Shown: positions 1-64,000 of the stretch, one piece after another | How positions within the stretch are numbered: the first letter of the stretch is position 1 | How the letters are laid out: each line of letters opens with the position of its first letter | DNA from: a virus | Virus record (IMG/VR): IMGVR_UViG_3300025785_001261 | Span: 1-64,000 of that record | DNA: 64,000 nucleotides | Reading direction: 5' to 3' (one strand) | The notes under the pieces: model-generated | Told to the model about the DNA's origin: nothing | Seen by the model: the letters and a program-made list of their open reading frames with translations, nothing else | The model's database searches: none | Position numbers and translations under genes: made by a program

Positions 1-177
1 GTAGATGCTTTCAGAGAAGGCGGATTCAAGGGTGTGGTATACTTGATGCCACAAGGCGGAATAGTTGAGCCATACGACAGCAACAAGTTAAATATTGCCA
101 ACATCTGTTGCGAACGTGGATTCAATTACAGTCCACGCTTACATGTGGACTTATGGGGCAACGGCTGGGGTAAATGA
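1..177 (+). CDS. queE: 7-carboxy-7-deazaguanine synthase QueE-like radical SAM protein, C-terminal fragment (5' end outside window)
   Basis: Frame 1 is open from base 1: VDAFREGGFKGVVYLMPQGG...FNYSPRLHVDLWGNGWGK*. VYLMP.G and SPRLH..LWGN are typical of the QueE C-terminus. Not in the ORF track. Confidence 0.8.
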   Translation, partial: VDAFREGGFKGVVYLMPQGGIVEPYDSNKLNIANICCERGFNYSPRLHVDLWGNGWGK

Positions 178-362
178 CACCGATTCCTGGACTGATACCT
201 CGACTCAAAGGTGATTGGGAACGGCATTGGACTATATTTCCACGTAGAATAAACGGTCGGTGGTATTGTAGAGAATATGTTTATCGTAAGTTTGTCTCAA
301 GTCCGGGCGGCGGATTTTGGCAGTACGGTGATGAATTTGATGTGCTAAAGGAAATTGAATGA
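174..362 (+). CDS. small hypothetical phage protein
   Basis: 62 aa, Trp-rich, ATGA-coupled to both neighbours. Confidence 0.6.
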   Translation: MTPIPGLIPRLKGDWERHWTIFPRRINGRWYCREYVYRKFVSSPGGGFWQYGDEFDVLKEIE

Positions 363-1591
363 ACGTAGGATTTATTGGTCTGGGCAAATTAGGACTTGAT
401 TGTGCTGAGGTCATGGCCGAACACTATACTGTACGTGGTTACGACCTTGAACCGCGAGTCAGCGAGTCAGTGCGTGTTTGTGATATCGATGAGGTAGTAC
501 AACAGAGTGATTGGATCTTTATTGCTGTGCCAACTCCTCATGCTGAAGGATATGATGGATCAGTTCCCAGTAGTCATATGCCTCCTCGAGACTTCGGACG
601 CGATGCTGTCATGGATGCTATCGAGCAGATCAATCGTCATGCCACAGCGCCTAAGAAAGTTGTGTTGATCTCAACTGTGTTGCCTGGAACCACACGCCGT
701 TATTTTGTACCGGCTCTCGAGGCTCGACACGAATTCCTTTACAATCCTTACCTGATTGCCATGGGTTCGGTCAAGTGGGATATGGTTAATCCTGAAATGA
801 TCATGATCGGCACAGAAGATGGTAGTTGGACTGGAATAGCTCTCGAACTGGTCGAAGTTTATCGTCCGCTCATGCAGAATGATCCACGCATAGAAATTGG
901 TACCTGGGACGAATGCGAAGCCATAAAAATCTTTTACAACACCTTCATCAGTGCCAAGATCGGTCTGGCCAACATGATACAGGATTTTGCCATGAAGATT
1001 GGACATATCAATGTGGACGTGGTTACCGATGCCTTGGCACAAAGCACCATGCGTATCATGGGACCTAAGTACATGACAGCCGGCATGGGCGATGCCGGTG
1101 CTTGCCACCCTAGAGATAACATTGCCTTGCGTTGGTTGGCCGAAGAATACGAAGTAGGGTACGATCTGTTTGATACCATCATGTTGGCCCGCGAACGTCA
1201 GGCCAAAAATCTGGCCGACTTTCTAGTCATACAGGCACAAAAGTACAATCTACCTATAGTGATACATGGCAAGGCCTACAAGCCCGATGTGCCTTACTGT
1301 ATTGGATCCTATTCGACTCTGGTGGGACACTATGTACAGCAGGCGGGACACCGCCTCAACTATGTGGATCCGTTGGCCGATGATACTACCGATGTATCTG
1401 TTGACTGGAACAAACCTGCGGTGATCCTGTTGGCCCATAATAAACATGTGACCTACGGATATACAGGGCAGACACAGACAGAAACTAACTACTTTGAATT
1501 CCTTGCAGGATCTGTTGTTGTTGATCCCTGGAGACAGTTCAACAAGTCCACACCAGACTTGACAGTAATACACTATGGAGATACAAGATAA
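359..1591 (+). CDS. ugd: UDP-glucose/GDP-mannose dehydrogenase family protein
   Basis: N-terminal GFIGLGKLG Rossmann motif, IAVPTP, STVLPGT, EAIKIFYN, GACHPRD (catalytic Cys), GKAYKPD. Confidence 0.9.
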   Translation: MNVGFIGLGKLGLDCAEVMAEHYTVRGYDLEPRVSESVRVCDIDEVVQQSDWIFIAVPTPHAEGYDGSVPSSHMPPRDFGRDAVMDAIEQINRHATAPKKVVLISTVLPGTTRRYFVPALEARHEFLYNPYLIAMGSVKWDMVNPEMIMIGTEDGSWTGIALELVEVYRPLMQNDPRIEIGTWDECEAIKIFYNTFISAKIGLANMIQDFAMKIGHINVDVVTDALAQSTMRIMGPKYMTAGMGDAGACHPRDNIALRWLAEEYEVGYDLFDTIMLARERQAKNLADFLVIQAQKYNLPIVIHGKAYKPDVPYCIGSYSTLVGHYVQQAGHRLNYVDPLADDTTDVSVDWNKPAVILLAHNKHVTYGYTGQTQTETNYFEFLAGSVVVDPWRQFNKSTPDLTVIHYGDTR

Positions 1592-1980
1592 TGGGCCTAC
1601 TAGATAGATTCAAAAAGAAAAAACCGGTAGAGGCCGTCAAGCCCAAAGAAAAAAAAGTGCCGGTTAAAACTGCCAAGGAATTGGCAAACGAACGAGGCGA
1701 ACCTTACATCAACATCATCAGCATGGATGTTGATCCGGCTGACATCAGCAACGGTGCCTTTGAACTGGACTGGAACGAAAAATTCATAGCAGATCTGGTA
1801 CGACATGGTTACATGATGGACAAGAATGACACTGACGCTGACATTGTGGATCGTTGGTTTACTGCGGTATGTCGTAACGTGGTCTTGGAAACCTATGAGC
1901 AGTATGAAGCCATGAATCCTGAACGCGACCGAGTTATCAAAAGCCGTAATCTTGGTGACGGATTGAGTGAAGTATCATGA
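1591..1980 (+). CDS. hypothetical protein
   Basis: 129 aa ORF coupled to its neighbours. Confidence 0.75.
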   Translation: MGLLDRFKKKKPVEAVKPKEKKVPVKTAKELANERGEPYINIISMDVDPADISNGAFELDWNEKFIADLVRHGYMMDKNDTDADIVDRWFTAVCRNVVLETYEQYEAMNPERDRVIKSRNLGDGLSEVS

Positions 1981-2456
1981 TTTTTAATCATGTTCGCAAG
2001 CTCAAGGACGAAGGTAAACGCATTGGCATTACCTTCAGTACCTTTGACATGTTGCACGCAGGGCATATTGCCATGTTGGCAGAAGCCAAAAACCATTGTG
2101 ACTACTTGATAGCCGGCCTGCAAACTGATCCTACCATTGATCGCCCTGGCACCAAAAATAAACCCATACAAAGTATAGTGGAACGTCAGATACAACTGGC
2201 GGCCTGTCGTTATGTGGACGAAGTTGTTGTCTATCAAACCGAACAGGATCTGGTGGACTTGTTGTTGATCTTGCCTCTGGATGTGCGTGTCCTGGGTGTA
2301 GAGTACGCTGACAAGGACTTTACTGGCAAACGCGAATGTGATATACGTGATGTCGAATGCATCTTTAATAGACGCGATCATTCATTCAGTAGCTCAGGCC
2401 TGCGTAGTCGTGTGGCACAGGCTGAAACAGTCAAACAGCTAAAGAAAAAATCATGA
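1977..2456 (+). CDS. cytidylyltransferase (TagD/glycerol-3-phosphate cytidylyltransferase-like, HxGH family)
   Basis: TFSTFDMLHAGHIAML, CDYLIAGLQTD, VDEVVVY, R.HSFSSS motifs. Confidence 0.9.
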   Translation: MIFNHVRKLKDEGKRIGITFSTFDMLHAGHIAMLAEAKNHCDYLIAGLQTDPTIDRPGTKNKPIQSIVERQIQLAACRYVDEVVVYQTEQDLVDLLLILPLDVRVLGVEYADKDFTGKRECDIRDVECIFNRRDHSFSSSGLRSRVAQAETVKQLKKKS

Positions 2457-3163
2457 TACTTTATGTCAACGGTGACAGTCATGCTGCTGCAGCCGAAGCA
2501 GTAAACAATCATGCATTCGCCATGGACGACGGCGCCTATTTTTATCTAGGACGTAGGCCACATCCAGATAATCAAGCAGTGGCCTGGGCCACACAGCTGG
2601 CTCGTGCATTCAAAGCTAGCCTGCACTTGGAAGCTGAAAGCGCCAGCTCAAACACCAGAATCCTACGCACCACTAGAGCCTGGTTAGACGAAAGAAAAAA
2701 CAGTGTAGAAGACAAATTGGTAGTGATCCAATGGTCAACTTGGGAACGTGAAGAATGGTTGTATGGGGACACGTACTATCAAGTAGGATCTAGTGGCATA
2801 GACGATATTCCGCCCGAAGCGCAGGAACGCTATAGAAACTTTGTGATTGGTACCAATTGGGAAGCCAAGACCAAAGAAGCACATGATAAAATTTGGGCAT
2901 TTCATCTGGAGTTGGCGACACAAGGTATTCCACATGTTTTCTTCAATGGCAACAACGATTTTAGCACTATTCCAGTAGAATCTAAAAAGGATTGGGGCGA
3001 CAACTACATTGGTCCATATGATCCGACGGCCACCTACGATGCCGTCCTACGGGCCAAAGGTATCCAAACCGTTTCACCAAAAAGTTGGCATTTTGGACAG
3101 GACGGGCACACGGCCTGGTTTCGTTACCTGCTAAACTACTTGATCAACAACAAATTCATTTGA
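2453..3163 (+). CDS. SGNH/GDSL-like hydrolase-fold protein
   Basis: N-terminal LYVNGDSH, SN.RI.RTT, C-terminal WHFGQDGH. Confidence 0.6.
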   Translation: MILYVNGDSHAAAAEAVNNHAFAMDDGAYFYLGRRPHPDNQAVAWATQLARAFKASLHLEAESASSNTRILRTTRAWLDERKNSVEDKLVVIQWSTWEREEWLYGDTYYQVGSSGIDDIPPEAQERYRNFVIGTNWEAKTKEAHDKIWAFHLELATQGIPHVFFNGNNDFSTIPVESKKDWGDNYIGPYDPTATYDAVLRAKGIQTVSPKSWHFGQDGHTAWFRYLLNYLINNKFI

Positions 3164-3188
3164 CATTTGATAGAATTTCTGCTATACT
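3160..3188 (+). promoter_or_regulatory. sigma70-type (early) promoter; ATG of rnh 6 nt after the -10
   Basis: TTGACA-17 nt-TATACT with an extended TG. Confidence 0.85.
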
Positions 3189-3194
3189 TGTAGT

Positions 3195-4193
3195 ATGAAA
3201 TATGTTCTCATTGACACAGCTAATATGTTCTTTCGTGCTAGACACGGTGCTTTTCGTGCCGCTGACACGTGGGAGAAAATTGGATTTGCCCTCCATGTGA
3301 CCCTGATGAGTGCCAACAAGGTAGCCAGACGTTTTGAAGCTGACCATGTGATGTTTGCCCTAGAAGGGCGTAGCTGGCGCAAGGACATGTATAAACCCTA
3401 CAAAAATAACAGAACTGTGGCTCGTGCGGCTTTAACCGAAGAGCAGGCCGAAGAAGACAAGATGTTCTGGGAAACCTATGATAACTTGACTAAATACTTG
3501 AGTGAAAGGACCAACTGTAGCGTGATACGGTGTCCGACCGCAGAAGGCGACGATATCATAGCTCGCTGGATAGCACTGCACCCCCAAGATGAACATGTAG
3601 TAATTTCAAGCGATACTGACTTCGTTCAATTGCTTGCTCCCAATGTAACACAGTACAACGGTATTACCGATGAATTGCACACTTTAGAAGGAATCTTTGA
3701 TGCTAAAGGTAAACCTGTCATTGATAAGAAAACTAAAGAACCTAAAACAATCCCTGATCCTAAATGGCTACTATTTGAAAAATGCATGCGCGGTGATAGT
3801 AGCGATAATGTGTTCTCAGCTTATCCGGGCGTACGAACCAAGGGCACTAAGAATAAGGTGGGCCTACAGGAAGCCTACGAAGACAAGGACCGCAAGGGCT
3901 ACAACTGGAACAACATGATGCTACAACGCTGGACCGATCCTGACGGTGTAGAACATCGTGTGTTGGATGATTATGAACGCAACAGGACCTTGATTGATCT
4001 CACAGCACAACCCGATGACATCAAGGCCGTAGTAGATGCGGCCATACGTGAACAGATTTCGCACAAGGACATTGGTCAAGTTGGTGTGCGCTTCATGCAG
4101 TTCTGTGGCAAGTATGAGCTCAACAAGTGTAGCGAATCAGCTGATTCATTTGGTCGATGGATGAACGAGACCTATAAAGGAGTACTAGCATGA
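3195..4193 (+). CDS. rnh: T4 RNase H-like 5'-3' exonuclease / flap endonuclease
   Basis: LIDTAN, WRKDMYKPYK.NR, EGDDII, ISSDTDFVQL, GDSSDNV acidic active-site motifs. Confidence 0.9.
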   Translation: MKYVLIDTANMFFRARHGAFRAADTWEKIGFALHVTLMSANKVARRFEADHVMFALEGRSWRKDMYKPYKNNRTVARAALTEEQAEEDKMFWETYDNLTKYLSERTNCSVIRCPTAEGDDIIARWIALHPQDEHVVISSDTDFVQLLAPNVTQYNGITDELHTLEGIFDAKGKPVIDKKTKEPKTIPDPKWLLFEKCMRGDSSDNVFSAYPGVRTKGTKNKVGLQEAYEDKDRKGYNWNNMMLQRWTDPDGVEHRVLDDYERNRTLIDLTAQPDDIKAVVDAAIREQISHKDIGQVGVRFMQFCGKYELNKCSESADSFGRWMNETYKGVLA

Positions 4194-4390
4194 ACGATCG
4201 TAGAACGCACATGATCATGATATCTGCCTTGATATTTTTGGCAGTATCCTTGGGCGGCTTGATCTGGGGTATAAACGCAACGCTGAGCGAGTCACCAATC
4301 ATGTACGATTGTCGTATCGCTGAAATCAGTCCAGATTTTACGCCGGCTATGAAAACAGCGTGTAGAGAAAAACTAAAGGAGGCACGATGA
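4190..4390 (+). CDS. small membrane-anchored hypothetical protein
   Basis: Hydrophobic N-terminal helix, then YDCRIAEISPDF..MK.ACR. Confidence 0.65.
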   Translation: MNDRRTHMIMISALIFLAVSLGGLIWGINATLSESPIMYDCRIAEISPDFTPAMKTACREKLKEAR

Positions 4391-4842
4391 GCCTAATAGC
4401 AAAACCAGTGATCAACAAACAGTATTGGATCCTACAGGAAAACGATCGTAAGGTCGGCAACGTGGAAGCCTGTGCTGGTGGTTATCAGATCAAGATCAAC
4501 AATCAGGTGATTGCACAGTTCAAGACAATCAAGATGGTTGAACAGCGTGCCAACATCCGCTTCGAACCACCCATGATTGTCACAGCGCCGCGCAAGAAGT
4601 CCAGTACCCAACTGGTACATGGCTATACCACTGCGGGACGTGCTTATAATCCTGTATGGGATATCAAGATGAAGTTGCCAATTTATACCAAGACCAGCAA
4701 GAGCAAGAGCTGGTTTGCCGCCGGCTGGTATCAGGTCAAGAAAGGACGTTCCTGGGCAGTGATGCAGGATCCTAAATTGATCGTTTTACAACGCTATGCC
4801 TATCACGGCCCATATCACACCAAAGAGGAAATTACGCAATGA
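4387..4842 (+). CDS. hypothetical phage protein
   Basis: 151 aa, ATGA-coupled. Confidence 0.75.
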   Translation: MSLIAKPVINKQYWILQENDRKVGNVEACAGGYQIKINNQVIAQFKTIKMVEQRANIRFEPPMIVTAPRKKSSTQLVHGYTTAGRAYNPVWDIKMKLPIYTKTSKSKSWFAAGWYQVKKGRSWAVMQDPKLIVLQRYAYHGPYHTKEEITQ

Positions 4843-5207
4843 CAAATCCATTCCAAGACCAACGAACATTCATGGAAGCCTGTGGACAAACCACAGATCA
4901 AGAAAATATAGATCAATATCAATTGTATCTTAATCTTATCGACGAAGAAGTACAAGAACTCAAGGACTCAACCACACCTGAGTCGGATCTTGACGCTTTG
5001 ATCGACATCTTGGTAGTGACCATAGGTGCCATCTATTCATTTGGTGCCGATCCTGAAGGTGCCTGGCAAGAAGTTATCCGCACCAACATGGCCAAGATCA
5101 ATGTCAATACCGGACGTGTAGACAAAGACAACACTGGCAAGGTACTCAAACCCGAAGGGTGGACTCCTCCTGTACTGAAACCATTTCTGCATGCCAATCA
5201 TCAATGA
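4839..5207 (+). CDS. MazG-like all-alpha nucleotide pyrophosphohydrolase
   Basis: LIDEEVQEL, DALIDILVV, V..TNMAK, GKVLKPEGWTPP. Confidence 0.85.
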   Translation: MTNPFQDQRTFMEACGQTTDQENIDQYQLYLNLIDEEVQELKDSTTPESDLDALIDILVVTIGAIYSFGADPEGAWQEVIRTNMAKINVNTGRVDKDNTGKVLKPEGWTPPVLKPFLHANHQ

Positions 5208-5407
5208 GTCTGCACATACAACGATTCGTTGATCGCTTGCGTGGGCAAGAAGCCAGAGGAGTCAAGGACTTTGTTATGAGCATGACTGATGCCAAGGATC
5301 TACATGCTGATATCACCAGATTGCTGGCAGAATTGCAGAGTCTCAAGGAAACTCCTACAGATCAGCAGGAAGTAATCACCATCAAAATGGATGGGGGTCG
5401 GTTCTAA
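5204..5407 (+). CDS. hypothetical protein
   Basis: Start reassigned to MSLHIQ (ATG overlapping the upstream stop). Confidence 0.65.
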   Translation: MSLHIQRFVDRLRGQEARGVKDFVMSMTDAKDLHADITRLLAELQSLKETPTDQQEVITIKMDGGRF

Positions 5408-5446
5408 AACTGCATACATTTTGGCATAAATAAATGTAGGAGTATA

Positions 5447-5737
5447 ATGATGAGCCGACCAAAACCTAACATTCTGGTAGAACTGACCAACAAGAGCAAC
5501 TACAAGACCGAACAGGTCTTGGCATCGGAAGGAGTATGGGCGGTGTTCTATGATGCCAAACCCATCAATCTCAAGACAGCCAATCTCTTGGTACAGTATC
5601 CTGGACCCAAATACAAGAAGGTTTCGTTCTCTAATCCAGGACATGCCATCAACCTGGCACGCAAGCTGAACACCCAGTTCAAGACCGACAAGTTCTCTGT
5701 TGTGGTACTCAAGCAGGGCGATCGAATCTACCCTTGA
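5447..5737 (+). CDS. hypothetical phage protein
   Basis: AGGAG RBS, CATAAATA late-like box upstream. Confidence 0.8.
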   Translation: MMSRPKPNILVELTNKSNYKTEQVLASEGVWAVFYDAKPINLKTANLLVQYPGPKYKKVSFSNPGHAINLARKLNTQFKTDKFSVVVLKQGDRIYP

Positions 5738-5738
5738 T

Positions 5739-6410
5739 ATGAATCACTTGGTGGTGTTTGGCGACAGCTGGCCACATGGTGATGAACTGGCACCAGGAGA
5801 AAAAACATTTGGTGAATTGATTTCCGATGCTTTAGGATTAACATTTCAACGCTACACACAACCGGCTTCCAGCGTTGACCATATGGTCTGGAGCCTGCGT
5901 AATTTTTTAGAAACCAATCCCGGTGTAGACTTTTCCAAATACTGTGCTTTATTCTGCATAACCAGTATAGAACGTAGCATGACCTGGAATCAGAACTACT
6001 GGATGTTCCAGACCATCCGTGGTGGATTCGGTCATCCTCAAGACAATGCCTTATCTACAGAACTCAATCGACTGTATTGGAAATATTTTTATAGTCCAGA
6101 GCAAGCCCTGTTTCGTGCAAACAACAGCATTGTGTGTCTACAGGCCTTGTGTCGTCGGTACGGCATCAAAGACTATTATGTGGCTGGTTGGCAAACTCTG
6201 GATCTATGGTCCGAGATCGATCTAGATAGATTTTATCTAGCCGGACAAGTCAGTATGGCCGACATGATAGATTTAAAAATGGCCAACGGTGTGGTCATTA
6301 GAGAAAATCCCTACATATGGCCAAATCAAAGCAAACCAAATCAGGCCGGACACAAAATTATAGCCGATACTCTGTGTAAATGGATATGTGATCATGCGCA
6401 ACAAACGTGA
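5739..6410 (+). CDS. SGNH/GDSL-like protein
   Basis: VVFGDSW at the N-terminus and KPNQAGH..IA at the C-terminus; start reassigned to 5739. Confidence 0.6.
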   Translation: MNHLVVFGDSWPHGDELAPGEKTFGELISDALGLTFQRYTQPASSVDHMVWSLRNFLETNPGVDFSKYCALFCITSIERSMTWNQNYWMFQTIRGGFGHPQDNALSTELNRLYWKYFYSPEQALFRANNSIVCLQALCRRYGIKDYYVAGWQTLDLWSEIDLDRFYLAGQVSMADMIDLKMANGVVIRENPYIWPNQSKPNQAGHKIIADTLCKWICDHAQQT

Positions 6411-6762
6411 GCTGACCGAGACCCTGGTGGCACAGCTGGACCCTGCCCTGGGCATCACAGTTGATACAGCATATACCACCTGGTGGCACAACATCAGAGC
6501 CGGTGGTGGTATGCGACTTACCGGCGCAGGTGCTAAGGTATTCCTTGAGTATTTAAAATTGGAACACTACACATTTACCGTAGATCCCTTGGCCGTGACT
6601 TCAAGATTGATCATTGACATGGACCGTAGATTGCAACAGCCTTACTATATCCGAATGGTAAAACACTATCCAAGAGAAGTTGTATTTTTTGGCTCCAAAG
6701 AAGCCATGATGGCCAATCTGTATGGTGATCTGAAGAAATTTATTGACAATTATGGTTCATGA
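6394..6762 (+). CDS. hypothetical phage protein
   Basis: 122 aa, WWHNIRAGGGMRLT motif. Confidence 0.7.
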   Translation: MRNKRELTETLVAQLDPALGITVDTAYTTWWHNIRAGGGMRLTGAGAKVFLEYLKLEHYTFTVDPLAVTSRLIIDMDRRLQQPYYIRMVKHYPREVVFFGSKEAMMANLYGDLKKFIDNYGS

Positions 6763-6771
6763 TGCTATAAT
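6743..6771 (+). promoter_or_regulatory. consensus sigma70 promoter for the tRNA/tmRNA locus
   Basis: TTGACA-17 nt-TATAAT with TG extension, 7 nt before the tRNA 5' end. Confidence 0.9.
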
Positions 6772-6778
6772 AGCTTAT

Positions 6779-6855
6779 GGGCCTATAGCTCAGTTGGTTA
6801 GAGCAGAGGACTCATAATCCTTTGGTCCCTGGTTCGAGTCCAGGTGGGCCCACCA
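6779..6855 (+). tRNA. tRNA-Ile2 (CAT, lysidine type); Met not excluded
   Basis: Cloverleaf GGGCCTA/TGGGCCC, anticodon loop CTCATAA, GGTTCGAGTCC T-arm, encoded CCA; resembles bacterial ileX. Confidence 0.9.
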
Positions 6856-6856
6856 A

Positions 6857-6864
6857 TATAAATA
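6857..6864 (+). promoter_or_regulatory. T4-like late promoter box upstream of the tmRNA
   Basis: Exact TATAAATA. Confidence 0.6.
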
Positions 6865-6868
6865 GATT

Positions 6869-7170
6869 TGATTGTTGTAATTCCTTCGTAGTGAAGGCAC
6901 TGTGGACCCGGGTTCGATCCCCGGCATCTCCACCATAAGGGTATAGTATGTTTGAAACATGGCACTGGCAGTACGTATGGGGCATAGCCTGCACTGTAAA
7001 CTATATCTTTATGATGGGGATGACATGGCTTCGACATGGTGAGATAGCGAAAGAGGCAACAGGACAGAGCAGTCCCAAAAACTAAAAAACGTAAACGCAA
7101 ACGACGAACAGTTCGCATTGGCAGCCTAGGCTGTCTAGGGTAGGAAATACCTCGTAACAGAAACAACCAA
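6869..7170 (+). ncRNA. ssrA: circularly permuted (two-piece) tmRNA
   Basis: The acceptor 3' half (GGACCCGGGTTCGATCCCCGGCATCTCCACCA, ending 6935) precedes the 5' half (GGGGATGAC..GGCTTCGAC, from 7016). G3.U70 Ala identity pair. Tag ORF 7097-7129 = ANDEQFALAA*. Confidence 0.93.
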
Positions 7171-7171
7171 G

Positions 7172-7190
7172 AAAGGGCTTCGGCCCTTTT
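7172..7190 (+). terminator. intrinsic terminator after the tmRNA
   Basis: AAAGGGC-TTCG-GCCCTTTT. Confidence 0.85.
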
Positions 7191-7211
7191 CTTACAAATA
7201 AGTACAGTTCT

Positions 7212-8672
7212 ATGTGCGGTATACTTCTAGTTCGCAGTCGCGATAAAATTCCTTTACAAAAGCACTTTGATGCTTTGAAACAGATCCAAAGTCGCGGACC
7301 CGATTTCATGCGCTATCGACATGAGAACGGTATCTTTATTGGACACACGGTCCTACATATAACCGGCGATCGAGAATACTACGACAATAGCCATAGAAAC
7401 TTCCTGGCCTACAACGGTGAAATCTACAACTACAGAGATCTAGGTGCCTACCGTACCGACACCGAATTCGTACATGAATGTGTGGAGAACGATCTAGGAC
7501 GTCTTACGGCCGGGTGGGGTCCTTGGGCCTGGGCCTGGACTGACAGTGAAACTGTGCTGTATGCGTCAGATCCACAGGGCGAACGTGCTCTCTATCAGTA
7601 CCAGGACGATTCAATTTTGATAGTGTGTTCAGAAGTGGCGCCTATCCTAAGTTATATTGACGGGATAAAACAAGCACAATCTTATGAGACCCGCAACTGG
7701 ACCATGCTGGACACCACACCTTGGCAGGGCATTGTCAAGTGCGTGCCGGGCATGCTGTACCGTGATGGACACCCATCGGGCATCATTGACAGCATATGGT
7801 CATGGGTAAAAGAACCGCAACATGTGACCGAAGATGAGGCCTACGAAGATTTTAGTTCGATATGGCGCGATGTCATGCGGCAAATGACTCCAGCCTGTCC
7901 TGCGGGCTTGACCTATTCGGGTGGTCTAGACAGCTCCATAATCCTAAGCCACTTGCCAGGAGCATATCTATACACCACCAACATGCAGGGCAAAGATCCT
8001 ATAGCAGAACGTGTGGAAGGTTTTCTTAACGCCGGAGAACAACGACGCTTGGCACGCTTTGATGTAAACGAACAGGATTTTGCTCAGGCCTTTGGTGCCT
8101 GCCAGACTCGCATACGCATGCCCATACAGAGTCCCAGTTTTGTGGGGCAGTGGCTCATAGCAGCCTTGTGTGGACAACGGGTGCTGTTCACAGGCATTGG
8201 TGCTGACGAGCTGTTTGGGGGTTACCCTGTGTACGATCGCATGGACTTTGTCAGTTCAGAATCAGCTAGCCCTTATAGTCTAGGCACTCCACTATGGCGC
8301 CAATGTCTGGATACCTGTTCAGGCGATGCAGAAGCTGCCACATTGTTGGCTGACTACTGGCATCAGATAGTGGGTTGTGATGCCAGAGGAGTCGACATGA
8401 TCTGTGGTTCACACGGCATAGAAGCCAGAAGTCCATTCTTGGCTACACCTGTCATTAGATTCGCATTGAATCTGCCCATGTACTTACGACGCGGTAAACC
8501 CTTGATCCGACGGATGTTTCTTGAACGCTGGAATGAGTCACAGATACATGCCAAAAAAGGCTTCACCGGACACTGTAATGATGCACTGCCTTGGATGGGC
8601 ATTGAGATCGTGCCCACCGGAGATAGACAGTCAGACTGGCGACAAATTATACAAACCTGCTTTTATTCGTAA
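7212..8672 (+). CDS. asparagine synthetase (glutamine-hydrolysing)-like amidotransferase
   Basis: MCGI Ntn cysteine, RGPD, YNGEIYNY, SGGLDSS PP-loop, TGIGADELFGGY, EARSPFL. Confidence 0.9.
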   Translation: MCGILLVRSRDKIPLQKHFDALKQIQSRGPDFMRYRHENGIFIGHTVLHITGDREYYDNSHRNFLAYNGEIYNYRDLGAYRTDTEFVHECVENDLGRLTAGWGPWAWAWTDSETVLYASDPQGERALYQYQDDSILIVCSEVAPILSYIDGIKQAQSYETRNWTMLDTTPWQGIVKCVPGMLYRDGHPSGIIDSIWSWVKEPQHVTEDEAYEDFSSIWRDVMRQMTPACPAGLTYSGGLDSSIILSHLPGAYLYTTNMQGKDPIAERVEGFLNAGEQRRLARFDVNEQDFAQAFGACQTRIRMPIQSPSFVGQWLIAALCGQRVLFTGIGADELFGGYPVYDRMDFVSSESASPYSLGTPLWRQCLDTCSGDAEAATLLADYWHQIVGCDARGVDMICGSHGIEARSPFLATPVIRFALNLPMYLRRGKPLIRRMFLERWNESQIHAKKGFTGHCNDALPWMGIEIVPTGDRQSDWRQIIQTCFYS

Positions 8673-9361
8673 CTGCTCCAGTTGATCTCGAGATCAAACC
8701 ACTCAGGAGAAAACTTTATGGCAGGATTTTGCAATAGATATCTATGCAATACATCAACACAATAGGATTCCCCGGGTGTCACTGACCGGGTAAGATCACT
8801 GTTGTATTCGTACCAATATAGTCCATGGTCAGCACTGGCATCGGTCAAGGTAAAGATAAACTGCTGACCCGGAACCGCGCCACACAGGGCAGCAAACTTT
8901 TCAAATGTTGCAACAGATTCCAAGTGCGCATACTGTTGGATTGCATCAGCCCGGCAGGTTACGAATGCTGCCACTGTATCAATTTGGGGTATGCGTTCCA
9001 ATACACGACAACGACTTTCCCCGGTATTGGCCCGATAATGGCCCGGAACTAGATCGGGTCTCAACAGCATGGGTTTCACTATACCCTGTGCCTGTATGTC
9101 GTGCAACCAAAGATTCAATTTGACCAGATTCGCTATGTCATAATGATTGCGCGGGTTGGCTACGAACCCGGCCACACCCAGATCCTGTATGTTGCGATTG
9201 GCCCAGTTGCTCAACACTGACAAGGTCTGTTCATAGCGTATGCTCTTGACTGGCACAGCCGGGTCATAAAACAAGGCGTGGCGACCTGAATGCAGACTAT
9301 CTGCTATGGGGTCCAGATCAGAAGGATAGGTTATTTCTATTTTGGGATTGTTCCAGTACAT
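8663..9361 (-). CDS. hypothetical protein, possible ParB/Srx-like domain
   Basis: DIQAQGIVKPMLL...NTGESR resembles the ParB-N box motifs. Confidence 0.5.
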   Translation of the reverse strand: MYWNNPKIEITYPSDLDPIADSLHSGRHALFYDPAVPVKSIRYEQTLSVLSNWANRNIQDLGVAGFVANPRNHYDIANLVKLNLWLHDIQAQGIVKPMLLRPDLVPGHYRANTGESRCRVLERIPQIDTVAAFVTCRADAIQQYAHLESVATFEKFAALCGAVPGQQFIFTLTDASADHGLYWYEYNSDLTRSVTPGESYCVDVLHRYLLQNPAIKFSPEWFDLEINWSSYE

Positions 9362-9377
9362 ATAAGTAATTATTCAC

Positions 9378-10340
9378 ATGACTACCCCCAAAGTAAAAAC
9401 GCACACCGACGGCATCTGGATTTCTGAAGCACGCGAAAAAGCCATGCTGGCTACATTGCACAGTTCAGCACAAGGTTTTAGGCCGGTCAAGCAGACACAG
9501 GAAAATTTTGGTTATGCAACTGTGTATGAACACCTGGGTCGACGCCTGCACTATCGATTGGTCGACAGTGTATTTCTACCCAATCCCGACGCTTGGTATG
9601 ATTCCACTGCGGTCATTGTTACCGATAATCATGTCATGAAACCTGTGGCCGGACGTATCATTTCTACTCTTCCAGAGTTCTGGAGCATCTGGCGTTTTGA
9701 ACCCAGCTATGTAGATCGTAGACCTGTCAAAAGATTCAACTGTTTTATGAACCGTCCACGTGGTGATCGCAACATGGTCTATTATGAATTGATACGTAGG
9801 AATCTATTAGATTCGGGGTTCGTCAGCTACAACTGTACCGCGGCCGAACTAGATCAGGAATACACGGCTGCGGATCTATCACGCTACAGTGCAGAGCATG
9901 CGGTTGCACAGGTACCTTACAACACGGTAGAAGCACATGGCACGCTAGAACAGTGCATCATTGATTCAAGTGTGAGCCTGGTGTTGGAAACCTATACCGC
10001 CGACGATCACATTGTGTTGAGTGAAAAAATCTTTAGAGTGATGCAATTACCACGCCCATGGTTGGTATATACCAGTCCTGGTGCTGTGTCTTTGTTGCGT
10101 GGTTATGGATTTGATGTGCTGGACGAGTATGTGGACACTGCCTATGATGATATACAGATGCACAGCCAACGATTAACGGCTGTGTTGGATCAACTGCAAC
10201 AGATCAATACTGCCTGGACCGGCGCAGATTTTGCACGTTTTGATCAGGCTGCGCAACACAACAGAAATCTACTGAACACCTGGGCCGATGCTTGGCCTCA
10301 GCGTTTAGAAAATATCGTACAAGAATTAAAAAATATATGA
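9378..10340 (+). CDS. GT10-like ('TEK' family) putative glycosyltransferase, paralogue 1
   Basis: SLVLET...LSEKIFR...PW...GFDVLD..VD.AYD. Confidence 0.55.
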   Translation: MTTPKVKTHTDGIWISEAREKAMLATLHSSAQGFRPVKQTQENFGYATVYEHLGRRLHYRLVDSVFLPNPDAWYDSTAVIVTDNHVMKPVAGRIISTLPEFWSIWRFEPSYVDRRPVKRFNCFMNRPRGDRNMVYYELIRRNLLDSGFVSYNCTAAELDQEYTAADLSRYSAEHAVAQVPYNTVEAHGTLEQCIIDSSVSLVLETYTADDHIVLSEKIFRVMQLPRPWLVYTSPGAVSLLRGYGFDVLDEYVDTAYDDIQMHSQRLTAVLDQLQQINTAWTGADFARFDQAAQHNRNLLNTWADAWPQRLENIVQELKNI

Positions 10341-11326
10341 TCCGGTTTGTAGGCTCAGAATTCTTACAGCAACCCCGTGATGTCACTGGGCCCGAGCTGA
10401 TCATGATCGAAGATCATCACTACAATGAAGAGCTTGGTTGTTATCCGATACAACAACTGTTGGATGACAGTCCATATCAGCACACTGTGGTGTTTGATCA
10501 TGTGTTGCGACACGAAGGTCCCTTGTCCAGATATGACTTGATTTTCGTACCGGCTTTCTTGGCCAGGACCTGTAGAGATTTCGTACAACAGAATATCGTC
10601 CCTGATTGGGGGCAACGGCCTTACACTTTCAATTTTATGATCAACAAGCCTAGACTACATAGAGAATTTCTACTGGTATTGATTGATCATTTTAAATTAA
10701 CCAATTATACACATACCTTGTGCTGGAAGAAAGCCTGGATCAATCCTGACCTTGTTGATGCACGCTATCGGCCGCTGGTACGTCAGCCGGTCAGTATCGA
10801 ACCAAGACAATTCCTACTGGGGCAAGAAAATCTCCTGGATCGCGGTCTACAATATCGACAGGTACGCAATAGCCAAAACTATCAGAGTTTTCTGCAACAC
10901 GAACTATTTGAAAATTCCTGCGTCAGTATCATAACCGAACCGGCCTTTTATGAACAGGAAACCATCATTACCGAAAAGACCATCATGGCCTTATGGGGTG
11001 GTACTATTCCCATCTGGATGGGTGGCTGGCGCATAGCCGACTATCTCGGAGATCTAGGATTTGATACCTTTGATGATGTGGTAGATCATTCCTATCAAGC
11101 TCTGGCAGATCCATGGGACCGTGCTTACTACGCCATCGAACGCAATCTGGCCCTGTTACAGGATCATGCCAGTCTGGAACGATTCTGCAGCCAGAATCGC
11201 GAACGTTTTGAACACAATTTGGATCTGGTCAAATCCAATATATTCCAACGACAGTGTACTGAGATGATGGCACAGCGATCGGAACTGTCAGGATTGTTTA
11301 CAGATTTGTCAGGCCCTGCATGCTAA
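10337..11326 (+). CDS. GT10-like putative glycosyltransferase, paralogue 2
   Basis: SIITEP...ITEKTIMALWGGTIPIW.GG...GFDTFDDVVDHSY; start reassigned to MIRFVG. Confidence 0.6.
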   Translation: MIRFVGSEFLQQPRDVTGPELIMIEDHHYNEELGCYPIQQLLDDSPYQHTVVFDHVLRHEGPLSRYDLIFVPAFLARTCRDFVQQNIVPDWGQRPYTFNFMINKPRLHREFLLVLIDHFKLTNYTHTLCWKKAWINPDLVDARYRPLVRQPVSIEPRQFLLGQENLLDRGLQYRQVRNSQNYQSFLQHELFENSCVSIITEPAFYEQETIITEKTIMALWGGTIPIWMGGWRIADYLGDLGFDTFDDVVDHSYQALADPWDRAYYAIERNLALLQDHASLERFCSQNRERFEHNLDLVKSNIFQRQCTEMMAQRSELSGLFTDLSGPAC

Positions 11327-12420
11327 GGATCTTTGGACCCACTTATCGCTACGCAGGCGAACGTCTTACTCAGGCCGAAACCATCTTCATAGAGGATCAT
11401 CACTATGATGAACAGGCCCGTGGTTATCCAGTACAACAACTGCTGTACAACAGCACGTGTGATCCACATGCACATCTAGTGGTCATAAGCGGCCTGGCTC
11501 ATGACGATGTTCTAGCAGAATATCCGCATGTGTGCCTGCCCTGGTATGCTGCCAATCAAGTGGATCAGTTTGAACAGGAACATATACAGCCTGACTGGAC
11601 CCACAAGACTGCCACATTTAACTTTATGATCAACAAGCCCAGACTGCACAGGAAATTTCTCCTACAGTTGATCGACCATTTTGCGCTGACCGATTACACA
11701 CACAGTCTGCCTTGGCAACGCACTCAAATAGTCACAGAGGATCTGCTGGGTCTGACACAGAATGCTTTGTATCGACATATCATACAGAAACATGGGCAGG
11801 TACCTTGTACCACCACTGACTATAGATTTGGTCCCGAACAGATGATGGATCAAGGAATCCGCAATGGCGCATTCCGCAACAGCCAGACCTACAATGGACT
11901 TTTGCGTGCTCGTGTGTTTGAACCTGCCTGTATCAGCCTCATAACCGATGTGATGTTTTTTGAACGCGAAACAAGAATCTCAGAAAAGACCATCATGGCC
12001 ATATACGGTGGTACTGTTCCTATCTGGGTAGGCGGGTGGCGCATTGCGTCGGGCATGCGAAACTTGGGATTTGATACCTTTGATGACATAGTGGATCATT
12101 CATACGAAGATTTACCCGATCCCTTGGATCGTTGTTATCATGCGGTCAAATTAAACCTGCATCTACTTCAGGAGCCCGATTGGATACGCAACTTCCTGGA
12201 AAAAAATCACGCTAGATTACAACACAATCTGGATCTGTGCCGCGCCAATGTTTTCCGTACACGTTGCCTACAACAGATACAAGAGTTTGATCCCAAGACC
12301 CAACAGGACCTACTAGGTATCCTAGACCGTACTGCTAAATTTTCTTCTACCCTGGGTGATGTCACGGCTCGTTTGAGTCCTGCTCAAATATCTAATTCCA
12401 AACCGGTTGACAAGTCATAA
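11320..12420 (+). CDS. GT10-like putative glycosyltransferase, paralogue 3
   Basis: Close paralogue of the preceding gene (IEDHHY, FNFMINKPRLHR, SEKTIMA, GFDTFDDIVDHSY). Confidence 0.6.
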   Translation: MLRIFGPTYRYAGERLTQAETIFIEDHHYDEQARGYPVQQLLYNSTCDPHAHLVVISGLAHDDVLAEYPHVCLPWYAANQVDQFEQEHIQPDWTHKTATFNFMINKPRLHRKFLLQLIDHFALTDYTHSLPWQRTQIVTEDLLGLTQNALYRHIIQKHGQVPCTTTDYRFGPEQMMDQGIRNGAFRNSQTYNGLLRARVFEPACISLITDVMFFERETRISEKTIMAIYGGTVPIWVGGWRIASGMRNLGFDTFDDIVDHSYEDLPDPLDRCYHAVKLNLHLLQEPDWIRNFLEKNHARLQHNLDLCRANVFRTRCLQQIQEFDPKTQQDLLGILDRTAKFSSTLGDVTARLSPAQISNSKPVDKS

Positions 12421-12435
12421 ATATCTGTGTATAAT
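12407..12435 (+). promoter_or_regulatory. consensus sigma70 promoter driving the leader peptide
   Basis: TTGACA-17 nt-TATAAT. Confidence 0.9.
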
Positions 12436-12442
12436 ACTTACT

Positions 12443-12541
12443 ATGAAGAACACAACTTTACACAGCTCCTTGTTAAAAGACCAAATGATTGGACTGTCCA
12501 ATCTATGGGTGCTGGAGTGTGGCCGAAAGGGTTCTGAATAA
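12443..12541 (+). CDS. putative 32-aa leader (attenuator) peptide, leaderless
   Basis: ATG 7 nt after the -10; MKNTTLHSSLLKDQMIGLSNLWVLECGRKGSE*; the stop codon lies in the 5' arm of an antiterminator. Confidence 0.65.
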   Translation: MKNTTLHSSLLKDQMIGLSNLWVLECGRKGSE

Positions 12542-12597
12542 GCTGAGAATTAACTGGATTATTCAAGAGCCCTGGAATTCAAACTCCGGGGTTTTTT
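12529..12597 (+). promoter_or_regulatory. transcription attenuator: mutually exclusive antiterminator and intrinsic terminator
   Basis: GGGTTCTGAATAA (12529-41) pairs with TTATTCAAGAGCCC (12559-72), which overlaps the 5' arm of terminator CCCTGGA..TCCGGGG-TTTTTT (12570-97). Confidence 0.7.
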
Positions 12598-12611
12598 ATT
12601 GAGGAAAAGAA

Positions 12612-12857
12612 ATGACAGTTTTTACAACCACCTCTGTGGCACAAGATCGATATGCCACTTGCCAACAGTGTGAGCACTGGATCAATGCCACCCGGATGTG
12701 CGGACAGTGTGGATGTTTTATGCCGTTCAAGGTGCGTTTTTACAATGCCAATTGTCCGGTTGGTCGTTGGAGTCAGGAACGCGGATCTCGATCTGCTGTA
12801 GAGCCCGACTTGTCGACCTTTGCAGTATCAGGAGAAAATAATGAAACCAACAACTAA
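12612..12857 (+). CDS. small Cys-rich metal-binding protein (DUF6171-like)
   Basis: RY..CxxC...CxxCGCFM..K....CP.GRW; GAGG RBS. Confidence 0.7.
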   Translation: MTVFTTTSVAQDRYATCQQCEHWINATRMCGQCGCFMPFKVRFYNANCPVGRWSQERGSRSAVEPDLSTFAVSGENNETNN

Positions 12858-13011
12858 CAGAAAAGAAACAAAATTTGTACTAGCACCCGAAGAGCGGGCG
12901 GCCTTGATTGAAGCCAAGTATGCACGAGCACAGGCACAGGTCGAAGCCATGATAGCACAGGTCGAAGCAGTACGCAACTTGAAAACTGTGTATCATCAAA
13001 TTGAAGATTAA
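12841..13011 (+). CDS. small hypothetical coiled-coil protein
   Basis: AGGAG RBS before ATG 12841. Confidence 0.6.
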   Translation: MKPTTNRKETKFVLAPEERAALIEAKYARAQAQVEAMIAQVEAVRNLKTVYHQIED

Positions 13012-13023
13012 AAGGAGGCGATT

Positions 13024-13608
13024 ATGCCAGCAGTATTTTTAACCAGTGACACGCACTTTGGTCATGCGGGTGTATGTCGCTTCACACGAGCAGATGGTGT
13101 TACCAAGTTAAGGCCCTGGACTGATCCAGAAGAAATGGACGAAGCCATGGTCCGGGCCTGGAATGAACGTGTGCGACCCAACGACAAGGTATATCACCTG
13201 GGTGATGTTGTGATCAACCGTCGGGCCTTGAAAACCATGTCCAGATTAAATGGCGACAAGGTCTTGATTCGTGGTAACCATGACATCTTTCCAGACGCAG
13301 AATATCGCGAGTATTTTAGAGAACTGCGTGCCTACCATGTGATGAATGGCATGATCCTAAGTCACATACCTATCCACAGCGAAAGCCTGGGTAGATTTGG
13401 TGTCAACATACACGGGCATACCCACGCCAATCGTGTAATGCGACCGTTGGCCACAAGCGGACGGTCTGATGTTGTTGATGTCAGATACCACTGTGTCTGC
13501 GTTGAGCAGACCGATTTTGCTCCAATCCTGTTTGAGGATGTTGTTAAACGGATTGAAGCAGAAGGTGGTGTGATTGGTTTTAGGAACGGCAACGGTCCTT
13601 CAATGTAA
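13024..13608 (+). CDS. calcineurin-like metallophosphoesterase
   Basis: SDTHFGH, HLGD, RGNHD, SH.P, HGHTH motifs; AGGAGG RBS. Confidence 0.92.
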   Translation: MPAVFLTSDTHFGHAGVCRFTRADGVTKLRPWTDPEEMDEAMVRAWNERVRPNDKVYHLGDVVINRRALKTMSRLNGDKVLIRGNHDIFPDAEYREYFRELRAYHVMNGMILSHIPIHSESLGRFGVNIHGHTHANRVMRPLATSGRSDVVDVRYHCVCVEQTDFAPILFEDVVKRIEAEGGVIGFRNGNGPSM

Positions 13609-13612
13609 TAAA

Positions 13613-13686
13613 GCGGGATTAGTTTAGGGGCAAAACTAGAGATTTCCAATCTTTCGTCATCGGTTCGATTCCGATATCCCGCTCCA
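13613..13686 (+). tRNA. tRNA-Gly (TCC)
   Basis: GCGGGAT/ATCCCGC acceptor stem, loop TTTCCAA, TCCA end. Confidence 0.92.
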
Positions 13687-13691
13687 AGTAT

Positions 13692-13765
13692 TCCGGGCAA
13701 GTGTTACGGTAGCACAGCAGACTCCAAACCTGCTGGACGGGGTTCGATTCCCTGGCTCGGAGCCA
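13692..13765 (+). tRNA. tRNA-Trp (CCA)
   Basis: TCCGGGC/GCTCGGA acceptor stem, loop CTCCAAA, GCCA end. Confidence 0.9.
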
Positions 13766-13768
13766 TGT

Positions 13769-13797
13769 TTGACAAGCAGTAGAAACAAGTGTATAAT
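13769..13797 (+). promoter_or_regulatory. consensus sigma70 promoter
   Basis: TTGACA-17 nt-TATAAT. Confidence 0.88.
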
Positions 13798-13799
13798 AG

Positions 13800-14000
13800 T
13801 ATTACTCATTGTGAAGATTGTGTGCGAAAGATTAAGCAATCCTAACTGTTGAGGAAGATAACCACCCTGTGCGAGTTACTCCACGAGAGAACGCCGTATG
13901 CTGAGACGGCTTAACGACCACAGGGGAACGGCTGACGCATGGTAACCAATCCATCCATAAGTTCTTAAACATGTGACAGTGGTCTTCACAATGAGTAATA
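13800..14000 (+). ncRNA. ~200-nt structured ncRNA, rod-like (6S-like candidate)
   Basis: Perfect 18-bp terminal inverted repeat (TATTACTCATTGTGAAGA / TCTTCACAATGAGTAATA), inner helices CCCTGTG/CACAGGG and GCCGT/ACGGC; own promoter; abuts tRNA-Cys. Confidence 0.7.
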
Positions 14001-14001
14001 T

Positions 14002-14079
14002 GCAACGGTGGCAGAGTGGCCCAATGCGCAGGACTGCAAATCCTGAAAGCCGCTGGTTCAAATCCAGCCCGTTGCTCCA
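14002..14079 (+). tRNA. tRNA-Cys (GCA)
   Basis: GCAACGG/CCGTTGC acceptor, CAGGA-CTGCAAA-TCCTG, TCCA end. Confidence 0.92.
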
Positions 14080-14082
14080 GAT

Positions 14083-14157
14083 GCTCCGTTCGTCTATCGG
14101 TTAGGACACCCGCCTTTCACGCAGGTAAGAGCAGTTCGATTCTGCTACGGAGCGCCA
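14083..14157 (+). tRNA. tRNA-Glu (TTC)
   Basis: GCTCCGT/ACGGAGC acceptor, loop CTTTCAC, GCCA end. Confidence 0.92.
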
Positions 14158-14181
14158 GATATATACAATAAAGGAACCGGT

Positions 14182-14325
14182 ATGCCAGTAAAAGAAACCA
14201 TTAATCGAGCCTACGGCAATACTCCACGAGACCTGCCGGATCCATTCAGCTGGACCGACGATTTCCTGCCCAGAACGTTCAAGTATTTTTGGTTGCGCTG
14301 GATCGTTCGGCGATATTTCCGATAA
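14182..14325 (+). CDS. small hypothetical protein (47 aa)
   Basis: AAGGA RBS; MPVKETINRAYGNTPRDLPDPFSWTDDFLPRTFKYFWLRWIVRRYFR*; below the ORF-track cutoff. Confidence 0.55.
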   Translation: MPVKETINRAYGNTPRDLPDPFSWTDDFLPRTFKYFWLRWIVRRYFR

Positions 14326-14368
14326 GATCTGTCAACTCTAGTGCGTGTCAAGGCGTTATTATAGTACA

Positions 14369-14500
14369 ATGACACCTTTGATACTACAGGTTAAAGAAAT
14401 GCTAAGTCGAAACTTGGAGGCCTGGGATATTGCTCGCCGACTACATGTCAACATAGATCTGGTGCGTGAAGCCATACGCATACTGGACCAATTTAATTGA
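14369..14500 (+). CDS. small HTH-like protein (43 aa)
   Basis: MTPLILQVKEMLSRNLEAWDIARRLHVNIDLVREAIRILDQFN*; the DIARRLHVN...V pattern is typical of HTH. Confidence 0.55.
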   Translation: MTPLILQVKEMLSRNLEAWDIARRLHVNIDLVREAIRILDQFN

Positions 14501-14502
14501 TC

Positions 14503-14605
14503 TGCTGACCTCGACTCGCAAGAGTATTCAGCATCCGCCGGAGCGAAAAGAGGATGGGCTGCTGCCGCGGGGTTTGATAGTTTCCTGACACAAAAATAAC
14601 TATCA
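14503..14605. ncRNA. candidate structured RNA element
   Basis: GC-rich intergenic stretch with helices GCTGA/TCAGC around ACTC-GCAA-GAGT, ATCC/GGAT, and TGATAGTT/AACTATCA. Confidence 0.4.
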
Positions 14606-14631
14606 CTACTTTTCCTAGTAAATATTCCAGA

Positions 14632-15222
14632 ATGATACAAGACTTCAAATATTTCCATTGGGGCATTTATCCAGAAGACACGCCGGTGTACGGTCTGTAT
14701 GAGCCGGTACTAGACAAATTTTTATTGGTTTTGAATTCGCTTGAACATGCCGAGATGTTAAAATACCTCAATTGCTCGCGATATGGATTGCATATCTGTA
14801 GATTGGATCAGGCCAGCAATTTCCAAGAAATCCTGATCGATAATGAATGCTGTGAAAACTGGTCATTTACCAACAAAGCAACAGATTTGTTTGTGGAGCA
14901 GGCACTGAATGATCTTGATCCAATCATGGTCAAAGAATTTTGTACATCATCGGACGAAAAAGTCTGGAACGTCATTGAAGAAAAACGCTGGCTGATGTTT
15001 TGTCAACATGTGCTAGAACTACTGGATACATCCTACATATACAATAAATTATTCAAATCATTAGGAAGTTTTCTACGCATAGAAGAATTTCAAAATATTG
15101 AAAGCATCAGCACAGTGCGCAGTGAAATTTTATCTGCGCTTTTTTTAGGATCCAACATAGCCGACGCACAAGAACAAGTAAAGAAAATATTAAGTAGAAT
15201 TTCACAAGAACACCTGATATGA
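14632..15222 (+). CDS. hypothetical protein
   Basis: 196 aa, TAAATA box just upstream, coupled to the PP-loop gene. Confidence 0.7.
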   Translation: MIQDFKYFHWGIYPEDTPVYGLYEPVLDKFLLVLNSLEHAEMLKYLNCSRYGLHICRLDQASNFQEILIDNECCENWSFTNKATDLFVEQALNDLDPIMVKEFCTSSDEKVWNVIEEKRWLMFCQHVLELLDTSYIYNKLFKSLGSFLRIEEFQNIESISTVRSEILSALFLGSNIADAQEQVKKILSRISQEHLI

Positions 15223-16355
15223 GCAAAATTTTATATGTAAATCAAGCACAGTTGAACGATCCTAATATTGCACCGGTGTTGCCAACTTTGAATTCTTGCT
15301 TTGATTGGAAAAGGTATCAGGATTTAATATCTTTAAACCTGCATGCCGGAGCATTTTACTGGCGGACCGGAACCAATAATTTTCCTTTTAAAAATGACTT
15401 GATTGATTCCTACGGGTTTAGCGTTCCCACGTATGACCCCAGCTTCGACCTGAGTTTTACCGACATCACCGATCAACTGGCATGTGATTTGCTGAAAACA
15501 AAAAAGGACAAACCGTGGCTAGTGCTGTACAGTGGCGGTATAGATTCTACCGTGATGGTGGTAGCCTTGTTGAAAAATTTAAGCAAAGACGAGCTATCAA
15601 ATGTTGTCATAGCATGCAGCCAACACAGCGTGATAGAAAATCCTAGATTTTTTTATAATCATATCAGACCAAATTTCCAAATCGTTGACAGCACCAACAT
15701 AATGTTTGGTCAAGAACTTTTACAAAAGTATCATGCATTTGAGGGCGAACCAGCCGACATGCTGTACGGTCCTGGGGCCAAATTGTTGCTGGCCAACGGC
15801 AATCAATCCTTGCTTAAAGATTGGCGCCGAGATCCAGACGAATTGTTGCAGGGTCTTAACAGGCTGTGTGGTATAGGAAACAGCCATTGGTATTATGAAT
15901 TGGCCCGAGAAAATATTGATTCAACAGACATTCCAGTCAACAACTACTATGATTTTTTTTGGTGGAAAGCATTTAATCTTTGGTGGTCTGGTGTGATAAT
16001 TCAAGGATTCAGCAAATTCCAAAAAAACGATGGATACACTACCTTAGAAACTTTTAGAAACAATTACAACTGCTGGTACAACACTACCGATTATCAACTC
16101 TGGGCCATGAACAACCACCTGGATGTACGATACTCAACCAATGTAGCACATAGGAAATTAGGATCCAAGCAGTACATATATGATTTTGATCGAAACGAAT
16201 ATTATTATCATTTTAAAACCAAATCAGCATCGGTAGGCAGACGCCAAAATCTCAAATCTTGGTTTTGCTTGACTGACGATAATCAATCTCTATATCTAGA
16301 ACGTGACCTTGATCAAATTTTGAGCTTGTTGCCGGACCATATCAATCGGTCATAG
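15219..16355 (+). CDS. PP-loop (adenine nucleotide alpha-hydrolase) protein, asparagine-synthetase C-domain-like
   Basis: VLYSGGIDST, EGEPADMLYG. Confidence 0.7.
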   Translation: MSKILYVNQAQLNDPNIAPVLPTLNSCFDWKRYQDLISLNLHAGAFYWRTGTNNFPFKNDLIDSYGFSVPTYDPSFDLSFTDITDQLACDLLKTKKDKPWLVLYSGGIDSTVMVVALLKNLSKDELSNVVIACSQHSVIENPRFFYNHIRPNFQIVDSTNIMFGQELLQKYHAFEGEPADMLYGPGAKLLLANGNQSLLKDWRRDPDELLQGLNRLCGIGNSHWYYELARENIDSTDIPVNNYYDFFWWKAFNLWWSGVIIQGFSKFQKNDGYTTLETFRNNYNCWYNTTDYQLWAMNNHLDVRYSTNVAHRKLGSKQYIYDFDRNEYYYHFKTKSASVGRRQNLKSWFCLTDDNQSLYLERDLDQILSLLPDHINRS

Positions 16356-16940
16356 ATTCAGTCTGATTCCAAATACCATGCTGTAGCGGTCCCGTTCACT
16401 GGCATTTTGTCCCACATGCCAGCTGTCATTGGTATTGGCAGCAAAATAACCCAGACCCGAGCCGGTGGGTATCCTTAGAGGATTGTCTCCTTCTTTGGTG
16501 GTGTAGACCGTGGTACTCTGTGCTGGATCATCTCCGTCGATAAAATATATCATGCCTTGTAGTACATGCATGCGATCGTCGGTGTGTGGTCGTATGAAAT
16601 AGCCCGGCGTGTCCTTGGTAAAGATTCCATACATGAAAGTCATGGAATCCATGCGATCAGCTGACACACCCCACAGAGCCGGAAAATGAGTGTCCCACAA
16701 CTGATCAATCATGCGGCGCTTGAATTCACCGTGTTCCACATACTGTTCGATCTGCAAAAGGGTTGGTTGTGTTACTGTGCGTACACGATAACGAGTGGGG
16801 AAACTATTTTGCCCATAACCGGCTTCATCGGGTCGCCAATCTTCCTGTGCCAATTCGGCGACAATTTGGTCATGTGTGGCCGGCAGATCCAATTTGAGCG
16901 TGTAGATCCAATCGCGCTGATGTGTAAAGATAGCATTCAT
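16350..16940 (-). CDS. 2OG-Fe(II) oxygenase family protein
   Basis: D.PGY.I.PHTDD...SWH.G....RYS (HxD...H...R); TATAAATA 6 nt upstream. Confidence 0.75.
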   Translation of the reverse strand: MNAIFTHQRDWIYTLKLDLPATHDQIVAELAQEDWRPDEAGYGQNSFPTRYRVRTVTQPTLLQIEQYVEHGEFKRRMIDQLWDTHFPALWGVSADRMDSMTFMYGIFTKDTPGYFIRPHTDDRMHVLQGMIYFIDGDDPAQSTTVYTTKEGDNPLRIPTGSGLGYFAANTNDSWHVGQNASERDRYSMVFGIRLNL

Positions 16941-16958
16941 GTGCCATATTTATAGACC

Positions 16959-16987
16959 TTGACAAGTCAGCGCAAATCATGTATAAT
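16959..16987 (+). promoter_or_regulatory. consensus sigma70 promoter
   Basis: TTGACA-17 nt-TATAAT. Confidence 0.88.
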
Positions 16988-17007
16988 AGCTTTTTACAGG
17001 AGAAATC

Positions 17008-17235
17008 ATGAAATCAAGAATTGACAGTCGCGGTCCCAAAATTGACATGGAACAGTGTGTGAGACAGGCCGGAGGCGGGCGCTACGACATGGTCTTGATT
17101 GGTGCGCAACGATTGCGTGAACTCAAACGAGTACACAGGGAAGATGCCACTCGTTATGTCACCTGCGTGGATGCCCTGACTGACATCCAAAACGGCATCG
17201 TGGATCTCGAAGATTATCTAGCCAAAGTACAATAA
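17008..17235 (+). CDS. rpoZ: RNA polymerase omega subunit-like protein
   Basis: GGRYDMVLIGAQRLREL...VDALTDIQNG matches the omega motifs NRFDLVLVAARRARQ / ALREIAEG. Confidence 0.75.
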   Translation: MKSRIDSRGPKIDMEQCVRQAGGGRYDMVLIGAQRLRELKRVHREDATRYVTCVDALTDIQNGIVDLEDYLAKVQ

Positions 17236-17244
17236 GGAGACATC

Positions 17245-17406
17245 ATGGCACGACCACAACAAACAGCAAGTGAACTGAGTCGCACACTAGCAGGACAATG
17301 GAGCAAAAGCGAAAAACGAGCCAAAATGAGTCGCAGTATCATGGAAGCCAATCAACGCACCAAGGCCATCAACAAGGCCATCAAGCAACAGCAGTTCATG
17401 AAGTAA
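17245..17406 (+). CDS. small basic hypothetical protein (53 aa)
   Basis: AAGGAG RBS; MARPQQTASELSRTLAGQWSKSEKRAKMSRS...FMK*. Confidence 0.65.
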   Translation: MARPQQTASELSRTLAGQWSKSEKRAKMSRSIMEANQRTKAINKAIKQQQFMK

Positions 17407-17413
17407 CAGCCAC

Positions 17414-17501
17414 GGAGGGTTGGCCGAGCGGTTAAGGCAACAGTTTGCTAAACTGTCACTCAGTAATGGGTGGATAGGTTCGATTCCTATACCCTCCGCC
17501 A
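17414..17501 (+). tRNA. tRNA-Ser (GCT)
   Basis: GGAGGGT/ACCCTCC acceptor, loop TTGCTAA, long variable arm, GCCA end. Confidence 0.93.
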
Positions 17502-17557
17502 AGATTTTTATCACAGATTTGGCTACAAATAAGTAAAGCACAACATAAGGAAACAAC

Positions 17558-17794
17558 ATGGCAGCCAAAGGTGGAAATCAAAAAAGTCGTCGAGCAGATC
17601 CAATGCGTACCAAGAATGGTCGAGAGCGCCTGGGTCCTCTTAATGTAGCACAATTAGAAAAACTGCTGGCTAACGCTCGCAAAAAGAATCAGGCCAAAAT
17701 TGCCCGTAGGATCGCTGTGCTAAAGAGTCGTTCTGGTTACCGAGCTCCCTTGTTGGCAGTAGATGGCATCATGGCCGACACACCGGCCCAGTAA
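17558..17794 (+). CDS. small basic hypothetical protein
   Basis: AAGGA RBS; Lys/Arg-rich, 78 aa. Confidence 0.7.
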   Translation: MAAKGGNQKSRRADPMRTKNGRERLGPLNVAQLEKLLANARKKNQAKIARRIAVLKSRSGYRAPLLAVDGIMADTPAQ

Positions 17795-17799
17795 ACAAG

Positions 17800-17874
17800 G
17801 CCCCTGTAGCTCAGCGGCAGAGCAACTGCTTTGTAAGCAGAAGGTCCGCGGTTCAATCCCGTGCGGGGGCACCA
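17800..17874 (+). tRNA. tRNA-Thr (TGT)
   Basis: GCCCCTG/CGGGGGC acceptor, loop TTTGTAA, ACCA end. Confidence 0.92.
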
Positions 17875-17889
17875 CATAAAGGAAAACAC

Positions 17890-18105
17890 ATGCTAATAAA
17901 ACTAACATCAGCTAGCGATAATCTACTGGGACAGACCATTGGTCTCAATCCTGAATTTGTAGTTTCTGTGCTGGACGGCGAAGTACTGAACGAGAAAAGC
18001 GAAAAGGTCACCAGGACCTTTGTATTTTGTCCGCCGCACGGTACCTGGGAAGTGCAGGAAACAGTGGACGAAGTCATAGACATGATCAACAAAGGAACAG
18101 TATGA
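17890..18105 (+). CDS. FlbD-like small protein
   Basis: MLIKLT...I.LNPE.V.SV...V.ETVDEVI pattern. Confidence 0.55.
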   Translation: MLIKLTSASDNLLGQTIGLNPEFVVSVLDGEVLNEKSEKVTRTFVFCPPHGTWEVQETVDEVIDMINKGTV

Positions 18106-18266
18106 GCAAACTAAGCGACACACTAAAACGAGCACTAGAAAAGAAACAGGGGATCCATCATCCAGAATCTAGTGATACTCCTGCACCTGAAAAGACTGTC
18201 AAAAAGGCCGCCACTCCAGTGATTGGCAAAAAGCCACCTACTCGCAGCGCCGGGCGCGGACGATAA
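18102..18266 (+). CDS. small basic hypothetical protein
   Basis: MSKLSDTLKRALEKKQ...RSAGRGR; start reassigned (ATGA overlap). Confidence 0.6.
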   Translation: MSKLSDTLKRALEKKQGIHHPESSDTPAPEKTVKKAATPVIGKKPPTRSAGRGR

Positions 18267-18267
18267 C

Positions 18268-18504
18268 ATGTTTCGATTCCACGAAAAAATATCGCGCACA
18301 GGTTTAAAAATGTTGACCTGGCGAGTGATCATGATCATACAGTATTTCTTTATTGGATACTACACCACCGGCAGTGCCAAATTTGGTGCCGGTCTAGCTG
18401 GATTCACCACTGTGGTCAACAGCACCGCATACTTCCTACACGAGCGGGCATGGAATCGAAGCAATTGGGGGAAATTAGGAACTAAATTGTCTACTTTGAA
18501 ATAA
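18268..18504 (+). CDS. DUF2061-like membrane protein
   Basis: RT.LK.LTWR...YFLHERAWNR..WG. Confidence 0.75.
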   Translation: MFRFHEKISRTGLKMLTWRVIMIIQYFFIGYYTTGSAKFGAGLAGFTTVVNSTAYFLHERAWNRSNWGKLGTKLSTLK

Positions 18505-19033
18505 GGTATCCAGCATTGGCAATATAATGATCGACCCCATCAGAACCTGGACGTAAAACTGGTGTGCTAAGTCCTTTATCCACTATTATGTATTTAGATA
18601 AAAAGTCATCATATAATTTATAGGGAATATTGTCAATATCGTAAAGTAGTATTTCAATCAGTAAATATTTTAATGTGTAGTTATACATATCTTCAAACAC
18701 TAACTGTTTGAATTTGGGTTCAACCGAACGCATTACACGATGTGATATTACTAAATCAAATTGAGTAGACGGTCTGGAAGCATGCTCCGAAACAAATGGA
18801 TCAAATTTAGTAAATTGAATGTTTGGAAATAATTTTTCTAATTTATCAATTGCTAGCCCGTTACCACTTCCATAGTCTAATACAGTTTTTGGGTTTAAAG
18901 TTAATAATAGATGTTCTACCGGAGTCTGCTTACTCAATTGAAAAAAATATTGATCGCGCTTGCCATACCAAGAGGTTGTTTCATACAACTGTTGAATTTT
19001 TTTCTTGTGTGCTTCTGTGTATAAGGTCAGCAT
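18491..19033 (-). CDS. class I SAM-dependent methyltransferase
   Basis: TVLDYGSGNG, FDPF, FDLVIS; TATAAATA upstream (19043-50). Confidence 0.75.
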   Translation of the reverse strand: MLTLYTEAHKKKIQQLYETTSWYGKRDQYFFQLSKQTPVEHLLLTLNPKTVLDYGSGNGLAIDKLEKLFPNIQFTKFDPFVSEHASRPSTQFDLVISHRVMRSVEPKFKQLVFEDMYNYTLKYLLIEILLYDIDNIPYKLYDDFLSKYIIVDKGLSTPVLRPGSDGVDHYIANAGYLISK

Positions 19034-19077
19034 GGTGATTACTATTTATAGACTGTAAATTTATTGGATACTAAACT

Positions 19078-20220
19078 ATGAACCAAGATAAACTTGGATG
19101 TTACCGTGTTGGTGAATTGAAATTTTATAGCAAACTAGAAGCCATAGAGATGCATATCAAAACAGGTATTCATCCTCATTGGGATTTTAACGAAGCTGTG
19201 TATGGATCATATGATTGGACTGTTGAACCAGATATTTCCATCACCGAACTTTATAAACAACGAGCACAACAAATTCGCGATACCTATGATTATGTTGTCT
19301 TGATGTATAGCGGTGGCGCCGATAGTTTTAACGTGCTTAACAGTTTTTTATCTAACGATATTAAAATAGACGAAATCGCATCTTTCACTAATTACAAAGC
19401 CACTGGCGACCGTGAAAGTTACCTTAACGCAGAAATTTTTCGTGTTTCTATTCCCTTGGTAGAAGAATTAAAAAATAAATTTACGTGGCTAAAACACAGG
19501 GTATTAGATTTAACTCAAATGACCATTGATTTTTTTGGCCAAGAACAAAATAAATTTAACTGGATTTATGAATTAAATTTTATGTTTAATCCTAATGCTG
19601 CAAGTCGAGAAAGTCTTCCGTTAAAGGTTAAAGAATGGGCAGATATTATTAATTCTGGAAAAAAGTTTTGTATCGTGTGGGGTCACGACAAGCCCAGATT
19701 GAGTTATCAAAACGGAAAGTTTATATTTAGATTTATTGATACCATAGACAATGCCTGCACTGTTAAAAGTATTTCTGGACAACAACCATACACCGATGAA
19801 CTGTTTTACTGGTCTCCTAGTTGCCCCAAAATTGTTATCAAGCAGGCGCATCTTATTAAAAACTATCTTAATTCTGGCAATGTATCCAAGTTACCATTTG
19901 TTAGTACGGAAAAAAGCGACCTAGCATTTAAAACAGTCAATGGTGTGAAGTACTGGCTTAGCAACCACGGAGTCCATAGTTTGATTTACCCAGGGTGGGA
20001 TATTAACACTTTTAGTCTCGGTAAACCATCAAGTGGGATCATTACTCCTCGAGACTCCTGGTTTTTTAGTATAGACAATCATCATACTATCAAATACAAT
20101 TACCAAGTTGGAATAGAAAAACTATGGCAACTTGTTCCTGACTACTGGAAAAACAACCCTTCTGATCTAAGTAAAGGTTTTAAAGGCTGTTGGAGTCGAG
20201 ATTACTATTTAGATCACTAG
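19078..20220 (+). CDS. PP-loop (adenine nucleotide alpha-hydrolase) protein
   Basis: RAQQIRDTYDYVVLMYSGGADS, G.DKP, E.FYWSP. Confidence 0.7.
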   Translation: MNQDKLGCYRVGELKFYSKLEAIEMHIKTGIHPHWDFNEAVYGSYDWTVEPDISITELYKQRAQQIRDTYDYVVLMYSGGADSFNVLNSFLSNDIKIDEIASFTNYKATGDRESYLNAEIFRVSIPLVEELKNKFTWLKHRVLDLTQMTIDFFGQEQNKFNWIYELNFMFNPNAASRESLPLKVKEWADIINSGKKFCIVWGHDKPRLSYQNGKFIFRFIDTIDNACTVKSISGQQPYTDELFYWSPSCPKIVIKQAHLIKNYLNSGNVSKLPFVSTEKSDLAFKTVNGVKYWLSNHGVHSLIYPGWDINTFSLGKPSSGIITPRDSWFFSIDNHHTIKYNYQVGIEKLWQLVPDYWKNNPSDLSKGFKGCWSRDYYLDH

Positions 20221-20221
20221 G

Positions 20222-20326
20222 TTGACCAAAAACTCCTAATCTACTATAATACTTGTAAAGCATCAAAAACTGTTAATACATACCACAAAGATAGTAGTTG
20301 ACTAATAATTCTATTTTAAGTATAAT
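20222..20326 (+). promoter_or_regulatory. two tandem sigma70 promoters upstream of the AAA+ ATPase
   Basis: TTGACC-17-TATAAT (20222-50) and TTGACT-17-TATAAT (20298-326). Confidence 0.8.
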
Positions 20327-20372
20327 GTAGTTTAGAAGTTAATTTTAATCGTTATTTTAAGGACACAGCCCT

Positions 20373-21458
20373 ATGTCAGAAACTCGTACAGTCACTAGTG
20401 TGCAGGCCCGCAAGAGCCTACTAAAAGCATTTAAACGTCAACGCCCGGTATTCCTCTGGGGTCCTCCGGGTATTGGTAAAAGTGAATTGGTAGCTGACAT
20501 CACTGAGGAACTTGGTGGTGCCATGATTGACCTTCGCCTGGGCCAAATGGAGCCCACAGATATTCGCGGCATTCCGTTTTATAACAAGGACAATGGCAAG
20601 ATGGATTGGGCCGCTCCGATCGATCTGCCCACAGAAGAATTTGCCGCCGACTATCCTGTGGTTGTCTTGTTCCTGGATGAGATGAACAGTTCGGCACCAT
20701 CTGTACAAGCAGCGGCCTATCAGCTGATCTTGAATCGCCGTGTGGGCAAATATCACCTGCCCAAAAACGTGGTCTTGGTAGCCGCAGGCAATCGTGAAAG
20801 CGATAAAGGTGTTACATATCGTATGCCTACTCCGCTTGCCAATCGTTTCATCCACCAAGAAATGAAGTGTGATTTTTCATCCTGGCAGGAGTGGGCTGTA
20901 AACAAGAACATCCACAAGGACGTGGTGGGTTACTTGAGTTTTGCCAAGCAGGATCTATATGACTTTGATGCCAAAAGTGCCAGCCGTGCCTTTGCTACAC
21001 CACGTTCATGGACCTTCGTAAGCGAGCTGTTGGAAGATGAAGATGGTGACGATGACACCATCATGAACTTGATCGCAGGTACTGTAGGCGAAGGACTTGC
21101 TGTGAAATTCATGGCACACCGCAAGGTAGCAGGTCGTATGCCCAGGCCCGAAGATATTTTGAGTGGCAAGGAAAAAGAGCTAGAAGTCAAGGAAGTTTCG
21201 GCCATGTACAGCTTGGTAATCAGCATGTGCTACGAGCTCAAGGCTGCCATCGAGAAGAAGGTAGCAGACAAAGAGTTCCATGTCATGGCCGATAACTTCT
21301 TTGCCTACATGATGAAGAACTTTGAAACTGAGCTGGTTGTGATGGGTGCCCGTATTGCACTGACCACCTACAACTTACCGTTCCAGCCGACCAAGCTGAA
21401 GAACTTTGACGAGTTCCACAATCGTTACGGCAAGTATATCTTGCAAGCGTCAAACTAA
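20373..21458 (+). CDS. MoxR/dynein-related AAA+ ATPase
   Basis: Walker A GPPGIGKS, Walker B LFLDEMN, AAGNR, PLANRF, TPRSW. Confidence 0.92.
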   Translation: MSETRTVTSVQARKSLLKAFKRQRPVFLWGPPGIGKSELVADITEELGGAMIDLRLGQMEPTDIRGIPFYNKDNGKMDWAAPIDLPTEEFAADYPVVVLFLDEMNSSAPSVQAAAYQLILNRRVGKYHLPKNVVLVAAGNRESDKGVTYRMPTPLANRFIHQEMKCDFSSWQEWAVNKNIHKDVVGYLSFAKQDLYDFDAKSASRAFATPRSWTFVSELLEDEDGDDDTIMNLIAGTVGEGLAVKFMAHRKVAGRMPRPEDILSGKEKELEVKEVSAMYSLVISMCYELKAAIEKKVADKEFHVMADNFFAYMMKNFETELVVMGARIALTTYNLPFQPTKLKNFDEFHNRYGKYILQASN

Positions 21459-21523
21459 GGTCATCAGGAGGGCAGTGTGGATTTTACACAGGGCTGTGCT
21501 TGCACCGCCCTCCTACCTTTTAT

Positions 21524-21781
21524 ATGAATTATAGCATACACGACGCTCAACCAAACAAATATTTTAAGTATATTGTGAGTGTGCAATACATGTTGGATTT
21601 CCATCGAGCAAGACAATGGATGAGTGAGACTTATGGATTCAGCGAAGACATTGACCTGGACCAGCCAGCCACTAACCCGCACTGGGCATTCTTTTTGAAG
21701 TTCAGCACACACAAGATTTATCTACGTGGTGATGAGGAATTAAACTGGTTCCAGTTACGTTATGGAGCATCCATTGATTAG
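21524..21781 (+). CDS. small FxLxW-motif paralogue 1
   Basis: C-terminus IYLRGDEELNWFQLRYG. Confidence 0.7.
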   Translation: MNYSIHDAQPNKYFKYIVSVQYMLDFHRARQWMSETYGFSEDIDLDQPATNPHWAFFLKFSTHKIYLRGDEELNWFQLRYGASID

Positions 21782-21980
21782 TAATAGATTTGTACCCAGC
21801 ACCATGAATTTTAGTCCCAGTTTGATGATCAATGACTGGACCTGGTGGGAAGCCAACGAACGTGAAATCTACAACTGGATGGCCGAACGCTTGCCCAGGG
21901 GTATTGAACACCAGCAGGGCATAGTCTTATCATTTGACAACGAGCAACAACGCATGATGTTTCTGTTGAAGTGGGCATGA
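21762..21980 (+). CDS. small FxLxW-motif paralogue 2
   Basis: C-terminus LSFDNEQQRMMFLLKWA. Confidence 0.7.
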   Translation: MEHPLISNRFVPSTMNFSPSLMINDWTWWEANEREIYNWMAERLPRGIEHQQGIVLSFDNEQQRMMFLLKWA

Positions 21981-22198
21981 TCAGAGTCAGCACCGCAGAC
22001 GAAGCATTTAACGAAGCATGGTGTCGTGCCTACCGTGCCTTGCCAGTTGAACCGTTAGAACGGCCTAGACAATATGGTCAGCGTTGGCGCAAAGCCTATC
22101 GTTGCAGGGTCGAGCCCGATGCCAGTGCCTGGCCTCATAACTATTACATTTTTGACCGTGATGAAGACTACACCTGGTTCATGTTGAAGTGGGGTTAA
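21977..22198 (+). CDS. small FxLxW-motif paralogue 3
   Basis: C-terminus YIFDRDEDYTWFMLKWG. Confidence 0.7.
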   Translation: MIRVSTADEAFNEAWCRAYRALPVEPLERPRQYGQRWRKAYRCRVEPDASAWPHNYYIFDRDEDYTWFMLKWG

Positions 22199-22426
22199 AT
22201 GTCCATAGATCGTAATCCCGAGTTGACTGTTCCAGTCCGAACCTACAGTCACTATGCCGAGTGTGAGCCTTGGTGCATGTGCAATATAGGCGACTGGAAC
22301 AGGGCCTGGTGGCGTGACTTTCCAGATCTGGCCATGAGTGTGGCCCTGGGCCAGGTGCCACAGCCCGAAACCTATTGGTTTGCTACCGAACAGGATGCGC
22401 TCATGTTTCGTTTGAGGTTTGCATGA
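22199..22426 (+). CDS. small FxLxW-motif paralogue 4
   Basis: C-terminus YWFATEQDALMFRLRFA. Confidence 0.7.
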   Translation: MSIDRNPELTVPVRTYSHYAECEPWCMCNIGDWNRAWWRDFPDLAMSVALGQVPQPETYWFATEQDALMFRLRFA

Positions 22427-22656
22427 TACAGTTCAAGGCCTGGCCGCCACCTACCTGGACTGAATGCGTAGTGCCTTGGGACTGGATCCTGGGAAATAAA
22501 CACTTGCATCCAGATGCTCTATATGAATGGTGTGATAAGTACACAAGTTCAGCACGTTATCATGTACATGGATGGCGTAGCACTGAAGGATTTGCATTCC
22601 GTTTTGAAGATCCTCGAGACGCTACTGTTTTCAAATTGACCTGGGCCTGTTTATGA
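22423..22656 (+). CDS. small FxLxW-motif paralogue 5
   Basis: C-terminus FRFEDPRDATVFKLTWA; start reassigned to MIQFK. Confidence 0.7.
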   Translation: MIQFKAWPPPTWTECVVPWDWILGNKHLHPDALYEWCDKYTSSARYHVHGWRSTEGFAFRFEDPRDATVFKLTWACL

Positions 22657-22925
22657 ACTACTACTACGAACTAGACGAACGAACCGAAAAGGCCTTTAAC
22701 GAGAACTGGCGCTACTGGTGCTTGTTTAACTGTAGCCCGGCTGACCAAGGTCACATGCCGTTCCATATACATGATGAATTCTTGGCCAATTCCAAGCGGG
22801 CCTGGTTGGAAAATGCCAATGGTGTGTACCAAGTACACCCGGCCTGGCATGGACATAGACCTGTAAATCCACATGAGTTTACCCTGATCAAATTGAAATC
22901 AAAGACCATCCGGTATGAAAAATGA
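22653..22925 (+). CDS. small protein, divergent array member 6
   Basis: C-terminus VNPHEFTLIKLKSK. Confidence 0.6.
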   Translation: MNYYYELDERTEKAFNENWRYWCLFNCSPADQGHMPFHIHDEFLANSKRAWLENANGVYQVHPAWHGHRPVNPHEFTLIKLKSKTIRYEK

Positions 22926-23187
22926 ATACTATAAAGACTCCGCGGCCCGCCTGGACACTATCATAGGCGGTGATACCCAGCACTTTTTACGCCTGCAACG
23001 GGTCAAGAATGAGTGGGACGACCTGGCACGTGAAGTGCCCATTGGACAAGGATTCCTGACCTTTGACGACTATGTGCGCGAATACTACGGAGTCAAGTTG
23101 CAGTATGATGGTGACAATGTTAGCCTGGCCTATTCGGTAGTGGATGAAAAAAAGCATCTCATGTTCTTGTTAAAATTCAACCTGTGA
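22915..23187 (+). CDS. small FxLxW-motif paralogue 7
   Basis: C-terminus YSVVDEKKHLMFLLKF. Confidence 0.7.
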   Translation: MKNEYYKDSAARLDTIIGGDTQHFLRLQRVKNEWDDLAREVPIGQGFLTFDDYVREYYGVKLQYDGDNVSLAYSVVDEKKHLMFLLKFNL

Positions 23188-23486
23188 AGGTCACGGTCAA
23201 ACACAACTTGATTGTATTTCACAACCCATATGAATGGTATCCGTTGGCCGAGCGTCTGAGGAACGAATATGGGCAGAGTATCATGTTGATTTCGGCCCGT
23301 TGCCGTCGAGAACTGGGATTTACTGTGCGTTATCATAAGGGCTTGGCCGAACATGACAAAGACACATGGGAAGTGATGAAAAGCGAAGGATTCCACAATC
23401 GTTACCATTATGAGGATCAAGTACACCTAGACTTCTATAATCAAGCTCAAATGAGCTGGTTCGTGCTTAAATACCTAAATAACTAA
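23184..23486 (+). CDS. small FxLxW-motif paralogue 8
   Basis: C-terminus LDFYNQAQMSWFVLKY. Confidence 0.7.
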   Translation: MKVTVKHNLIVFHNPYEWYPLAERLRNEYGQSIMLISARCRRELGFTVRYHKGLAEHDKDTWEVMKSEGFHNRYHYEDQVHLDFYNQAQMSWFVLKYLNN

Positions 23487-23490
23487 GCGG

Positions 23491-23519
23491 TTGACCAATA
23501 ATGCCATTTCATGTATAAT
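23491..23519 (+). promoter_or_regulatory. sigma70 promoter
   Basis: TTGACC-17 nt-TATAAT. Confidence 0.8.
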
Positions 23520-23547
23520 AGTAGTATAGTTAATAATAAGGACAGGT

Positions 23548-24837
23548 ATGAGCACAGCCACTACAGCTAATAAAAAAGAGTCGGACAAGTTCAAGAATCT
23601 GTTGGGTCCTACAGATGCCAAACTGGATCGCGAAGTACGTGAGCAGTTGATCACAGCACGTGTGGGCCTCTTGCTCCGTGCACCGTTTTTTGGTAATCTT
23701 TCAACTCGTTTGAAGTTGGTCAATGCGGACGAATGGTGTCCTACTGCCGCCACCGACGGGCGTAATTTTTACTACAATAGTCGCTTCGTGGACATGCTCA
23801 AACCCAAAGAAGTCGAATTCTTGTTTGGACATGAGGTACTTCACTGTGTGTATGATCACTTTGGACGTAGAGGTGATAGAGATCCTCAGCTGTTCAACAT
23901 TGCCAATGACTACTGTGTCAACGGTGACTTGAAAAAACACCGTGTGGGCGAATTTATCACCAGTGTTCCTTGTTTATACGATGCCAAGTACGAAGGCATG
24001 AGCTCAGAAGAGATCTACGACATCCTGTACGAAAATGCTGAAAAGATTGACATGAGTCAGTTGATCGATAAACTGTTGGATGAACACTTGGACGGCGAAG
24101 GCAACGGTGAAGGATCCGGTGAGGAAGGCGATGATGCCAAAAATGGCAAAGGTCGCCCCCGGTACAGCGCCGAAGAAAAACAAAAGATCCGTGACGAAAT
24201 CAAAGAAGCGGTACTGGCAGCAGCTGCCGCTAGTGACGGTGCAGGTAACTTGCCAGCAGGGGTCAAGCGCATCATTGAAGACATGACTGCACCCAAGATG
24301 AACTGGCGTGAGCTATTGCGCATGCAGTTGGAATCCACAATCAAAAGTGACTATACTTGGATGCGCAACAGTCGTAGAGGCTGGCACATGGACGCGGTCA
24401 TGCCGGGCATGAAGCTGGATCCCATGATTGATATTGCCATCAGCATTGATGCTTCTGGATCCATGCAGGATCGAATGCTCAAGGACTTCCTAGCCGAAGT
24501 GGCCGGTATCATGGAACAGTTTCCCAACTATCGTATCCATGTGCTGTCGTTTGATACCGAAGTATATAATCCACAGCAGTTTGACAGTGAGAATCTGGAT
24601 GACATCACTGGCTATGAGATCATGGGCGGCGGAGGTACCGACTTTGATTCGGTATTCAACTACTTCAAAGATAACGAAATTGAACCCAAACGTCATATCA
24701 TGTTTACCGACGGTTATCCCAATGGTTCATGGGGCGATGAGCAGTACTGCGATACTGTGTTTATCATGCATGGAACCACTTCGATCGTTCCACCATTTGG
24801 ACAGTATGCCTACTATGAAGAAGAGAGTCGGCACTGA
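23548..24837 (+). CDS. DUF2201-type metallopeptidase-like (HExxH) + vWA domain protein
   Basis: TAATDG, HEVLH, NIANDY; MIDAS DASGSM, GGGGTDF, FTDGY. Confidence 0.88.
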   Translation: MSTATTANKKESDKFKNLLGPTDAKLDREVREQLITARVGLLLRAPFFGNLSTRLKLVNADEWCPTAATDGRNFYYNSRFVDMLKPKEVEFLFGHEVLHCVYDHFGRRGDRDPQLFNIANDYCVNGDLKKHRVGEFITSVPCLYDAKYEGMSSEEIYDILYENAEKIDMSQLIDKLLDEHLDGEGNGEGSGEEGDDAKNGKGRPRYSAEEKQKIRDEIKEAVLAAAAASDGAGNLPAGVKRIIEDMTAPKMNWRELLRMQLESTIKSDYTWMRNSRRGWHMDAVMPGMKLDPMIDIAISIDASGSMQDRMLKDFLAEVAGIMEQFPNYRIHVLSFDTEVYNPQQFDSENLDDITGYEIMGGGGTDFDSVFNYFKDNEIEPKRHIMFTDGYPNGSWGDEQYCDTVFIMHGTTSIVPPFGQYAYYEEESRH

Positions 24838-24879
24838 TATTGATTCACTGTGCCGGAATAATCTGCCGTATAAATAGCC

Positions 24880-25671
24880 TTGTATACTCTTTCAGGAAAA
24901 TTTATGTCAATAATCGGTGAAAATAATAACGAACTTTTCAAAGATGAAACCATTGGGTTTCAAGATGAAGCAATAAAAACGGCCAAAGGTTATCATTTTG
25001 ATAACAACCAATGGGATCATAGATATGATACAGCAACAGTCTTGGGCCGATTTGAAGGCGATTGGAAAGATGAAGTGGCCGACTTGGTGGCCAAATCAAA
25101 ACCACTGACCTTTCATACAAGAGGCGACGAGGATTATGTAGAATATAATCCACCCAGACCGTTTACAACAAAAAAACAAGGACCATTCAAAGATGCAGAG
25201 TCTGAATGGTTCAAACGGGTAGGATTTGGCGAGGGTTACTACAACTACGATATAATCAATAAGACAAACCCACAAGCTAGTAGCACTGTTCAAAAAATGG
25301 TCGATCGTTTTTGTTTTGAAACTCCTATTGCGTCCACAGTGCATGTGCAACTGACCGGCCAGTGTTTTCCTTGGCACGTAGATATATTCCAACATCGATA
25401 TAATTTTAAAAAAGCTGATCACTCTCGACTCATACGCATACATGTCATGCTGACCGATTGGCAACCTGGTCACTGGTTTGGATACGGTAACTACACCTAT
25501 ACCGGATGGAAAGCCGGCGATTTTCACACGTTCAACGTGGACAATGTACCACACTACACAGCCAATGCATCCTATCATCCACGAGTGAGTCTCATGGTTA
25601 CCGGTGTACGTACAGAGGCCACTGATAAATTTTTGTGGGAAGCCATACAAAACAAAACAGTTAAATTATAA
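24880..25671 (+). CDS. cupin / 2OG-Fe(II) oxygenase-like protein
   Basis: Q.TGQCFPWHVD, DWQPGH, WKAGD, VPHYTAN....R.SL.VTG; TATAAATA at 24869-76 (true start may be ATG 24904). Confidence 0.65.
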   Translation: MYTLSGKFMSIIGENNNELFKDETIGFQDEAIKTAKGYHFDNNQWDHRYDTATVLGRFEGDWKDEVADLVAKSKPLTFHTRGDEDYVEYNPPRPFTTKKQGPFKDAESEWFKRVGFGEGYYNYDIINKTNPQASSTVQKMVDRFCFETPIASTVHVQLTGQCFPWHVDIFQHRYNFKKADHSRLIRIHVMLTDWQPGHWFGYGNYTYTGWKAGDFHTFNVDNVPHYTANASYHPRVSLMVTGVRTEATDKFLWEAIQNKTVKL

Positions 25672-25685
25672 AGAGAAATTATCAC

Positions 25686-25976
25686 ATGAATCATGTAACA
25701 ACCTTAGATCGAGTAGTGGTCATTAGAGACGACAAAGAAACAACAACTTCATCGGGTCTTATTATTCCGGATCTAGATCCCTTGGTACGTACTGATACCG
25801 GATTGGTAGTAGCAGTTGGTCCTGGCAGAACTACCAAGAACAACGTGGTCATAGAGGTGGCAGTGGCAGTGGGTGATCGAGTCATGTTTGATTCTGGTGC
25901 CGGCATCAATGTAAGAACCAATGGCGAAGATCTCGTTGTACTCAAAGAAGACGAAATCATTGGAGTGGTTGAATAA
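25686..25976 (+). CDS. groES: co-chaperonin GroES (Cpn10)
   Basis: DRVVV, TTSSGLIIPD, G.VVAVGPG, V.VGDRV, KEDEIIGVVE. Confidence 0.92.
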   Translation: MNHVTTLDRVVVIRDDKETTTSSGLIIPDLDPLVRTDTGLVVAVGPGRTTKNNVVIEVAVAVGDRVMFDSGAGINVRTNGEDLVVLKEDEIIGVVE

Positions 25977-26101
25977 TGTTGACCTTTGTTACCATTATGG
26001 TGGGGATCTTAAAGATAGCCTGTGCAGTGGCCTTGGTGGCCACAGTGGCTGCCATAGTTGGCATAGCAGTTAGAGAAAATGAAAGGAACAATCATGAATA
26101 A
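25976..26101 (+). CDS. small single-TM protein (41 aa)
   Basis: MLTFVTIMVGILKIACAVALVATVAAIVGIAVRENERNNHE*; TAATG coupling. Confidence 0.5.
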   Translation: MLTFVTIMVGILKIACAVALVATVAAIVGIAVRENERNNHE

Positions 26102-26261
26102 ATTTAGACAGTGGTACTGGCAAAACGCCACAGAAATCACCTGGTTCTTGACCGGTTGGTTGAGCCTGTGCCTGCTAGAGGATCTTGGTCGCAACAATTG
26201 GCTAGGCGTGGTATGGGACACAGCCTTGATAGCTTTGAATTTGGCAGTAAACCGTCGCTGA
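26094..26261 (+). CDS. small membrane protein
   Basis: AAGGA RBS, two hydrophobic segments. Confidence 0.6.
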   Translation: MNKFRQWYWQNATEITWFLTGWLSLCLLEDLGRNNWLGVVWDTALIALNLAVNRR

Positions 26262-26280
26262 TACCAGATCAATTTAGCCA

Positions 26281-26310
26281 AAATACCCCTAAATGGGGTG
26301 TTTTTATTTT
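26281..26310 (+). terminator. intrinsic terminator
   Basis: AAATACCCC-TAAAT-GGGGTGTTT followed by a T-rich run. Confidence 0.7.
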
Positions 26311-26341
26311 GACCGCTCTATAATCACAGTTAAATATCTGC

Positions 26342-26572
26342 ATGGATAATACAACTCAACCCCAATCAATCACAATAGCCGATCTTGATGTCGTCAAGAA
26401 AATTATCGAACTCGCTGCTGCACGTGGAGCATTCCGTGCTGAAGAGATGACCGACGTGGGTGCCATGTACGACAAACTGTCTGCGTTTTTACAAGCAGTG
26501 GTAACACAGGCACAACAAGCAGAAACAACAACTGATACAACAGCGCCAGCTGATCAATCTCAAGGAGAATAA
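26342..26572 (+). CDS. hypothetical phage protein
   Basis: DL..VK.II..A..RGAFRAEEM..VG..YDKL; TAAATA 5 nt upstream. Confidence 0.75.
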   Translation: MDNTTQPQSITIADLDVVKKIIELAAARGAFRAEEMTDVGAMYDKLSAFLQAVVTQAQQAETTTDTTAPADQSQGE

Positions 26573-26573
26573 C

Positions 26574-27305
26574 ATGGCATTTATCAAACACGTAGGCAAG
26601 CAAGGAGATCGCAAGGTCAACATCCTGTTTAGAGAAGTTCCAGGAGAAGAGCACATGTGTTTGTGTATCTACCCTGAGACTTTACACGCACACTGGCAGG
26701 ATGCTGTGCAAAAGGTCCTGGAAAGCGATGTAGGCCAAAGCGCAGAACAGTTTGCAGATGCATTGCATCGCAACTTCTTGCCCGACGGCCGCGCTATCCT
26801 ACAGACCTTGCACGAAGAGCGCATGATCAAAAAACTGCGCACCAGTGATGTGATCGTTACGCCCAATGGTGCTGCTTCAATCCGCCTGGATGAACTCAAC
26901 AAGATGTTGAATGAAATGAAGTTAGGCGATGCCGCTGTCAAGAAGTTGGCCGAAAATGATGCCAGCCGTGGTCTAGTAGATCCACAGGTCAAGCGCAAGG
27001 CCGAAGCAGAATTCAAAGCCAGCCAAGCAGCCAAATCACAACCTGTACAGACACTACAAGCACCTGCCGAAGGTGCCTTGAGTGATCGTGACATCGCGGC
27101 CAACATGGTATTCCAGGCCAAGAAGATGGAACAAGAAGCCAAGGCCATGATTGCCGAAGCTGCACGCATGAAGAAAGATGCACAACGCATGGACCCCAAA
27201 GTAGTGGCTCGCGAAGCCACGATTGAGCAACCAGCAGACACAGCCGCACCAAAACGCGGTCGTCCTGCACGAGCCAAGACTGCGGTGGCCAATGCAGATC
27301 ATTGA
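26574..27305 (+). CDS. hypothetical phage protein
   Basis: AAGGAG RBS; 243 aa; C-terminal coiled coil and AT-hook-like KRGRP. Confidence 0.8.
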   Translation: MAFIKHVGKQGDRKVNILFREVPGEEHMCLCIYPETLHAHWQDAVQKVLESDVGQSAEQFADALHRNFLPDGRAILQTLHEERMIKKLRTSDVIVTPNGAASIRLDELNKMLNEMKLGDAAVKKLAENDASRGLVDPQVKRKAEAEFKASQAAKSQPVQTLQAPAEGALSDRDIAANMVFQAKKMEQEAKAMIAEAARMKKDAQRMDPKVVAREATIEQPADTAAPKRGRPARAKTAVANADH

Positions 27306-27594
27306 TACTTTTTTGGATCAGTGGGAAAACATAATTGATGGTGTAAACAAAACAGACGTTCCCCTGGAATGTATCAAAAAGGTTGTAGTCAAACTGGCTG
27401 GCGGACGTCAAAAGACCATCAATGTGCATGCGCTGTTGAAGCAGGGACTGGAGCTGGAAGAAATAGAAACCATGCTCACTAGATTTTTTACCGAGCGTGA
27501 CAGCGAAATCAGAGATGTTGACTTCGTAGTAGATATTTCAGCAGTGGCTGACCTGGTCCAACCCGAAACTGACAAGTTATTAGGCAAACTCTAG
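27292..27594 (+). CDS. hypothetical protein
   Basis: Start reassigned to MQIIDTF. Confidence 0.7.
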   Translation: MQIIDTFLDQWENIIDGVNKTDVPLECIKKVVVKLAGGRQKTINVHALLKQGLELEEIETMLTRFFTERDSEIRDVDFVVDISAVADLVQPETDKLLGKL

Positions 27595-27629
27595 ATCGCA
27601 AGGTCCGGAGTTTTTTGCTATAATTAGCT

Positions 27630-27872
27630 ATGCCAAAGACTGTCTTGCACACATTTACCATGTCGGATGTTGACGATCCATACTTATACGCGGCTTTTCC
27701 CTTGTCAGAGTGGCAAAAGACCGAACACGGCCGGTGGGTAATGGAGCATGCCATTGGTGAACCAACCTTTTATTGTAATGCAGATGCCAACACTTACGGA
27801 TTCCGGGTGGAAGTGATAGGTGATTTGACCGAACAGGATTTGACCTATTTCAAACTAAGGTGGAGCCGATGA
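27630..27872 (+). CDS. solo FxLxW-motif protein
   Basis: C-terminus LTEQDLTYFKLRWS; TGCTATAAT extended -10 at 27616-24. Confidence 0.7.
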   Translation: MPKTVLHTFTMSDVDDPYLYAAFPLSEWQKTEHGRWVMEHAIGEPTFYCNADANTYGFRVEVIGDLTEQDLTYFKLRWSR

Positions 27873-28840
27873 AGGCATTGGTAACAGGTGGATTAGGTTT
27901 TATTGGACACTATGTAGTGGCCATGTTAGAAGCAGTAGGCTACGAAGTGGCCATCATTGATTCAATGACCACTTACGGTATCATACCCATTGGGGAACTT
28001 ACACCCTTGTTGTCGGAACGCATGGCACAGTTTAGTACTAGAGATATTACCATAGCTGACATCAGTGAACCGTTTGATCACAGCATACTTGACGGTGTAG
28101 ATGTAGTCATACACTTGGCCAGCTTTCCGCGGCAAAAAGTAGTGAATCACAATCCACAGGCCGGTTCCAGAGTCATGAGTGAAGGCCTGCTGAATCTCTT
28201 AGAGCTCAGTGTCAAGCATCAGGTTAAAAAGTTTGTGTATGTGAGCTCCAGTATGGTTTATGGCGATTTCAACAAGACCTATTTTGATGGTATAAACGAA
28301 AGTGACGACTGTAGACCCATGGGTCAGTACGGCATCATGAAGCTGGCCGGCGAGTGGTTAGTGCAGGATTATACACGCCGTACTGGCATGAGCCATGTGA
28401 TTGTAAGACCCAGTGCTGTGTATGGTCCTAGAGATGTGGAAGATCGTGTGGTTAGTCGTTTCCTGATAACAGCCATGCAGGGTGGTGAAATACAGGTCAA
28501 CGGTGGCAATGAGAGCCTGGACTTTACCTATGTAACTGACTGTGCCGCCGGCATAGTAGTGGCCGCAGTCAAAACAACCATTGAAAATCGCACTTACAAT
28601 CTCAGCAGAGGACATGCCAGAACCTTGAGCGAAGCGGCCCAGGTAGCTGTGACCACAGCCGGCGCTGGAACTATTCGCCTGAATGATCCTGATGGTGCTT
28701 ATCCCAGTCGCGGACAATTAAATACACTTAATGCTCAACAGGATCTTGGGTTTGCTCCCGAAGTCGACATTGAACAAGGTTTCAAGGACTATTATGAATG
28801 GCTTAAGAATTCCATTTACGGGATTAAAAAAGCAGTATAA
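27869..28840 (+). CDS. NAD-dependent nucleotide-sugar epimerase/dehydratase (extended SDR)
   Basis: VTGGLGFIG, HLAS, SSSMVYG, YGIMK (YxxxK), VYGP, DFTYV. Confidence 0.92.
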   Translation: MKALVTGGLGFIGHYVVAMLEAVGYEVAIIDSMTTYGIIPIGELTPLLSERMAQFSTRDITIADISEPFDHSILDGVDVVIHLASFPRQKVVNHNPQAGSRVMSEGLLNLLELSVKHQVKKFVYVSSSMVYGDFNKTYFDGINESDDCRPMGQYGIMKLAGEWLVQDYTRRTGMSHVIVRPSAVYGPRDVEDRVVSRFLITAMQGGEIQVNGGNESLDFTYVTDCAAGIVVAAVKTTIENRTYNLSRGHARTLSEAAQVAVTTAGAGTIRLNDPDGAYPSRGQLNTLNAQQDLGFAPEVDIEQGFKDYYEWLKNSIYGIKKAV

Positions 28841-29879
28841 CAATCTACGTAGCGAAATCTTGGATGTCACAGATGAAGTGCTACGTTCGGGTCAACTCAT
28901 GGGCGGTAACTACACCGCTGAGTTTGAAAACTGGTTGGCCCGTAAGAATCATTCAAAGTATGCTGTGACCTGTCACTCGGGTAGTCAGGCCTTGGAAATC
29001 ATTGCCGAATACTATCGCTTACAAAGCAGTGTACGTCCGCCTAGAGTAGTCTTACCCAGTATGACCTATGTGGCCACAGCCAATGCATTCATGCGTGCTG
29101 GTTGGGACCTATGGATTTGCGACACCGATGCCAATGGCATACTAAACAAAGACAAGGTACCACAGGATCTTAGCATACAGGCCACTGTGTTGGTTGGCCT
29201 ATACGGTGCTGCGGTCAATGCCGATCGCTTCTGGGGCACTGACCTTGTGATTGAAGATGGTGCACAGCACTGGCTCAGTAACAAGTGCAACAGAGTAGGC
29301 AATGCCACAGCTATCAGCTTTGATCCCATGAAGAATCTCAATGCCTACGGCAATGGCGGTGCTGTAGTAACCGATGACATAGATCTGTTGGAATATGCTA
29401 GAGAATGGATCAACAATGGCAAACCTCGTCATACCAATATAGGCACCAACAGTCGAATGAGTGAAGTAGACTGCGCACAGATGATGATCAAGACCCAACA
29501 CATTGATGCCTGGCAAGAACGGCGCAGAAACATCTGCCTGTACTGGTTAGGACGCTTGAAAAATACCGGCATCCGTAGCTTGATCACCGCACAGAATTTT
29601 GAAACACACGCTTACCACAAGTTTGTGATTGACGTGGATTCGCGTGATATCCTAGCAAGAAATTTAGAAATCAAAGGCATTGAAACTCGTGTACACTACC
29701 GCGAGCCCTTGCATGAGCTGACTGCTTATGCAGACTATCACGGACCTGATATTCTCAGTGTGGCAAGCAGTCTAAGCCGACGTGTACTGAGCCTTCCACT
29801 GTATCCTGAACTAAGTGACTTGGAAGTAGAATATATTATTGATTCGGTACTAGATTGCGCTTTATCAGTGCGTAGCTAG
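28794..29879 (+). CDS. DegT/DnrJ/EryC1/StrS PLP-dependent sugar aminotransferase
   Basis: SGSQAL, TYVATANA, IEDGAQ, SFDPMKNLNAYGNGG (PLP Lys), LSLPLYPEL. Confidence 0.92.
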   Translation: MNGLRIPFTGLKKQYNNLRSEILDVTDEVLRSGQLMGGNYTAEFENWLARKNHSKYAVTCHSGSQALEIIAEYYRLQSSVRPPRVVLPSMTYVATANAFMRAGWDLWICDTDANGILNKDKVPQDLSIQATVLVGLYGAAVNADRFWGTDLVIEDGAQHWLSNKCNRVGNATAISFDPMKNLNAYGNGGAVVTDDIDLLEYAREWINNGKPRHTNIGTNSRMSEVDCAQMMIKTQHIDAWQERRRNICLYWLGRLKNTGIRSLITAQNFETHAYHKFVIDVDSRDILARNLEIKGIETRVHYREPLHELTAYADYHGPDILSVASSLSRRVLSLPLYPELSDLEVEYIIDSVLDCALSVRS

Positions 29880-31437
29880 ACAACCAAGCCCAGTCATAAC
29901 TTTTTTTCAAGGCATCAAAATCACCGCCAACAGCATCGTAGTATTCCACAGCATCTTCTGCACCGCACACACTCCATTCACTGTTTTTTACCGCTCCAGA
30001 ATCAGTAAGCCACTCACGTAACCGCGATTCATTTTCTATATCGGGCAGACTAGCTTTTAATTTCAACACTTCACGGAATGCTGTACGCCAGGTCATCCAG
30101 GGTGTGTCATTGTAGTAGGCTGTTCCGCTCAGGATCGGCACCACTTCGTGTGCATCATCTAGAGTAAAGTCTAGTCCCACACCGGGGTTGGCCAAGACCA
30201 AACGACGATTGTAAGCAATCATGGCCTGATGACCATAGGTTAGACCGTTGATGGGATTGCGTGCATGGAAGATATAGTGCTTGGGTTCCTGCAATCTATC
30301 AGGTTGCCAGGTCCAGTCAAATGTACCTTCTACACGCAACTTGGCAAATACAGCAAAAAACCAAGGTGTGGTGCTGAGCCTGGCAGCTGCTTGATAGGCT
30401 GCCACACGTCCTGTGACTCCTGAGCTACGATGTATACGATTGTTGCTGTTTTGAGTAGTTACATTTAGAAATGCCCAGTTCTGATCAGCACCTGGTTCAC
30501 CGTTGTCAATAAACACAATGTCTAGTGGTGGTTCCTGTCCACGTGCATAGCTCTTGTCAATGTAAGGATAATCGTAAATCTGCCGACGTAGATGCGTTTT
30601 GGCTTCTCTAGGTACTACTGTAACTCCAGCACCACGTGTGAGTGGCACCACAGTTTTAGTACGTTCTTGCCACAAGCTCACTGTGGGTTCAAACACAGTA
30701 CTACCACCGGTGCTGAACATGACCAATGGTGTGACAAACTCGTGCTCCTGTATAGCGGCCACATGAGTATCGTGTGCATGTTCAACCACTGGCATGGGCT
30801 TACGTGGTACCATGATATTCTCTACGAAGTTAAGTCCATCATACCATTCCAGTAACTTGATGTCTTGGCTACGTTCTAAGAATGTGGGTACATGTACATA
30901 AAAGGTGTCACCAAACCTTTGTCGATCAGATGCAAACACATGTAGCATGCTCTGTTGCCATTCGCTGGGATGCCAAGTAAAGTTGAAATAGGTATAGTCG
31001 CATACACTACTAACTACCCAGGCATACTCTGACGAAGTCTTGCTCAACAGGCGACGTAGAGTTCCTAAATAGTCGCTTACATAGCGTACTGTGTGCTCAC
31101 AGGCCACATCAACACCTTCGCCGTGGTCTATGCCTAGTACTGCGACAGATTCCTTGCGTTTCAGTATTGGATGGTTGTAATTGGTATCGGTATAACCAGC
31201 TGTGGGAACCAGTTCGGTGCCACCATTCTGCTGGTGTTGGCTGGGCCATACATGTCGTTGATGACTCTCCCAGGGCACAGGTTCCCATAAAAAATCAAAG
31301 CCCCGATAGTCAGTTAAATAGTTGACCCACCAAAAGTATCTAGTACGACTCAATTCCTTAGCCTGATCCAGATCACGAGCCCATCGCTCGTGAGCAAACA
31401 AGTTGGGTTTGGGTCCGGAATAAAATATATCAAACAT
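29836..31437 (-). CDS. glycosyltransferase-like protein with internally repeated GT-A-like modules
   Basis: DIVFIDNGE, GV.GR.AAYQAAA, ARNPINGL.YG, WRTAFRE..KL shared with 46230-47165. Confidence 0.55.
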   Translation of the reverse strand: MFDIFYSGPKPNLFAHERWARDLDQAKELSRTRYFWWVNYLTDYRGFDFLWEPVPWESHQRHVWPSQHQQNGGTELVPTAGYTDTNYNHPILKRKESVAVLGIDHGEGVDVACEHTVRYVSDYLGTLRRLLSKTSSEYAWVVSSVCDYTYFNFTWHPSEWQQSMLHVFASDRQRFGDTFYVHVPTFLERSQDIKLLEWYDGLNFVENIMVPRKPMPVVEHAHDTHVAAIQEHEFVTPLVMFSTGGSTVFEPTVSLWQERTKTVVPLTRGAGVTVVPREAKTHLRRQIYDYPYIDKSYARGQEPPLDIVFIDNGEPGADQNWAFLNVTTQNSNNRIHRSSGVTGRVAAYQAAARLSTTPWFFAVFAKLRVEGTFDWTWQPDRLQEPKHYIFHARNPINGLTYGHQAMIAYNRRLVLANPGVGLDFTLDDAHEVVPILSGTAYYNDTPWMTWRTAFREVLKLKASLPDIENESRLREWLTDSGAVKNSEWSVCGAEDAVEYYDAVGGDFDALKKSYDWAWLSSYALIKRNLVPNQ

Positions 31438-32512
31438 GATCAGAATCGACGAAATTTATTATAACACATTCTTGCCTCAAATACAAGCAAATCCTCGTGG
31501 AGCCATGCACTGGTTTGATCCATTTGGCTCAGTGAGTTTTGAAGATTTGTGTGCGGAACCGGCAGTGGATCATGGGCATGATACTGTCAGGTATCTGTTT
31601 TGGGATCAGGAACCGCTACATAAAAATACCACAGATCCAACACTATCTCAGTTTGTTATCAACTTCCCCAAGGGACAACGTCACCTAATAACCAGCGAAC
31701 AGAACAGTGAATTTGTTGAGCAGGCCTGTGATACTTATGGATTTACTGCCCACTACTACTTCTTTCATGGCTGGGCAGCTTTAGACTGGTTCAGAGGATA
31801 TGATCGTAGCTTTCTGATTCCTCGTGCCAAACGCCGTTCCCCTGGCAAGACTTTTATGAGTCCAAATCGTATTGTATCTGGCATGCGAGATCATCGTGTG
31901 CTGTTTCTTTACAATGTATTTAAACAGCAACTACAACACAATTATATCAGCGCACCCAGGATTTGCCCATACTCAGGCGAAAACATTCTCGAAATCGCCG
32001 CAGGTCATGCCAACACATACCCGGACATAAAGGATGTGTTTTCTCAGGTTGAGTTGCCAAGATATTTTGCGGGAGAAGCTCAGCAGGAGATGAGTTCATA
32101 TCAACTCGGCAACTGGCAGGAGGCCAGTGATAGTCTAGTGTATGTAGCTACAGAAACAGTATACTATGGCCGTAGGCAACATCTGACAGAAAAAACATTC
32201 AAGGCCATGGCATTAGAAATGCCATTTATTCTGGTGGCTGCAGCCGGTAGTCTGGAATATTTAAAGAGTTATGGATTCCAAACCTTTGGTGGAATCTGGG
32301 ATGAAAGCTACGACAACGAAACAGATCCTGTACGCCGTGTAGAAAAGGTCACACAACTACTAAAAGAGTTGGATTCATTGAATCAACACGACCGCCAACA
32401 CATACACGATCTTTGTGTACCCATAGTCGAACACAATTACGTACATTTTTATTCTGGCTCTTTTGAACGTGTATTATGGAAAGAACTCACAGGAATGTTG
32501 CATGACTTTTAA
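31436..32512 (+). CDS. GT10-like putative glycosyltransferase, paralogue 4
   Basis: VATET...LTEKTFKAM...PF...GSLEYLKSYGFQTF...DESYD. Confidence 0.6.
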   Translation: MIRIDEIYYNTFLPQIQANPRGAMHWFDPFGSVSFEDLCAEPAVDHGHDTVRYLFWDQEPLHKNTTDPTLSQFVINFPKGQRHLITSEQNSEFVEQACDTYGFTAHYYFFHGWAALDWFRGYDRSFLIPRAKRRSPGKTFMSPNRIVSGMRDHRVLFLYNVFKQQLQHNYISAPRICPYSGENILEIAAGHANTYPDIKDVFSQVELPRYFAGEAQQEMSSYQLGNWQEASDSLVYVATETVYYGRRQHLTEKTFKAMALEMPFILVAAAGSLEYLKSYGFQTFGGIWDESYDNETDPVRRVEKVTQLLKELDSLNQHDRQHIHDLCVPIVEHNYVHFYSGSFERVLWKELTGMLHDF

Positions 32513-33578
32513 ATTCGCTATTCATCCAGGATCGATGCCAAGACGTATGTTGATGAATGCCATGGATGCTCACTCTATACCTTACGAAATACAGTCCATA
32601 CAGAATAGCATGCCCGGTACTCCATATTTTGTTACCTTTGATACGTTTGACCACAAATATGATTACATCGCTGCCATACCAGATGCGGTATTCGACCGCG
32701 ATCTTAGAATTATATTCTACTATCACGAGGGTGATCATCCAGGTTTCATCCGACAGCGTCTAGACGATCGTTGTAGGCAACATTCACGAAATATAGATTG
32801 TTACAGACTGGTCAGTGCCAATACCTTGGCCGATCAATTGGATCGTTGTTGCTATTTTAATGATCACGAAATGCGGTACTGGTTAGGCAATAGATCCACC
32901 CAACCATTGGAAATCCATAATCGTCCCAGACCATTTGAGTTTACAGCACTGAGTCGTACACACAAATGGTGGAGAGCCACAGTCATGACTGATTTAAAAT
33001 TGCGCGGGCTGTTAGATCATAGTCAATGGAGCTACAATACACTGTTGGATCTAGGTCAGGACAAGGAAGTTGATAATCCCATTGAGCTAGGCAAAATTTT
33101 TAACTATCACCTGGATCAATTCATATCGGCCGGGCCTTACACTTGCGATGACATGGACAGCGATAGTCATAACAACCATTCGATTCTGGTTCCAAAACAT
33201 TTTACTGAGTCCTATTGTAGCATAGTGTTGGAGACTTTTATTGATATTGAAAATTCAAATGGCACTTTCCTGACCGAAAAAACTTTCAAGTGTATCAAGC
33301 ACGGACATCCATTTGTATTGATAGCACCGCCGGGCAGCTTACAACTTCTGCGCGACATGGGGTATCGTACCTTTGATCATGCTATAGATAATTCTTACGA
33401 CTTGATAAAGGATCCTACCGAGCGCTGGCTCAGTATTGCCAAAACTATTGAAAAATTACAGGCCCAAGATATGCAGGTCTGGTTTGAATCGTGCAGAGAA
33501 GATCTAGAACATAACCAACAGTTATTCTGTGACAGCAAGGCTGACAGATTAAATACCCTTATTGAAAGACTACAATGA
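32502..33578 (+). CDS. GT10-like putative glycosyltransferase, paralogue 5
   Basis: IVLET...LTEKTFK.I..G.PF...GSL..LR..GYRTFD..IDNSYD. Confidence 0.6.
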   Translation: MTFKFAIHPGSMPRRMLMNAMDAHSIPYEIQSIQNSMPGTPYFVTFDTFDHKYDYIAAIPDAVFDRDLRIIFYYHEGDHPGFIRQRLDDRCRQHSRNIDCYRLVSANTLADQLDRCCYFNDHEMRYWLGNRSTQPLEIHNRPRPFEFTALSRTHKWWRATVMTDLKLRGLLDHSQWSYNTLLDLGQDKEVDNPIELGKIFNYHLDQFISAGPYTCDDMDSDSHNNHSILVPKHFTESYCSIVLETFIDIENSNGTFLTEKTFKCIKHGHPFVLIAPPGSLQLLRDMGYRTFDHAIDNSYDLIKDPTERWLSIAKTIEKLQAQDMQVWFESCREDLEHNQQLFCDSKADRLNTLIERLQ

Positions 33579-34594
33579 TCAACAGCTATACATCCTGGCA
33601 ACCACTTGAAGAAGTCATAGTGGGGCGTGCCTACACACCGGACTACTTTGACTTTATTGACAATGCGCAGGTACGCAATCAACTGCAACAGATCCTAAAT
33701 GAAACTGCCGAAGATCTAGATAATCTACAGCGTACTATTGAAATCTATGGTGCTCGGGTGCGTAGACCTAATCTGATGGATCGACATCAATTTCAACAGA
33801 GTCAGTTAGCAGGACAAGGTGCTCCATTACCTCCTCTTACTCCTCGAGATTGGCAAATCAGTTTAGGACAAAAACTCCTACGGGTACTTCCCATGAAAGA
33901 ACTGGACGATATTTGCAAGGACTATGCCGATCAAGTGGTCAATCCACACGGTGCTGATTGGGATCCTGGCTGCATATTAAATGGTGCAAGTGCATCGTGC
34001 ATCGTGCGTGTAGGACGCGATGTGTTTTTTGACAACAGTGATTTTTTGCGTCCTGATCAAACACGCTGGATCGTAGACAACTGCTTGGGTCCAGAGTACA
34101 GAATACATGAAGCTGTGACCGACGGTCATGGGGATGCTGTGTTTGCCATACTCAAACCCGGAGTAATTCTTTCAAGCAAACACGACATGCATCTGCATCT
34201 AGCAGAAGACTTTCCTGGTTGGGAAGTGTTGAAGATCTGGGATAGCAGTATCTGGGCTGCTATGGAAGTGGGCAAGTTCAAGTATGAAGAAAGTCCCGGT
34301 GCCTGGTATGTGCAGGGGCAAACACCTACTCCTGAGTTTACCACCTTTGTGGATACCTATCTGAACAAATGGACCGGCTTTGTGGCCGAAACAGTATTTG
34401 ATGTCAACTGCCTGGTGTTGGACGAAGAAAATGTGATTTTTAGCGCCTACAATAAAAATGTATTTGATTTTTGCAAACGACATAGAATCAATCCCATCAT
34501 CAGCGAACTGCGTCATAGCTATTTCTGGGACGGTGGCATTTCGTGTTGTACACAGGATCTGCGCCGCAGCGGCGGATTAGAAACTTATCTTTGA
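33575..34594 (+). CDS. amidinotransferase (glycine / inosamine-phosphate amidinotransferase family)
   Basis: NSYTSWQPLEEVIVG, TPRD, GHGD, FDVN.L, DGGISCCTQDL (catalytic Cys). Confidence 0.85.
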   Translation: MINSYTSWQPLEEVIVGRAYTPDYFDFIDNAQVRNQLQQILNETAEDLDNLQRTIEIYGARVRRPNLMDRHQFQQSQLAGQGAPLPPLTPRDWQISLGQKLLRVLPMKELDDICKDYADQVVNPHGADWDPGCILNGASASCIVRVGRDVFFDNSDFLRPDQTRWIVDNCLGPEYRIHEAVTDGHGDAVFAILKPGVILSSKHDMHLHLAEDFPGWEVLKIWDSSIWAAMEVGKFKYEESPGAWYVQGQTPTPEFTTFVDTYLNKWTGFVAETVFDVNCLVLDEENVIFSAYNKNVFDFCKRHRINPIISELRHSYFWDGGISCCTQDLRRSGGLETYL

Positions 34595-34604
34595 TCTCAA
34601 AACA

Positions 34605-34886
34605 GTGCGGGCCATAGTAAGATTTTTCAAAGAAAGTCATCAGCGTAGTCCGCATGTGTTCTGGCTGGATCTAGCCAGTACCATACTGACCATGATAGCC
34701 AGTCTCAGCTTGGCTATCACAGCCCGAGCACCACACATGGAATATATCTATCCCGGCTACTTCCTGGGCAGTTTGATCAGCATCTATACCGGTTATCGTC
34801 GACACAGCCCCTGGACTGTAGTCTTGTGCAGTTATTTCTGCGTGATGAACATTGCTGGATTTAGTAGGGCCGCTGGTTGGATCTAG
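34605..34886 (+). CDS. small membrane protein
   Basis: Three hydrophobic segments, GTG start. Confidence 0.65.
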   Translation: MRAIVRFFKESHQRSPHVFWLDLASTILTMIASLSLAITARAPHMEYIYPGYFLGSLISIYTGYRRHSPWTVVLCSYFCVMNIAGFSRAAGWI

Positions 34887-34887
34887 C

Positions 34888-36339
34888 TCAACTGCATACA
34901 GTTATACCGTAAAGATCCTGGAATCTATCAGCGTCGCTGCGATCGTTAACCATAGGCTCACCTCGAATATTAAGGCTAGTATTAAGCAGGATAGCACAAC
35001 CGGTTTTCGCATGCCAGGCCTCTAAGAGTTGTCTAATTCCGCTATCATCCGGCGGTACAGTTTGTATCCTACTGGTACCATCAACATGGGTAATAGCAGG
35101 AAATAGATCAGGACGCCTGCAACGACCGACGACCTGCATATACCTAGTGTCACAGAAACCACTAGGGATATCAAAATACTCATTAGCATACTCCTCCAAA
35201 ACAACGGGAGCGAACGGTCTAAATTGTTGTCTACGTTTGATGGCATTTACACGATCCTTTATATCTGATCCTCGGGGGTCTGCGAGCAGACTTCTATTTC
35301 CCAGGGCTCTGGGTCCAAACTCGGCCCGACCGCTAGCGACACCGACGATTCTATCACTGAGTAAACGATCAAGGCAGGCGCTGACAGGATACGTTCCTGG
35401 GATGTTTGTGCCAAGGTACGCATTTTGCCAGTTGATCCTGCCTCCGTAGGCCAATGCGGCAGCGCCAAGACTGCTGCCACCGTCACCAGGGCAAGGCATG
35501 ATCCAGATATTTTCAAAATATTCATTTAAGTTTCGATTGGCCAAACAGTTGAGTGCAACACCGCCCTGATATACAAGATTACGACTCCAGCCAAAGGCTC
35601 GGGCACGTTGCATAACCTTATATATCTCTTCTTCAAGAATAACCTGCGCACTAGCAGCTATATCCACATCTCTAGCTGTGGGCAGGAACATGTGATCGAT
35701 TCCTACATGTAGATTTTCCTGCAACAGGATCTGCATGGTATCTGTGTGCCTAGCTTCGCCATAGGCACTCATGCCCATCAGTATGTATTCATCTTCCATG
35801 GGTCTCAATCCCACACGTTCTGTGATGGCGGTATAGAATAATCCTAGGCTATAAGGATATCGCTGGCGCCATAGGATATCATACTGAGCTTGGCCATCTA
35901 CATAGTGTGCGCCCCAAATGGTTATGGTATCCCATTCGCCAATGGCATCAATCACGACCACCGTGGCTCGATCAAAACTACTGGTTTGGAAACCAGCAGC
36001 CGCGTGGCTCAAATGATGACTGTGTGTTGACACAGGAACATTATCAAAAAAGCCATCCAGCTGTTGATCTAGCACTTGATGGGTAGTTAGCTTGTTCCAC
36101 TCAATGCCTTGTCCTGAGTACAGTTGACGCAACTGTTTTTTCCAAGGTGTTTCATAATAAGCAATGTGATCAATATGGCGCCCTTGTGCTAGATCAAACA
36201 ACATGTCTACATTAAGATTGGCATCATTTTTGATTTTACTATAGCGTTCGGCATGACCAGCATACACTATGTTGCCGCCAGCATCAATTACTGTAGCAGC
36301 AGCGTCATGAAAACCGGCACTGATCCCTAGGATATTCAT
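34888..36339 (-). CDS. carbamoyltransferase (NodU/CmcH/TobZ family)
   Basis: GISAGFHDAAA, ERYS..K, HHLSHAA, DAIGE, GGVALNC, EFGPRALGNRS, FRPFAP, LNTSLN.RGEP. Confidence 0.95.
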   Translation of the reverse strand: MNILGISAGFHDAAATVIDAGGNIVYAGHAERYSKIKNDANLNVDMLFDLAQGRHIDHIAYYETPWKKQLRQLYSGQGIEWNKLTTHQVLDQQLDGFFDNVPVSTHSHHLSHAAAGFQTSSFDRATVVVIDAIGEWDTITIWGAHYVDGQAQYDILWRQRYPYSLGLFYTAITERVGLRPMEDEYILMGMSAYGEARHTDTMQILLQENLHVGIDHMFLPTARDVDIAASAQVILEEEIYKVMQRARAFGWSRNLVYQGGVALNCLANRNLNEYFENIWIMPCPGDGGSSLGAAALAYGGRINWQNAYLGTNIPGTYPVSACLDRLLSDRIVGVASGRAEFGPRALGNRSLLADPRGSDIKDRVNAIKRRQQFRPFAPVVLEEYANEYFDIPSGFCDTRYMQVVGRCRRPDLFPAITHVDGTSRIQTVPPDDSGIRQLLEAWHAKTGCAILLNTSLNIRGEPMVNDRSDADRFQDLYGITVCS

Positions 36340-36437
36340 TTGTAGATAAAGGGATCTCTTTTACGTAGTTCTTTTAACTTGCGACGATAACGTATTTCTA
36401 GCATCACACGGTTATAGATATTTTTAAACCATTGCAC
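36336..36437 (-). CDS. 33-aa basic peptide coupled to the carbamoyltransferase
   Basis: GAGGAG RBS, GTG start, MQWFKNIYNRVMLEIRYRRKLKELRKRDPFIYK*, ATGA overlap; below the ORF-track cutoff. Confidence 0.7.
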   Translation of the reverse strand: MQWFKNIYNRVMLEIRYRRKLKELRKRDPFIYK

Positions 36438-37107
36438 GTTGCTTCTCCTCTAGTATAGGATCAAACAAAGGCAAAGCACAAAAGGTCACTGTGTCTTTGG
36501 GTATGACTGTGGCCCGACGAAAAGCCACAACTGTTTCCAAGTTATAGTAGTTGTACCTTGTATCAATTGCTTGTGTCCATTTGAGTCCAGTTCCAATACC
36601 GGTGCCATTTACTATGTCATAATTGGGTTCAACGGTACCAGCAAATTCATTCCAATCAACAGGCCAATCCATGAGATACGGCAAAATCAATAATCGCCAA
36701 CCTGGTGCCATGCGGGCACGCCAGGGCCAATGTAGAAGTCTGACACCATACTCGTATGGACTGAAATCACCTGGTGCCCACTGTCCACGTTCACCACGGT
36801 TGGCAAAGCGTGTGCCGTACAGCATGTCAGGGTGCAAGCGACCACGATTGAAATATGTATCGTAGGTATTGACTTCTTCTGGTAAGGGGATGGTGAATCC
36901 CAAGTTAGCCAGGCCTCTGAATCCCAGACAGTTGCGTATGGTTTGCTGATCAGCTATGTCAATTTCGGCCTTGCGTGCTTTTTGTGCTTTGAACCAGTCT
37001 GGCATGTGATTTTGCATGGCTGTGGGTGCCGGACAGTTCAAGTACTGTATGGCAGGATCTGTACTGTACTCCCAGGTCAAGTAGTCGTTTACATATATAT
37101 CATTCAT
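36424..37107 (-). CDS. hypothetical protein
   Basis: 227 aa in operon; MPDWFK...TIRNC.G, PW....PGW. Confidence 0.7.
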   Translation of the reverse strand: MNDIYVNDYLTWEYSTDPAIQYLNCPAPTAMQNHMPDWFKAQKARKAEIDIADQQTIRNCLGFRGLANLGFTIPLPEEVNTYDTYFNRGRLHPDMLYGTRFANRGERGQWAPGDFSPYEYGVRLLHWPWRARMAPGWRLLILPYLMDWPVDWNEFAGTVEPNYDIVNGTGIGTGLKWTQAIDTRYNYYNLETVVAFRRATVIPKDTVTFCALPLFDPILEEKQRAMV

Positions 37108-38135
37108 AACAGATCCATTTGTTGTTGAGCATATCTGGGATCATTCCAGTGATATGTGTATTCTGCTCGGGCACTACTAGTGCGTATCTCGGTTACATCC
37201 AATCTGGAAGCCAGCATGTTCCATATTTGCACATAATCTTCTGTTCCAAAACTGCGTATCAAATTTACCTGGCCTATCTGCGGATGACCAATGGTAAGGG
37301 TTTTGTCTTCAGGATCAAATCCATTGGTTACTAACCATTCACGAAATTCAGCCAGTTGGCGGATTTGCCAATCATGTGCTCCAGGATCTCTGGCCCATTC
37401 AATGTCAAAATCGCCAGCAGCTTCGGTTTGATTTTTCAAGGTAGTTGTTGTCAACTCGTTGATCCTACTGTCGCGGCCTTCGTCCTGGAACACTTCCCAG
37501 TGATGCTTGCCTACGGCCTTGTTGACTCCTACATATACTCCACCCATTTTCCGATTGATTGTTTCAATTCCAAACAGTTCATAATCGGCTTCGTCCAATA
37601 CAAAACGTGGAGCATTTAGCCAACACATGAGTTGACTGGGTCTCATCCATTCGGGTGCGGTGTGTTTCTTGCGCCAACTCAAGGCCCAGCTTTCAAATTC
37701 ATGACACAGGAGATTCAGTTGTCGTATGTGCCAGCGCACCGATGCATCTGCATCACGATAAAAATGACTTATACGTCCGCTGACACCTTGAAGATCTTCA
37801 AAATATCTGTGAAGATGATTGAACCGTTCGCGTACAATGTTCATGTCATGGTCCATCACAGTATCCAACGTAAACACATCATCAATGGTATAACCTATAT
37901 TGGCTGAATTTATTTCGGCAATTGAATTGTTGATTTGACCACAAAGATAATCACCGTTTCTTTCAGAATCAGGAAATCCCATGAAACAGTAGTTTTTTTC
38001 TAAATGATATTGGTCACGTATCAAATCATTCAAGGCTGCCAACCATTTACGACTGAGACTGCTATCCCATACATTGATGTAGATGGTGAGATCTTCCAGA
38101 TCTATTTCTACAACATCAAGTAACGATTGATTCAT
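37104..38135 (-). CDS. hypothetical protein
   Basis: N.LHRYFE, LN.LCHEFE, VGKH motifs (possible metal-binding His). Confidence 0.7.
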   Translation of the reverse strand: MNQSLLDVVEIDLEDLTIYINVWDSSLSRKWLAALNDLIRDQYHLEKNYCFMGFPDSERNGDYLCGQINNSIAEINSANIGYTIDDVFTLDTVMDHDMNIVRERFNHLHRYFEDLQGVSGRISHFYRDADASVRWHIRQLNLLCHEFESWALSWRKKHTAPEWMRPSQLMCWLNAPRFVLDEADYELFGIETINRKMGGVYVGVNKAVGKHHWEVFQDEGRDSRINELTTTTLKNQTEAAGDFDIEWARDPGAHDWQIRQLAEFREWLVTNGFDPEDKTLTIGHPQIGQVNLIRSFGTEDYVQIWNMLASRLDVTEIRTSSARAEYTYHWNDPRYAQQQMDLL

Positions 38136-39417
38136 ACCATGCACCAATTTCTGGGTCTTGCCCTAGGATGTCCGCAAGAGTAAATGAATCTCCACGGATA
38201 GATTCTAATTGTAACACACGACGCTTGCCTCGTGCAAGAGATTCGGCAAAGGTATCAGGCCATTGCTCCTCAAATGTCGGACGACATTTGAGCTGTAGCA
38301 ATATATCTTGCATAGCTCCTGAAGTTTCGGTTATTAGACTGTCTACAGTTTTGTCTAATAACTCACGTGGCAAGGCCAATGGACTTAGGATTATGTCTGG
38401 AGTAAAACTGAATACTACCTTGGCCAGGATGTCTACGCCGAAGTCGGCGGCAAGAGACGTAATGTTGGCGACTTCAAAGAGTCCTGGTAGCGTAAGAGTA
38501 AAATCGATTCGCCATTGGCGGCGGTTCTTGGCCATGGCAACGCCTCGGGCGAAATTATCTCGCCATGCACTGTAATCAAGTCCGGTTCTGATGTATTCTC
38601 CTGTGGCTCCGGTTCCGTCGAGACTGGCACAGATTTGATAATCCCGTAGATGAGCCAAAATGTCACTATAAAGGTCACAACCCCTGTAATTAACCCGGCT
38701 AAGATTTGTGTTGTATCTAGCATAAACGCGATCTCCGTCGCCTAATTCAATAATTCTTTTCATGTATCGCCAGTGCTGTTCATACATGAGCGGCTCTCCA
38801 CCTACCCAGTACACTTCTTCTACACGATGTTCTTCTACTGCTTGAGCGAATTCACGTTCAATCTGACCGTCTTGAAAAGTACTTATCTCAGATCTGATCT
38901 CGGGGCGCATCCAGTTGTTTTTTGAATCGTCCCAGTTGATCATGTCATGCTGTCGCTGTTCGGTTTCCCACGCAGAACTCAGCATGTCACCACACATGCG
39001 GCATTTGAAATTGCACAGGTTACTGAATCTATAGTCCCAGGAAATTGGCTTGACTGTGGTAAAACCTGTAGCATCTGTGGCCTGCATGGCGGACTCATAA
39101 CGGTCGCCAAACATTCTGTTAAAATAACTACGATAAACATCAGTATTCAACAGTTGATTGTTGCATACATCACACTCGGGTAGAGTTTCACCGGCCATCA
39201 TTCTACGACGAACACTGCGCATATGATCGCTGTTCCAATGCTCGTCTAATGTGATAGGAATATACTGCCCGGTACCTGCGGCTGTATCTATGTACTGAGC
39301 AAAATTCTGCGCAGGTTCACGCGATGCACAGCACATTCTGCGTTCGGTTTGTGGACTTAGATACGTGTGAGTCCAAGGTGCCATACACAAGGTATCAGGT
39401 TTCACTTGTTGGTCCAA
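38116..39417 (-). CDS. radical SAM protein with N-terminal SPASM/twitch-like Cys domain
   Basis: CMAPW..MCC..CDVC; CNFKCRMC; GGEPL; YNTN. Confidence 0.9.
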   Translation of the reverse strand: MDQQVKPDTLCMAPWTHTYLSPQTERRMCCASREPAQNFAQYIDTAAGTGQYIPITLDEHWNSDHMRSVRRRMMAGETLPECDVCNNQLLNTDVYRSYFNRMFGDRYESAMQATDATGFTTVKPISWDYRFSNLCNFKCRMCGDMLSSAWETEQRQHDMINWDDSKNNWMRPEIRSEISTFQDGQIEREFAQAVEEHRVEEVYWVGGEPLMYEQHWRYMKRIIELGDGDRVYARYNTNLSRVNYRGCDLYSDILAHLRDYQICASLDGTGATGEYIRTGLDYSAWRDNFARGVAMAKNRRQWRIDFTLTLPGLFEVANITSLAADFGVDILAKVVFSFTPDIILSPLALPRELLDKTVDSLITETSGAMQDILLQLKCRPTFEEQWPDTFAESLARGKRRVLQLESIRGDSFTLADILGQDPEIGAWYESIVT

Positions 39418-39914
39418 TTGATATATAGGGTTTTTCTGTAGGACACATGGGCCACTTCGCCAATCATATGATGCAAGATCTTGTTGCTGTTGTGTAACAT
39501 TATTCCATGATTTTTGCGATATTCAACAAAATATTCTGCGTCATCTTCGTAGTATTTGGTGCCCATTTCACCATGGCCCCAGGTGTCAAGATATACGATG
39601 ATCACATTATGTACATTTTCAAAATCCACATGGATAGTATTTCTGTAACCAGGGTAATCTCTCCATAGTTCTATCGAAGAAGATTTTGGCACATCAAAAC
39701 AGGCCAGTATGCGTTGACGCAGTTCGGTGTTGGCCAATAACAACACATGTCGATCAGATCCAGATAACGGTGTCAGCAGTTCCGGAGCATCATCAGCTGT
39801 CTGTATACGGGTAGGTGTAAATGTATCTACTAGATCGATTATTTCCTGCAGGAGATCATCTGGAAATACATCACACAGTCTCGCCCCATTGGGGGACAAA
39901 GGTTTGATGTGCAT
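39402..39914 (-). CDS. 2OG-Fe(II) oxygenase family protein
   Basis: WRDYPGY...HVD...YL...GT...H.M....R. Confidence 0.7.
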   Translation of the reverse strand: MHIKPLSPNGARLCDVFPDDLLQEIIDLVDTFTPTRIQTADDAPELLTPLSGSDRHVLLLANTELRQRILACFDVPKSSSIELWRDYPGYRNTIHVDFENVHNVIIVYLDTWGHGEMGTKYYEDDAEYFVEYRKNHGIMLHNSNKILHHMIGEVAHVSYRKTLYINWTNK

Positions 39915-39915
39915 G

Positions 39916-41133
39916 TTAATCTGGTCCCATATAATTGATCATGTGAGCGAATTCTGGTTCCACCTTACAGAGATTTTGACCACGTCGGCGATCCAGATTG
40001 GCCATTTCTCTACGCATGTTGAAACCGTCTAGACTGACACCGCCCAGCATGAAATCAATGATGCGATCAAATTCCTTACGGTCCTGCGGATTGACCCGAG
40101 CCAGGCGCAGACGTTGTGCGATTGTATACTTGGCCGATTCTGGCAAGGTGCTGATACTAAAGTAATAGGCTTCATGCATCATGTTCCAGTAGACAAAATC
40201 AAACTGTTGTTGCTCAATCCAGTGACTTAATTCTTCAAGATAGCATACATTAAATACATTCACCGTGGCACATACCTGTAGTTGTATGTTGTCACAACGT
40301 CTGCGCATGTCTTGGAAACGTTCAATGTTGGCACACACTTCGGTCCATTGAGCATTGCTACGTTGGTATTCAAATCTAGCACCCACATCGTCGATGCTGA
40401 AAGCTATTTCCACTGTTTTAAAATAGCGCCAAATTTCTTCAGCTTGCTCAGGCCATTGTGTGCCATTGGTGTTGTAATGTATTTCTATATTGTGAGCTAT
40501 GCCGCGATTGATCAAGCCCTGCAACATGTCAAAGTGTTCTTGGATCATAAATGGTTCGCCACCGGTGAATTCAATGTAGCGTATTTGATCTGACACTTGA
40601 TCTATTTCAGTCCAGAATGTTTCATTTTCTCTAGGCCATGCACCGTTGCGTAACATTTGATAATGAAAACTGGTTTTCTTATCTTCACCGGGTTCCAAAT
40701 TGGCCAGTTCTTCTATGGCAAATGTACTTGAGCTCCATGATCCACAGATACGACATTTTAAATTGCAGATGTTGCCCAGCTTGAGATCTAAGAACATGAG
40801 TGGTTTGGCATCTGCGGTCCATTCTGAATCGTCAATCATGTGCTTGAGTCGATCCAGGGTATGCATACGCTTCGATGTACGGCCACTACGTTCTTCACGC
40901 CAGCATTTTCTACAGGTCTGTGGCTGTTCACCGGCTAGGAACTGTTCACGTAGATGTCGCATACTGGCGCTGTCCTGTATGCTACTGAATTGTGCGGTGG
41001 CCAGATTGAATTTTTGTCCAGACTCATCTACCAGTTCATCTTCGGCCAGGCAACAAGGACGTACCGTGCCAACAGGACTGGTTTCCAAGCTGATCCATGG
41101 CAGTACGCAGAATCGATCGTGTGGTATTTTCAT
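39916..41133 (-). CDS. radical SAM protein with N-terminal SPASM/twitch-like domain
   Basis: CVLPW..PCC..CRKC; CNLKCRIC; GGEPF; YNTNGT. Confidence 0.9.
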   Translation of the reverse strand: MKIPHDRFCVLPWISLETSPVGTVRPCCLAEDELVDESGQKFNLATAQFSSIQDSASMRHLREQFLAGEQPQTCRKCWREERSGRTSKRMHTLDRLKHMIDDSEWTADAKPLMFLDLKLGNICNLKCRICGSWSSSTFAIEELANLEPGEDKKTSFHYQMLRNGAWPRENETFWTEIDQVSDQIRYIEFTGGEPFMIQEHFDMLQGLINRGIAHNIEIHYNTNGTQWPEQAEEIWRYFKTVEIAFSIDDVGARFEYQRSNAQWTEVCANIERFQDMRRRCDNIQLQVCATVNVFNVCYLEELSHWIEQQQFDFVYWNMMHEAYYFSISTLPESAKYTIAQRLRLARVNPQDRKEFDRIIDFMLGGVSLDGFNMRREMANLDRRRGQNLCKVEPEFAHMINYMGPD

Positions 41134-42455
41134 CGGAGCGGAACTCGTTTATCTTCAGGACGATATTGAACAATGGCCTCCAGCTCCGGAACCACACTCA
41201 ACAAACTTTCACTGCGGCTCCAATCCAAATCGTTGACTGCTTGCCAAAAATTCTTCAACAAGTGACTATTGTCTTGGGCCATCATGAATTCAATCGCGCC
41301 GCGGAATCCACCTACAGCACGCTGTATGGTGTCAAGGGGTTCAAGCCATGCTATGTGTGCTTCAAATTCGGCTTTGAATTTAAGTTTTAATTCCATGGGC
41401 AACATGTCTATACGATAACTGTCAGGACCTTGCAGTATGTTTAAATTGAAATCCTGCGCCCGGATATACCCGGATTCCACCATGTAGCGATGGAATCGGG
41501 TAAAATTCCAGATATTCATCATGCTGAGCGTAGGACTGATCATAAAATCAATATGTGGACATTCGCGTTTCAAGTCACGTATATTCTGTTCAACTTGTGC
41601 CCAGTCGGTGCCCGAACGTATGATGCCGGCTCGATCACCCATGTCGTCTAGGCTGGCTGCCACGCATACATTAGGAAACTGTTTCCACAGATCCAACACA
41701 CTTTCCTTTTTAAATTTCAATTCAGTTAGATTGGTATTATAGATCAATCCAAGATCGGTATTGCCTTTTTCAATCAGCAGTTTTAGGATACGATTGTGTT
41801 CTTCCATGATCAAGGGTTCGCCGCCGGCGAAATATATCTGTGTTAAGTGTGGGATATGCTCCTGCATCTGTTCCCAGATATCTTCATCGTGCCGTCCGGC
41901 AAATGATACACGTGGTCGTAGTTCTTTACCCCACAGCTTGACATCATCATCATACCAACGACTGCTGAATATAGAGCCACAGCTGCGACATTTTAAATTG
42001 CAGATGTTACTAAAACGCACATCCCAATAGTGCAGACGCATGTCAGGTAAACTGCCGTCGGCACGGGTTTCGTCTACTTCAGCAATATAGTGTCCAAAGT
42101 TTTTGTTTGAATTGTTTCGCATGCTGGCAAAACCAGCGGCTTCCTGTTCATAACAGTCGCTGCATTCACGACAAGGTTTTTCTTCCAACATGTTTCTGCG
42201 CATTTCACGCATGCCTTCGGCATTCCATACTTCACGCATGGTCTGTTGTTTAAGATCACCCACTGGGTATTTGCCATTTGCCAAACAGCAAGGATAAGCG
42301 CGACCGTCGGGCCAGGCATGCAGATGTATCCAAGGTAGTATACAAAAATGCTCTGACTCCATCAAGCGATGCTTCTGCTTGTCGTCTAGCTCATCCAGTG
42401 CTATGTAATTAGGCACTCGATCCATCCAGTTGTATTTTCCTATAATCTTGCTCAC
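41130..42455 (-). CDS. radical SAM protein with N-terminal SPASM/twitch-like domain
   Basis: CILPW..PCC..CSDC; CNLKCRSC; GGEPL; start uncertain (GTG 42455 or ATG 42425). Confidence 0.9.
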   Translation of the reverse strand: MSKIIGKYNWMDRVPNYIALDELDDKQKHRLMESEHFCILPWIHLHAWPDGRAYPCCLANGKYPVGDLKQQTMREVWNAEGMREMRRNMLEEKPCRECSDCYEQEAAGFASMRNNSNKNFGHYIAEVDETRADGSLPDMRLHYWDVRFSNICNLKCRSCGSIFSSRWYDDDVKLWGKELRPRVSFAGRHDEDIWEQMQEHIPHLTQIYFAGGEPLIMEEHNRILKLLIEKGNTDLGLIYNTNLTELKFKKESVLDLWKQFPNVCVAASLDDMGDRAGIIRSGTDWAQVEQNIRDLKRECPHIDFMISPTLSMMNIWNFTRFHRYMVESGYIRAQDFNLNILQGPDSYRIDMLPMELKLKFKAEFEAHIAWLEPLDTIQRAVGGFRGAIEFMMAQDNSHLLKNFWQAVNDLDWSRSESLLSVVPELEAIVQYRPEDKRVPLR

Positions 42456-43783
42456 AGTGTATGGTACCAATCTTGTAGTTGTGCGAATGTTTTGCTAAAG
42501 TTTTTTCCTCGACGCTGATCATATTGCTTATAAAACTGCTTGAAGTCGTTGTGCAGTTTGGGCATTTCAAACGCTTCAGAATGTGGCGTCTTGACCACAT
42601 CAAGATAATCAATAAGTCGTTGTACATGATTGCGTTCATGTTCGTGGATCATGTCATCGGATCCCCACTGATCCAGCCAGGCCTCTAGCTGTTGCTTGTG
42701 CCGGGTGCGTATTACATCGGGCAAGACCAAGGCGCTTTGAAAGCTAGGGAATCTGAGTATGTTTAGAGTGAAGCTGGGAAAGTCTCGACCATATTGATGT
42801 TTCCAACGCATGAATACTGTCAGTAGGTCGGGCAAGGTGTCCAAGCACAAGGCATTGATGGTGCACATGACGTGCAGGCCACGCAGACGATCACTGTCCA
42901 TCAATTTGATCATGTTCATGACCCAAGCACTGTAATCAAGCCCGTCTCTGATGTATTCAGCCTGGACTCCAACACTTTCCTGGCTGGTGTATAGATCCAG
43001 TTCTATCCCTTGGGTGGCAGTCAACAAGCGATCTAGATCCACGCCAGGACCTAAATTTGAGTTGATGGCTAGTCGTGTAGAACTACGCCCAGGGTTATTT
43101 TGAAACCAGTCAATCAGCTTCCAGGTATCACCACTCATGAGTGGCTCGCCACCAGTGATCCTTAGTTCTTGGAGTGTTTGATGGAGGTCTGTTTCCCACC
43201 ACTTGAAAAACGCTTCAACATAGGGATTTGTTTCGCCAAAGCGGTATAGTTGACTAGTATCGTGAGCATGAGTAAAGTGGCCACGCCCATCAGACACCAG
43301 GCCGTCATAGGCGCCGTTGGATCGTATGTCACGAACCCATGTGCTACTGAAAGCAGGGTTACAATAGCTACAAGCGAATTGGCAAGTGCGATCGAACGCG
43401 ATTTCAAGCGTGCGAAGATTGACATCTTCTTGGTGTGGTTTTTGATATGCTTCATTTAAGGCCTCCAGAGGGTAAATTCGACTTTTGTACACACGGTCAC
43501 TCACAGCATCGCGACCCATGTCTTCGATTTTCCAACAGTATTCGCAACCTTTGGGACGGTTACCCAACTGCATGTTCAATCGATCTATTTTCTTCTCTAC
43601 TGTGTTGTGTATGGCACTGGGACGGGTTTTGATTTCCTCTACGTCAATGGCATGTGCCGGTGGATGATGACAACTTGTGGTCTGACCAGATCCCAACCAG
43701 ATAGTGGCATTGTACCATTTGGCCGCGCAGAAGCTGGCACTTTTTGGGTCTAAGACCTGTTGTTTAAACTCTAAATCGTTCAC
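42452..43783 (-). CDS. radical SAM protein (CHH-type N-terminal domain)
   Basis: CAAKW..SCHHP..CEYCW; CQFACSYC; GGEPL; start reassigned to GTG 43783. Confidence 0.9.
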   Translation of the reverse strand: MNDLEFKQQVLDPKSASFCAAKWYNATIWLGSGQTTSCHHPPAHAIDVEEIKTRPSAIHNTVEKKIDRLNMQLGNRPKGCEYCWKIEDMGRDAVSDRVYKSRIYPLEALNEAYQKPHQEDVNLRTLEIAFDRTCQFACSYCNPAFSSTWVRDIRSNGAYDGLVSDGRGHFTHAHDTSQLYRFGETNPYVEAFFKWWETDLHQTLQELRITGGEPLMSGDTWKLIDWFQNNPGRSSTRLAINSNLGPGVDLDRLLTATQGIELDLYTSQESVGVQAEYIRDGLDYSAWVMNMIKLMDSDRLRGLHVMCTINALCLDTLPDLLTVFMRWKHQYGRDFPSFTLNILRFPSFQSALVLPDVIRTRHKQQLEAWLDQWGSDDMIHEHERNHVQRLIDYLDVVKTPHSEAFEMPKLHNDFKQFYKQYDQRRGKNFSKTFAQLQDWYHTL

Positions 43784-44837
43784 GTATAAATTTTTCAAAG
43801 CGTTGAGGAAATTCGGCACGGACCTGTAGCCGCATGTCTGCGAGATGTTGCTTGTTGTATTTACACACATCCTCGCAGGCTGTAAGGAAACTGGCCAGAT
43901 CTTGCTGACACAGATCTCGTATCACTTCGGCACATCGCACTACACGAACATGATTGTCGGCTATGTTATCAAAAGATTCATCTATCACATGTCCAAACGT
44001 GCGGAAACCCAGTTTGTGTAGATCTCTATAAAATCCACAATTGGCCACAGCAATAAATGGATGACCAATGGCTATGGGTTTCCATATTTTTTCTGTCCGG
44101 AAACTGTAAGGATATCTATGCACTGTTTCGGTGACCACGCTGAAATATGTGTCCTGATAAGGACGAGCCTTGAGATATATTTCTCCCCAGATTCCGCGGA
44201 ACAGTTGATTTTTGATCAGTCCCACCGAGACTGTGGTATCGACAGTCGAATCAAACATGTCAGGTTCATAACCGGCCGGTAAAAGCTGTATTGGGCCGTT
44301 GCCACTATCCAAATTGGTCCACAAGGCCTGATCCAGTACCGGTCTCAACAGGTCTATCATGTAGCGTCTATGATCGCGTTGTCGTCCATTCAGGAACAGG
44401 AACTTATAAGGACGATCTGTAGAATATTGATCCTGATACTGTTGCACTGCTTCCATGTTTTCCACATAGTCATACAGCTTGGGCAAAAAACTTTCATACA
44501 ACAGATGCGGATACTGTGCAGGGATATCACCGCCGGTGATAACTGGAATCTGCCCTTGCTCAAGCAGATCCATCACTTTCAATCCAAATTCACAGTGAGT
44601 AATCACAGTTTCGGACCCTTCGGCTGGATTGCTAAAAACTACATCTATAGTTTTATTTCGCACAAGATCTACGATGAGATCGCGATTGGCATTGAACTGC
44701 TGTCGACCAATCACATATACTGCGCCTGGCAAAATTTCGTGTTGCGATAAATCCCAAAATTCTGCATCAATCCAAGGTTGTATTAGATCAGATATTTCAC
44801 TAAAGGTGTCTACTACCAGCTTACGATTGCCTAGCAT
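43764..44837 (-). CDS. GT10-like putative glycosyltransferase, paralogue 6
   Basis: SVVTET...FRTEKIWKPI..GHPF...GFRTF..IDESFD. Confidence 0.6.
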   Translation of the reverse strand: MLGNRKLVVDTFSEISDLIQPWIDAEFWDLSQHEILPGAVYVIGRQQFNANRDLIVDLVRNKTIDVVFSNPAEGSETVITHCEFGLKVMDLLEQGQIPVITGGDIPAQYPHLLYESFLPKLYDYVENMEAVQQYQDQYSTDRPYKFLFLNGRQRDHRRYMIDLLRPVLDQALWTNLDSGNGPIQLLPAGYEPDMFDSTVDTTVSVGLIKNQLFRGIWGEIYLKARPYQDTYFSVVTETVHRYPYSFRTEKIWKPIAIGHPFIAVANCGFYRDLHKLGFRTFGHVIDESFDNIADNHVRVVRCAEVIRDLCQQDLASFLTACEDVCKYNKQHLADMRLQVRAEFPQRFEKFIRERFRV

Positions 44838-46236
44838 AGTATTCGCACTCCTTCCACCAGGCAGTCATTTCTGGAAAGGTCTTTAAAAAATCTGTGCCAT
44901 GTCTGCGATCGGCTTCGCTAAAGAATCTAAAAAAGTCGGCCTTGTTGCGTTGTAAGTATGCAGGCTCTAACTTTTGTCCATCACGCATCCAGGCTATGTC
45001 GCGATCCAGTCTGGCTATCTCGTAGTCTTTGAATCCATGAAAAGGATCGTCCTCGCGTTCAATTTGACGTATCATCCAGGCCCAGAGATATTCCAACTGT
45101 TCTGCATAACTTTCAGGCAGTAGCTGTAAACTTTGCCAGGCAGGCTGACGAAGTACAGGAGTGTCAAACCAAACACGTTGATAAGTCTTGCTGTACAGTT
45201 TGCGCAGGCCTAAAATACCAGCAAACAGGCTACTGAGATTGGTCACACTCAGATTGTTCATGGTCACAATAAAAGTAATGCTGTTGCGACCAGGAATCTC
45301 TGTTAGAAATTGATTAACGCGATCCCATAAGAGATTAAAATCTAAACCGTGACGAATATATTCAGCCTGCGACCCCCACGAATCCAAACTTACATACTGC
45401 ATAAAATGTTCGATCTTTTCACCCTCACACAGTTCTTTCACATGGCCTTTGTATTTTTGCCACGACTTTTCATCCACACTAAAATTACTAGTCACATCCA
45501 AGTGTAAGTTGGGTTTAGGGTTGGCCAACACATAGTCAAACACACGATAGGTATTCTTATCCAGCATGGGTTCGCCGCCAGTCATGCGGAAATGTTCTAG
45601 TTCTGGATACAGTTCAGGCCACCAAGACCAAAATGCATCAACGTAGGGATTGGCGTCACGACTAGGTATAGGGCGATTGCGACCAGTAAAGTGACTGGGA
45701 TCATTGTGTATAGTGCCAGTAGGATATCCTCCCCACTTATCAACTTCTGCTTGCCAAGTTGAGCTAAACTGCGGACTACAGTAACTACAAGCCAAATTAC
45801 AGGCGTGATTAAAATTAACTTCAACATAACTAGGAACAACATTTTCATCTCCTGAGGAATTCATTATTGATTCAAAATTTACGGCCGCCCATGGCTCGCC
45901 CGATCTGTAGTGTCGATCACTTAGTTTGCCATTGTCCTCCATGCTCCAGCAGTAGCTACATTCTGCAGGACGTTCTTGTTGCAACATGATCTTGCGTTGT
46001 ATTTTTTTGTAGGGTGTATTGTGCAGAATACTAGGATCGTTGGCCAGCGACTCAGTGGGTATTTCATGCAAGGGAGGATGGTAGCAACTGTTGTTGAGTC
46101 CGGTAGTTAAATGAAGGCTTACCTGTTTCCATTTGGCCAGGCACATGGCCGGACCCAACAGAGCCTGCATGTCCTCGGCACTGCTCAGAAATTTAGATTT
46201 GAAATCTGAAGTGATTTCATCACCCTTGTTTACCAT
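44821..46236 (-). CDS. radical SAM protein (CYH-type N-terminal domain)
   Basis: CLAKW..SCYHP..CSYCW; CNLACSYC; GGEPM. Confidence 0.9.
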   Translation of the reverse strand: MVNKGDEITSDFKSKFLSSAEDMQALLGPAMCLAKWKQVSLHLTTGLNNSCYHPPLHEIPTESLANDPSILHNTPYKKIQRKIMLQQERPAECSYCWSMEDNGKLSDRHYRSGEPWAAVNFESIMNSSGDENVVPSYVEVNFNHACNLACSYCSPQFSSTWQAEVDKWGGYPTGTIHNDPSHFTGRNRPIPSRDANPYVDAFWSWWPELYPELEHFRMTGGEPMLDKNTYRVFDYVLANPKPNLHLDVTSNFSVDEKSWQKYKGHVKELCEGEKIEHFMQYVSLDSWGSQAEYIRHGLDFNLLWDRVNQFLTEIPGRNSITFIVTMNNLSVTNLSSLFAGILGLRKLYSKTYQRVWFDTPVLRQPAWQSLQLLPESYAEQLEYLWAWMIRQIEREDDPFHGFKDYEIARLDRDIAWMRDGQKLEPAYLQRNKADFFRFFSEADRRHGTDFLKTFPEMTAWWKECEYYARQS

Positions 46237-47165
46237 CCTTCTTGACTCCTGATCACATCAATTTCTTTGTCCATAAAATGACGGTTTTGCCAGTTACTGC
46301 GATAATGATGTTTGAAGAAGGCGCTTTCTTTCTCCAACATCATGTTGATGGGCAGACTCAGTTGTGTGGTAAGATCCTCGGCCACACGGCCAGCAAGTAG
46401 TTCTGGATTAGAATTTTCCACCGTTGTCCATAATTGAGCCAGAGTATCAAAGTCCTGCACCTGTTTGTAGTCCCAATCGGTCAGCATGGTCATGTAGGTG
46501 CCCATACGTGATCCTGCGATAGCCCAGATGCCATTGTCTACATCGCGTCCTACATTGTGCCATATGGTCAAGTGATCAAGATTGCGATGATGTACACGAT
46601 CTTGGAATTCTGTTACTGTGGGGCGTGCGCCTTGATTCAAGCACATCTTCACTCCTTCACGGAAGCCAGCACGCCAGGCCTGGAAAGCAGATCCGTTAGG
46701 GTAAGTGGTACTATAACAGTTGTACATGGCATGATAATCTGGATAGAAACAGAACTCCACATCATTGGCCGCAGAACCGTCTGTGTTTTCATGGGTACGC
46801 ATGGTGGCCACGAACTCTCGGGTCCAGCATGACAGTCCGCCATTGCCGTACATGAGTCCATTGATGATGTTTCTAGCACGCCAACGAAATACAGCACGGT
46901 GCTCATGGGCACCTTTGAGTACGATACGTTGATTGAAAAAATCTTCGTCAGGAATGTTGTCACCGTCGATCAAGATGAATCGCTCAGTTGTACTCATTTC
47001 AGCTGCGGCCTTATGTGCGGCGTCTGATCCTTTGATGCCATCTACACGTCGTGCCCAGGGCACCATATTTTTGATACGCACCCAAGTTTCTTCCTTGTTG
47101 GGTTCATCATAGCTGAGGTATATGCAATCCAAATCGGCTACGTCTATTCCTGTTACTTCAATCAT
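46230..47165 (-). CDS. GT-A-fold glycosyltransferase-like protein
   Basis: YLSYDEPN, GIKGSDAAHKAAA, IDGDN (DxD), YGNGG, WRAGFREG. Confidence 0.65.
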   Translation of the reverse strand: MIEVTGIDVADLDCIYLSYDEPNKEETWVRIKNMVPWARRVDGIKGSDAAHKAAAEMSTTERFILIDGDNIPDEDFFNQRIVLKGAHEHRAVFRWRARNIINGLMYGNGGLSCWTREFVATMRTHENTDGSAANDVEFCFYPDYHAMYNCYSTTYPNGSAFQAWRAGFREGVKMCLNQGARPTVTEFQDRVHHRNLDHLTIWHNVGRDVDNGIWAIAGSRMGTYMTMLTDWDYKQVQDFDTLAQLWTTVENSNPELLAGRVAEDLTTQLSLPINMMLEKESAFFKHHYRSNWQNRHFMDKEIDVIRSQEGW

Positions 47166-47497
47166 TGTAAACTCCATTTGATATGCGGTTCTGACTCGTT
47201 GACCATGACACAGATGTCTTGTGGGTGACAAGCTGTGCCTTTCCCATTGGGACGAAGTTTGTGTATTGTACTGGTTTTGATAAAGACCAATTTTCCTTCA
47301 ACCACGCGACAGTTGGTTGGACCAGCTCTAAATATTTCTGGATCAACGTCTATGTAATTACCGGGTAAATCTTCCATACTGTAAAATAACACATCGCCCA
47401 GTTCGTTGTAGTATAATCTATAGATAGGATCATGCACATCTGGCGGTACATATTGTGACAAGGCCAGCCAAAAATTATCATTGGTACTATTGCTCAT
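47162..47497 (-). CDS. hypothetical protein
   Basis: YRLYYNELG..LFYSME; coupled within the operon. Confidence 0.65.
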   Translation of the reverse strand: MSNSTNDNFWLALSQYVPPDVHDPIYRLYYNELGDVLFYSMEDLPGNYIDVDPEIFRAGPTNCRVVEGKLVFIKTSTIHKLRPNGKGTACHPQDICVMVNESEPHIKWSLQ

Positions 47498-48218
47498 TGT
47501 TCCAGTCCTTGACATGATAGTGCACCAGACCCCATTGGGCGATAGTGTTGATCCTGAAAGGATCGTTTTCCCAGACCAGTTCGTCAGTCCAATTTTCAGA
47601 GACAGTTCCTATCATATTTTTCTTCATGTGTACTATGGTTGGACCCAATCCTGGCGGCAAGGTCACTTGATCTTCGCCAATGATAACTGCAGCCATGGCA
47701 TAGACCACATCGGTGGTGGCTTCTAAATCTGGAAATTTCAACAACACACGGTACTGTTGCCAATTGGTAAAAATTGTACGCACCAGATCAAAAAAATCCT
47801 GTGCTGTTTTACTACGGCGCCAATAGGTAATGGCATTGTAAACGTCTGGCAAACTGTTATGATCAAATATCTTGCGATATAAACGAGACTGGCCTGGCGT
47901 GTCATGATAAGTCCGGCAACCGGTACTGATCACTAGATCTCTGCGTTCAAACAAGGTCCACCAATGATCAATTGGGCTGGCGCAGAGCATGTCCGCTTCT
48001 AACTTGATAGTCTGTCTGTAGGGACTAATCTCAAACATTTGCCAATCGTTAGCGAATCCGCCCAGATCTCCATGTGGTAATTGATCAACAGTCACTATGG
48101 ATATGTCAGCCAGCGGATGATGCTGTAGTATCGAGTCAGCCAGGCGCCTGGCGCAGGTCACATATTGATCGCCAATGGCCGGTATCAAGTATCCACGTTC
48201 AGCTAGCAAGGTCAACAA
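47487..48218 (-). CDS. GT-A (GT8-like) glycosyltransferase-like protein
   Basis: SPY.QTIKLEADM, TDVVYAMA, VHMK, HYHVK. Confidence 0.6.
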   Translation of the reverse strand: MLTLLAERGYLIPAIGDQYVTCARRLADSILQHHPLADISIVTVDQLPHGDLGGFANDWQMFEISPYRQTIKLEADMLCASPIDHWWTLFERRDLVISTGCRTYHDTPGQSRLYRKIFDHNSLPDVYNAITYWRRSKTAQDFFDLVRTIFTNWQQYRVLLKFPDLEATTDVVYAMAAVIIGEDQVTLPPGLGPTIVHMKKNMIGTVSENWTDELVWENDPFRINTIAQWGLVHYHVKDWNNEQ

Positions 48219-48963
48219 TGGCTCCTAAGTGTCCTTTGCCCATGGCATGAAAATCATGTGTCAGTTTCATCCAGCGTGGACGAGATTCTTGATCAGTCCA
48301 GTCCACACGATATTCATCTGGACCTGTCTTGGTCAGTTTGTGTTCGTGTGTGACTGTGGCCAATTTCCAAGGAATATCAGCATGATTCAACACATGCCCG
48401 TTGACCATGCCTAGTGCTATACTCAGGGCAAAGTCGTTACGATACGTGGTACGAGATATGCCGTACAAGCTACGATAATGATCCCAGTGTTGGCGTACCA
48501 TCTGCATGCTTTCAAATATCAATTGGGCCTGTTCACTGCGGCGGAACATCATGACTGTGGCCCACCACATGGGCATGCGATGATCACCAAAAGTATCCAA
48601 GTCTTTAAAAGTTTCTTTGGCTGTGACATCATAAGCGGTACGATGGGCAATAAAATCTATATCTGCTTCTAGCAAGGCCTGTAGCTGGTTGCTGGCCACC
48701 ACATAGTCGGCATCCAGCACCAAGGTACAATCCCATGGTGACAGATTATAGGCATCTACACGATTGACATTGTACCAGGTGACCTGAGACGGTAGGTCCT
48801 GGAAGGTTCTAGTTGATCCAGCAATCGGTTCTACATCCTGATTGGTTATGATTCTGGTAGGTATGCCAAGATGCCGTTCAATGTTGCTGGCTGACCAGCG
48901 AGCCATGGCTTCGTAGTCAACATGTTCGTTATTAAAAGCAAAGATTAACGCACCTGTGGTCAT
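48199..48963 (-). CDS. GT-A (GT8-like) glycosyltransferase-like protein
   Basis: LSPWD.TLVLDADY, WATVMMF, RNDFALSIA, H.MGK. Confidence 0.65.
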   Translation of the reverse strand: MTTGALIFAFNNEHVDYEAMARWSASNIERHLGIPTRIITNQDVEPIAGSTRTFQDLPSQVTWYNVNRVDAYNLSPWDCTLVLDADYVVASNQLQALLEADIDFIAHRTAYDVTAKETFKDLDTFGDHRMPMWWATVMMFRRSEQAQLIFESMQMVRQHWDHYRSLYGISRTTYRNDFALSIALGMVNGHVLNHADIPWKLATVTHEHKLTKTGPDEYRVDWTDQESRPRWMKLTHDFHAMGKGHLGAIVDLAS

Positions 48964-49262
48964 CGGTTACTGTTCAAAGTTTCATATTCAACCAACCAGG
49001 CATTGAGTTGTTCTTGCCAACGTTCAAGTACCTGCTCGTAAAATTCTTCAGCATTGACTCTTACCGGTGTTTCATACAGATCTAGGATCACAACATCACC
49101 ACTACAGCATTTTAATAGAGTCAACAGCTCTGGTCCGGCCTGCCACATGCCTCCGGCATGAGCAAATACAGATTTGCCTTGGTATTTTTCTTTGAGCATG
49201 CGACGAGAAGCAGCATGCTCAAAACGGGCACGGGCGTGTGCTACAAGTTTTTCAGTATCCAT
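48960..49262 (-). CDS. hypothetical phage protein
   Basis: 100 aa, first gene of the minus-strand tailoring operon. Confidence 0.7.
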   Translation of the reverse strand: MDTEKLVAHARARFEHAASRRMLKEKYQGKSVFAHAGGMWQAGPELLTLLKCCSGDVVILDLYETPVRVNAEEFYEQVLERWQEQLNAWLVEYETLNSNR

Positions 49263-49268
49263 AGGTTT

Positions 49269-49297
49269 ATTATACTACAAAAACTACATAAGGTAAA
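49269..49297 (-). promoter_or_regulatory. sigma70-type promoter for the GT/radical SAM operon
   Basis: TTTACC-17 nt-TATAAT on the minus strand, ATG 6 nt downstream. Confidence 0.6.
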
Positions 49298-49315
49298 GCC
49301 CCTTTCGGGGCTTTT
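49295..49315. terminator. intrinsic terminator hairpin after the structural operon (possibly bidirectional)
   Basis: AAAGCCCC-TTTC-GGGGCTTTT. Confidence 0.75.
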
Positions 49316-49340
49316 GGTGATATATCGTCGAGTATTACGG

Positions 49341-50369
49341 TCATACGAATGATGACGAAATGGTTGGGCTTCCCCATGTATTGGCAATATAGAGTTGCTC
49401 TGGAGGTGTAAGAGTAACCAATACTGTGGGAGCTGAACCAAAGCTAAGAGTACCTGTAGTTGCCGCTGTTCCGCCTGAAATTGCTGTGTTGGAACCTGCG
49501 TTGCCATCACCTGCGTCGTACCAGGTGGTATACAGAGTCAAGGTGGTTGGCGCTGTGGTGCTGTTGACCAAGGCATTGATACGCACATAGTTGCTGGTAT
49601 AAGCAGTACCCGTATCATTCTGTTGGAAAACAGTTGTGTTGGCTGTACCCAGGTTGAATACACCTGTGGCTGAAGCCAAGGTGCCCGGAGTTAATGTTCC
49701 ACCGTACTTGTTGGTTCCTACATAGGTAGTACCATTGATAGTTTTGCTAGTGCCACTGCCGGTCAGTACCACGTTGCCTGCGCACTTGCCGCCGGCCCCG
49801 CCAAATCCAATAAAAGCATTCCATTCAGCATCGCCCTGGGTAGATCCACCTGCACCGGTACTGTTTTTGCTGTTGTACCATTTGATTGTTCCACCTGCAT
49901 TAAAGAAAGAATAATAAGCAGCTGTGTTGGCAAACGTGATGGTGTGCGTCCAGTTGATACTCCAGGCGGCAGTACCACCACCTGTGGCAGTGGTCTTGCT
50001 GGGTGAGCCGGTCCAGCCGGTAAACAGGGTGCCAACTGAAGCCGCATTGGCACGATTGGCATAACAAGTGGCAATGTCGGTGGCCACGTTGGCATTGGCA
50101 TAGATTATGTTGCCAGTGACCGGATATGGTGTACGGCTGGTAATTGATGAGCCCTGATGTGAAGCCATGTTGGCTATAATACTGAACAAACTTGACCACT
50201 GAGTAGCCTGTACTGTACCACCGGTCGCAACTGTGGAAATATTTCCTTGACCGTAACCTGCACCGTTGCCAGCTGTACCCCAAGTGGCATTAACGTTGCC
50301 ACCAGATGTTGTACTTACGAAACCGTTGTAATCGGTGGCCTGTATGTTTCCAGTTGAGATGTATGTCAT
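49341..50369 (-). CDS. virion structural (tail/baseplate-associated) protein
   Basis: G/T/A/S/N-rich; MTY..G.I.ATDYN, GYGQ, FFNAGG; lies in the structural operon. Confidence 0.65.
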   Translation of the reverse strand: MTYISTGNIQATDYNGFVSTTSGGNVNATWGTAGNGAGYGQGNISTVATGGTVQATQWSSLFSIIANMASHQGSSITSRTPYPVTGNIIYANANVATDIATCYANRANAASVGTLFTGWTGSPSKTTATGGGTAAWSINWTHTITFANTAAYYSFFNAGGTIKWYNSKNSTGAGGSTQGDAEWNAFIGFGGAGGKCAGNVVLTGSGTSKTINGTTYVGTNKYGGTLTPGTLASATGVFNLGTANTTVFQQNDTGTAYTSNYVRINALVNSTTAPTTLTLYTTWYDAGDGNAGSNTAISGGTAATTGTLSFGSAPTVLVTLTPPEQLYIANTWGSPTISSSFV

Positions 50370-50381
50370 TTTTTGTTCCGG

Positions 50382-51662
50382 TTATTTGATTGTGACAATG
50401 GCTTCTACGGTGCCCTCGTCTGCTGTTAATTTATCTTTCAACGCACGACCAATCACATTAAATGCTGTGGCTTCTCCGGCCTGTGCTGCACGGGCTAGGC
50501 CCTTGCCAGCAGATACCAAGCGATCTCCTTTGCGCACGATACCAATGCTTCGCACCGGAACTCGTCCTGTCATGGCCACTGCTGGGTGAGTCAAATCTGA
50601 TCCAGCTGAGCTGTTCATTAGGTAGGCTGCTTGGGTACTTATAACACCAAACACATTGTCGCTTAATTCTGTAGCACTTTGAGTGATTTCGGCAGAACCG
50701 CCCAACTCAACTACTGTACCTGGAGCCAAGTCGGCGTCGGCTTCAAAACGTTCAGCCACGTCAGCATACTGTGCCGTGATCTGTGTGCCTTGGATAGTGC
50801 CATTGGCACCAAAAATGGTCATGGCCGTGGTTGGAACTCCAGCCACGTTGACCACAAATGCTATGTTGCCACCGTTGTCTTGATTGGCCACGGTCACATT
50901 GGTATTGGCCACAGATACTCTGAAATCTTGGCTGGCGCCCACTGATAGGCCTGCATTGTTGTTGATAGCAATGGTACCAGTGGTTGTGGTATTGGAATCG
51001 GTACGCATGAAACTGTCGCTGGTAAATCCGTTCAGGTATGATGCGTTGTTGACTGTGCCCCAGAACTGTGGTGCCTGTCCATTGACTGTGGTGGCCAACT
51101 GTATGCCAGGATTCACATTGGCAAATCCAGGAATGGCCGACTGCGGAACGAATGTAGCGTCTTGACTCACAATGCCAACTATGTCGCTGTTGACTACCAG
51201 CTCAATCACAGGATGCACAGTTGAGTTGTTGTCGGTAATCACATTGGCAAATGCACCAGTGACACCTGTGGCTGAACTATAGTTTGGTCCAATCAATAGG
51301 AAGGCAGTGCCAGTCCAGACAAACAACTGTGCATTGGTAGTGTTGTACCAGAGGTCGCCAGTCACGTTACTGGTAGGTGCTGTTCCTTGCGCTGTGGCGC
51401 TGCTGATGGTTTTCCATGAAGAGCCGTTATAAACCTGTAGCAAGTTGCTACCAGAATTCCACCACAGTTGACCTGTTAGCGGAGCACCAGGAGGAGTAGT
51501 GTTGGATGAATTTTCTAGAAGGTGTATAAAGTTGGTGTCTAAGAATTGACCGTAACCGGCATAGTTTTTGCCCACCAGTGTCATGCTACTGCTGGTGTTT
51601 ATTGTACCGTCAGGAATGACAGCAAATATAGCGCCATCAGTTAGGTTAATTGTGTATGACAT
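50382..51662 (-). CDS. tail fibre/baseplate protein with C-terminal intramolecular-chaperone-like domain
   Basis: GKNYAGYG..NFIHLLEN..P.P..GQLWW; C-terminal YADVAERFEAD..PGTVV..GG..GVIST..AYLMN..GRVPV..KGDRLV. Confidence 0.7.
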   Translation of the reverse strand: MSYTINLTDGAIFAVIPDGTINTSSSMTLVGKNYAGYGQFLDTNFIHLLENSSNTTPPGAPLTGQLWWNSGSNLLQVYNGSSWKTISSATAQGTAPTSNVTGDLWYNTTNAQLFVWTGTAFLLIGPNYSSATGVTGAFANVITDNNSTVHPVIELVVNSDIVGIVSQDATFVPQSAIPGFANVNPGIQLATTVNGQAPQFWGTVNNASYLNGFTSDSFMRTDSNTTTTGTIAINNNAGLSVGASQDFRVSVANTNVTVANQDNGGNIAFVVNVAGVPTTAMTIFGANGTIQGTQITAQYADVAERFEADADLAPGTVVELGGSAEITQSATELSDNVFGVISTQAAYLMNSSAGSDLTHPAVAMTGRVPVRSIGIVRKGDRLVSAGKGLARAAQAGEATAFNVIGRALKDKLTADEGTVEAIVTIK

Positions 51663-51712
51663 GTTTTATTACTCCGTCTTGTTGTATTTACCGCACATTA
51701 ATATACTCATAT

Positions 51713-52333
51713 TTATGCGGCACTTAAATTTGTCAAAGTCTGGATACGCAGGGTATAATCAATCTGGATCTGGCGGTTCAGACTCTTTTGTACAGGGTGA
51801 AAAATAACATGGGTGATCAGCAACAGATCTGTGGCGCTGGTACCGTAGCACTGTAGCCCTAGCTCATCAAACACATATTCACCGTTAAAATTGGTACTGT
51901 TATCGTAGGCCTGTTGTCCAGCAGGTTCGCCGTAGTCCAAGGTACAGGTTACCACGATGTCTGTATAAGGTTGACCTGATGTATGCAGGACTGTCATGTA
52001 GTTGTTGGCTGGATCTAAATCGGCTACCGAATTATCATCTACCACCTTGACATAAGTTTCGTTGTACAAGGTAGCATTTGTGCCGGTAGTATTAGGTGGC
52101 AAATAAGTGATGACACCGGTTGGATCCACTGCACTACCGCCATTGCCAAAGGCCATGGCATAGATCCAGCCGCCGCCCTGAGCACTGGTTCTATTGCTCA
52201 GAGTGCGTGCCATAGCAATACTGATATTTTCATAGTGTATGGCATTTTTTTTATCAACTAACACTTCGCCGGTGTTAGGATCGGTAATTTTTACAAAGCC
52301 TTCAATTCTGGCCAGTCCGGGTTGGATCATCAT
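51713..52333 (-). CDS. virion structural protein (baseplate-like)
   Basis: MAFGNGG, LDYGEP, FDELGL, HVIFHPVQKSLNR.IQI.YT.RI. Confidence 0.65.
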   Translation of the reverse strand: MMIQPGLARIEGFVKITDPNTGEVLVDKKNAIHYENISIAMARTLSNRTSAQGGGWIYAMAFGNGGSAVDPTGVITYLPPNTTGTNATLYNETYVKVVDDNSVADLDPANNYMTVLHTSGQPYTDIVVTCTLDYGEPAGQQAYDNSTNFNGEYVFDELGLQCYGTSATDLLLITHVIFHPVQKSLNRQIQIDYTLRIQTLTNLSAA

Positions 52334-52479
52334 GCTGGTTTCTCCACAAATTTTTCTTGTGTGTTTGGATCAAATATTTTTACAAATCCCCGTACTACCA
52401 CAGTCCCGGTTTCATTGGGACGTGCCTGAGGAGCTTTTGCTGATTTTGGCGCAGTTTCTTGCTGGTTATTCTGGGTCAT
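52330..52479 (-). CDS. 49-aa protein resembling the N-terminus of the downstream gene product
   Basis: MTQNNQQETAPKSAKAPQARPNETGTVVVRGFVKIFDPNTQEKFVEKPA*; TAAATA 4 nt upstream; ATGA overlap. Confidence 0.7.
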   Translation of the reverse strand: MTQNNQQETAPKSAKAPQARPNETGTVVVRGFVKIFDPNTQEKFVEKPA

Positions 52480-52495
52480 GAGTTATTTAGCTGGA

Positions 52496-55400
52496 TTATA
52501 AGCCCCGTAAAAACCTTGCAGGTGCTGTTTCGGTATCCTGTAAAGGTTGTCCGTTGCTGGCGGTGCCATCGCCGGGTGCATACCAGGTTGATCCGCGCTG
52601 TACCAAGATAGTAACATCAACCCCTGCTGGAGGAGCTGTATCAAATGTCACAGTGGCCGGGTCAGCGCTGGTCAAGGTATATCCAGTCTGGACATATAAT
52701 CCTCCTACATAGACCTGCACCGCTTCTGGTTGTTGTGTGGTTGTTAGGTCACTTACGTTGATATTTTCAGCTACAAATACAGTTTGAGTTCCATTGGACA
52801 GTATGGTGTTGCTGACCACGTGGTTCTGGTACTGTGCATACAGCAACTGACTTGGGCCCATGCTGTAAACTATGGCTCCAGCAACATGTGGAGCATTGGC
52901 TGTACCAGCTGTGCCACGTAAAAGACCACTGATGGTGTTGGCCGTAGTATCTCTGTAGCGATACATGATGCGTTCGGCATCTATGGTAACGACTCCCCAT
53001 ATGTCAGCCGCCAAATCTGGAGCCGACAAGGCCGCGGCATTGGCCACATGAATCACATCATCAGTTTTAGTCACAGCCTGAGTTGTTGTGCTGGTGGTAT
53101 CTGGTGTCATTCTGTAGGTTGCCTGCACTCCGCGCATGTCTTGGAATATACGGAACTCCATGGCTTCGGGCACAACAAAGTTTGTAAACTGTGTGACTAT
53201 CACTTGATCAGTTGGTCCCATGACTCCGGTGTTGAGATTCAGTTTGGTTCCGTCAAGAGTAAATCCGCTACCATTGAATAGGCGGCGACCATTGAAGTAG
53301 ACCCACAACCGGTCTGGGTCAGTGATTATGGTACCCAGATCTATGTCATTGACTTGCACTGTTTCGCCTGTGGTGAAGTCGTATGATCCAGAACTGTTGT
53401 TGTAGGCATCGGTATCATTGCTACGCACTAGATCAACTGCATAGGCCAGTCCAGTGCCAGATCCTGGACCAAGAGCTTGGAATATAGTTCCAGGATTGTT
53501 ATTGGCGGCGCCACACAAGGTCCAGTCAGTGTTGCCGGTGATGTAGATCTGATAGAGATAGTTGGCCTTCAGGGATCCTGCTTCAAACGGACCAGGGTCA
53601 GAAGAATACTGTACGGACTGTATGTAATTAGGATCAAATGGAGTTTCATCAAGGCCTTCTGATACAGTGATACCAGCTACCACTGGACCTGAAAACAACT
53701 GAGTAAGAAGTCCTTGTTGCCGTGTGTCATTCCAGGATGTCACAGCAATAGTAGATCCAGCAGGTGGAACTAGTCCAGCTCCGGCCACAAAGGTCAGGAC
53801 ACCATCGCTCACTATGGCCTGTGGATTGGCTGATGCGTAGATCTGTATGGCAGTGCCGGCGGCAGGAACAGTGTTAAAGGTTACGTATTTTGTGGCACCC
53901 ACAATGGATCCACCTGACACATAGGCCCCGGTACTGGTGTTGCCAAAAAACACACTGGTTACAGTACAAGATATAACTGTAAAGGTACCATTATAGCCAC
54001 TGCCAGTTCCGGTCAAGCCAGTAACAGTAATTTGTTCACCGGGTAGATAGGGAGGAACTGCCTGGGCCGCAAATGTCAATCTGGCTACACTACCATTTCC
54101 ATTGGCTCCGTTGACCGCTATAGGACCCAGTGGTGACAGGGACCATTGTGTGGTTGCTACAGGTAAATTGTTTACATAAACCGACACAGCAGAACTTGAA
54201 ATTGTACTAGGATCCACGCCCGAGCGTGTAGGCAACAGGAACGATGAAATGGCACCATCGCCCACATAATTGACACCACTGGCCATGCGAGCTCTAGCCC
54301 CGTTTACGGATACAATCAAATTACTGGGATTACTGTAGTCCAAATTGTTATCTAGCACATATGATGTAGCACCTGTGGCTGTGATAATTTGAGTCTGTGG
54401 AGTACTCCAGCTGTAGTTGGTTGTTACTCCGTTGATAGTGGTAGGTGCCAAAACATATAGGCAGACAAAATCAGCCGCTGTCAACTGTTCAAGGAACACC
54501 ACTTCGGTTTCATTGACTCCATAGGCTGAGTAGACATAATTGGTAGATAACACACCATTAATAAACACCACCAGTTCCTGTATGTTGGGATTCGTACTGC
54601 CCTGTTGGTAATATTCTACCGGTAATATGGCATAACTGTAAACAGTAGTGTCAACTGTGTGGGTGGGCAAATTGGCACCGTTGTAGTTGTTTCTGTAAAG
54701 CTGATTGCCTCCACCGACTTCAAACACAGAAATCACAATGGTATCACCAGCAGTGGCATTGCCTGTAATGGTTATCTGTTGATTGGGCCAGTCTACAGTA
54801 TATCCTGTGCCTAACACCAGATCAGTTTCCTGCGTTTGATTGGACACACGTACCTGTGCTGGGTAAGGTGCCATACCGGCAAAGCTCACAGTTGGAGTCA
54901 AGGGATCGTATACAAATTTTTCAAGAACTTCAAGGAACCCGTGTCCTCGTTGTTGCCAGTCAGCGCCAGGTGTGGTATATACCCGCATGTCCAAGGTATC
55001 AAATTCGCTGCCAGGTACCAGTTCTTCTGGAGCATAGCTGCTGAAGGTATCAATGTATCCACCGCCGTCCACATTGATATCAGTGGGTCTTGTTCCTAGA
55101 TATAGATCCAGATACGAACTAGAATATCTAGCATCTAGAATACTAGGATCATATGTGGGTTGTCCACTGGCATCGTAGCTGATGTTATCAAATGGATTGA
55201 TGTTGTAATTGCCCACATCAAAACCTGTGTTCTGGTTGTAAGTGGGTCCAGTGACCTGGACTCCAGGATAGCTGACTCCGTTGATCAACAAGGGCAGACT
55301 GAGTCCGGGCATGTTGACACCGGGTACATAGAAACCCATGGTGCGATCTACACCACTGAGCTGACTAGCTGGTACCAAAGACCAAAATGCCGGATCAAAA

Positions 55401-58400
55401 TAGCTTTCATTCAAGGTAGTGTTGGCTGACCAAACCGCATCAAGATAACGAACTCGATCCCCTGCGTTGTAGGTCACGCCTGCTTGCCATTCGTGTATGG
55501 TAGACGCATACTGGTAACGATCATACTTGATAGTAGTTTTGAAACTGCGTACTAGACTGTTGCTCATGACAGCAACCGCTTGCGCACCCGACCCGTTGCC
55601 ACCGGTGAGAGAAATAGTAGCTGTGGTAACGTAACCGGATCCGGGTGTGAGCACATTTATGGCCACAACCTGGCCAGCACTGTTGATCACAGCAGCCATG
55701 GTGGCCTGCTGGGTGCAGTTGCCTGTGACCACTACCACTGGTGGTACGGTATAGCCCGATCCGCCGTTGACTATTTCTACCGAATCAATATTGAGAGTAT
55801 AGTTGTTGAACCAGTCGGACCAGGGCCATTGGCTCCATACAGCGGCATTTGATGCTTCGTCGCTGATGGTTGATTCAACTAGGCTGCCGGATAGCGTGTA
55901 TGGAGTCAGCACAGGGCTAGTAAACTGCGGTATTACCAGATCTGTATTCCAGTAAGCCGGCAGATCAAAGTCACTTAGTTCTCCACCATAGGTATCAAGA
56001 CCGTCATATATCAAATTAAAGGCAGAAGTCTGCACATGATAAGGTTTGACTTCATTCAAATAATCTTGAACAAAAATCTGATTGTCCTTTTGATACAGCT
56101 GATAAGGTAACAAAGCACGCAAATTATGATCTACTTCGATGAAACTGCTCTTGACCAACCAGTCAGGAGCAGTAAATTCACTGTAGACAAAGTTGAACAA
56201 CAAGATCAAGCACTGATTACGGAATATCAATAGATCATCAATGAATAATTCTTGATTGATGGCCTGGATGATTTTTCTAGTCTCAATCACTGGTTCTTGA
56301 TCAAAGTACTGAGCATCAAATACCTGGGCGTCATATCCGTATTTTCCAAGCTGATAGTTCCACAAGGTCTCACTGAATGCAATGGTACCTTGTTGTAATC
56401 CTACTCGTGTCCAGTCTGATATGGCTCCGACAGCAGTGGTACGTAGATAAATTTCCCACATGCCACCATTGTAATTGGTGACTTGCACACTGCTGCCAAC
56501 AGGAGCCTGTGATAGGCTTAGGCTCAGCAGATCACCGGTATTTTGTACCTGTGCCACTGGTTGTGTGGCCTTGTTGTATCCGGGCAGATACCAGTCAATG
56601 TAGTTCCAATAAAGTGGAGTATCGTAATTTTGGATACGTATCAGATTTGTTTCACGCTTGAGCCCTGTAGCATCTAGTGCCACTTCATACACAGTCCAAC
56701 GACCATTTTGTGTTGAATCCGATGTAACTAAAAATAGATAGCCTAACGGAACAATATAAAGATTTTGATAAGTCAGTACTTCGTAGCTGTCTACCTGTTG
56801 GTTGTAACCATTGGTGCCTGTCACTGCCACATTGGTCAAATACAAACTGTCATTGAGAATATAAGTTCCAGAGTCACCATAGCCATTGATGGTGACAAAA
56901 GGTGGTATTCCGTCTCCGGTCAGGGTCATTCCCACCACGAACTCACCTGTCAAGTCACCACCCACAGTGAGAATATTGCCCGAGATTGAACAAACTGTAG
57001 CTGTGGCTGTGACCGATGATGGCAAGGCTTCAGAACTGTTGAGTAAATTGAAACTCCTAATTTCACTGATAGGGTACTGCGCCAGTATAGAGTTGGCTCT
57101 GGTAAGATAATTTTCCAGTGCTGCAAATCGATCACTGAACATGCTTTGTCTTGGCCGGAACTTTACTCCGTAACGCTGACCAGGACTTAGGAATGGATCA
57201 GGTACTGGATTTCCTACAGTATCCTCACCGCAGAGACTGTCTTGTAATTTTCTATACAGGGTGTCGTCCAAGAAACTGTGCGGACGTCCGTCGGCTACAA
57301 GTGCATACTCTTGATGAATATTATTTTGTGAGCCAGCGGCCTGTTGATCATATTCAACATGTAACACTGTGTTGTTGGCACTGACCAGATTTGGAACTGC
57401 ATTGTACAGTGCAATGGCACTGGAATTCAAAGCACCTATATAGGCAATTCCACTGTTGATAGGATATTGAATATAACTGGCAATGGCTGTTGTGCTCAGA
57501 GTCTTACCTGTGTATACAGTAGGTATATTCCTAACCCAATAGTAATAAGTGGTAGAGAACAGCCCATTGAGTCCCAGGGCAGATCCTACACTGTAACTAG
57601 TGGTGCTGAGCGGTGTTCCAGGTCCACTATAGTTGGCTGGTGGTACAGAGCTTTCTATCCACTGATAGATGTCTACTCTACTGCCCGGAAATGTTTGTCC
57701 CCATTGGCGACTAGCATAGGTTATATCATTCTGATTGGGATTGATAAATCTTACCAGGTTGGTGTCCCACCAGATTTGACCTACATGGCTGGCAGCCCAG
57801 GTAGTTCCATTGTTGTGTACAGTTCCGTGATTGTAACTGGCTGGGTCTACAGCTCCAATATAGTCAATATTTTGCTGGGCCACTCCAAGTATCTTGCCCT
57901 GCAATGGATCAATAAAATCGTAATAGGTCTGCGTGCTGCTCAACAGCTTGTCAAAAGAATAAACAGAATTAATCAATTCTACATTGACCACTGGTTCTTG
58001 TTGATGTATCACTTGCCAGGCTGGCAAGCCCAACAGATTGTCAAGCACAGTGGCAGTTCCATAGTTGGTTTGATTGGCTGATCCAAGATCGGCACCTGGA
58101 GCACCGGCTATCAGTTGTCCTTCAGTGAAAGATACCGAAGTTCCAAAGCCATCGCCCTGGGCCAAAGTGGTGTTATAAACCTGTTGACCAAATACCAGTT
58201 GTCCTGGGTTGGTAGCCGAAGGATTGGCACTTTCTAAAAGATCAAATGTGTAGACCACGCCAGAGTTGGTCACTAGATTGCTAAAGCTGGTGCTATTTTT
58301 GTCAAATATGGTCTTACCGCCGTCGAACGGCATGATTTCGTACACGTTGCCGTTGGGCGATCCTACCACTAGATTTGATGCCGGGGCATTGACACCCAGG

Positions 58401-61400
58401 CTATGTCCAAATCGTCCAGAATTTACCGGATTGGGACTGTAGATAGTTTGCGTATAGATCCAGCTGGTAAAGCCAAGGTTGGCGAATGCTGTTCCATTGC
58501 TGCCGGGCAACACTGTGAGTTGACTGTAGGCGGTTGCTGAAGGATTTATGACATTCAACACCAGGCGTCCCGAAACAACCAAGATGGTTTTGCCACCCAG
58601 TGGAGCTGTTACAAATAAGATCTGTTGTGCGGTATTGTCGTAGGTATAGTCGGTACTATAGGTTTGCAATACACCTGCAACATAGACCTTAGTAGTTGGG
58701 CCGCCCGGGCCAAACACTGTAGAAGAATAAATGGATCCCACATCATAGATCTTGGTTGTCCCGTCGGCCACAAATGTAAGATCGCTGGTTAGGCTAGCCG
58801 ACACATTGGGTATGCTGAAACTGAGTTTCCAGAACGACGGATTGTTCGAAGGCGTCTTGTTGGTGCTGGTGGTCAGAGCTGTGTAGCACAAGTTTTGGTA
58901 AATCACTCGATTACCGGTATGGTACTGCACAGTGCTGAGATATGGGCCTGGATTGATAGCACGGGCCAGTCCAGCAATAGTGTTGTCGGGACTAGCAGGC
59001 ACCGCTATCTCTATGTTGTTGATACGTATGGTATCACCGGCTGTAAGAGTTGGATTGGCTATGTTGCTCACAATCACTCCATACCTACGACTCTGGTCTA
59101 CGAGGCTTTGTACTTCACCACTGTTGGTGGTTGTGTCGCTAGCATTCGGTGCGCCAACATAAACCGTGGTGTTGTTGGAACTCATGGCTAGGCTGTAACC
59201 AAACTGGGAGTCACTGGCGGGATTATTTGCCGACAGTTTTTGCACCAGCTGGAACTGGTTGGTGCTGATTTCTAATTCGTCGCCTAGAACTAGATACACT
59301 GAACTGGACAGTATAATGTTGTTGCCTGAAACTGTATATTGACCATTTAAGAAATTAGCTGTATTGGTCAAGACAGTCTTGTTTAGTGTGACCTGAACTG
59401 GTGTGCTGACCATACCAGGTACAGTATATACCAGCTGAGTGGCATCGTTTACAATGTAGCGTATCACGCTACGATCGTACACATAGCTAGACCCTGCATG
59501 TGTAACTATGTTGCCGTTGCTATCTAGAGTCTGATCATTTTTAGCACCCACTATGAGTGTTTGTCCGTCGGTGCTGGTGACCAGACTGCTGCCAAATCCA
59601 GCATCATCAGCCAGACCCAGGCTGCCAGTTTCCAAGGTGTTGACCAAGGCCCAGTAGGTTGATGTTATGACATCAATGCTTGCACCTGCTCTAGGCGCTA
59701 CTGCAAATACCAACCCAGTGTCGGGAGTATTTACAACCACCTGCTCCATAGAGTCGGTGTTTATGTATTCACCATCCAGAGTGACCAAATCTTCAAGATT
59801 GCCAGTGTTATAAATGTAGTCAATAGATGGGCGTTGTAAAATTCCATCAACATATACTGTAAATGAATCTATGTCGGTAATGGTATACAGAAATCCTGTC
59901 AAATTAAAACCAACTCTTGTACCATTGCCGGTCAAATTAACAGCCACCCGACGAGTGATTCTCAGTTTTTGATTTGGTGGCAGTTGTGTTATCAGTTGTA
60001 TTGAGTTTGAATTTACCTGATAGTCAACCTGGTATGTCAAGGCCCGGTTGTTCAGCGTGACCAGCAGTTGTGCAGGTGCCTGATAATTGACCTGTATTGA
60101 GTCACTCCAGTTGTAAAATACCGTGACCCCATCAGTGACATATTCAACTGACTGTGCCTGTTGATCCACTCGCGTGTAGGCATATACTCTGTTGTGTCCA
60201 GGACCACCAATGTACAACCATCTTTCGTCATAGCTGAGTGCGATCGCAGTACCAAACTGCAAATTATTAAGGTAGTATTCAGGTGAAGTTATCAGCTGAT
60301 TTATTCTAAATTCGTTGGTTGCAGGATCTTGATACAGTACAGTTGCATAGCCCTTGTTACCGTTACTGGCCGGTGCACCAACGGCTGCCCAGGTATTGTT
60401 GCCATAGGTGACCTTTTGACCAAAACCAAGAGTGTTTGTGGCATTGATGGTCAAGCTGACGCCGGTTCTGTAGTTGCCGTCCGAGGTTCGGTAGAAGGTT
60501 TCTACTTGACCAGTGCCTATGCCAGGTGTTCCAATCATCAAGGTACCACTGTTGAATGACTGTGTCACGCTGGTGCCAAAGTTGGCCTGCTCAACTAGAC
60601 TGTTAGGTTGCAATATGCTATTCTGCGTGAAAGGAGCTGTTTTTTCAAGCACTTCCCATTGTCCATTGCCGTTGTTGTCAACCCAGGCCCTGGCACCTGA
60701 AAACAGCTCTTTGGAATATGGCAAGGAGGCCACATCACTGGCCTGCGCTACACGCTGAGTTTGCAAGCGCCAAACCAGTCCGTTACCACTGCTGTAAATG
60801 GTAGTTTGACTGGTGCTGGTAAAGCTGTATGCTATGACCACAGTGTTTAGCGAAGGCGTAGACAGGACACGATACACTCCATCAATTCCGGTGGCAAAGT
60901 AACGCATGATAATTAGATCACCCACAGCCAGACCTGTGGTCTGGCTCAGTGTTACCAGACTGGTGCCGTTGAGATTGTCTGTAATCTGCAGGATCTGACC
61001 TGCAACCTGTGTGCAACGATACACATTCCAGTTGTAACTGTTGTCTTTGGCCACCCAGATACTGGTACCAGTTCCAATCGTGTTGATTTGGCTGGCTATG
61101 TTGGACGGATCGTCCAGACTGAATACAGTGATATCTACATCATCAAGATTGACATAGCCAGCCGATGGCAAGGCTGTATTTGATACTGGAGAAGTGATGG
61201 TAGGTAGTATGTTTGTGCTATTGATATTGTAACTGGAACTCCACAAATTACCCAACTGTACTGTTTGATCTGCCTGGCTGGTTTCACCTGGATAGATGAT
61301 CTGCACTGTGCTGGGGTTGCTGGTCAAATCTGCTTCATTCAACAGGATTTCAAAATAGCTGCGATTGTAGTTGGCACCATAGGTTCCTACCAGTATGCCC

Positions 61401-64000
61401 CACTCTTCGTAGATGTTGTACTGTCCTGTTTCCTTGCCAAGATTCACGCGAGTTAATAGTTCGGCGGCACGCAGGCTACCCTTGGTCTTGATGAACTGCT
61501 GATACAGATTGATCTGGCTTACGTCATCCAGCTCAAGATCAACCATGTACTGGCGTGGCTGGAAGCCAATCAGGTTATAGGCCAGGAGGTCGTTGTCGCT
61601 GTTGAGATTGGCTGTTTGTGTGCTGTAGGTATTGGCCAACTGATCGGCCTTGTTGGCCAAGTTGGGCAATAGGCCTTGATCAATCATGGCGTAGTTGCTC
61701 TTGTACCAGTCATTGTAGTCAAACTGTGTCTTGGGCTGTACTAGGCCGGCAGCCTGCCAGTAGTTGTTTTTGTAACGTACAATTTCACCCTTGGTATAGC
61801 GTTGTGTGCTAGACCAAGGCTCAACGTTATTGTAGTTCAGTATGAACCCTTTGGCATTGAGAGTACCGTCCCATTGGGTGCTGTTAAATGCTTCCAGGTA
61901 CAGGCGATTTTGGCGGGCTGCAGTGATAGGATCATAGATAAGATCATTGAATATGTCCACATTATCAAATACGATCATGTTTTCATAATCAGTAAACTTT
62001 AAATCTAAGAAACTAATGGTTTGTGATGTGCTGGGTGCAGGTTGGATAGTAAATGTATCGCCCGAGCGTTGTATCACTAGATCTCGTGTGGCAAAGGTCT
62101 GACGATTTTGATCCAACAGCTGATTGGCCAAACTGTAACTTATGATGTCGTCTACTACCGATCCAACTTGATACACAGTCAGTCTAGTTGCGCTGGGATT
62201 TAGATTGATAATAGTGCCTTCGCTCCAGCCCTGTTCTGCATAATACAAGAATTCCTGAGCCATTTGGTTCCAGTTTATGATCAGTCCATTTTCAATCTGG
62301 GTGAATGTAAATCCTTGATTGGAAAGATACTGGCCGTAGCTGAGCAGGAAGTCGACTACCATGGTTGCATTAGAGAACACATAGCCATACGGTATGTAGG
62401 CTACTGAGTTTGAATACTGTGCCGGTACTGAAACAGTAGCACCGCCAGCTGATATAGTTTGTAGTATGCCATTGGGCAAACTGACCTGTATAGGGAAATA
62501 GGGATCATATCCACTATAGCCGTATACAGCATAGCCACCAGCAACTGTTTCAACTATTACTGAACTGTAGGTTATACGTCCATAAGGTTGATCTTTGTAG
62601 ACCAGGAGATTATAGCTTTCGGGCGGAATGTACAGACTTTGATTCTGACTCTCCGGACTGGATTTTTCCAAGGCGATCTTGAGATAGTTATCGGCTGTCC
62701 AAGCTGCCATTCTATAGCACAGGCGAACATCCAGGTTGGCCAGATCAGTGCTCAAAATATTAGTGCTGTTGAGTCCGCGCTGTTGATTGAAGTCTACGAT
62801 CCAGTTGATAAAACTGGCCTTGCTCACACCATTGCCGTAGATTTGTAGACCACTACCATCTAGTCTATAGCGTCCATTGTAAAGATACTGTTCTAGTTCA
62901 GTGTTATATCTGTAGAGATCTCTATCGGCAAACAGACTGAAGAATTCTGCCGGGCGTGTCAGGGCCAGCAGTCGCATGATAGCAAATGGATAGCTGGAGC
63001 TCATCCACCAAGAAGCTTCTACAGGGCCGCCGTCGCCAACTTTCCAGCTGCGTTTGAAATTGTTGGGATCATACACGCCGACCACGCTTTCCAAAGGCGG
63101 TAGCAGTTGTCCTTGCTCATCAACCGGAATAACATTGGTCAGGCCTGGCCGTACATAGCGTGGATCTACATAAGGAGCTACAGGATCCGCCACATACCCG
63201 ACTTCGAGGTCACCCCACAGCACCAGGTTGTCACTGGTATAAGGTACAGGACCATAGCGATCGGTCCACCAGACTGGTTGCTCACTGAATCCCAGCATTT
63301 CCCATGGTGTGAGATTGGGTGTAAATGTGTCGTAAAAATATCTATAAATTCCGCGCCAGGCACCTTGTGTCAGAGCTGTTTCATTGATGTTGCTGATTTG
63401 ACCGTTGACAAGTCTAATACCATCACCGGTATAGTTGTAGGTAAATGGATTGTTGGCCAAGTAATCCTGGGCAGTATAATCCAACTTGTTGTAGCCAACC
63501 CAGCTGAGGAAATCTTCGCCCAAGATCTGGGTGATGGTGGTGTTGCTGTAGTCAGTGGTCCTGAAGTAGCCAGGAATCACATCCTCAGCTGTAAGCGGCA
63601 CAGGATTGCCATCATTTTTCAAATTATCATAAATTCTGGTTTCAAATTCCAACAAGACCTGATCGCGAATGTCACCAAAGGCCACGGTGGTGCTGCCATC
63701 GTGTCCTTGGATAACAAAAGTTGGATTGATGTAGTCTGAATCTAGATAAAGCTCAGGACGGAACTTGGGATATAAACCCAACTTGGTCGGTGTGTTGGGG
63801 ACATAGTTGCCGGTTGTGTCGTTGTATTCATTGATCGTGACCGTATCGCCCACGTTGAGAGGAATTAACACAGTCAAGGTTGGTGTATCTGTACCAACCA
63901 CATAGTCATAGTTACGAGTCAACAAACGACCGTTTAGATAGACCAGGAGTCCTAGATAATTTGATTCAGTAAAATTATAAGTTTGTACTGTGTTGAATTG
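52496..64000 (-). CDS. giant virion structural protein (>3830 aa; 5' end outside window) with FG-GAP-like propeller repeats and beta-sandwich repeats
   Basis: Frame stays open to base 64000; repeats FG.S...S......VGAP, V.V.G..Q....DY, GGSGY...P.V. Confidence 0.85.
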   Translation of the reverse strand, partial: QFNTVQTYNFTESNYLGLLVYLNGRLLTRNYDYVVGTDTPTLTVLIPLNVGDTVTINEYNDTTGNYVPNTPTKLGLYPKFRPELYLDSDYINPTFVIQGHDGSTTVAFGDIRDQVLLEFETRIYDNLKNDGNPVPLTAEDVIPGYFRTTDYSNTTITQILGEDFLSWVGYNKLDYTAQDYLANNPFTYNYTGDGIRLVNGQISNINETALTQGAWRGIYRYFYDTFTPNLTPWEMLGFSEQPVWWTDRYGPVPYTSDNLVLWGDLEVGYVADPVAPYVDPRYVRPGLTNVIPVDEQGQLLPPLESVVGVYDPNNFKRSWKVGDGGPVEASWWMSSSYPFAIMRLLALTRPAEFFSLFADRDLYRYNTELEQYLYNGRYRLDGSGLQIYGNGVSKASFINWIVDFNQQRGLNSTNILSTDLANLDVRLCYRMAAWTADNYLKIALEKSSPESQNQSLYIPPESYNLLVYKDQPYGRITYSSVIVETVAGGYAVYGYSGYDPYFPIQVSLPNGILQTISAGGATVSVPAQYSNSVAYIPYGYVFSNATMVVDFLLSYGQYLSNQGFTFTQIENGLIINWNQMAQEFLYYAEQGWSEGTIINLNPSATRLTVYQVGSVVDDIISYSLANQLLDQNRQTFATRDLVIQRSGDTFTIQPAPSTSQTISFLDLKFTDYENMIVFDNVDIFNDLIYDPITAARQNRLYLEAFNSTQWDGTLNAKGFILNYNNVEPWSSTQRYTKGEIVRYKNNYWQAAGLVQPKTQFDYNDWYKSNYAMIDQGLLPNLANKADQLANTYSTQTANLNSDNDLLAYNLIGFQPRQYMVDLELDDVSQINLYQQFIKTKGSLRAAELLTRVNLGKETGQYNIYEEWGILVGTYGANYNRSYFEILLNEADLTSNPSTVQIIYPGETSQADQTVQLGNLWSSSYNINSTNILPTITSPVSNTALPSAGYVNLDDVDITVFSLDDPSNIASQINTIGTGTSIWVAKDNSYNWNVYRCTQVAGQILQITDNLNGTSLVTLSQTTGLAVGDLIIMRYFATGIDGVYRVLSTPSLNTVVIAYSFTSTSQTTIYSSGNGLVWRLQTQRVAQASDVASLPYSKELFSGARAWVDNNGNGQWEVLEKTAPFTQNSILQPNSLVEQANFGTSVTQSFNSGTLMIGTPGIGTGQVETFYRTSDGNYRTGVSLTINATNTLGFGQKVTYGNNTWAAVGAPASNGNKGYATVLYQDPATNEFRINQLITSPEYYLNNLQFGTAIALSYDERWLYIGGPGHNRVYAYTRVDQQAQSVEYVTDGVTVFYNWSDSIQVNYQAPAQLLVTLNNRALTYQVDYQVNSNSIQLITQLPPNQKLRITRRVAVNLTGNGTRVGFNLTGFLYTITDIDSFTVYVDGILQRPSIDYIYNTGNLEDLVTLDGEYINTDSMEQVVVNTPDTGLVFAVAPRAGASIDVITSTYWALVNTLETGSLGLADDAGFGSSLVTSTDGQTLIVGAKNDQTLDSNGNIVTHAGSSYVYDRSVIRYIVNDATQLVYTVPGMVSTPVQVTLNKTVLTNTANFLNGQYTVSGNNIILSSSVYLVLGDELEISTNQFQLVQKLSANNPASDSQFGYSLAMSSNNTTVYVGAPNASDTTTNSGEVQSLVDQSRRYGVIVSNIANPTLTAGDTIRINNIEIAVPASPDNTIAGLARAINPGPYLSTVQYHTGNRVIYQNLCYTALTTSTNKTPSNNPSFWKLSFSIPNVSASLTSDLTFVADGTTKIYDVGSIYSSTVFGPGGPTTKVYVAGVLQTYSTDYTYDNTAQQILFVTAPLGGKTILVVSGRLVLNVINPSATAYSQLTVLPGSNGTAFANLGFTSWIYTQTIYSPNPVNSGRFGHSLGVNAPASNLVVGSPNGNVYEIMPFDGGKTIFDKNSTSFSNLVTNSGVVYTFDLLESANPSATNPGQLVFGQQVYNTTLAQGDGFGTSVSFTEGQLIAGAPGADLGSANQTNYGTATVLDNLLGLPAWQVIHQQEPVVNVELINSVYSFDKLLSSTQTYYDFIDPLQGKILGVAQQNIDYIGAVDPASYNHGTVHNNGTTWAASHVGQIWWDTNLVRFINPNQNDITYASRQWGQTFPGSRVDIYQWIESSVPPANYSGPGTPLSTTSYSVGSALGLNGLFSTTYYYWVRNIPTVYTGKTLSTTAIASYIQYPINSGIAYIGALNSSAIALYNAVPNLVSANNTVLHVEYDQQAAGSQNNIHQEYALVADGRPHSFLDDTLYRKLQDSLCGEDTVGNPVPDPFLSPGQRYGVKFRPRQSMFSDRFAALENYLTRANSILAQYPISEIRSFNLLNSSEALPSSVTATATVCSISGNILTVGGDLTGEFVVGMTLTGDGIPPFVTINGYGDSGTYILNDSLYLTNVAVTGTNGYNQQVDSYEVLTYQNLYIVPLGYLFLVTSDSTQNGRWTVYEVALDATGLKRETNLIRIQNYDTPLYWNYIDWYLPGYNKATQPVAQVQNTGDLLSLSLSQAPVGSSVQVTNYNGGMWEIYLRTTAVGAISDWTRVGLQQGTIAFSETLWNYQLGKYGYDAQVFDAQYFDQEPVIETRKIIQAINQELFIDDLLIFRNQCLILLFNFVYSEFTAPDWLVKSSFIEVDHNLRALLPYQLYQKDNQIFVQDYLNEVKPYHVQTSAFNLIYDGLDTYGGELSDFDLPAYWNTDLVIPQFTSPVLTPYTLSGSLVESTISDEASNAAVWSQWPWSDWFNNYTLNIDSVEIVNGGSGYTVPPVVVVTGNCTQQATMAAVINSAGQVVAINVLTPGSGYVTTATISLTGGNGSGAQAVAVMSNSLVRSFKTTIKYDRYQYASTIHEWQAGVTYNAGDRVRYLDAVWSANTTLNESYFDPAFWSLVPASQLSGVDRTMGFYVPGVNMPGLSLPLLINGVSYPGVQVTGPTYNQNTGFDVGNYNINPFDNISYDASGQPTYDPSILDARYSSSYLDLYLGTRPTDINVDGGGYIDTFSSYAPEELVPGSEFDTLDMRVYTTPGADWQQRGHGFLEVLEKFVYDPLTPTVSFAGMAPYPAQVRVSNQTQETDLVLGTGYTVDWPNQQITITGNATAGDTIVISVFEVGGGNQLYRNNYNGANLPTHTVDTTVYSYAILPVEYYQQGSTNPNIQELVVFINGVLSTNYVYSAYGVNETEVVFLEQLTAADFVCLYVLAPTTINGVTTNYSWSTPQTQIITATGATSYVLDNNLDYSNPSNLIVSVNGARARMASGVNYVGDGAISSFLLPTRSGVDPSTISSSAVSVYVNNLPVATTQWSLSPLGPIAVNGANGNGSVARLTFAAQAVPPYLPGEQITVTGLTGTGSGYNGTFTVISCTVTSVFFGNTSTGAYVSGGSIVGATKYVTFNTVPAAGTAIQIYASANPQAIVSDGVLTFVAGAGLVPPAGSTIAVTSWNDTRQQGLLTQLFSGPVVAGITVSEGLDETPFDPNYIQSVQYSSDPGPFEAGSLKANYLYQIYITGNTDWTLCGAANNNPGTIFQALGPGSGTGLAYAVDLVRSNDTDAYNNSSGSYDFTTGETVQVNDIDLGTIITDPDRLWVYFNGRRLFNGSGFTLDGTKLNLNTGVMGPTDQVIVTQFTNFVVPEAMEFRIFQDMRGVQATYRMTPDTTSTTTQAVTKTDDVIHVANAAALSAPDLAADIWGVVTIDAERIMYRYRDTTANTISGLLRGTAGTANAPHVAGAIVYSMGPSQLLYAQYQNHVVSNTILSNGTQTVFVAENINVSDLTTTQQPEAVQVYVGGLYVQTGYTLTSADPATVTFDTAPPAGVDVTILVQRGSTWYAPGDGTASNGQPLQDTETAPARFLRGL

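Follow-up and report, generated by a model that had tools for sequence, protein, structure and literature searches.

A candidate ribosome-mediated transcription attenuator in front of the tRNA arrays of uncultured phages

Introduction

Ribosome-mediated attenuators such as trp and his combine a short ORF with overlapping and mutually exclusive antiterminator and terminator folds. In the trpL, hisL, thr and ilvGMEDA/ilvBN leaders this ORF is translated and its stop codon sits where a ribosome that terminates there puts the antiterminator out of action. The enterobacterial thr and ilvGMEDA/ilvBN leaders are multivalent and respond to several amino acids together. The phage locus described here resembles these leaders in all of these respects as far as its sequence can tell. 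Unlike them, it is phage-encoded, would control tRNA genes rather than biosynthetic enzymes and has a putative leaderless start; instead of tandem runs, it carries single codons for up to ~10 tRNAs, which co-vary with the array.

Several leader peptides of Corynebacterium glutamicum sit on leaderless transcripts. The small leader peptides of trpE, leuA, ilvB and aroF in this species are thought to act by attenuation (PMC3890552). In contrast to the phage element, they belong to cellular amino-acid operons of another host lineage, contain runs of cognate codons and involve no tRNA genes.

Three further systems are related in outcome or in parts. T-box riboswitches also let tRNA status set the choice between terminator and antiterminator in a leader, but the uncharged tRNA is bound directly by the specifier loop and the T-box sequence, without any ORF or ribosome. 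TnaC-type leader peptides are likewise short, contain a conserved Trp and control the transcription of what lies behind them; they depend on a fixed spacing from this Trp to a C-terminal Pro and on a block of Rho, whereas the phage leaders have a variable Trp-to-stop distance (11 to 33 codons), no conserved terminal Pro and an intrinsic terminator. In Anabaena sp. PCC 7120 the trn operon, a long array of supernumerary tRNAs, is kept low and induced upon translational stress (PMC8421152), which is the logic proposed here. Its control has been attributed to direct repeats over the -10 box and the transcription start site together with the repressor TrcR (PMC8421152, PMC10272220), and no leader peptide, attenuator or terminator is mentioned in either of these two papers. 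Our search of the literature found no published description of an element like the present one.

Results

The window, i.e. the whole stretch of 64,000 nucleotides that was analyzed (IMG/VR record IMGVR_UViG_3300025785_001261), contains a compact leader at the head of its tRNA region:

12407..12435, + strand: consensus sigma-70 promoter, within the 3'-terminal part of the 366-aa gene upstream
12443..12541, + strand: putatively leaderless leader ORF of 32 codons, stop TAA at 12539-12541
12529..12541, + strand: antiterminator 5' arm, made of the last three to four sense codons and the stop codon
12559..12572, + strand: antiterminator 3' arm, sharing 12570-12572 with the terminator 5' arm (larger overlap in the extended stem)
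12570..12597, + strand: intrinsic terminator with a 7-bp G+C-rich stem, an 8-nt loop and six T

The promoter (TTGACA at 12407-12412, 17-nt spacer, TATAAT at 12430-12435) matches the consensus at 12 of 12 positions, by direct reading as well as in a promoter scan, and is one of four such 12/12 promoters between 5 and 24 kb of the window. TTGAC and TA.AAT are invariant in the leader promoters of alignment A1. The ORF opens with an ATG at 12443, 7 nt from the -10 box. Since this ATG lies 6-10 nt past the -10 box here and in relatives, with no visible Shine-Dalgarno sequence in the leaders that were read, the mRNA is predicted to be leaderless, its start position being deduced from the promoter. 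Sixteen residue types and 27 distinct codons are used, Trp being codon 22 and Cys codon 26, and the ORF contains a strictly cognate codon for each of the six downstream tRNAs (GGA, TGG, TGT, GAA/GAG, AGC and ACA). An earlier, sequence-only reading of this DNA had claimed a perfect sigma70 promoter followed by an ATG, a 32-codon ORF with these residue and codon counts, and a codon for every one of the six tRNAs. The promoter and start codon were borne out, the counts were reproduced and strict cognates were found for all six tRNAs.

The same reading had placed the end of the ORF and its stop codon in a 13-bp, one-bulge helix with 12559-72 that excludes a U-tailed terminator, and had suggested folding the leader with and without a constraint on 12520-12550. 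Folding confirmed the helix: 12529-12541 and 12559-12572 form 13 pairs, one of them G-U, and a single A is bulged. The terminator, which was absent from an automated terminator scan, was also recovered by folding (stem CCCTGGA/TCCGGGG, 12570-12591, with six T behind). When the U tract was left out, as in the elongation complex, the minimum free energy folds of 12443-12591 and 12520-12591 contained the antiterminator and not the terminator. With 12524-12553 masked, which mimics a ribosome that has reached the stop codon, the terminator folded and the antiterminator could not. Together with the shared nucleotides 12570-12572, these results uphold the mutual exclusion of the two structures. In the window both states are nearly isoenergetic. 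If the U tract is free to pair, equilibrium folding yields the terminator under every mask, and the switch must therefore operate kinetically. The RNA from promoter to terminator is structured (z = -3.2), and an Rfam scan of the whole window reported only tRNAs and tmRNA, the leader being covered by no family.

The following features lie downstream of the terminator:

12612..12857, + strand: first downstream gene, 81-aa Cys-rich protein (phrog_13558; DUF6171 below cut-off), ribosome-binding site 14 nt after the T tract
12841..13011, + strand: 56-aa helical protein, no family in Pfam
13024..13608, + strand: calcineurin-like metallophosphoesterase, from family matches
13613..13765, + strand: tRNA-Gly(UCC) at 13613-13686 and tRNA-Trp(CCA) at 13692-13765
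13769-13797, + strand: second consensus promoter, followed by a structured spacer of ~200 nt
within 13769..14157, + strand: tRNA-Cys(GCA) at 14002-14079 and tRNA-Glu(UUC) at 14083-14157
16959-16987, + strand: third consensus promoter, with small ORFs behind it
within 16959..17874, + strand: tRNA-Ser(GCU) at 17414-17501 and tRNA-Thr(UGU) at 17800-17874, codons of both being present in the leader

The stretch from the leader to tRNA-Gly and tRNA-Trp is promoter-free. The 81-aa Cys-rich gene is an insertion peculiar to the phage of the window; in most relatives the gene immediately 3' of the terminator is a homologue of the 56-aa protein. When relatives were compared, the next gene was found to begin 14-20 nt past the T tract without a promoter of its own, which implies that it is expressed only via read-through. 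In the window and in several relatives some tRNAs of the array are separated from the leader by consensus promoters, so the attenuator cannot be the sole control. The earlier caveat that the Cys/Glu and Ser/Thr tRNAs have their own promoters was correct, these being the second and third promoters listed above.

The sequence-only reading had also recommended a search of related phages for a promoter, a short ORF and overlapping hairpins at tRNA arrays. Among 80 loci retrieved through the phosphoesterase, 12 had a leader upstream of a tRNA array, and three subsequent pattern scans brought the set to 91 distinct homologous leaders, all from uncultured phages, which were divided into 15 peptide families by BLOSUM-score clustering. 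The leader heads a tRNA array in all 83 loci with sufficient downstream DNA. The ATG lies 6-10 nt past the -10 box in 88 of the 91 leaders, and L176, L209 and L211 have a Shine-Dalgarno-led start in place of the leaderless one. A pattern scan that did not specify an ATG yielded 26 new true members, every one with an ATG at this distance (26/26).

The leader ORF has 20-52 codons in 91/91 leaders. In the 44 leaders tested for coding, frame 0 is always open for 31-40 codons and the other frames are mostly shut at once, while a stop at codon 31-40 is seen in only 8% of dinucleotide shuffles. Indels in the ORF are in frame, and pN/pS ranges from 0.27 to 0.59 with an excess of third-position changes. 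The peptide is under moderate purifying selection, which counts as a reservation about the attenuator reading, since it might also point to a function of the peptide itself.

The spacing and pairing of the elements are similarly constrained. The distance from the stop codon to the T tract is 42-57 nt over the 91 leaders and 46-57 nt in the 44-leader subset. In folds ending before the terminator 3' arm, the terminator 5' arm pairs with the last codons and the stop codon in 42/44 leaders, against 14.5% with shuffled upstream sequence, and in every family its partner segment falls between -16 and +6 relative to the stop codon. The stop codon itself is 25-37 nt upstream of the terminator 5' arm in 44/44 leaders, a position from which a terminating ribosome should miss the terminator and cover the antiterminator arm. 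In the alignments 97% of the terminator cells are paired, with one compensatory pair (UA 17, CG 15, UG 12); the antiterminator is paired in 71.7% of cells versus ~50% in slid controls and shows both-side changes at 7 of 14 pairs. The peptides are unrecognizable between families, and the Cys residue roams from codon 4 to codon 27, yet architecture, stop position and competing helix have all persisted. The covariation test that had been proposed for this locus thus supports both helices. Judged from these sequence comparisons, the recurrence in 91 relatives of the ORF, its stop position, both helices and the link to a tRNA array is far beyond chance.

The codon content of the leaders was compared with the tRNAs behind them. 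Trp is present in 89/91 leaders. Two leader sequences (three loci) lack both Trp and Cys, and their arrays contain neither tRNA-Trp nor tRNA-Cys within 10 kb; a scan for further Trp-less short leaders returned three loci only. The amino acid of the first four non-Met tRNAs occurs in the leader in 278/278 cells (75-81% expected), and Tyr is found in the leader at 19/19 loci with a proximal tRNA-Tyr versus 12/27 without. Under strict wobble rules, 366 of 380 tRNAs have a cognate codon in the leader, against 246.6 expected. With one representative per family, 69 of the 72 nearest tRNAs have a cognate codon in their own leader, compared with 50.6 +/- 3.5 for random codons, 58.9 +/- 3.0 for leaders swapped between families and 48.5 +/- 3.5 for windows drawn at random from genes of the same locus. 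Because the families are homologous to one another, the counts are not fully independent. The match is stable for cut-offs of 3 to 10 tRNAs and fades at ranks 11-20. Sampling of the downstream tRNAs' codons by the leader, which the earlier reading had suggested from the window, therefore holds over 15 families and survives three controls. The cognate codons are not significantly concentrated where a stall would free the antiterminator (P = 0.11-0.43).

Tandem codon runs are absent from the leaders and Trp and Cys are mostly single. Such runs are what makes classical attenuators sensitive, and the presence of single sensor codons counts against the attenuator reading.

The same pattern was sought in 596 Gb of bacterial genomes and gave 68 matches, three of which pass the ORF criteria; two of these three are from the window's phage family. 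A scan for the terminator by itself found the same shape, including its loop, at the ends of ordinary structural genes of other phages, and the terminator motif alone is therefore not diagnostic for the element. Comparison of 11300-14200 with deposited phages by blastn gave matches confined to the tRNA genes, and a tblastn search for cultured relatives with the 56-aa downstream protein gave no match. Relatives of the phosphoesterase with 40-59% identity occur in phages of Caulobacter, Brevundimonas, Synechococcus and others, and in Brevundimonas phage Kabachok the gene does not adjoin tRNAs. No laboratory phage with the element was identified by these searches. The locus is present in 24 freshwater DNA runs; no RNA runs with it were listed.

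Discussion

The element is probably a ribosome-mediated transcription attenuator that heads the phage tRNA region and raises tRNA output upon slow decoding of cognate codons. The sequence-only reading had interpreted it as an attenuator, and every comparative prediction open to testing came out positive. In the proposed mechanism, the host sigma-70 RNA polymerase would start at or beside the A of the ATG and the transcript would be translated as a leaderless mRNA. If a ribosome completes the ORF with the polymerase still within ~50 nt, the antiterminator 5' arm would be held, the terminator would form and a leader RNA of ~155 nt would be released. If the ribosome is absent or has stalled earlier, the antiterminator would fold first and transcription would continue into the small proteins, the phosphoesterase and the tRNAs. 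As we see no clear 1:2 anti-antiterminator, an untranslated phage leader is predicted to read through and not to super-attenuate. Since the leader carries single codons of the nearest tRNAs, slow decoding at these codons should lead to more of the matching tRNAs, and the system should switch off once decoding recovers, in a supply-on-demand feedback loop. The phage thus probably makes more tRNA when ribosomes slow at matching codons. Host anticodon nucleases as the trigger are a matter of speculation.

We give somewhat better than even chances to the broader view that many phages carry a programmable "codon dipstick", i.e. a mostly leaderless test ORF whose codon content evolves with the tRNAs behind it and which tops up exactly those tRNAs by antitermination. 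If this is true, tRNA genes would for the first time be known to be under leader-peptide attenuation, and a tRNA would be tied directly to the decoding of its own codon in an autoregulatory loop. Why phages carry tRNAs and at which times they use them is debated: proposals are that these tRNAs compensate for codon usage, stand in for host tRNAs that have been degraded, or allow escape from anticodon nucleases. If a conserved sensor precedes the arrays, tRNA supply would prove to be something that the phage itself regulates, and the monitored codons would be named, which opens the question to a direct reporter experiment. Classical attenuation would also reach RNA genes, viruses and a multi-codon format. 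The ~190 nt of natural parts, predicted to couple transcription to the decoding of chosen codons, could possibly serve as in vivo sensors of tRNA availability.

The closest competitor is a general gauge of translation capacity, which would sense the availability of ribosomes or initiation factors, or a global slowing, with no sensing role for the codons. Such a gauge would react solely to the start of any ribosome on the leaderless AUG and its timely arrival at the stop codon. Its anatomy would be identical to that of a codon-sensing attenuator, the sensor codons are single-copy and without positional bias, and leaderless initiation itself depends on conditions. It leaves unexplained why leaders match their own arrays (69 versus 58.9 +/- 3.0 when swapped) and why Trp and Cys are lost exactly where tRNA-Trp and tRNA-Cys are missing, and we regard it as unlikely. 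An ordinary small-protein gene with a leaky terminator, in which the peptide is the product and the terminator fixes the ratio of peptide mRNA to downstream transcripts, would agree with a pN/pS below 1, with motifs conserved inside families and with terminators of the same shape closing structural genes elsewhere. Against it stand the peptides, which are unrecognizable between families and have a Cys that drifts along the ORF, while the overall anatomy persists. Neither the codon-tRNA match nor the conservation of a helix that ties up the terminator arm is accounted for, and we consider this explanation improbable.

The unit of ~155 nt could instead be a stable regulatory RNA, perhaps dual-function, with read-through being incidental. 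A small RNA derived from an attenuator has a precedent in rnTrpL of Sinorhizobium (PMC6614838), and the strong promoter, the structured RNA and the terminator would all suit such a role. The lack of an Rfam family match, the selection on the reading frame and the promoterless downstream gene make it very improbable as a replacement for attenuation, which a small RNA role would supplement. Least credible is an inverted logic, in which leader translation would be needed for read-through because a close ribosome blocks the terminator hairpin. Ribosome-dependent suppression of a terminator does exist in pyrBI; a pyrBI-like arrangement was rejected here from the position of the stop codon relative to the terminator arm in 44/44 leaders. 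A T-box riboswitch was rejected because the Rfam scan of the window gave no match to RF00230 (specifier loop, T-box sequence), and a TnaC-like arrest peptide because the distance from the first Trp to the stop ranges over 11-33 codons and the families end in different C-terminal residues.

Folding of the window also revealed a small hairpin within the leader ORF, directly before the Trp codon:

12487..12503, + strand: small hairpin

It is kept in the window's own family with a few compensatory changes and is not universal, its 3' arm being deleted in L013. This structure may be a pause hairpin.

Organization of the leader in the window

The virus record that contains the window is 86 kb long and uncultured, and freshwater contigs of 340-370 kb were found among the window's relatives. 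The leader anatomy described in the sequence-only reading, namely a promoter, a 32-codon ORF and two overlapping helices, was confirmed with the following features.

Features of the leader region
12407-12435: leader promoter (TTGACA, 17-nt spacer, TATAAT)
12443-12541: leader ORF, 32 codons, with its ATG (12443) 7 nt past the -10 box
12529-12541: antiterminator 5' arm, formed by the last codons and the stop; its partner is 12559-12572
12570-12597: terminator, whose 5' arm is overlapped by the antiterminator segment 12559-12572
12612-12857: Cys-rich ORF, 81 aa (phrog_13558; DUF6171 below its cut-off)

Within 20 kb there are four perfect promoters, the leader promoter included; of the remaining three, one precedes tRNA-Met and a permuted tmRNA and two precede further tRNA genes. 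A ribosome-binding site and an ATG, located 14 nt past the T tract, open three genes, which encode the 81-aa Cys-rich protein, a helical protein of 56 aa and a metallophosphoesterase; behind them come tRNA-Gly(UCC) and tRNA-Trp. In the promoter scan of the window, no noteworthy promoter-like site separated the terminator from these genes, which should therefore depend on read-through. The earlier caveat that the Cys/Glu and Ser/Thr tRNAs also have promoters of their own is justified; consensus promoters inside the array split many arrays, including that of the window. The 81-aa Cys-rich ORF between the terminator and the 56-aa gene was seen in this phage only; in most relatives a helical protein of 52-57 aa stands immediately behind the terminator.

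Relatives of the leader

Phosphoesterase-based retrieval gave 80 loci, of which 12 contained an nhmmer match to the leader. The viral collection was scanned with three patterns: promoter, ATG and terminator; promoter and terminator, the ATG not being required; and terminator alone. After these scans the set comprised 91 distinct leaders in 15 peptide families. The leader heads a tRNA array in 83/83 loci with enough downstream DNA. The first tRNA is tRNA-Trp in 21/62 loci, and tRNA-Trp is among the first five in 38/43.

The terminator-only scan also returned other viral contigs (L166, L170, L182 and similar loci) in which a CCCCGGA-ACTAAAAAC-TCCGGGG-type terminator, with the same stem and A-rich loop, closes a long structural-looking gene with tRNAs absent nearby. 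In this phage and host community, the terminator shape of the leader is a generic one.

Evidence for probable translation of the leader ORF

Frame 0 stays open over 31-40 codons in 44/44 leaders, the other frames being usually shut at once; of the dinucleotide shuffles, only 8% had a stop within this range. The leader ORF keeps its frame through indels of 6 and 9 nt. Inside close groups, third positions vary most and pN/pS lies at 0.27-0.59. Among 28 new sequences from the ATG-free scan, 26 have an ATG 6-10 nt past the -10 box from which an ORF of 32-40 codons starts; the remaining two appear to be chance matches. The same pattern, searched in 596 Gb of bacterial genomes as a negative control, gave 68 matches, only 3 of them with a qualifying ORF, and 2 of these 3 are this phage family in metagenomic bins. 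Two loci from MAGs labelled Haliscomenobacter sp. (L272) and Flavobacteriales (L290) are typical leader-family members, and represent either misbinned phage contigs or a hint of the host.

Three relatives start behind a Shine-Dalgarno sequence in a 5' UTR instead of leaderless; the conserved requirement seems to be translation, not leaderlessness. The 5' UTR of L209 and L211, which precede Ala-Trp-Gln arrays, is about 45 nt long, with AAGGAA as its Shine-Dalgarno sequence and a small hairpin.

Competing structures

The distance from stop codon to T tract is 46-57 nt in the first 44 leaders and 42-57 nt in all 91. When the RNA made before the terminator 3' arm was folded for 44 leaders, the terminator 5' arm paired with the segment from -16 to +6 relative to the stop in 42/44, compared with 14.5% when the upstream sequence was shuffled. 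Pairing of the terminator reached 97% on a fixed alignment, and one of its pairs occurs as UA (17), CG (15) and UG (12). The antiterminator is 71.7% paired versus 37-52% in slid registers, and changes on both sides were observed at 7/14 of its pairs; register shifts between families lower the antiterminator value. The short Trp-less leaders L260 and L261 show an equal arrangement built on different sequence.

In the window, the minimum-energy fold already holds the antiterminator before the terminator 3' arm exists. It also does so when the U tract is left out to mimic an elongation complex; explicit evaluation with the U tract excluded put the two states about 0.1 kcal/mol apart. Masking 12524-12553, as a ribosome at the stop would, abolished the antiterminator and left the terminator. 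With the U tract included, equilibrium folding gave the terminator under all masks, so any switch must be kinetic, a property that classical attenuators show.

Match between leader codons and tRNA arrays

Peptide sequences are unrecognisable between families; their composition tracks the array. Trp is present in 89/91 leaders and Cys in 67/70 (the first 70 collected). The leaders lacking both are two sequences of 20 and 22 codons (loci L260, L261 and L259), and tRNA-Trp and tRNA-Cys are absent from their arrays in 10 kb. The L260 peptide has 10/11 amino-acid types matched by a tRNA in its array, and 10/10 tRNA types of the L261 array are represented in its peptide. For non-Met tRNAs at ranks 1-4, the leader contained the amino acid in 278/278 cases over all loci versus 75-81% expected; this excess fades from rank 11 on. 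Tyr, Glu and Asp are always in the leader at loci with the matching tRNA among the first six, in contrast to those without: 19/19 versus 12/27 for Tyr, 18/18 versus 16/28 for Glu and 14/14 versus 19/32 for Asp.

Under strict wobble rules a cognate codon was found for 366/380 proximal tRNAs versus 246.6 expected from phage codon usage, and for Gly(UCC) in 26/27 versus 14. Counting a single representative of each family gave a match of 69/72. The result is robust at cut-offs of 3, 4, 6, 8 and 10 tRNAs; at ranks 11-20 the swapped control is no longer exceeded. P values are optimistic because families share ancestry, and the swapped-family control is the fairest test.

Controls for the codon match
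Random codons: mean 50.6 +/- 3.5 sd; highest 63 of 20,000
Swapped, leaders with other families' arrays: mean 58.9 +/- 3.0 sd; highest 68 of 7,284
Random same-length windows from the same locus's genes: mean 48.5 +/- 3.5 sd; highest 61 of 5,000

In the window, the proposal that the leader holds a codon for each of six downstream tRNAs proved correct (6/6 cognate). The putative sensor codons are single, not in runs. The first Trp codon always lies at least 11 codons before the stop, and cognate codons showed no significant enrichment at positions from which a stalled ribosome would leave the antiterminator intact. In L139, L133, L165, L172 and L219, Tyr (TAT or TAC) stands where close relatives carry Cys (TGT); these leaders are without any Cys, and tRNA-Cys is missing from their proximal tRNAs.

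Relation to known systems

The 91 leaders, with their kept ORF, stop position and competing helices, support the attenuator interpretation first proposed for the window. On this comparative evidence, the element is probably a translation-coupled attenuator sensing array-specific codons, and the predicted mechanism is of the classical leader-peptide class, within which the multivalent thr and ilv leaders come closest. In contrast to these, the window element is phage-borne and targets tRNA genes, and elements of its type use single codons for many tRNAs, co-varying with the array, start mostly leaderless and are predicted to read through when untranslated. Full-text literature searches turned up no account of tRNA genes controlled by a leader peptide. 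The nearest published logic is that of the tRNA array of Anabaena sp. PCC 7120, which is induced by translational stress (PMC8421152). Repeats in its promoter and the repressor TrcR control it, and a leader peptide or terminator is not mentioned (PMC8421152, PMC10272220).

Neighbouring features

Two tandem paralogous genes of 344 and 366 aa (10292-12420) have long conserved blocks in common and matched no Pfam family; the second terminates within the spacer of the leader promoter. In Brevundimonas phage Kabachok (L262, 8166-12546 of the locus), a few genes separate the metallophosphoesterase homologue from an RtcB RNA ligase. This proximity, together with the place of the window's enzyme in a tRNA operon, is a hint that the enzyme could act in tRNA end-healing or repair. 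The region of about 200 nt that separates tRNA-Cys from the second consensus promoter (13798-14001) contains no ORF and no Rfam match. Its ends form a perfect inverted repeat, about 16-18 nt long, that closes it, and it may serve as a structured spacer or give rise to a processed RNA. A 75-aa ORF (17008-17235) behind the third consensus promoter had no Pfam match at E <= 0.01. At 6743-7220, a perfect consensus promoter is followed by tRNA-Met and a circularly permuted tmRNA (Rfam beta_tmRNA, tmRNA_permuted) with the tag peptide ANDEQFALAA, which suggests that the host is a betaproteobacterium and that the phage invests in ribosome rescue.

What the first reader, a model, noticed from the sequence alone, without database searches (positions are those of the whole stretch)
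13769..14000. ~200-nt promoter-driven rod-like ncRNA inside the tRNA cluster: possible phage 6S-like RNA polymerase decoy
Seen: its own consensus promoter and a perfect 18-bp closing stem (13800-17 / 13983-14000). Inside are a short helix TTAAG/CTTAA, a loosely paired centre, helix CCCTGTG/CACAGGG (13865-71 / 13919-25) and apical hairpin GCCGT/ACGGC. There is no credible ORF, and the 3' end abuts tRNA-Cys, so RNase P cleavage would release it. Established: 6S RNA is 180-200 nt, with two helical arms around a central bubble, and sequesters sigma70 holoenzyme. Inference: a phage copy could titrate sigma70-RNAP to shut off host or early transcription in favour of the TATAAATA late programme. An omega subunit is encoded 3 kb away. 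It could equally be an undescribed RNA class.
Basis: partly seen in the sequence, partly recalled or inferred. Interest (0 to 1): 0.75.

Follow-up and report, generated by a model that had tools for sequence, protein, structure and literature searches.

The report
New structured RNA in phage tRNA arrays
The flagged stretch is a real gene for a roughly 200-base folded RNA of an uncatalogued family that uncultured T4-like phages keep inside their tRNA gene arrays; its shape does not match 6S RNA and its job is still unknown.

Summary
A perfect TTGACA-N17-TATAAT promoter (13769-13797) precedes a 21-bp closing stem (13799-13819 / 13981-14001), and the stem ends one base before tRNA-Cys.

The element is one member of a family. 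I collected 26 distinct sequences plus more distant ones, all from uncultured phage contigs. Three of these records carry the T4-type capsid gene. Every record checked has one copy, including one complete 162-kb genome.

On the 26-sequence alignment, 93% of cells pair, against 36-53% in slid controls. Compensatory changes occur at 37 of 49 pairs. G-U cells outnumber A-C cells 77 to 16, so the RNA is read from the + strand.

The fold is Y-shaped, not a rod. P1 is followed by a nearly invariant 25-nt one-sided bulge and then P2. P2 closes a three-way junction with a branched P3 arm and a variable P4 arm. Two short crossing pairings are possible.

No member matches 6S or any other Rfam family. 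The omega-like gene and the element each occur without the other.

Verdict: a new structured RNA family of phage tRNA islands. Its function is inferred only: probably a stable trans-acting RNA cut out with the tRNAs. First-stage notes flagged this family on other genomes.

The parts
13769..13797 (+). Sigma70-type promoter: TTGACA, 17-nt spacer, TATAAT. The predicted start is near 13804. It is not part of the conserved RNA.
   Evidence: It scores 12/12. It is one of four perfect copies in the window, against 0.07 expected. The same promoter occurs in L002, L004, L014, L017 and L116, and a different one (TTGATT-17-TATGAT) in L123. It is absent where the element follows a tRNA.
13799..13819 (+). 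P1, 5' strand of the closing stem.
   Evidence: It pairs with 13981-14001. Of 21 pairs, 18 show compensatory changes across 26 sequences. The exact 18-nt repeat was found.
13820..13844 (+). Conserved one-sided bulge of 25 nt (GUGUGCGAAAGAUUAAGCAAUCCUA). The first three bases, GUG, may pair with CAU at 13970-72 in a crossing pairing. CCU at 13841-43 may pair with AGG at 13852-54.
   Evidence: It is nearly invariant in the 26-sequence alignment. GUG/CAY is paired in 98.7% of cells, with one U-A to C-G switch. CCU/AGG is paired in 100% of cells, with two U-A to C-G switches. Support for both short pairings is thin.
13845..13851 (+). P2, 5' strand (ACUGUUG).
   Evidence: It pairs with 13974-13980 (UGACAGU). 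Four of 7 pairs show compensatory changes. The pairing also holds in distant members, as ACUGCC/GGCAGU.
13852..13864 (+). J2/3, a conserved purine-rich junction strand (AGGAAGAUAACCA).
13865..13925 (+). P3 arm. The stem is CCCUGUG/CACAGGG (13865-71 / 13919-25). It encloses hairpin P3a (13879-13889) and hairpin P3b (13893-97 / 13906-10), whose loop is AUGCUGAG.
   Evidence: Six of 7 P3 pairs and 4 of 4 P3b pairs show compensatory changes. P3b loops share the core GCUGA in most members.
13926..13964 (+). P4 arm. It is closed by GAAC/GUUC (13926-29 / 13961-64). Its interior varies between relatives and is exchanged between them.
   Evidence: Three of 4 closing pairs show compensatory changes. Arm length is about 34-64 nt in reliably parsed members. 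Modules are shuffled between variants.
13965..13973 (+). J4/2, a conserved junction strand (UUAAACAUG).
   Evidence: UUAAAC is invariant or nearly so in all members, including the distant ones.
13974..13980 (+). P2, 3' strand (UGACAGU). It abuts the P1 3' strand with no unpaired base between them.
13981..14001 (+). P1, 3' strand. It ends one base before tRNA-Cys.
14002..14079 (+). tRNA-Cys (GCA). Cleavage at its 5' end by RNase P would set the 3' end of the RNA.
   Evidence: ARAGORN and Rfam tRNA at 63.4 bits. That RNase P makes this cut is inferred.
13692..13765 (+). tRNA-Trp (CCA), the upstream neighbour in the array.

Best explanation
Window 13798-14001 (+) is the gene for a stable structured non-coding RNA of about 200 nt. 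It belongs to an uncatalogued family carried, one copy per genome, inside the tRNA arrays of uncultured T4-like phages.

Shown:
- A covarying fold: P1, a one-sided conserved bulge, P2, and a three-way junction with arms P3 and P4.
- RNA-level selection on the + strand.
- A consensus early promoter in this copy.
- Tight packing against tRNA genes.

Inferred:
- The host sigma70 RNA polymerase makes the RNA early and abundantly.
- The tRNA-processing enzymes trim it: RNase P at the 5' end of tRNA-Cys and, in promoter-less variants, the 3' processing of the upstream tRNA.
- The long P1 helix protects it from exonucleases.
- It acts in trans. The nearly invariant single-stranded core (the bulge, J2/3, J4/2 and the GCUGA loop of P3b) serves as a binding platform for a partner not yet identified. 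That partner is most likely a protein of the host or phage translation or RNA-processing machinery.

It is not a 6S RNA by sequence, model or shape.
For: - Family and distribution. There are 26 distinct full-length members plus distant ones. Each record checked has one copy, including the complete 161.8-kb genome G035. Three records with the element carry gp23 capsid genes.
- Structure. On the alignment, 93.4% of cells pair against 36-53% when the partner is slid. Compensatory changes occur at 37 of 49 pairs, and 0 of 500 shuffles reach the observed values.
- Strand. G-U/U-G cells number 77 against 16 A-C/C-A cells.
- Expression signal. This copy has a perfect promoter. The other three perfect promoters in the window stand in front of tRNA-Met/tmRNA, the phosphoesterase operon and the omega-like gene.
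- Packing. P1 starts 0-4 nt after a tRNA and ends 0-16 nt before one in most variants.
- Trans action. The single-stranded segments are more conserved than the helices. Contexts differ, with a tRNA, a GroES-like gene or other genes downstream, so the element is a self-contained module.
Against: - No transcript data exist; all members come from uncultured phages.
- No partner was found. No protein gene is consistently adjacent: the best neighbour, a metallophosphoesterase, lies within 2 kb in only 9 of 26 variants.
- The conserved strands show no complementarity above chance to E. coli rRNA or to the phage's tmRNA and tRNAs.
- The element always points the same way as the gene just downstream, and often sits between a promoter and that gene. 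This also fits a cis-acting role.
- In this copy the predicted start near 13804 would remove about 5 bp of P1.
Confidence: 0.45

Rival explanations
1. It is a cis-acting leader or punctuation module. The folded RNA would act on its own transcript: as a processing or stability element for the downstream tRNAs or groES mRNA, or as a put-like or boxA-like signal that makes the transcribing polymerase read on.
For: - It always has the same orientation as the next gene and lies 0-31 nt from it in most variants (tRNA, or the GroES-like gene in four variants).
- In several variants it lies directly between a strong promoter and those genes.
- J4/2 with the end of P4 (CUCUUAAACA) differs by one base from the rrn boxA core as I recall it. 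That recollection is from memory and was not tested.
Against: - A 200-240-nt fold with a conserved junction and about 40 nearly invariant unpaired bases is far more than known stabiliser or antitermination signals need.
- No terminator or RBS-sequestering platform follows it.
- The CUC of the boxA-like stretch is base-paired in P4 and covaries.
Confidence: 0.2
2. It is a self-assembling RNA. Copies would bind one another through self-complementary loops to form a dimer or larger RNA-only particle, a small counterpart of ROOL and GOLLD.
For: - The P3a loop holds a palindrome of 4 nt or more in 11 of 17 distinct loop contexts. The letters change between members (GAUC, UAUA, AUAU, AGCU, UAGCUA, CUAG, UUAA).
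- The null expectation is 4-5.8 contexts, giving P = 0.0004-0.006 without correction for shared ancestry.
- Several P4 tips are palindromic too.
- ROOL and GOLLD lie near tRNA islands in phages and form cages partly through kissing loops (PMC12286853).
Against: - The window's own copy has no palindrome in P3a (CACGA) or at the P4 tip.
- Five loop contexts have no palindrome, including the AAUC-type loops.
- GAUC may simply be one form of a conserved RAUC motif.
Confidence: 0.12
3. It is a 6S-like decoy. The RNA would bind sigma70 holoenzyme as an open-promoter mimic and shut down host or early transcription.
For: - The size is about 200 nt, with a long closing stem and a strong early promoter.
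- The same island carries other phage copies of host housekeeping parts: a tmRNA and an omega-like gene. A homologue of that gene matches PF01192 at 24.4 bits, below the 26-bit cut-off.
Against: - No 6S model match at E <= 10 (six members) or E <= 1 (eight more).
- There is no two-sided bubble: the 3' strand opposite the bulge has 0 nt, and P2 covaries.
- The shape is branched.
- The omega-like gene and the element occur independently.
Confidence: 0.07
4. It is a ribozyme, self-cleaving or otherwise catalytic, that takes part in maturation of the tRNA array.
For: - The junction core is conserved, possibly pseudoknotted, and has invariant unpaired bases.
- It sits at tRNA boundaries.
Against: - No match to any ribozyme family in Rfam.
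- By eye, the strand order does not fit the HDV-like, hammerhead or twister folds.
- The tRNA enzymes already explain both ends.
Confidence: 0.06
5. It is a DNA-level element: a miniature inverted-repeat transposable element, a cruciform or an origin defined by the 18-bp inverted repeat.
For: Perfect 18-bp terminal inverted repeats lie about 165 bp apart.
Against: - There is one copy per genome.
- The inner helices covary.
- The G-U versus A-C asymmetry of 77 to 16 shows selection on one transcribed strand.
Confidence: 0.02

Closest known systems
Phage T4 small stable RNAs: species 1 (rnaC) and species 2 (rnaD) of the T4 tRNA cluster
   Same: - Both are non-tRNA stable RNAs encoded inside the tRNA gene cluster of a T4-type phage, packed directly against tRNA genes (T4 annotation).
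- Phages carrying this family have the T4-type capsid gene gp23.
- From my own knowledge, the function of the T4 RNAs is also unknown.
   Different: - There is no sequence or structure relation. Model R1 scores at most 7 bits on the T4 region.
- rnaC is 139 nt and tRNA-like, with a T-arm. This RNA is 200-240 nt, Y-shaped, and has a 14-21-bp closing stem.
GOLLD and ROOL RNAs, the large ornate RNAs of phages and prophages
   Same: - Both are structured RNAs of unknown function encoded by phages, often near tRNA islands (PMC12286853).
- Many members of this family may have self-complementary loops.
   Different: - GOLLD and ROOL are about three to four times larger.
- Their Rfam models do not match.
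- Multimer formation is untested here, and the window's own loops do not suggest it.
6S RNA (Rfam RF00013)
   Same: Similar length, a long closing stem formed by the two ends, and high expression from a sigma70 promoter.
   Different: - No model match.
- A one-sided bulge replaces the central bubble.
- A three-way junction replaces the terminal stem.
Bacterial Y RNAs (YrlA)
   Same: A closing stem formed by the 5' and 3' ends, a structured inner module, and an association with tRNA-like biology.
   Different: - No Rfam YrlA or Y_RNA match on the element.
- There is no tRNA-like module.
- No Ro/TROVE gene was found in the 86-kb record. That record is about 25% of the genome, so absence is not proven.

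Membership tests
6S RNA | Match to the Rfam 6S covariance model (RF00013 and related models) | tested here: not met
   No hit at E <= 10 on window 13500-14300 or on five relatives, nor at E <= 1 on eight more.
6S RNA | Rod shape: a closing stem, a large central bubble open on both strands, and a terminal stem-loop | tested here: not met
   The 25-nt 5' bulge faces 0 nt on the 3' side. Covarying P2 abuts P1. Beyond it lies a three-way junction with arms P3 and P4.
6S RNA | Binds sigma70 holoenzyme and templates pRNA | not testable with these tools
   This needs a gel shift and a pRNA assay.
T4 rnaC / rnaD | Non-tRNA stable RNA gene inside a T4-type phage tRNA cluster | tested here: met
   The element lies between tRNA-Trp and tRNA-Cys. 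Relatives lie in arrays of up to more than 20 tRNAs. Phages carrying the family have gp23. The T4 layout is shown.
T4 rnaC / rnaD | Sequence or structure homology to rnaC or rnaD | tested here: not met
   R1 scores at most 7.2 bits anywhere in the T4 region, with filters off. The folds differ.
GOLLD / ROOL | Match to the Rfam models, and a size of about 500-800 nt | tested here: not met
   No Rfam hit. Members are 197-241 nt long.
GOLLD / ROOL | Homo-oligomer held by conserved intermolecular contacts such as kissing loops | tested here: inconclusive
   The P3a loop is palindromic in 11 of 17 loop contexts, but not in the window's copy.
Y RNA / YrlA | Rfam match and a Ro (TROVE) partner gene | tested here: not met
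   No Rfam match on the element. No TROVE gene in the 86-kb record, which is only a fragment of the genome.
Retron msr-msd RNA | An adjacent reverse transcriptase gene | tested here: not met
   No RVT_1 match in the record. The neighbours are tRNA genes.
Miniature inverted-repeat element | Multiple dispersed copies per genome | tested here: not met
   A single copy in G000 and in five other records.

The most novel reading that the evidence does not exclude
The RNA is the first small member of a functional class still unknown for phages. It could be a compact RNA-only assembly, or an RNP or decoy that acts on the host translation or tRNA-processing machinery, or on a tRNA-targeting defence nuclease. 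In this reading the invariant pseudoknotted core is the active part, and the fast-swapping P3 and P4 arms reflect an arms race.
Probability: 0.15. Interest if true: 0.8.

Novelty: new variant of a known kind. Interest (0 to 1): 0.5.

Why it matters
Stable non-tRNA RNAs in phage tRNA clusters have been known since T4's species 1 and 2 RNAs, and nobody knows what they do. GOLLD and ROOL show that such RNAs can be elaborate machines.

This family offers a compact 200-nt case with strong covariation. It has an unusually conserved single-stranded core and many natural variants with swapped arms. It carries a consensus E. coli-type promoter, so it can be expressed, probed and pulled down in a laboratory host without culturing the phage. 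That makes the old question, what tRNA-island RNAs are for, directly testable.

The result also removes a tempting but unsupported claim of a phage 6S RNA.

Tried and rejected
- Rfam. Scans at gathering and at permissive thresholds on the window and 13 relatives found only tRNAs and tmRNA.
- T4 rnaC/rnaD homology. There is none.
- Retron, Y RNA and RtcB-linked ideas. The 86-kb record has no RT, TROVE or RtcB gene.
- Mobile element. The repeat occurs only as the two arms, and the element is single-copy.
- Base-pairing target. The complement of the bulge is absent from the rest of the window. Duplex searches of the conserved strands against E. coli 16S/23S/5S and the phage tmRNA and tRNAs gave nothing beyond chance.
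- Bulge-to-P4 pairing. It is striking in L004, L002 and L017, with 16 complementary bases. It is not kept in L113 or L134, which have the same type of P4 but a changed bulge, so I read it as incidental.
- Conserved protein neighbour. No consistent one exists.
- Link to the omega-like gene. Rejected by its distribution across records.
- Cultured relatives. There are none among 50,697 GenBank phage records. The exact 19-mer gave only three chance hits in 185,579 bacterial and archaeal species genomes.
- The catalogue of 10,006 candidate viral structured RNAs (PMC10690425). It could not be checked because no supplement text is held.
- An all-against-all column covariation scan for further tertiary pairs was too noisy to use.

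Full report
**What is at the coordinates.** The window is part of an 86-kb IMG/VR virus record estimated at 25% complete. Between tRNA-Trp (13692-13765) and tRNA-Cys (14002-14079) lies a perfect sigma70-type promoter, TTGACA-17-TATAAT, at 13769-13797 (12/12). It is followed by a 204-nt stretch whose two ends pair. With wobble pairs the helix runs 13799-13819 / 13981-14001 and ends one base before the tRNA. The stretch folds at -65.9 kcal/mol, z = -4.9 against shuffles. The window holds four perfect TTGACA-N17-TATAAT sites, all on the + strand, against 0.07 expected. They stand in front of tRNA-Met/tmRNA, a phosphoesterase operon, this RNA and the omega-like gene. The promoter is therefore typical of this phage's strong early units.

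**It is a family.**
- A 19-mer from the 5' part found copies in viral and metagenome contigs. In 185,579 species genomes it found only three hits, none with the rest of the element.
- A covariance model (R1) and a looser 23-nt pattern raised the count to 26 distinct full-length sequences (87-217 bits).
- A second model built from these (R2) also found distant members in large related contigs that R1 had missed. They lie between tRNA-His and tRNA-Met and are bridged by the L096 type.
- Each record checked has exactly one copy, including a complete 161.8-kb genome with terminal repeats.
- Three records with the element encode the T4-type major capsid protein (PF07068), so these are T4-like phages. 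Estimated genome sizes run from about 160 to about 350 kb.
- No cultured phage in GenBank has it.

**The fold** (window coordinates).
- P1, the closing stem, is 13799-13819 / 13981-14001.
- A one-sided, nearly invariant 25-nt bulge follows (13820-13844).
- P2 is 13845-51 / 13974-80. Its 3' strand abuts P1 with no unpaired base.
- P2 closes a three-way junction. J2/3 (13852-64) is purine-rich and conserved.
- P3 (13865-71 / 13919-25) carries hairpins P3a (13879-89) and P3b (13893-97 / 13906-10, loop AUGCUGAG).
- P4 (13926-64) follows P3 directly. J4/2 (13965-73, UUAAACAUG) leads back to P2.

Constrained folds of all 26 members give the same architecture, with 0 nt between P3 and P4 in nearly all.

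**Covariation.**
- On the 26-sequence alignment, 93.4% of cells form standard pairs, against 36-53% when the 3' partners are slid.
- Compensatory changes occur at 37 of 49 pairs, and no shuffle in 500 reaches any of the five measures.
- By helix, the pairs with compensatory changes are: P1 18 of 21, P2 4 of 7, P3 6 of 7, P3b 4 of 4, P4 3 of 4.
- Two short extra pairings are possible. Each rests on only one or two switches: GUG (13820-22) with CAU (13970-72), which would cross P2, and CCU (13841-43) with AGG (13852-54), which would make the P2 5' strand a hairpin loop.
- G-U cells outnumber A-C cells 77 to 16, so selection acts on an RNA read from the + strand.

- Right: the promoter, the closing stem, the CCCTGTG/CACAGGG helix, the GCCGT/ACGGC hairpin, the lack of an ORF and the junction with tRNA-Cys.
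- Not supported: the TTAAG/CTTAA helix (no covariation, outer pair broken in 15 of 26, clash with P4).
- Wrong: the picture of a rod with a loosely paired centre. The molecule is branched and has no two-sided bubble.
- The promoter is not part of the element. About ten variants start 0-4 nt after a tRNA and have no promoter, and L123 has a different promoter.

**Is it 6S?** No Rfam family, 6S included, reaches E <= 10 on the window copy or five relatives, or E <= 1 on eight more. The shape test also fails, as described above. I therefore do not file it as 6S. RNAP binding was not testable, so a 6S-like action keeps a small probability.

**Other known kinds.**
- T4's rnaC and rnaD share the setting, a tRNA cluster of a T4-type phage, but not sequence or fold.
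- GOLLD and ROOL share the setting (PMC12286853) but are several times larger and do not match.
- No reverse transcriptase, Ro/TROVE or RtcB gene is in the record.
- It is not a mobile element.

**Clues to function.**
- The single-stranded parts are more conserved than the helices.
- The P3 and P4 arms vary and have been exchanged between lineages. For example, L113 combines the P3 of L017 with the P4 of L004, and L121 combines a window-like P3b with an L008-like P4.
- The downstream neighbour differs between variants. It is usually a tRNA, but in four variants it is a GroES-like gene 25-31 nt away.
- No protein gene is a constant neighbour.
- The conserved strands have no convincing complement in the window, in E. 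coli rRNA or in the phage's own tmRNA and tRNAs.
The P3a loop holds a palindrome in 11 of 17 distinct contexts while its letters change (P = 0.0004-0.006, uncorrected for ancestry). The window's own loop (CACGA) does not.

**Reading.** The best-supported account is a stable trans-acting RNA. It would be made early from a strong promoter or as part of the tRNA precursor, trimmed by the tRNA-processing enzymes, and protected by P1. It would work through its invariant unpaired core as a binding platform for an unidentified partner. The fold and the family are shown. The maturation route and the mode of action are inferred.

The rivals are, in order:
- a cis-acting leader or processing module;
- an RNA-only self-assembly;
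- a 6S-like decoy;
- a ribozyme;
- a DNA-level element, which is effectively excluded.

**Novelty.** This is a new RNA family with its own fold, within the known but unexplained kind 'structured stable RNAs of phage tRNA islands'. First-stage notes of this scan had flagged the same family on other genomes, and follow-ups of similar but distinct phage tRNA-cluster RNAs reached comparable verdicts. I did not count these as evidence.

Noticed in passing
window 6743-6771, 12407-12435, 13769-13797, 16959-16987: Four perfect TTGACA-N17-TATAAT promoters, all on the + strand (0.07 expected). They head the tRNA-Met/tmRNA unit, a phosphoesterase operon, this RNA and the omega-like gene. Together they look like an early-expressed island of housekeeping look-alikes.
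   Followed up: partly
window 6820-7194: A permuted two-piece tmRNA (Rfam beta_tmRNA 155 bits, tmRNA_permuted 131 bits) with the tag ANDEQFALAA. The same kind of tmRNA lies a few kb from the element in L007, L008 and L096.
   Followed up: partly
L004 6077-6097 with 6233-6250 (also L002, L017): In this variant the P4 arm carries about 16 bases complementary to the RNA's own conserved 5' bulge. This gives an alternative, much more stable rod-like fold (-79 kcal/mol). The complementarity is lost in L113 and L134, which have the same P4 type but a changed bulge. The same P4 also repeats the UUAAAC motif of J4/2.
   Followed up: partly
L122 4260-4515, L129, L126 1502-1759, L114: In four variants a GroES-like gene (Cpn10, PF00166) starts 25-31 nt after the element instead of a tRNA.
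   Followed up: partly
L096 19264-19471; L147 1501-1690 (-); L148 1501-1710: A distant subfamily always precedes tRNA-Met(CAT). It has a different bulge sequence but the same P1, GUGU/ACAC, CCC/GGG, P2 and UUUAAAC core, plus an invariant hairpin GACUG-CUAGUCA-CAGUC. In L096 and L147 the 3' strand of P1 contains TATAAATA, the T4 late-promoter consensus.
   Followed up: no
window 13024-13608 and homologues in L004, L014, L116, L117, L120, L123, L127, L132: A 194-203-aa calcineurin-like metallophosphoesterase is the most frequent protein neighbour of the element, within 2 kb in 9 of 26 variants. It might be an RNA end-healing enzyme of the tRNA island, but this was not tested.
   Followed up: no
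L134 1-8739: This locus carries more than 20 tRNA genes around the element, one of the densest arrays seen here.
   Followed up: no
L124 and L113, just downstream of the element: By eye, the first downstream ORFs look like a rubredoxin (two CxxC pairs, 51 aa) and a rubrerythrin/ferritin-like protein (152 aa). They were not run against any library.
   Followed up: no
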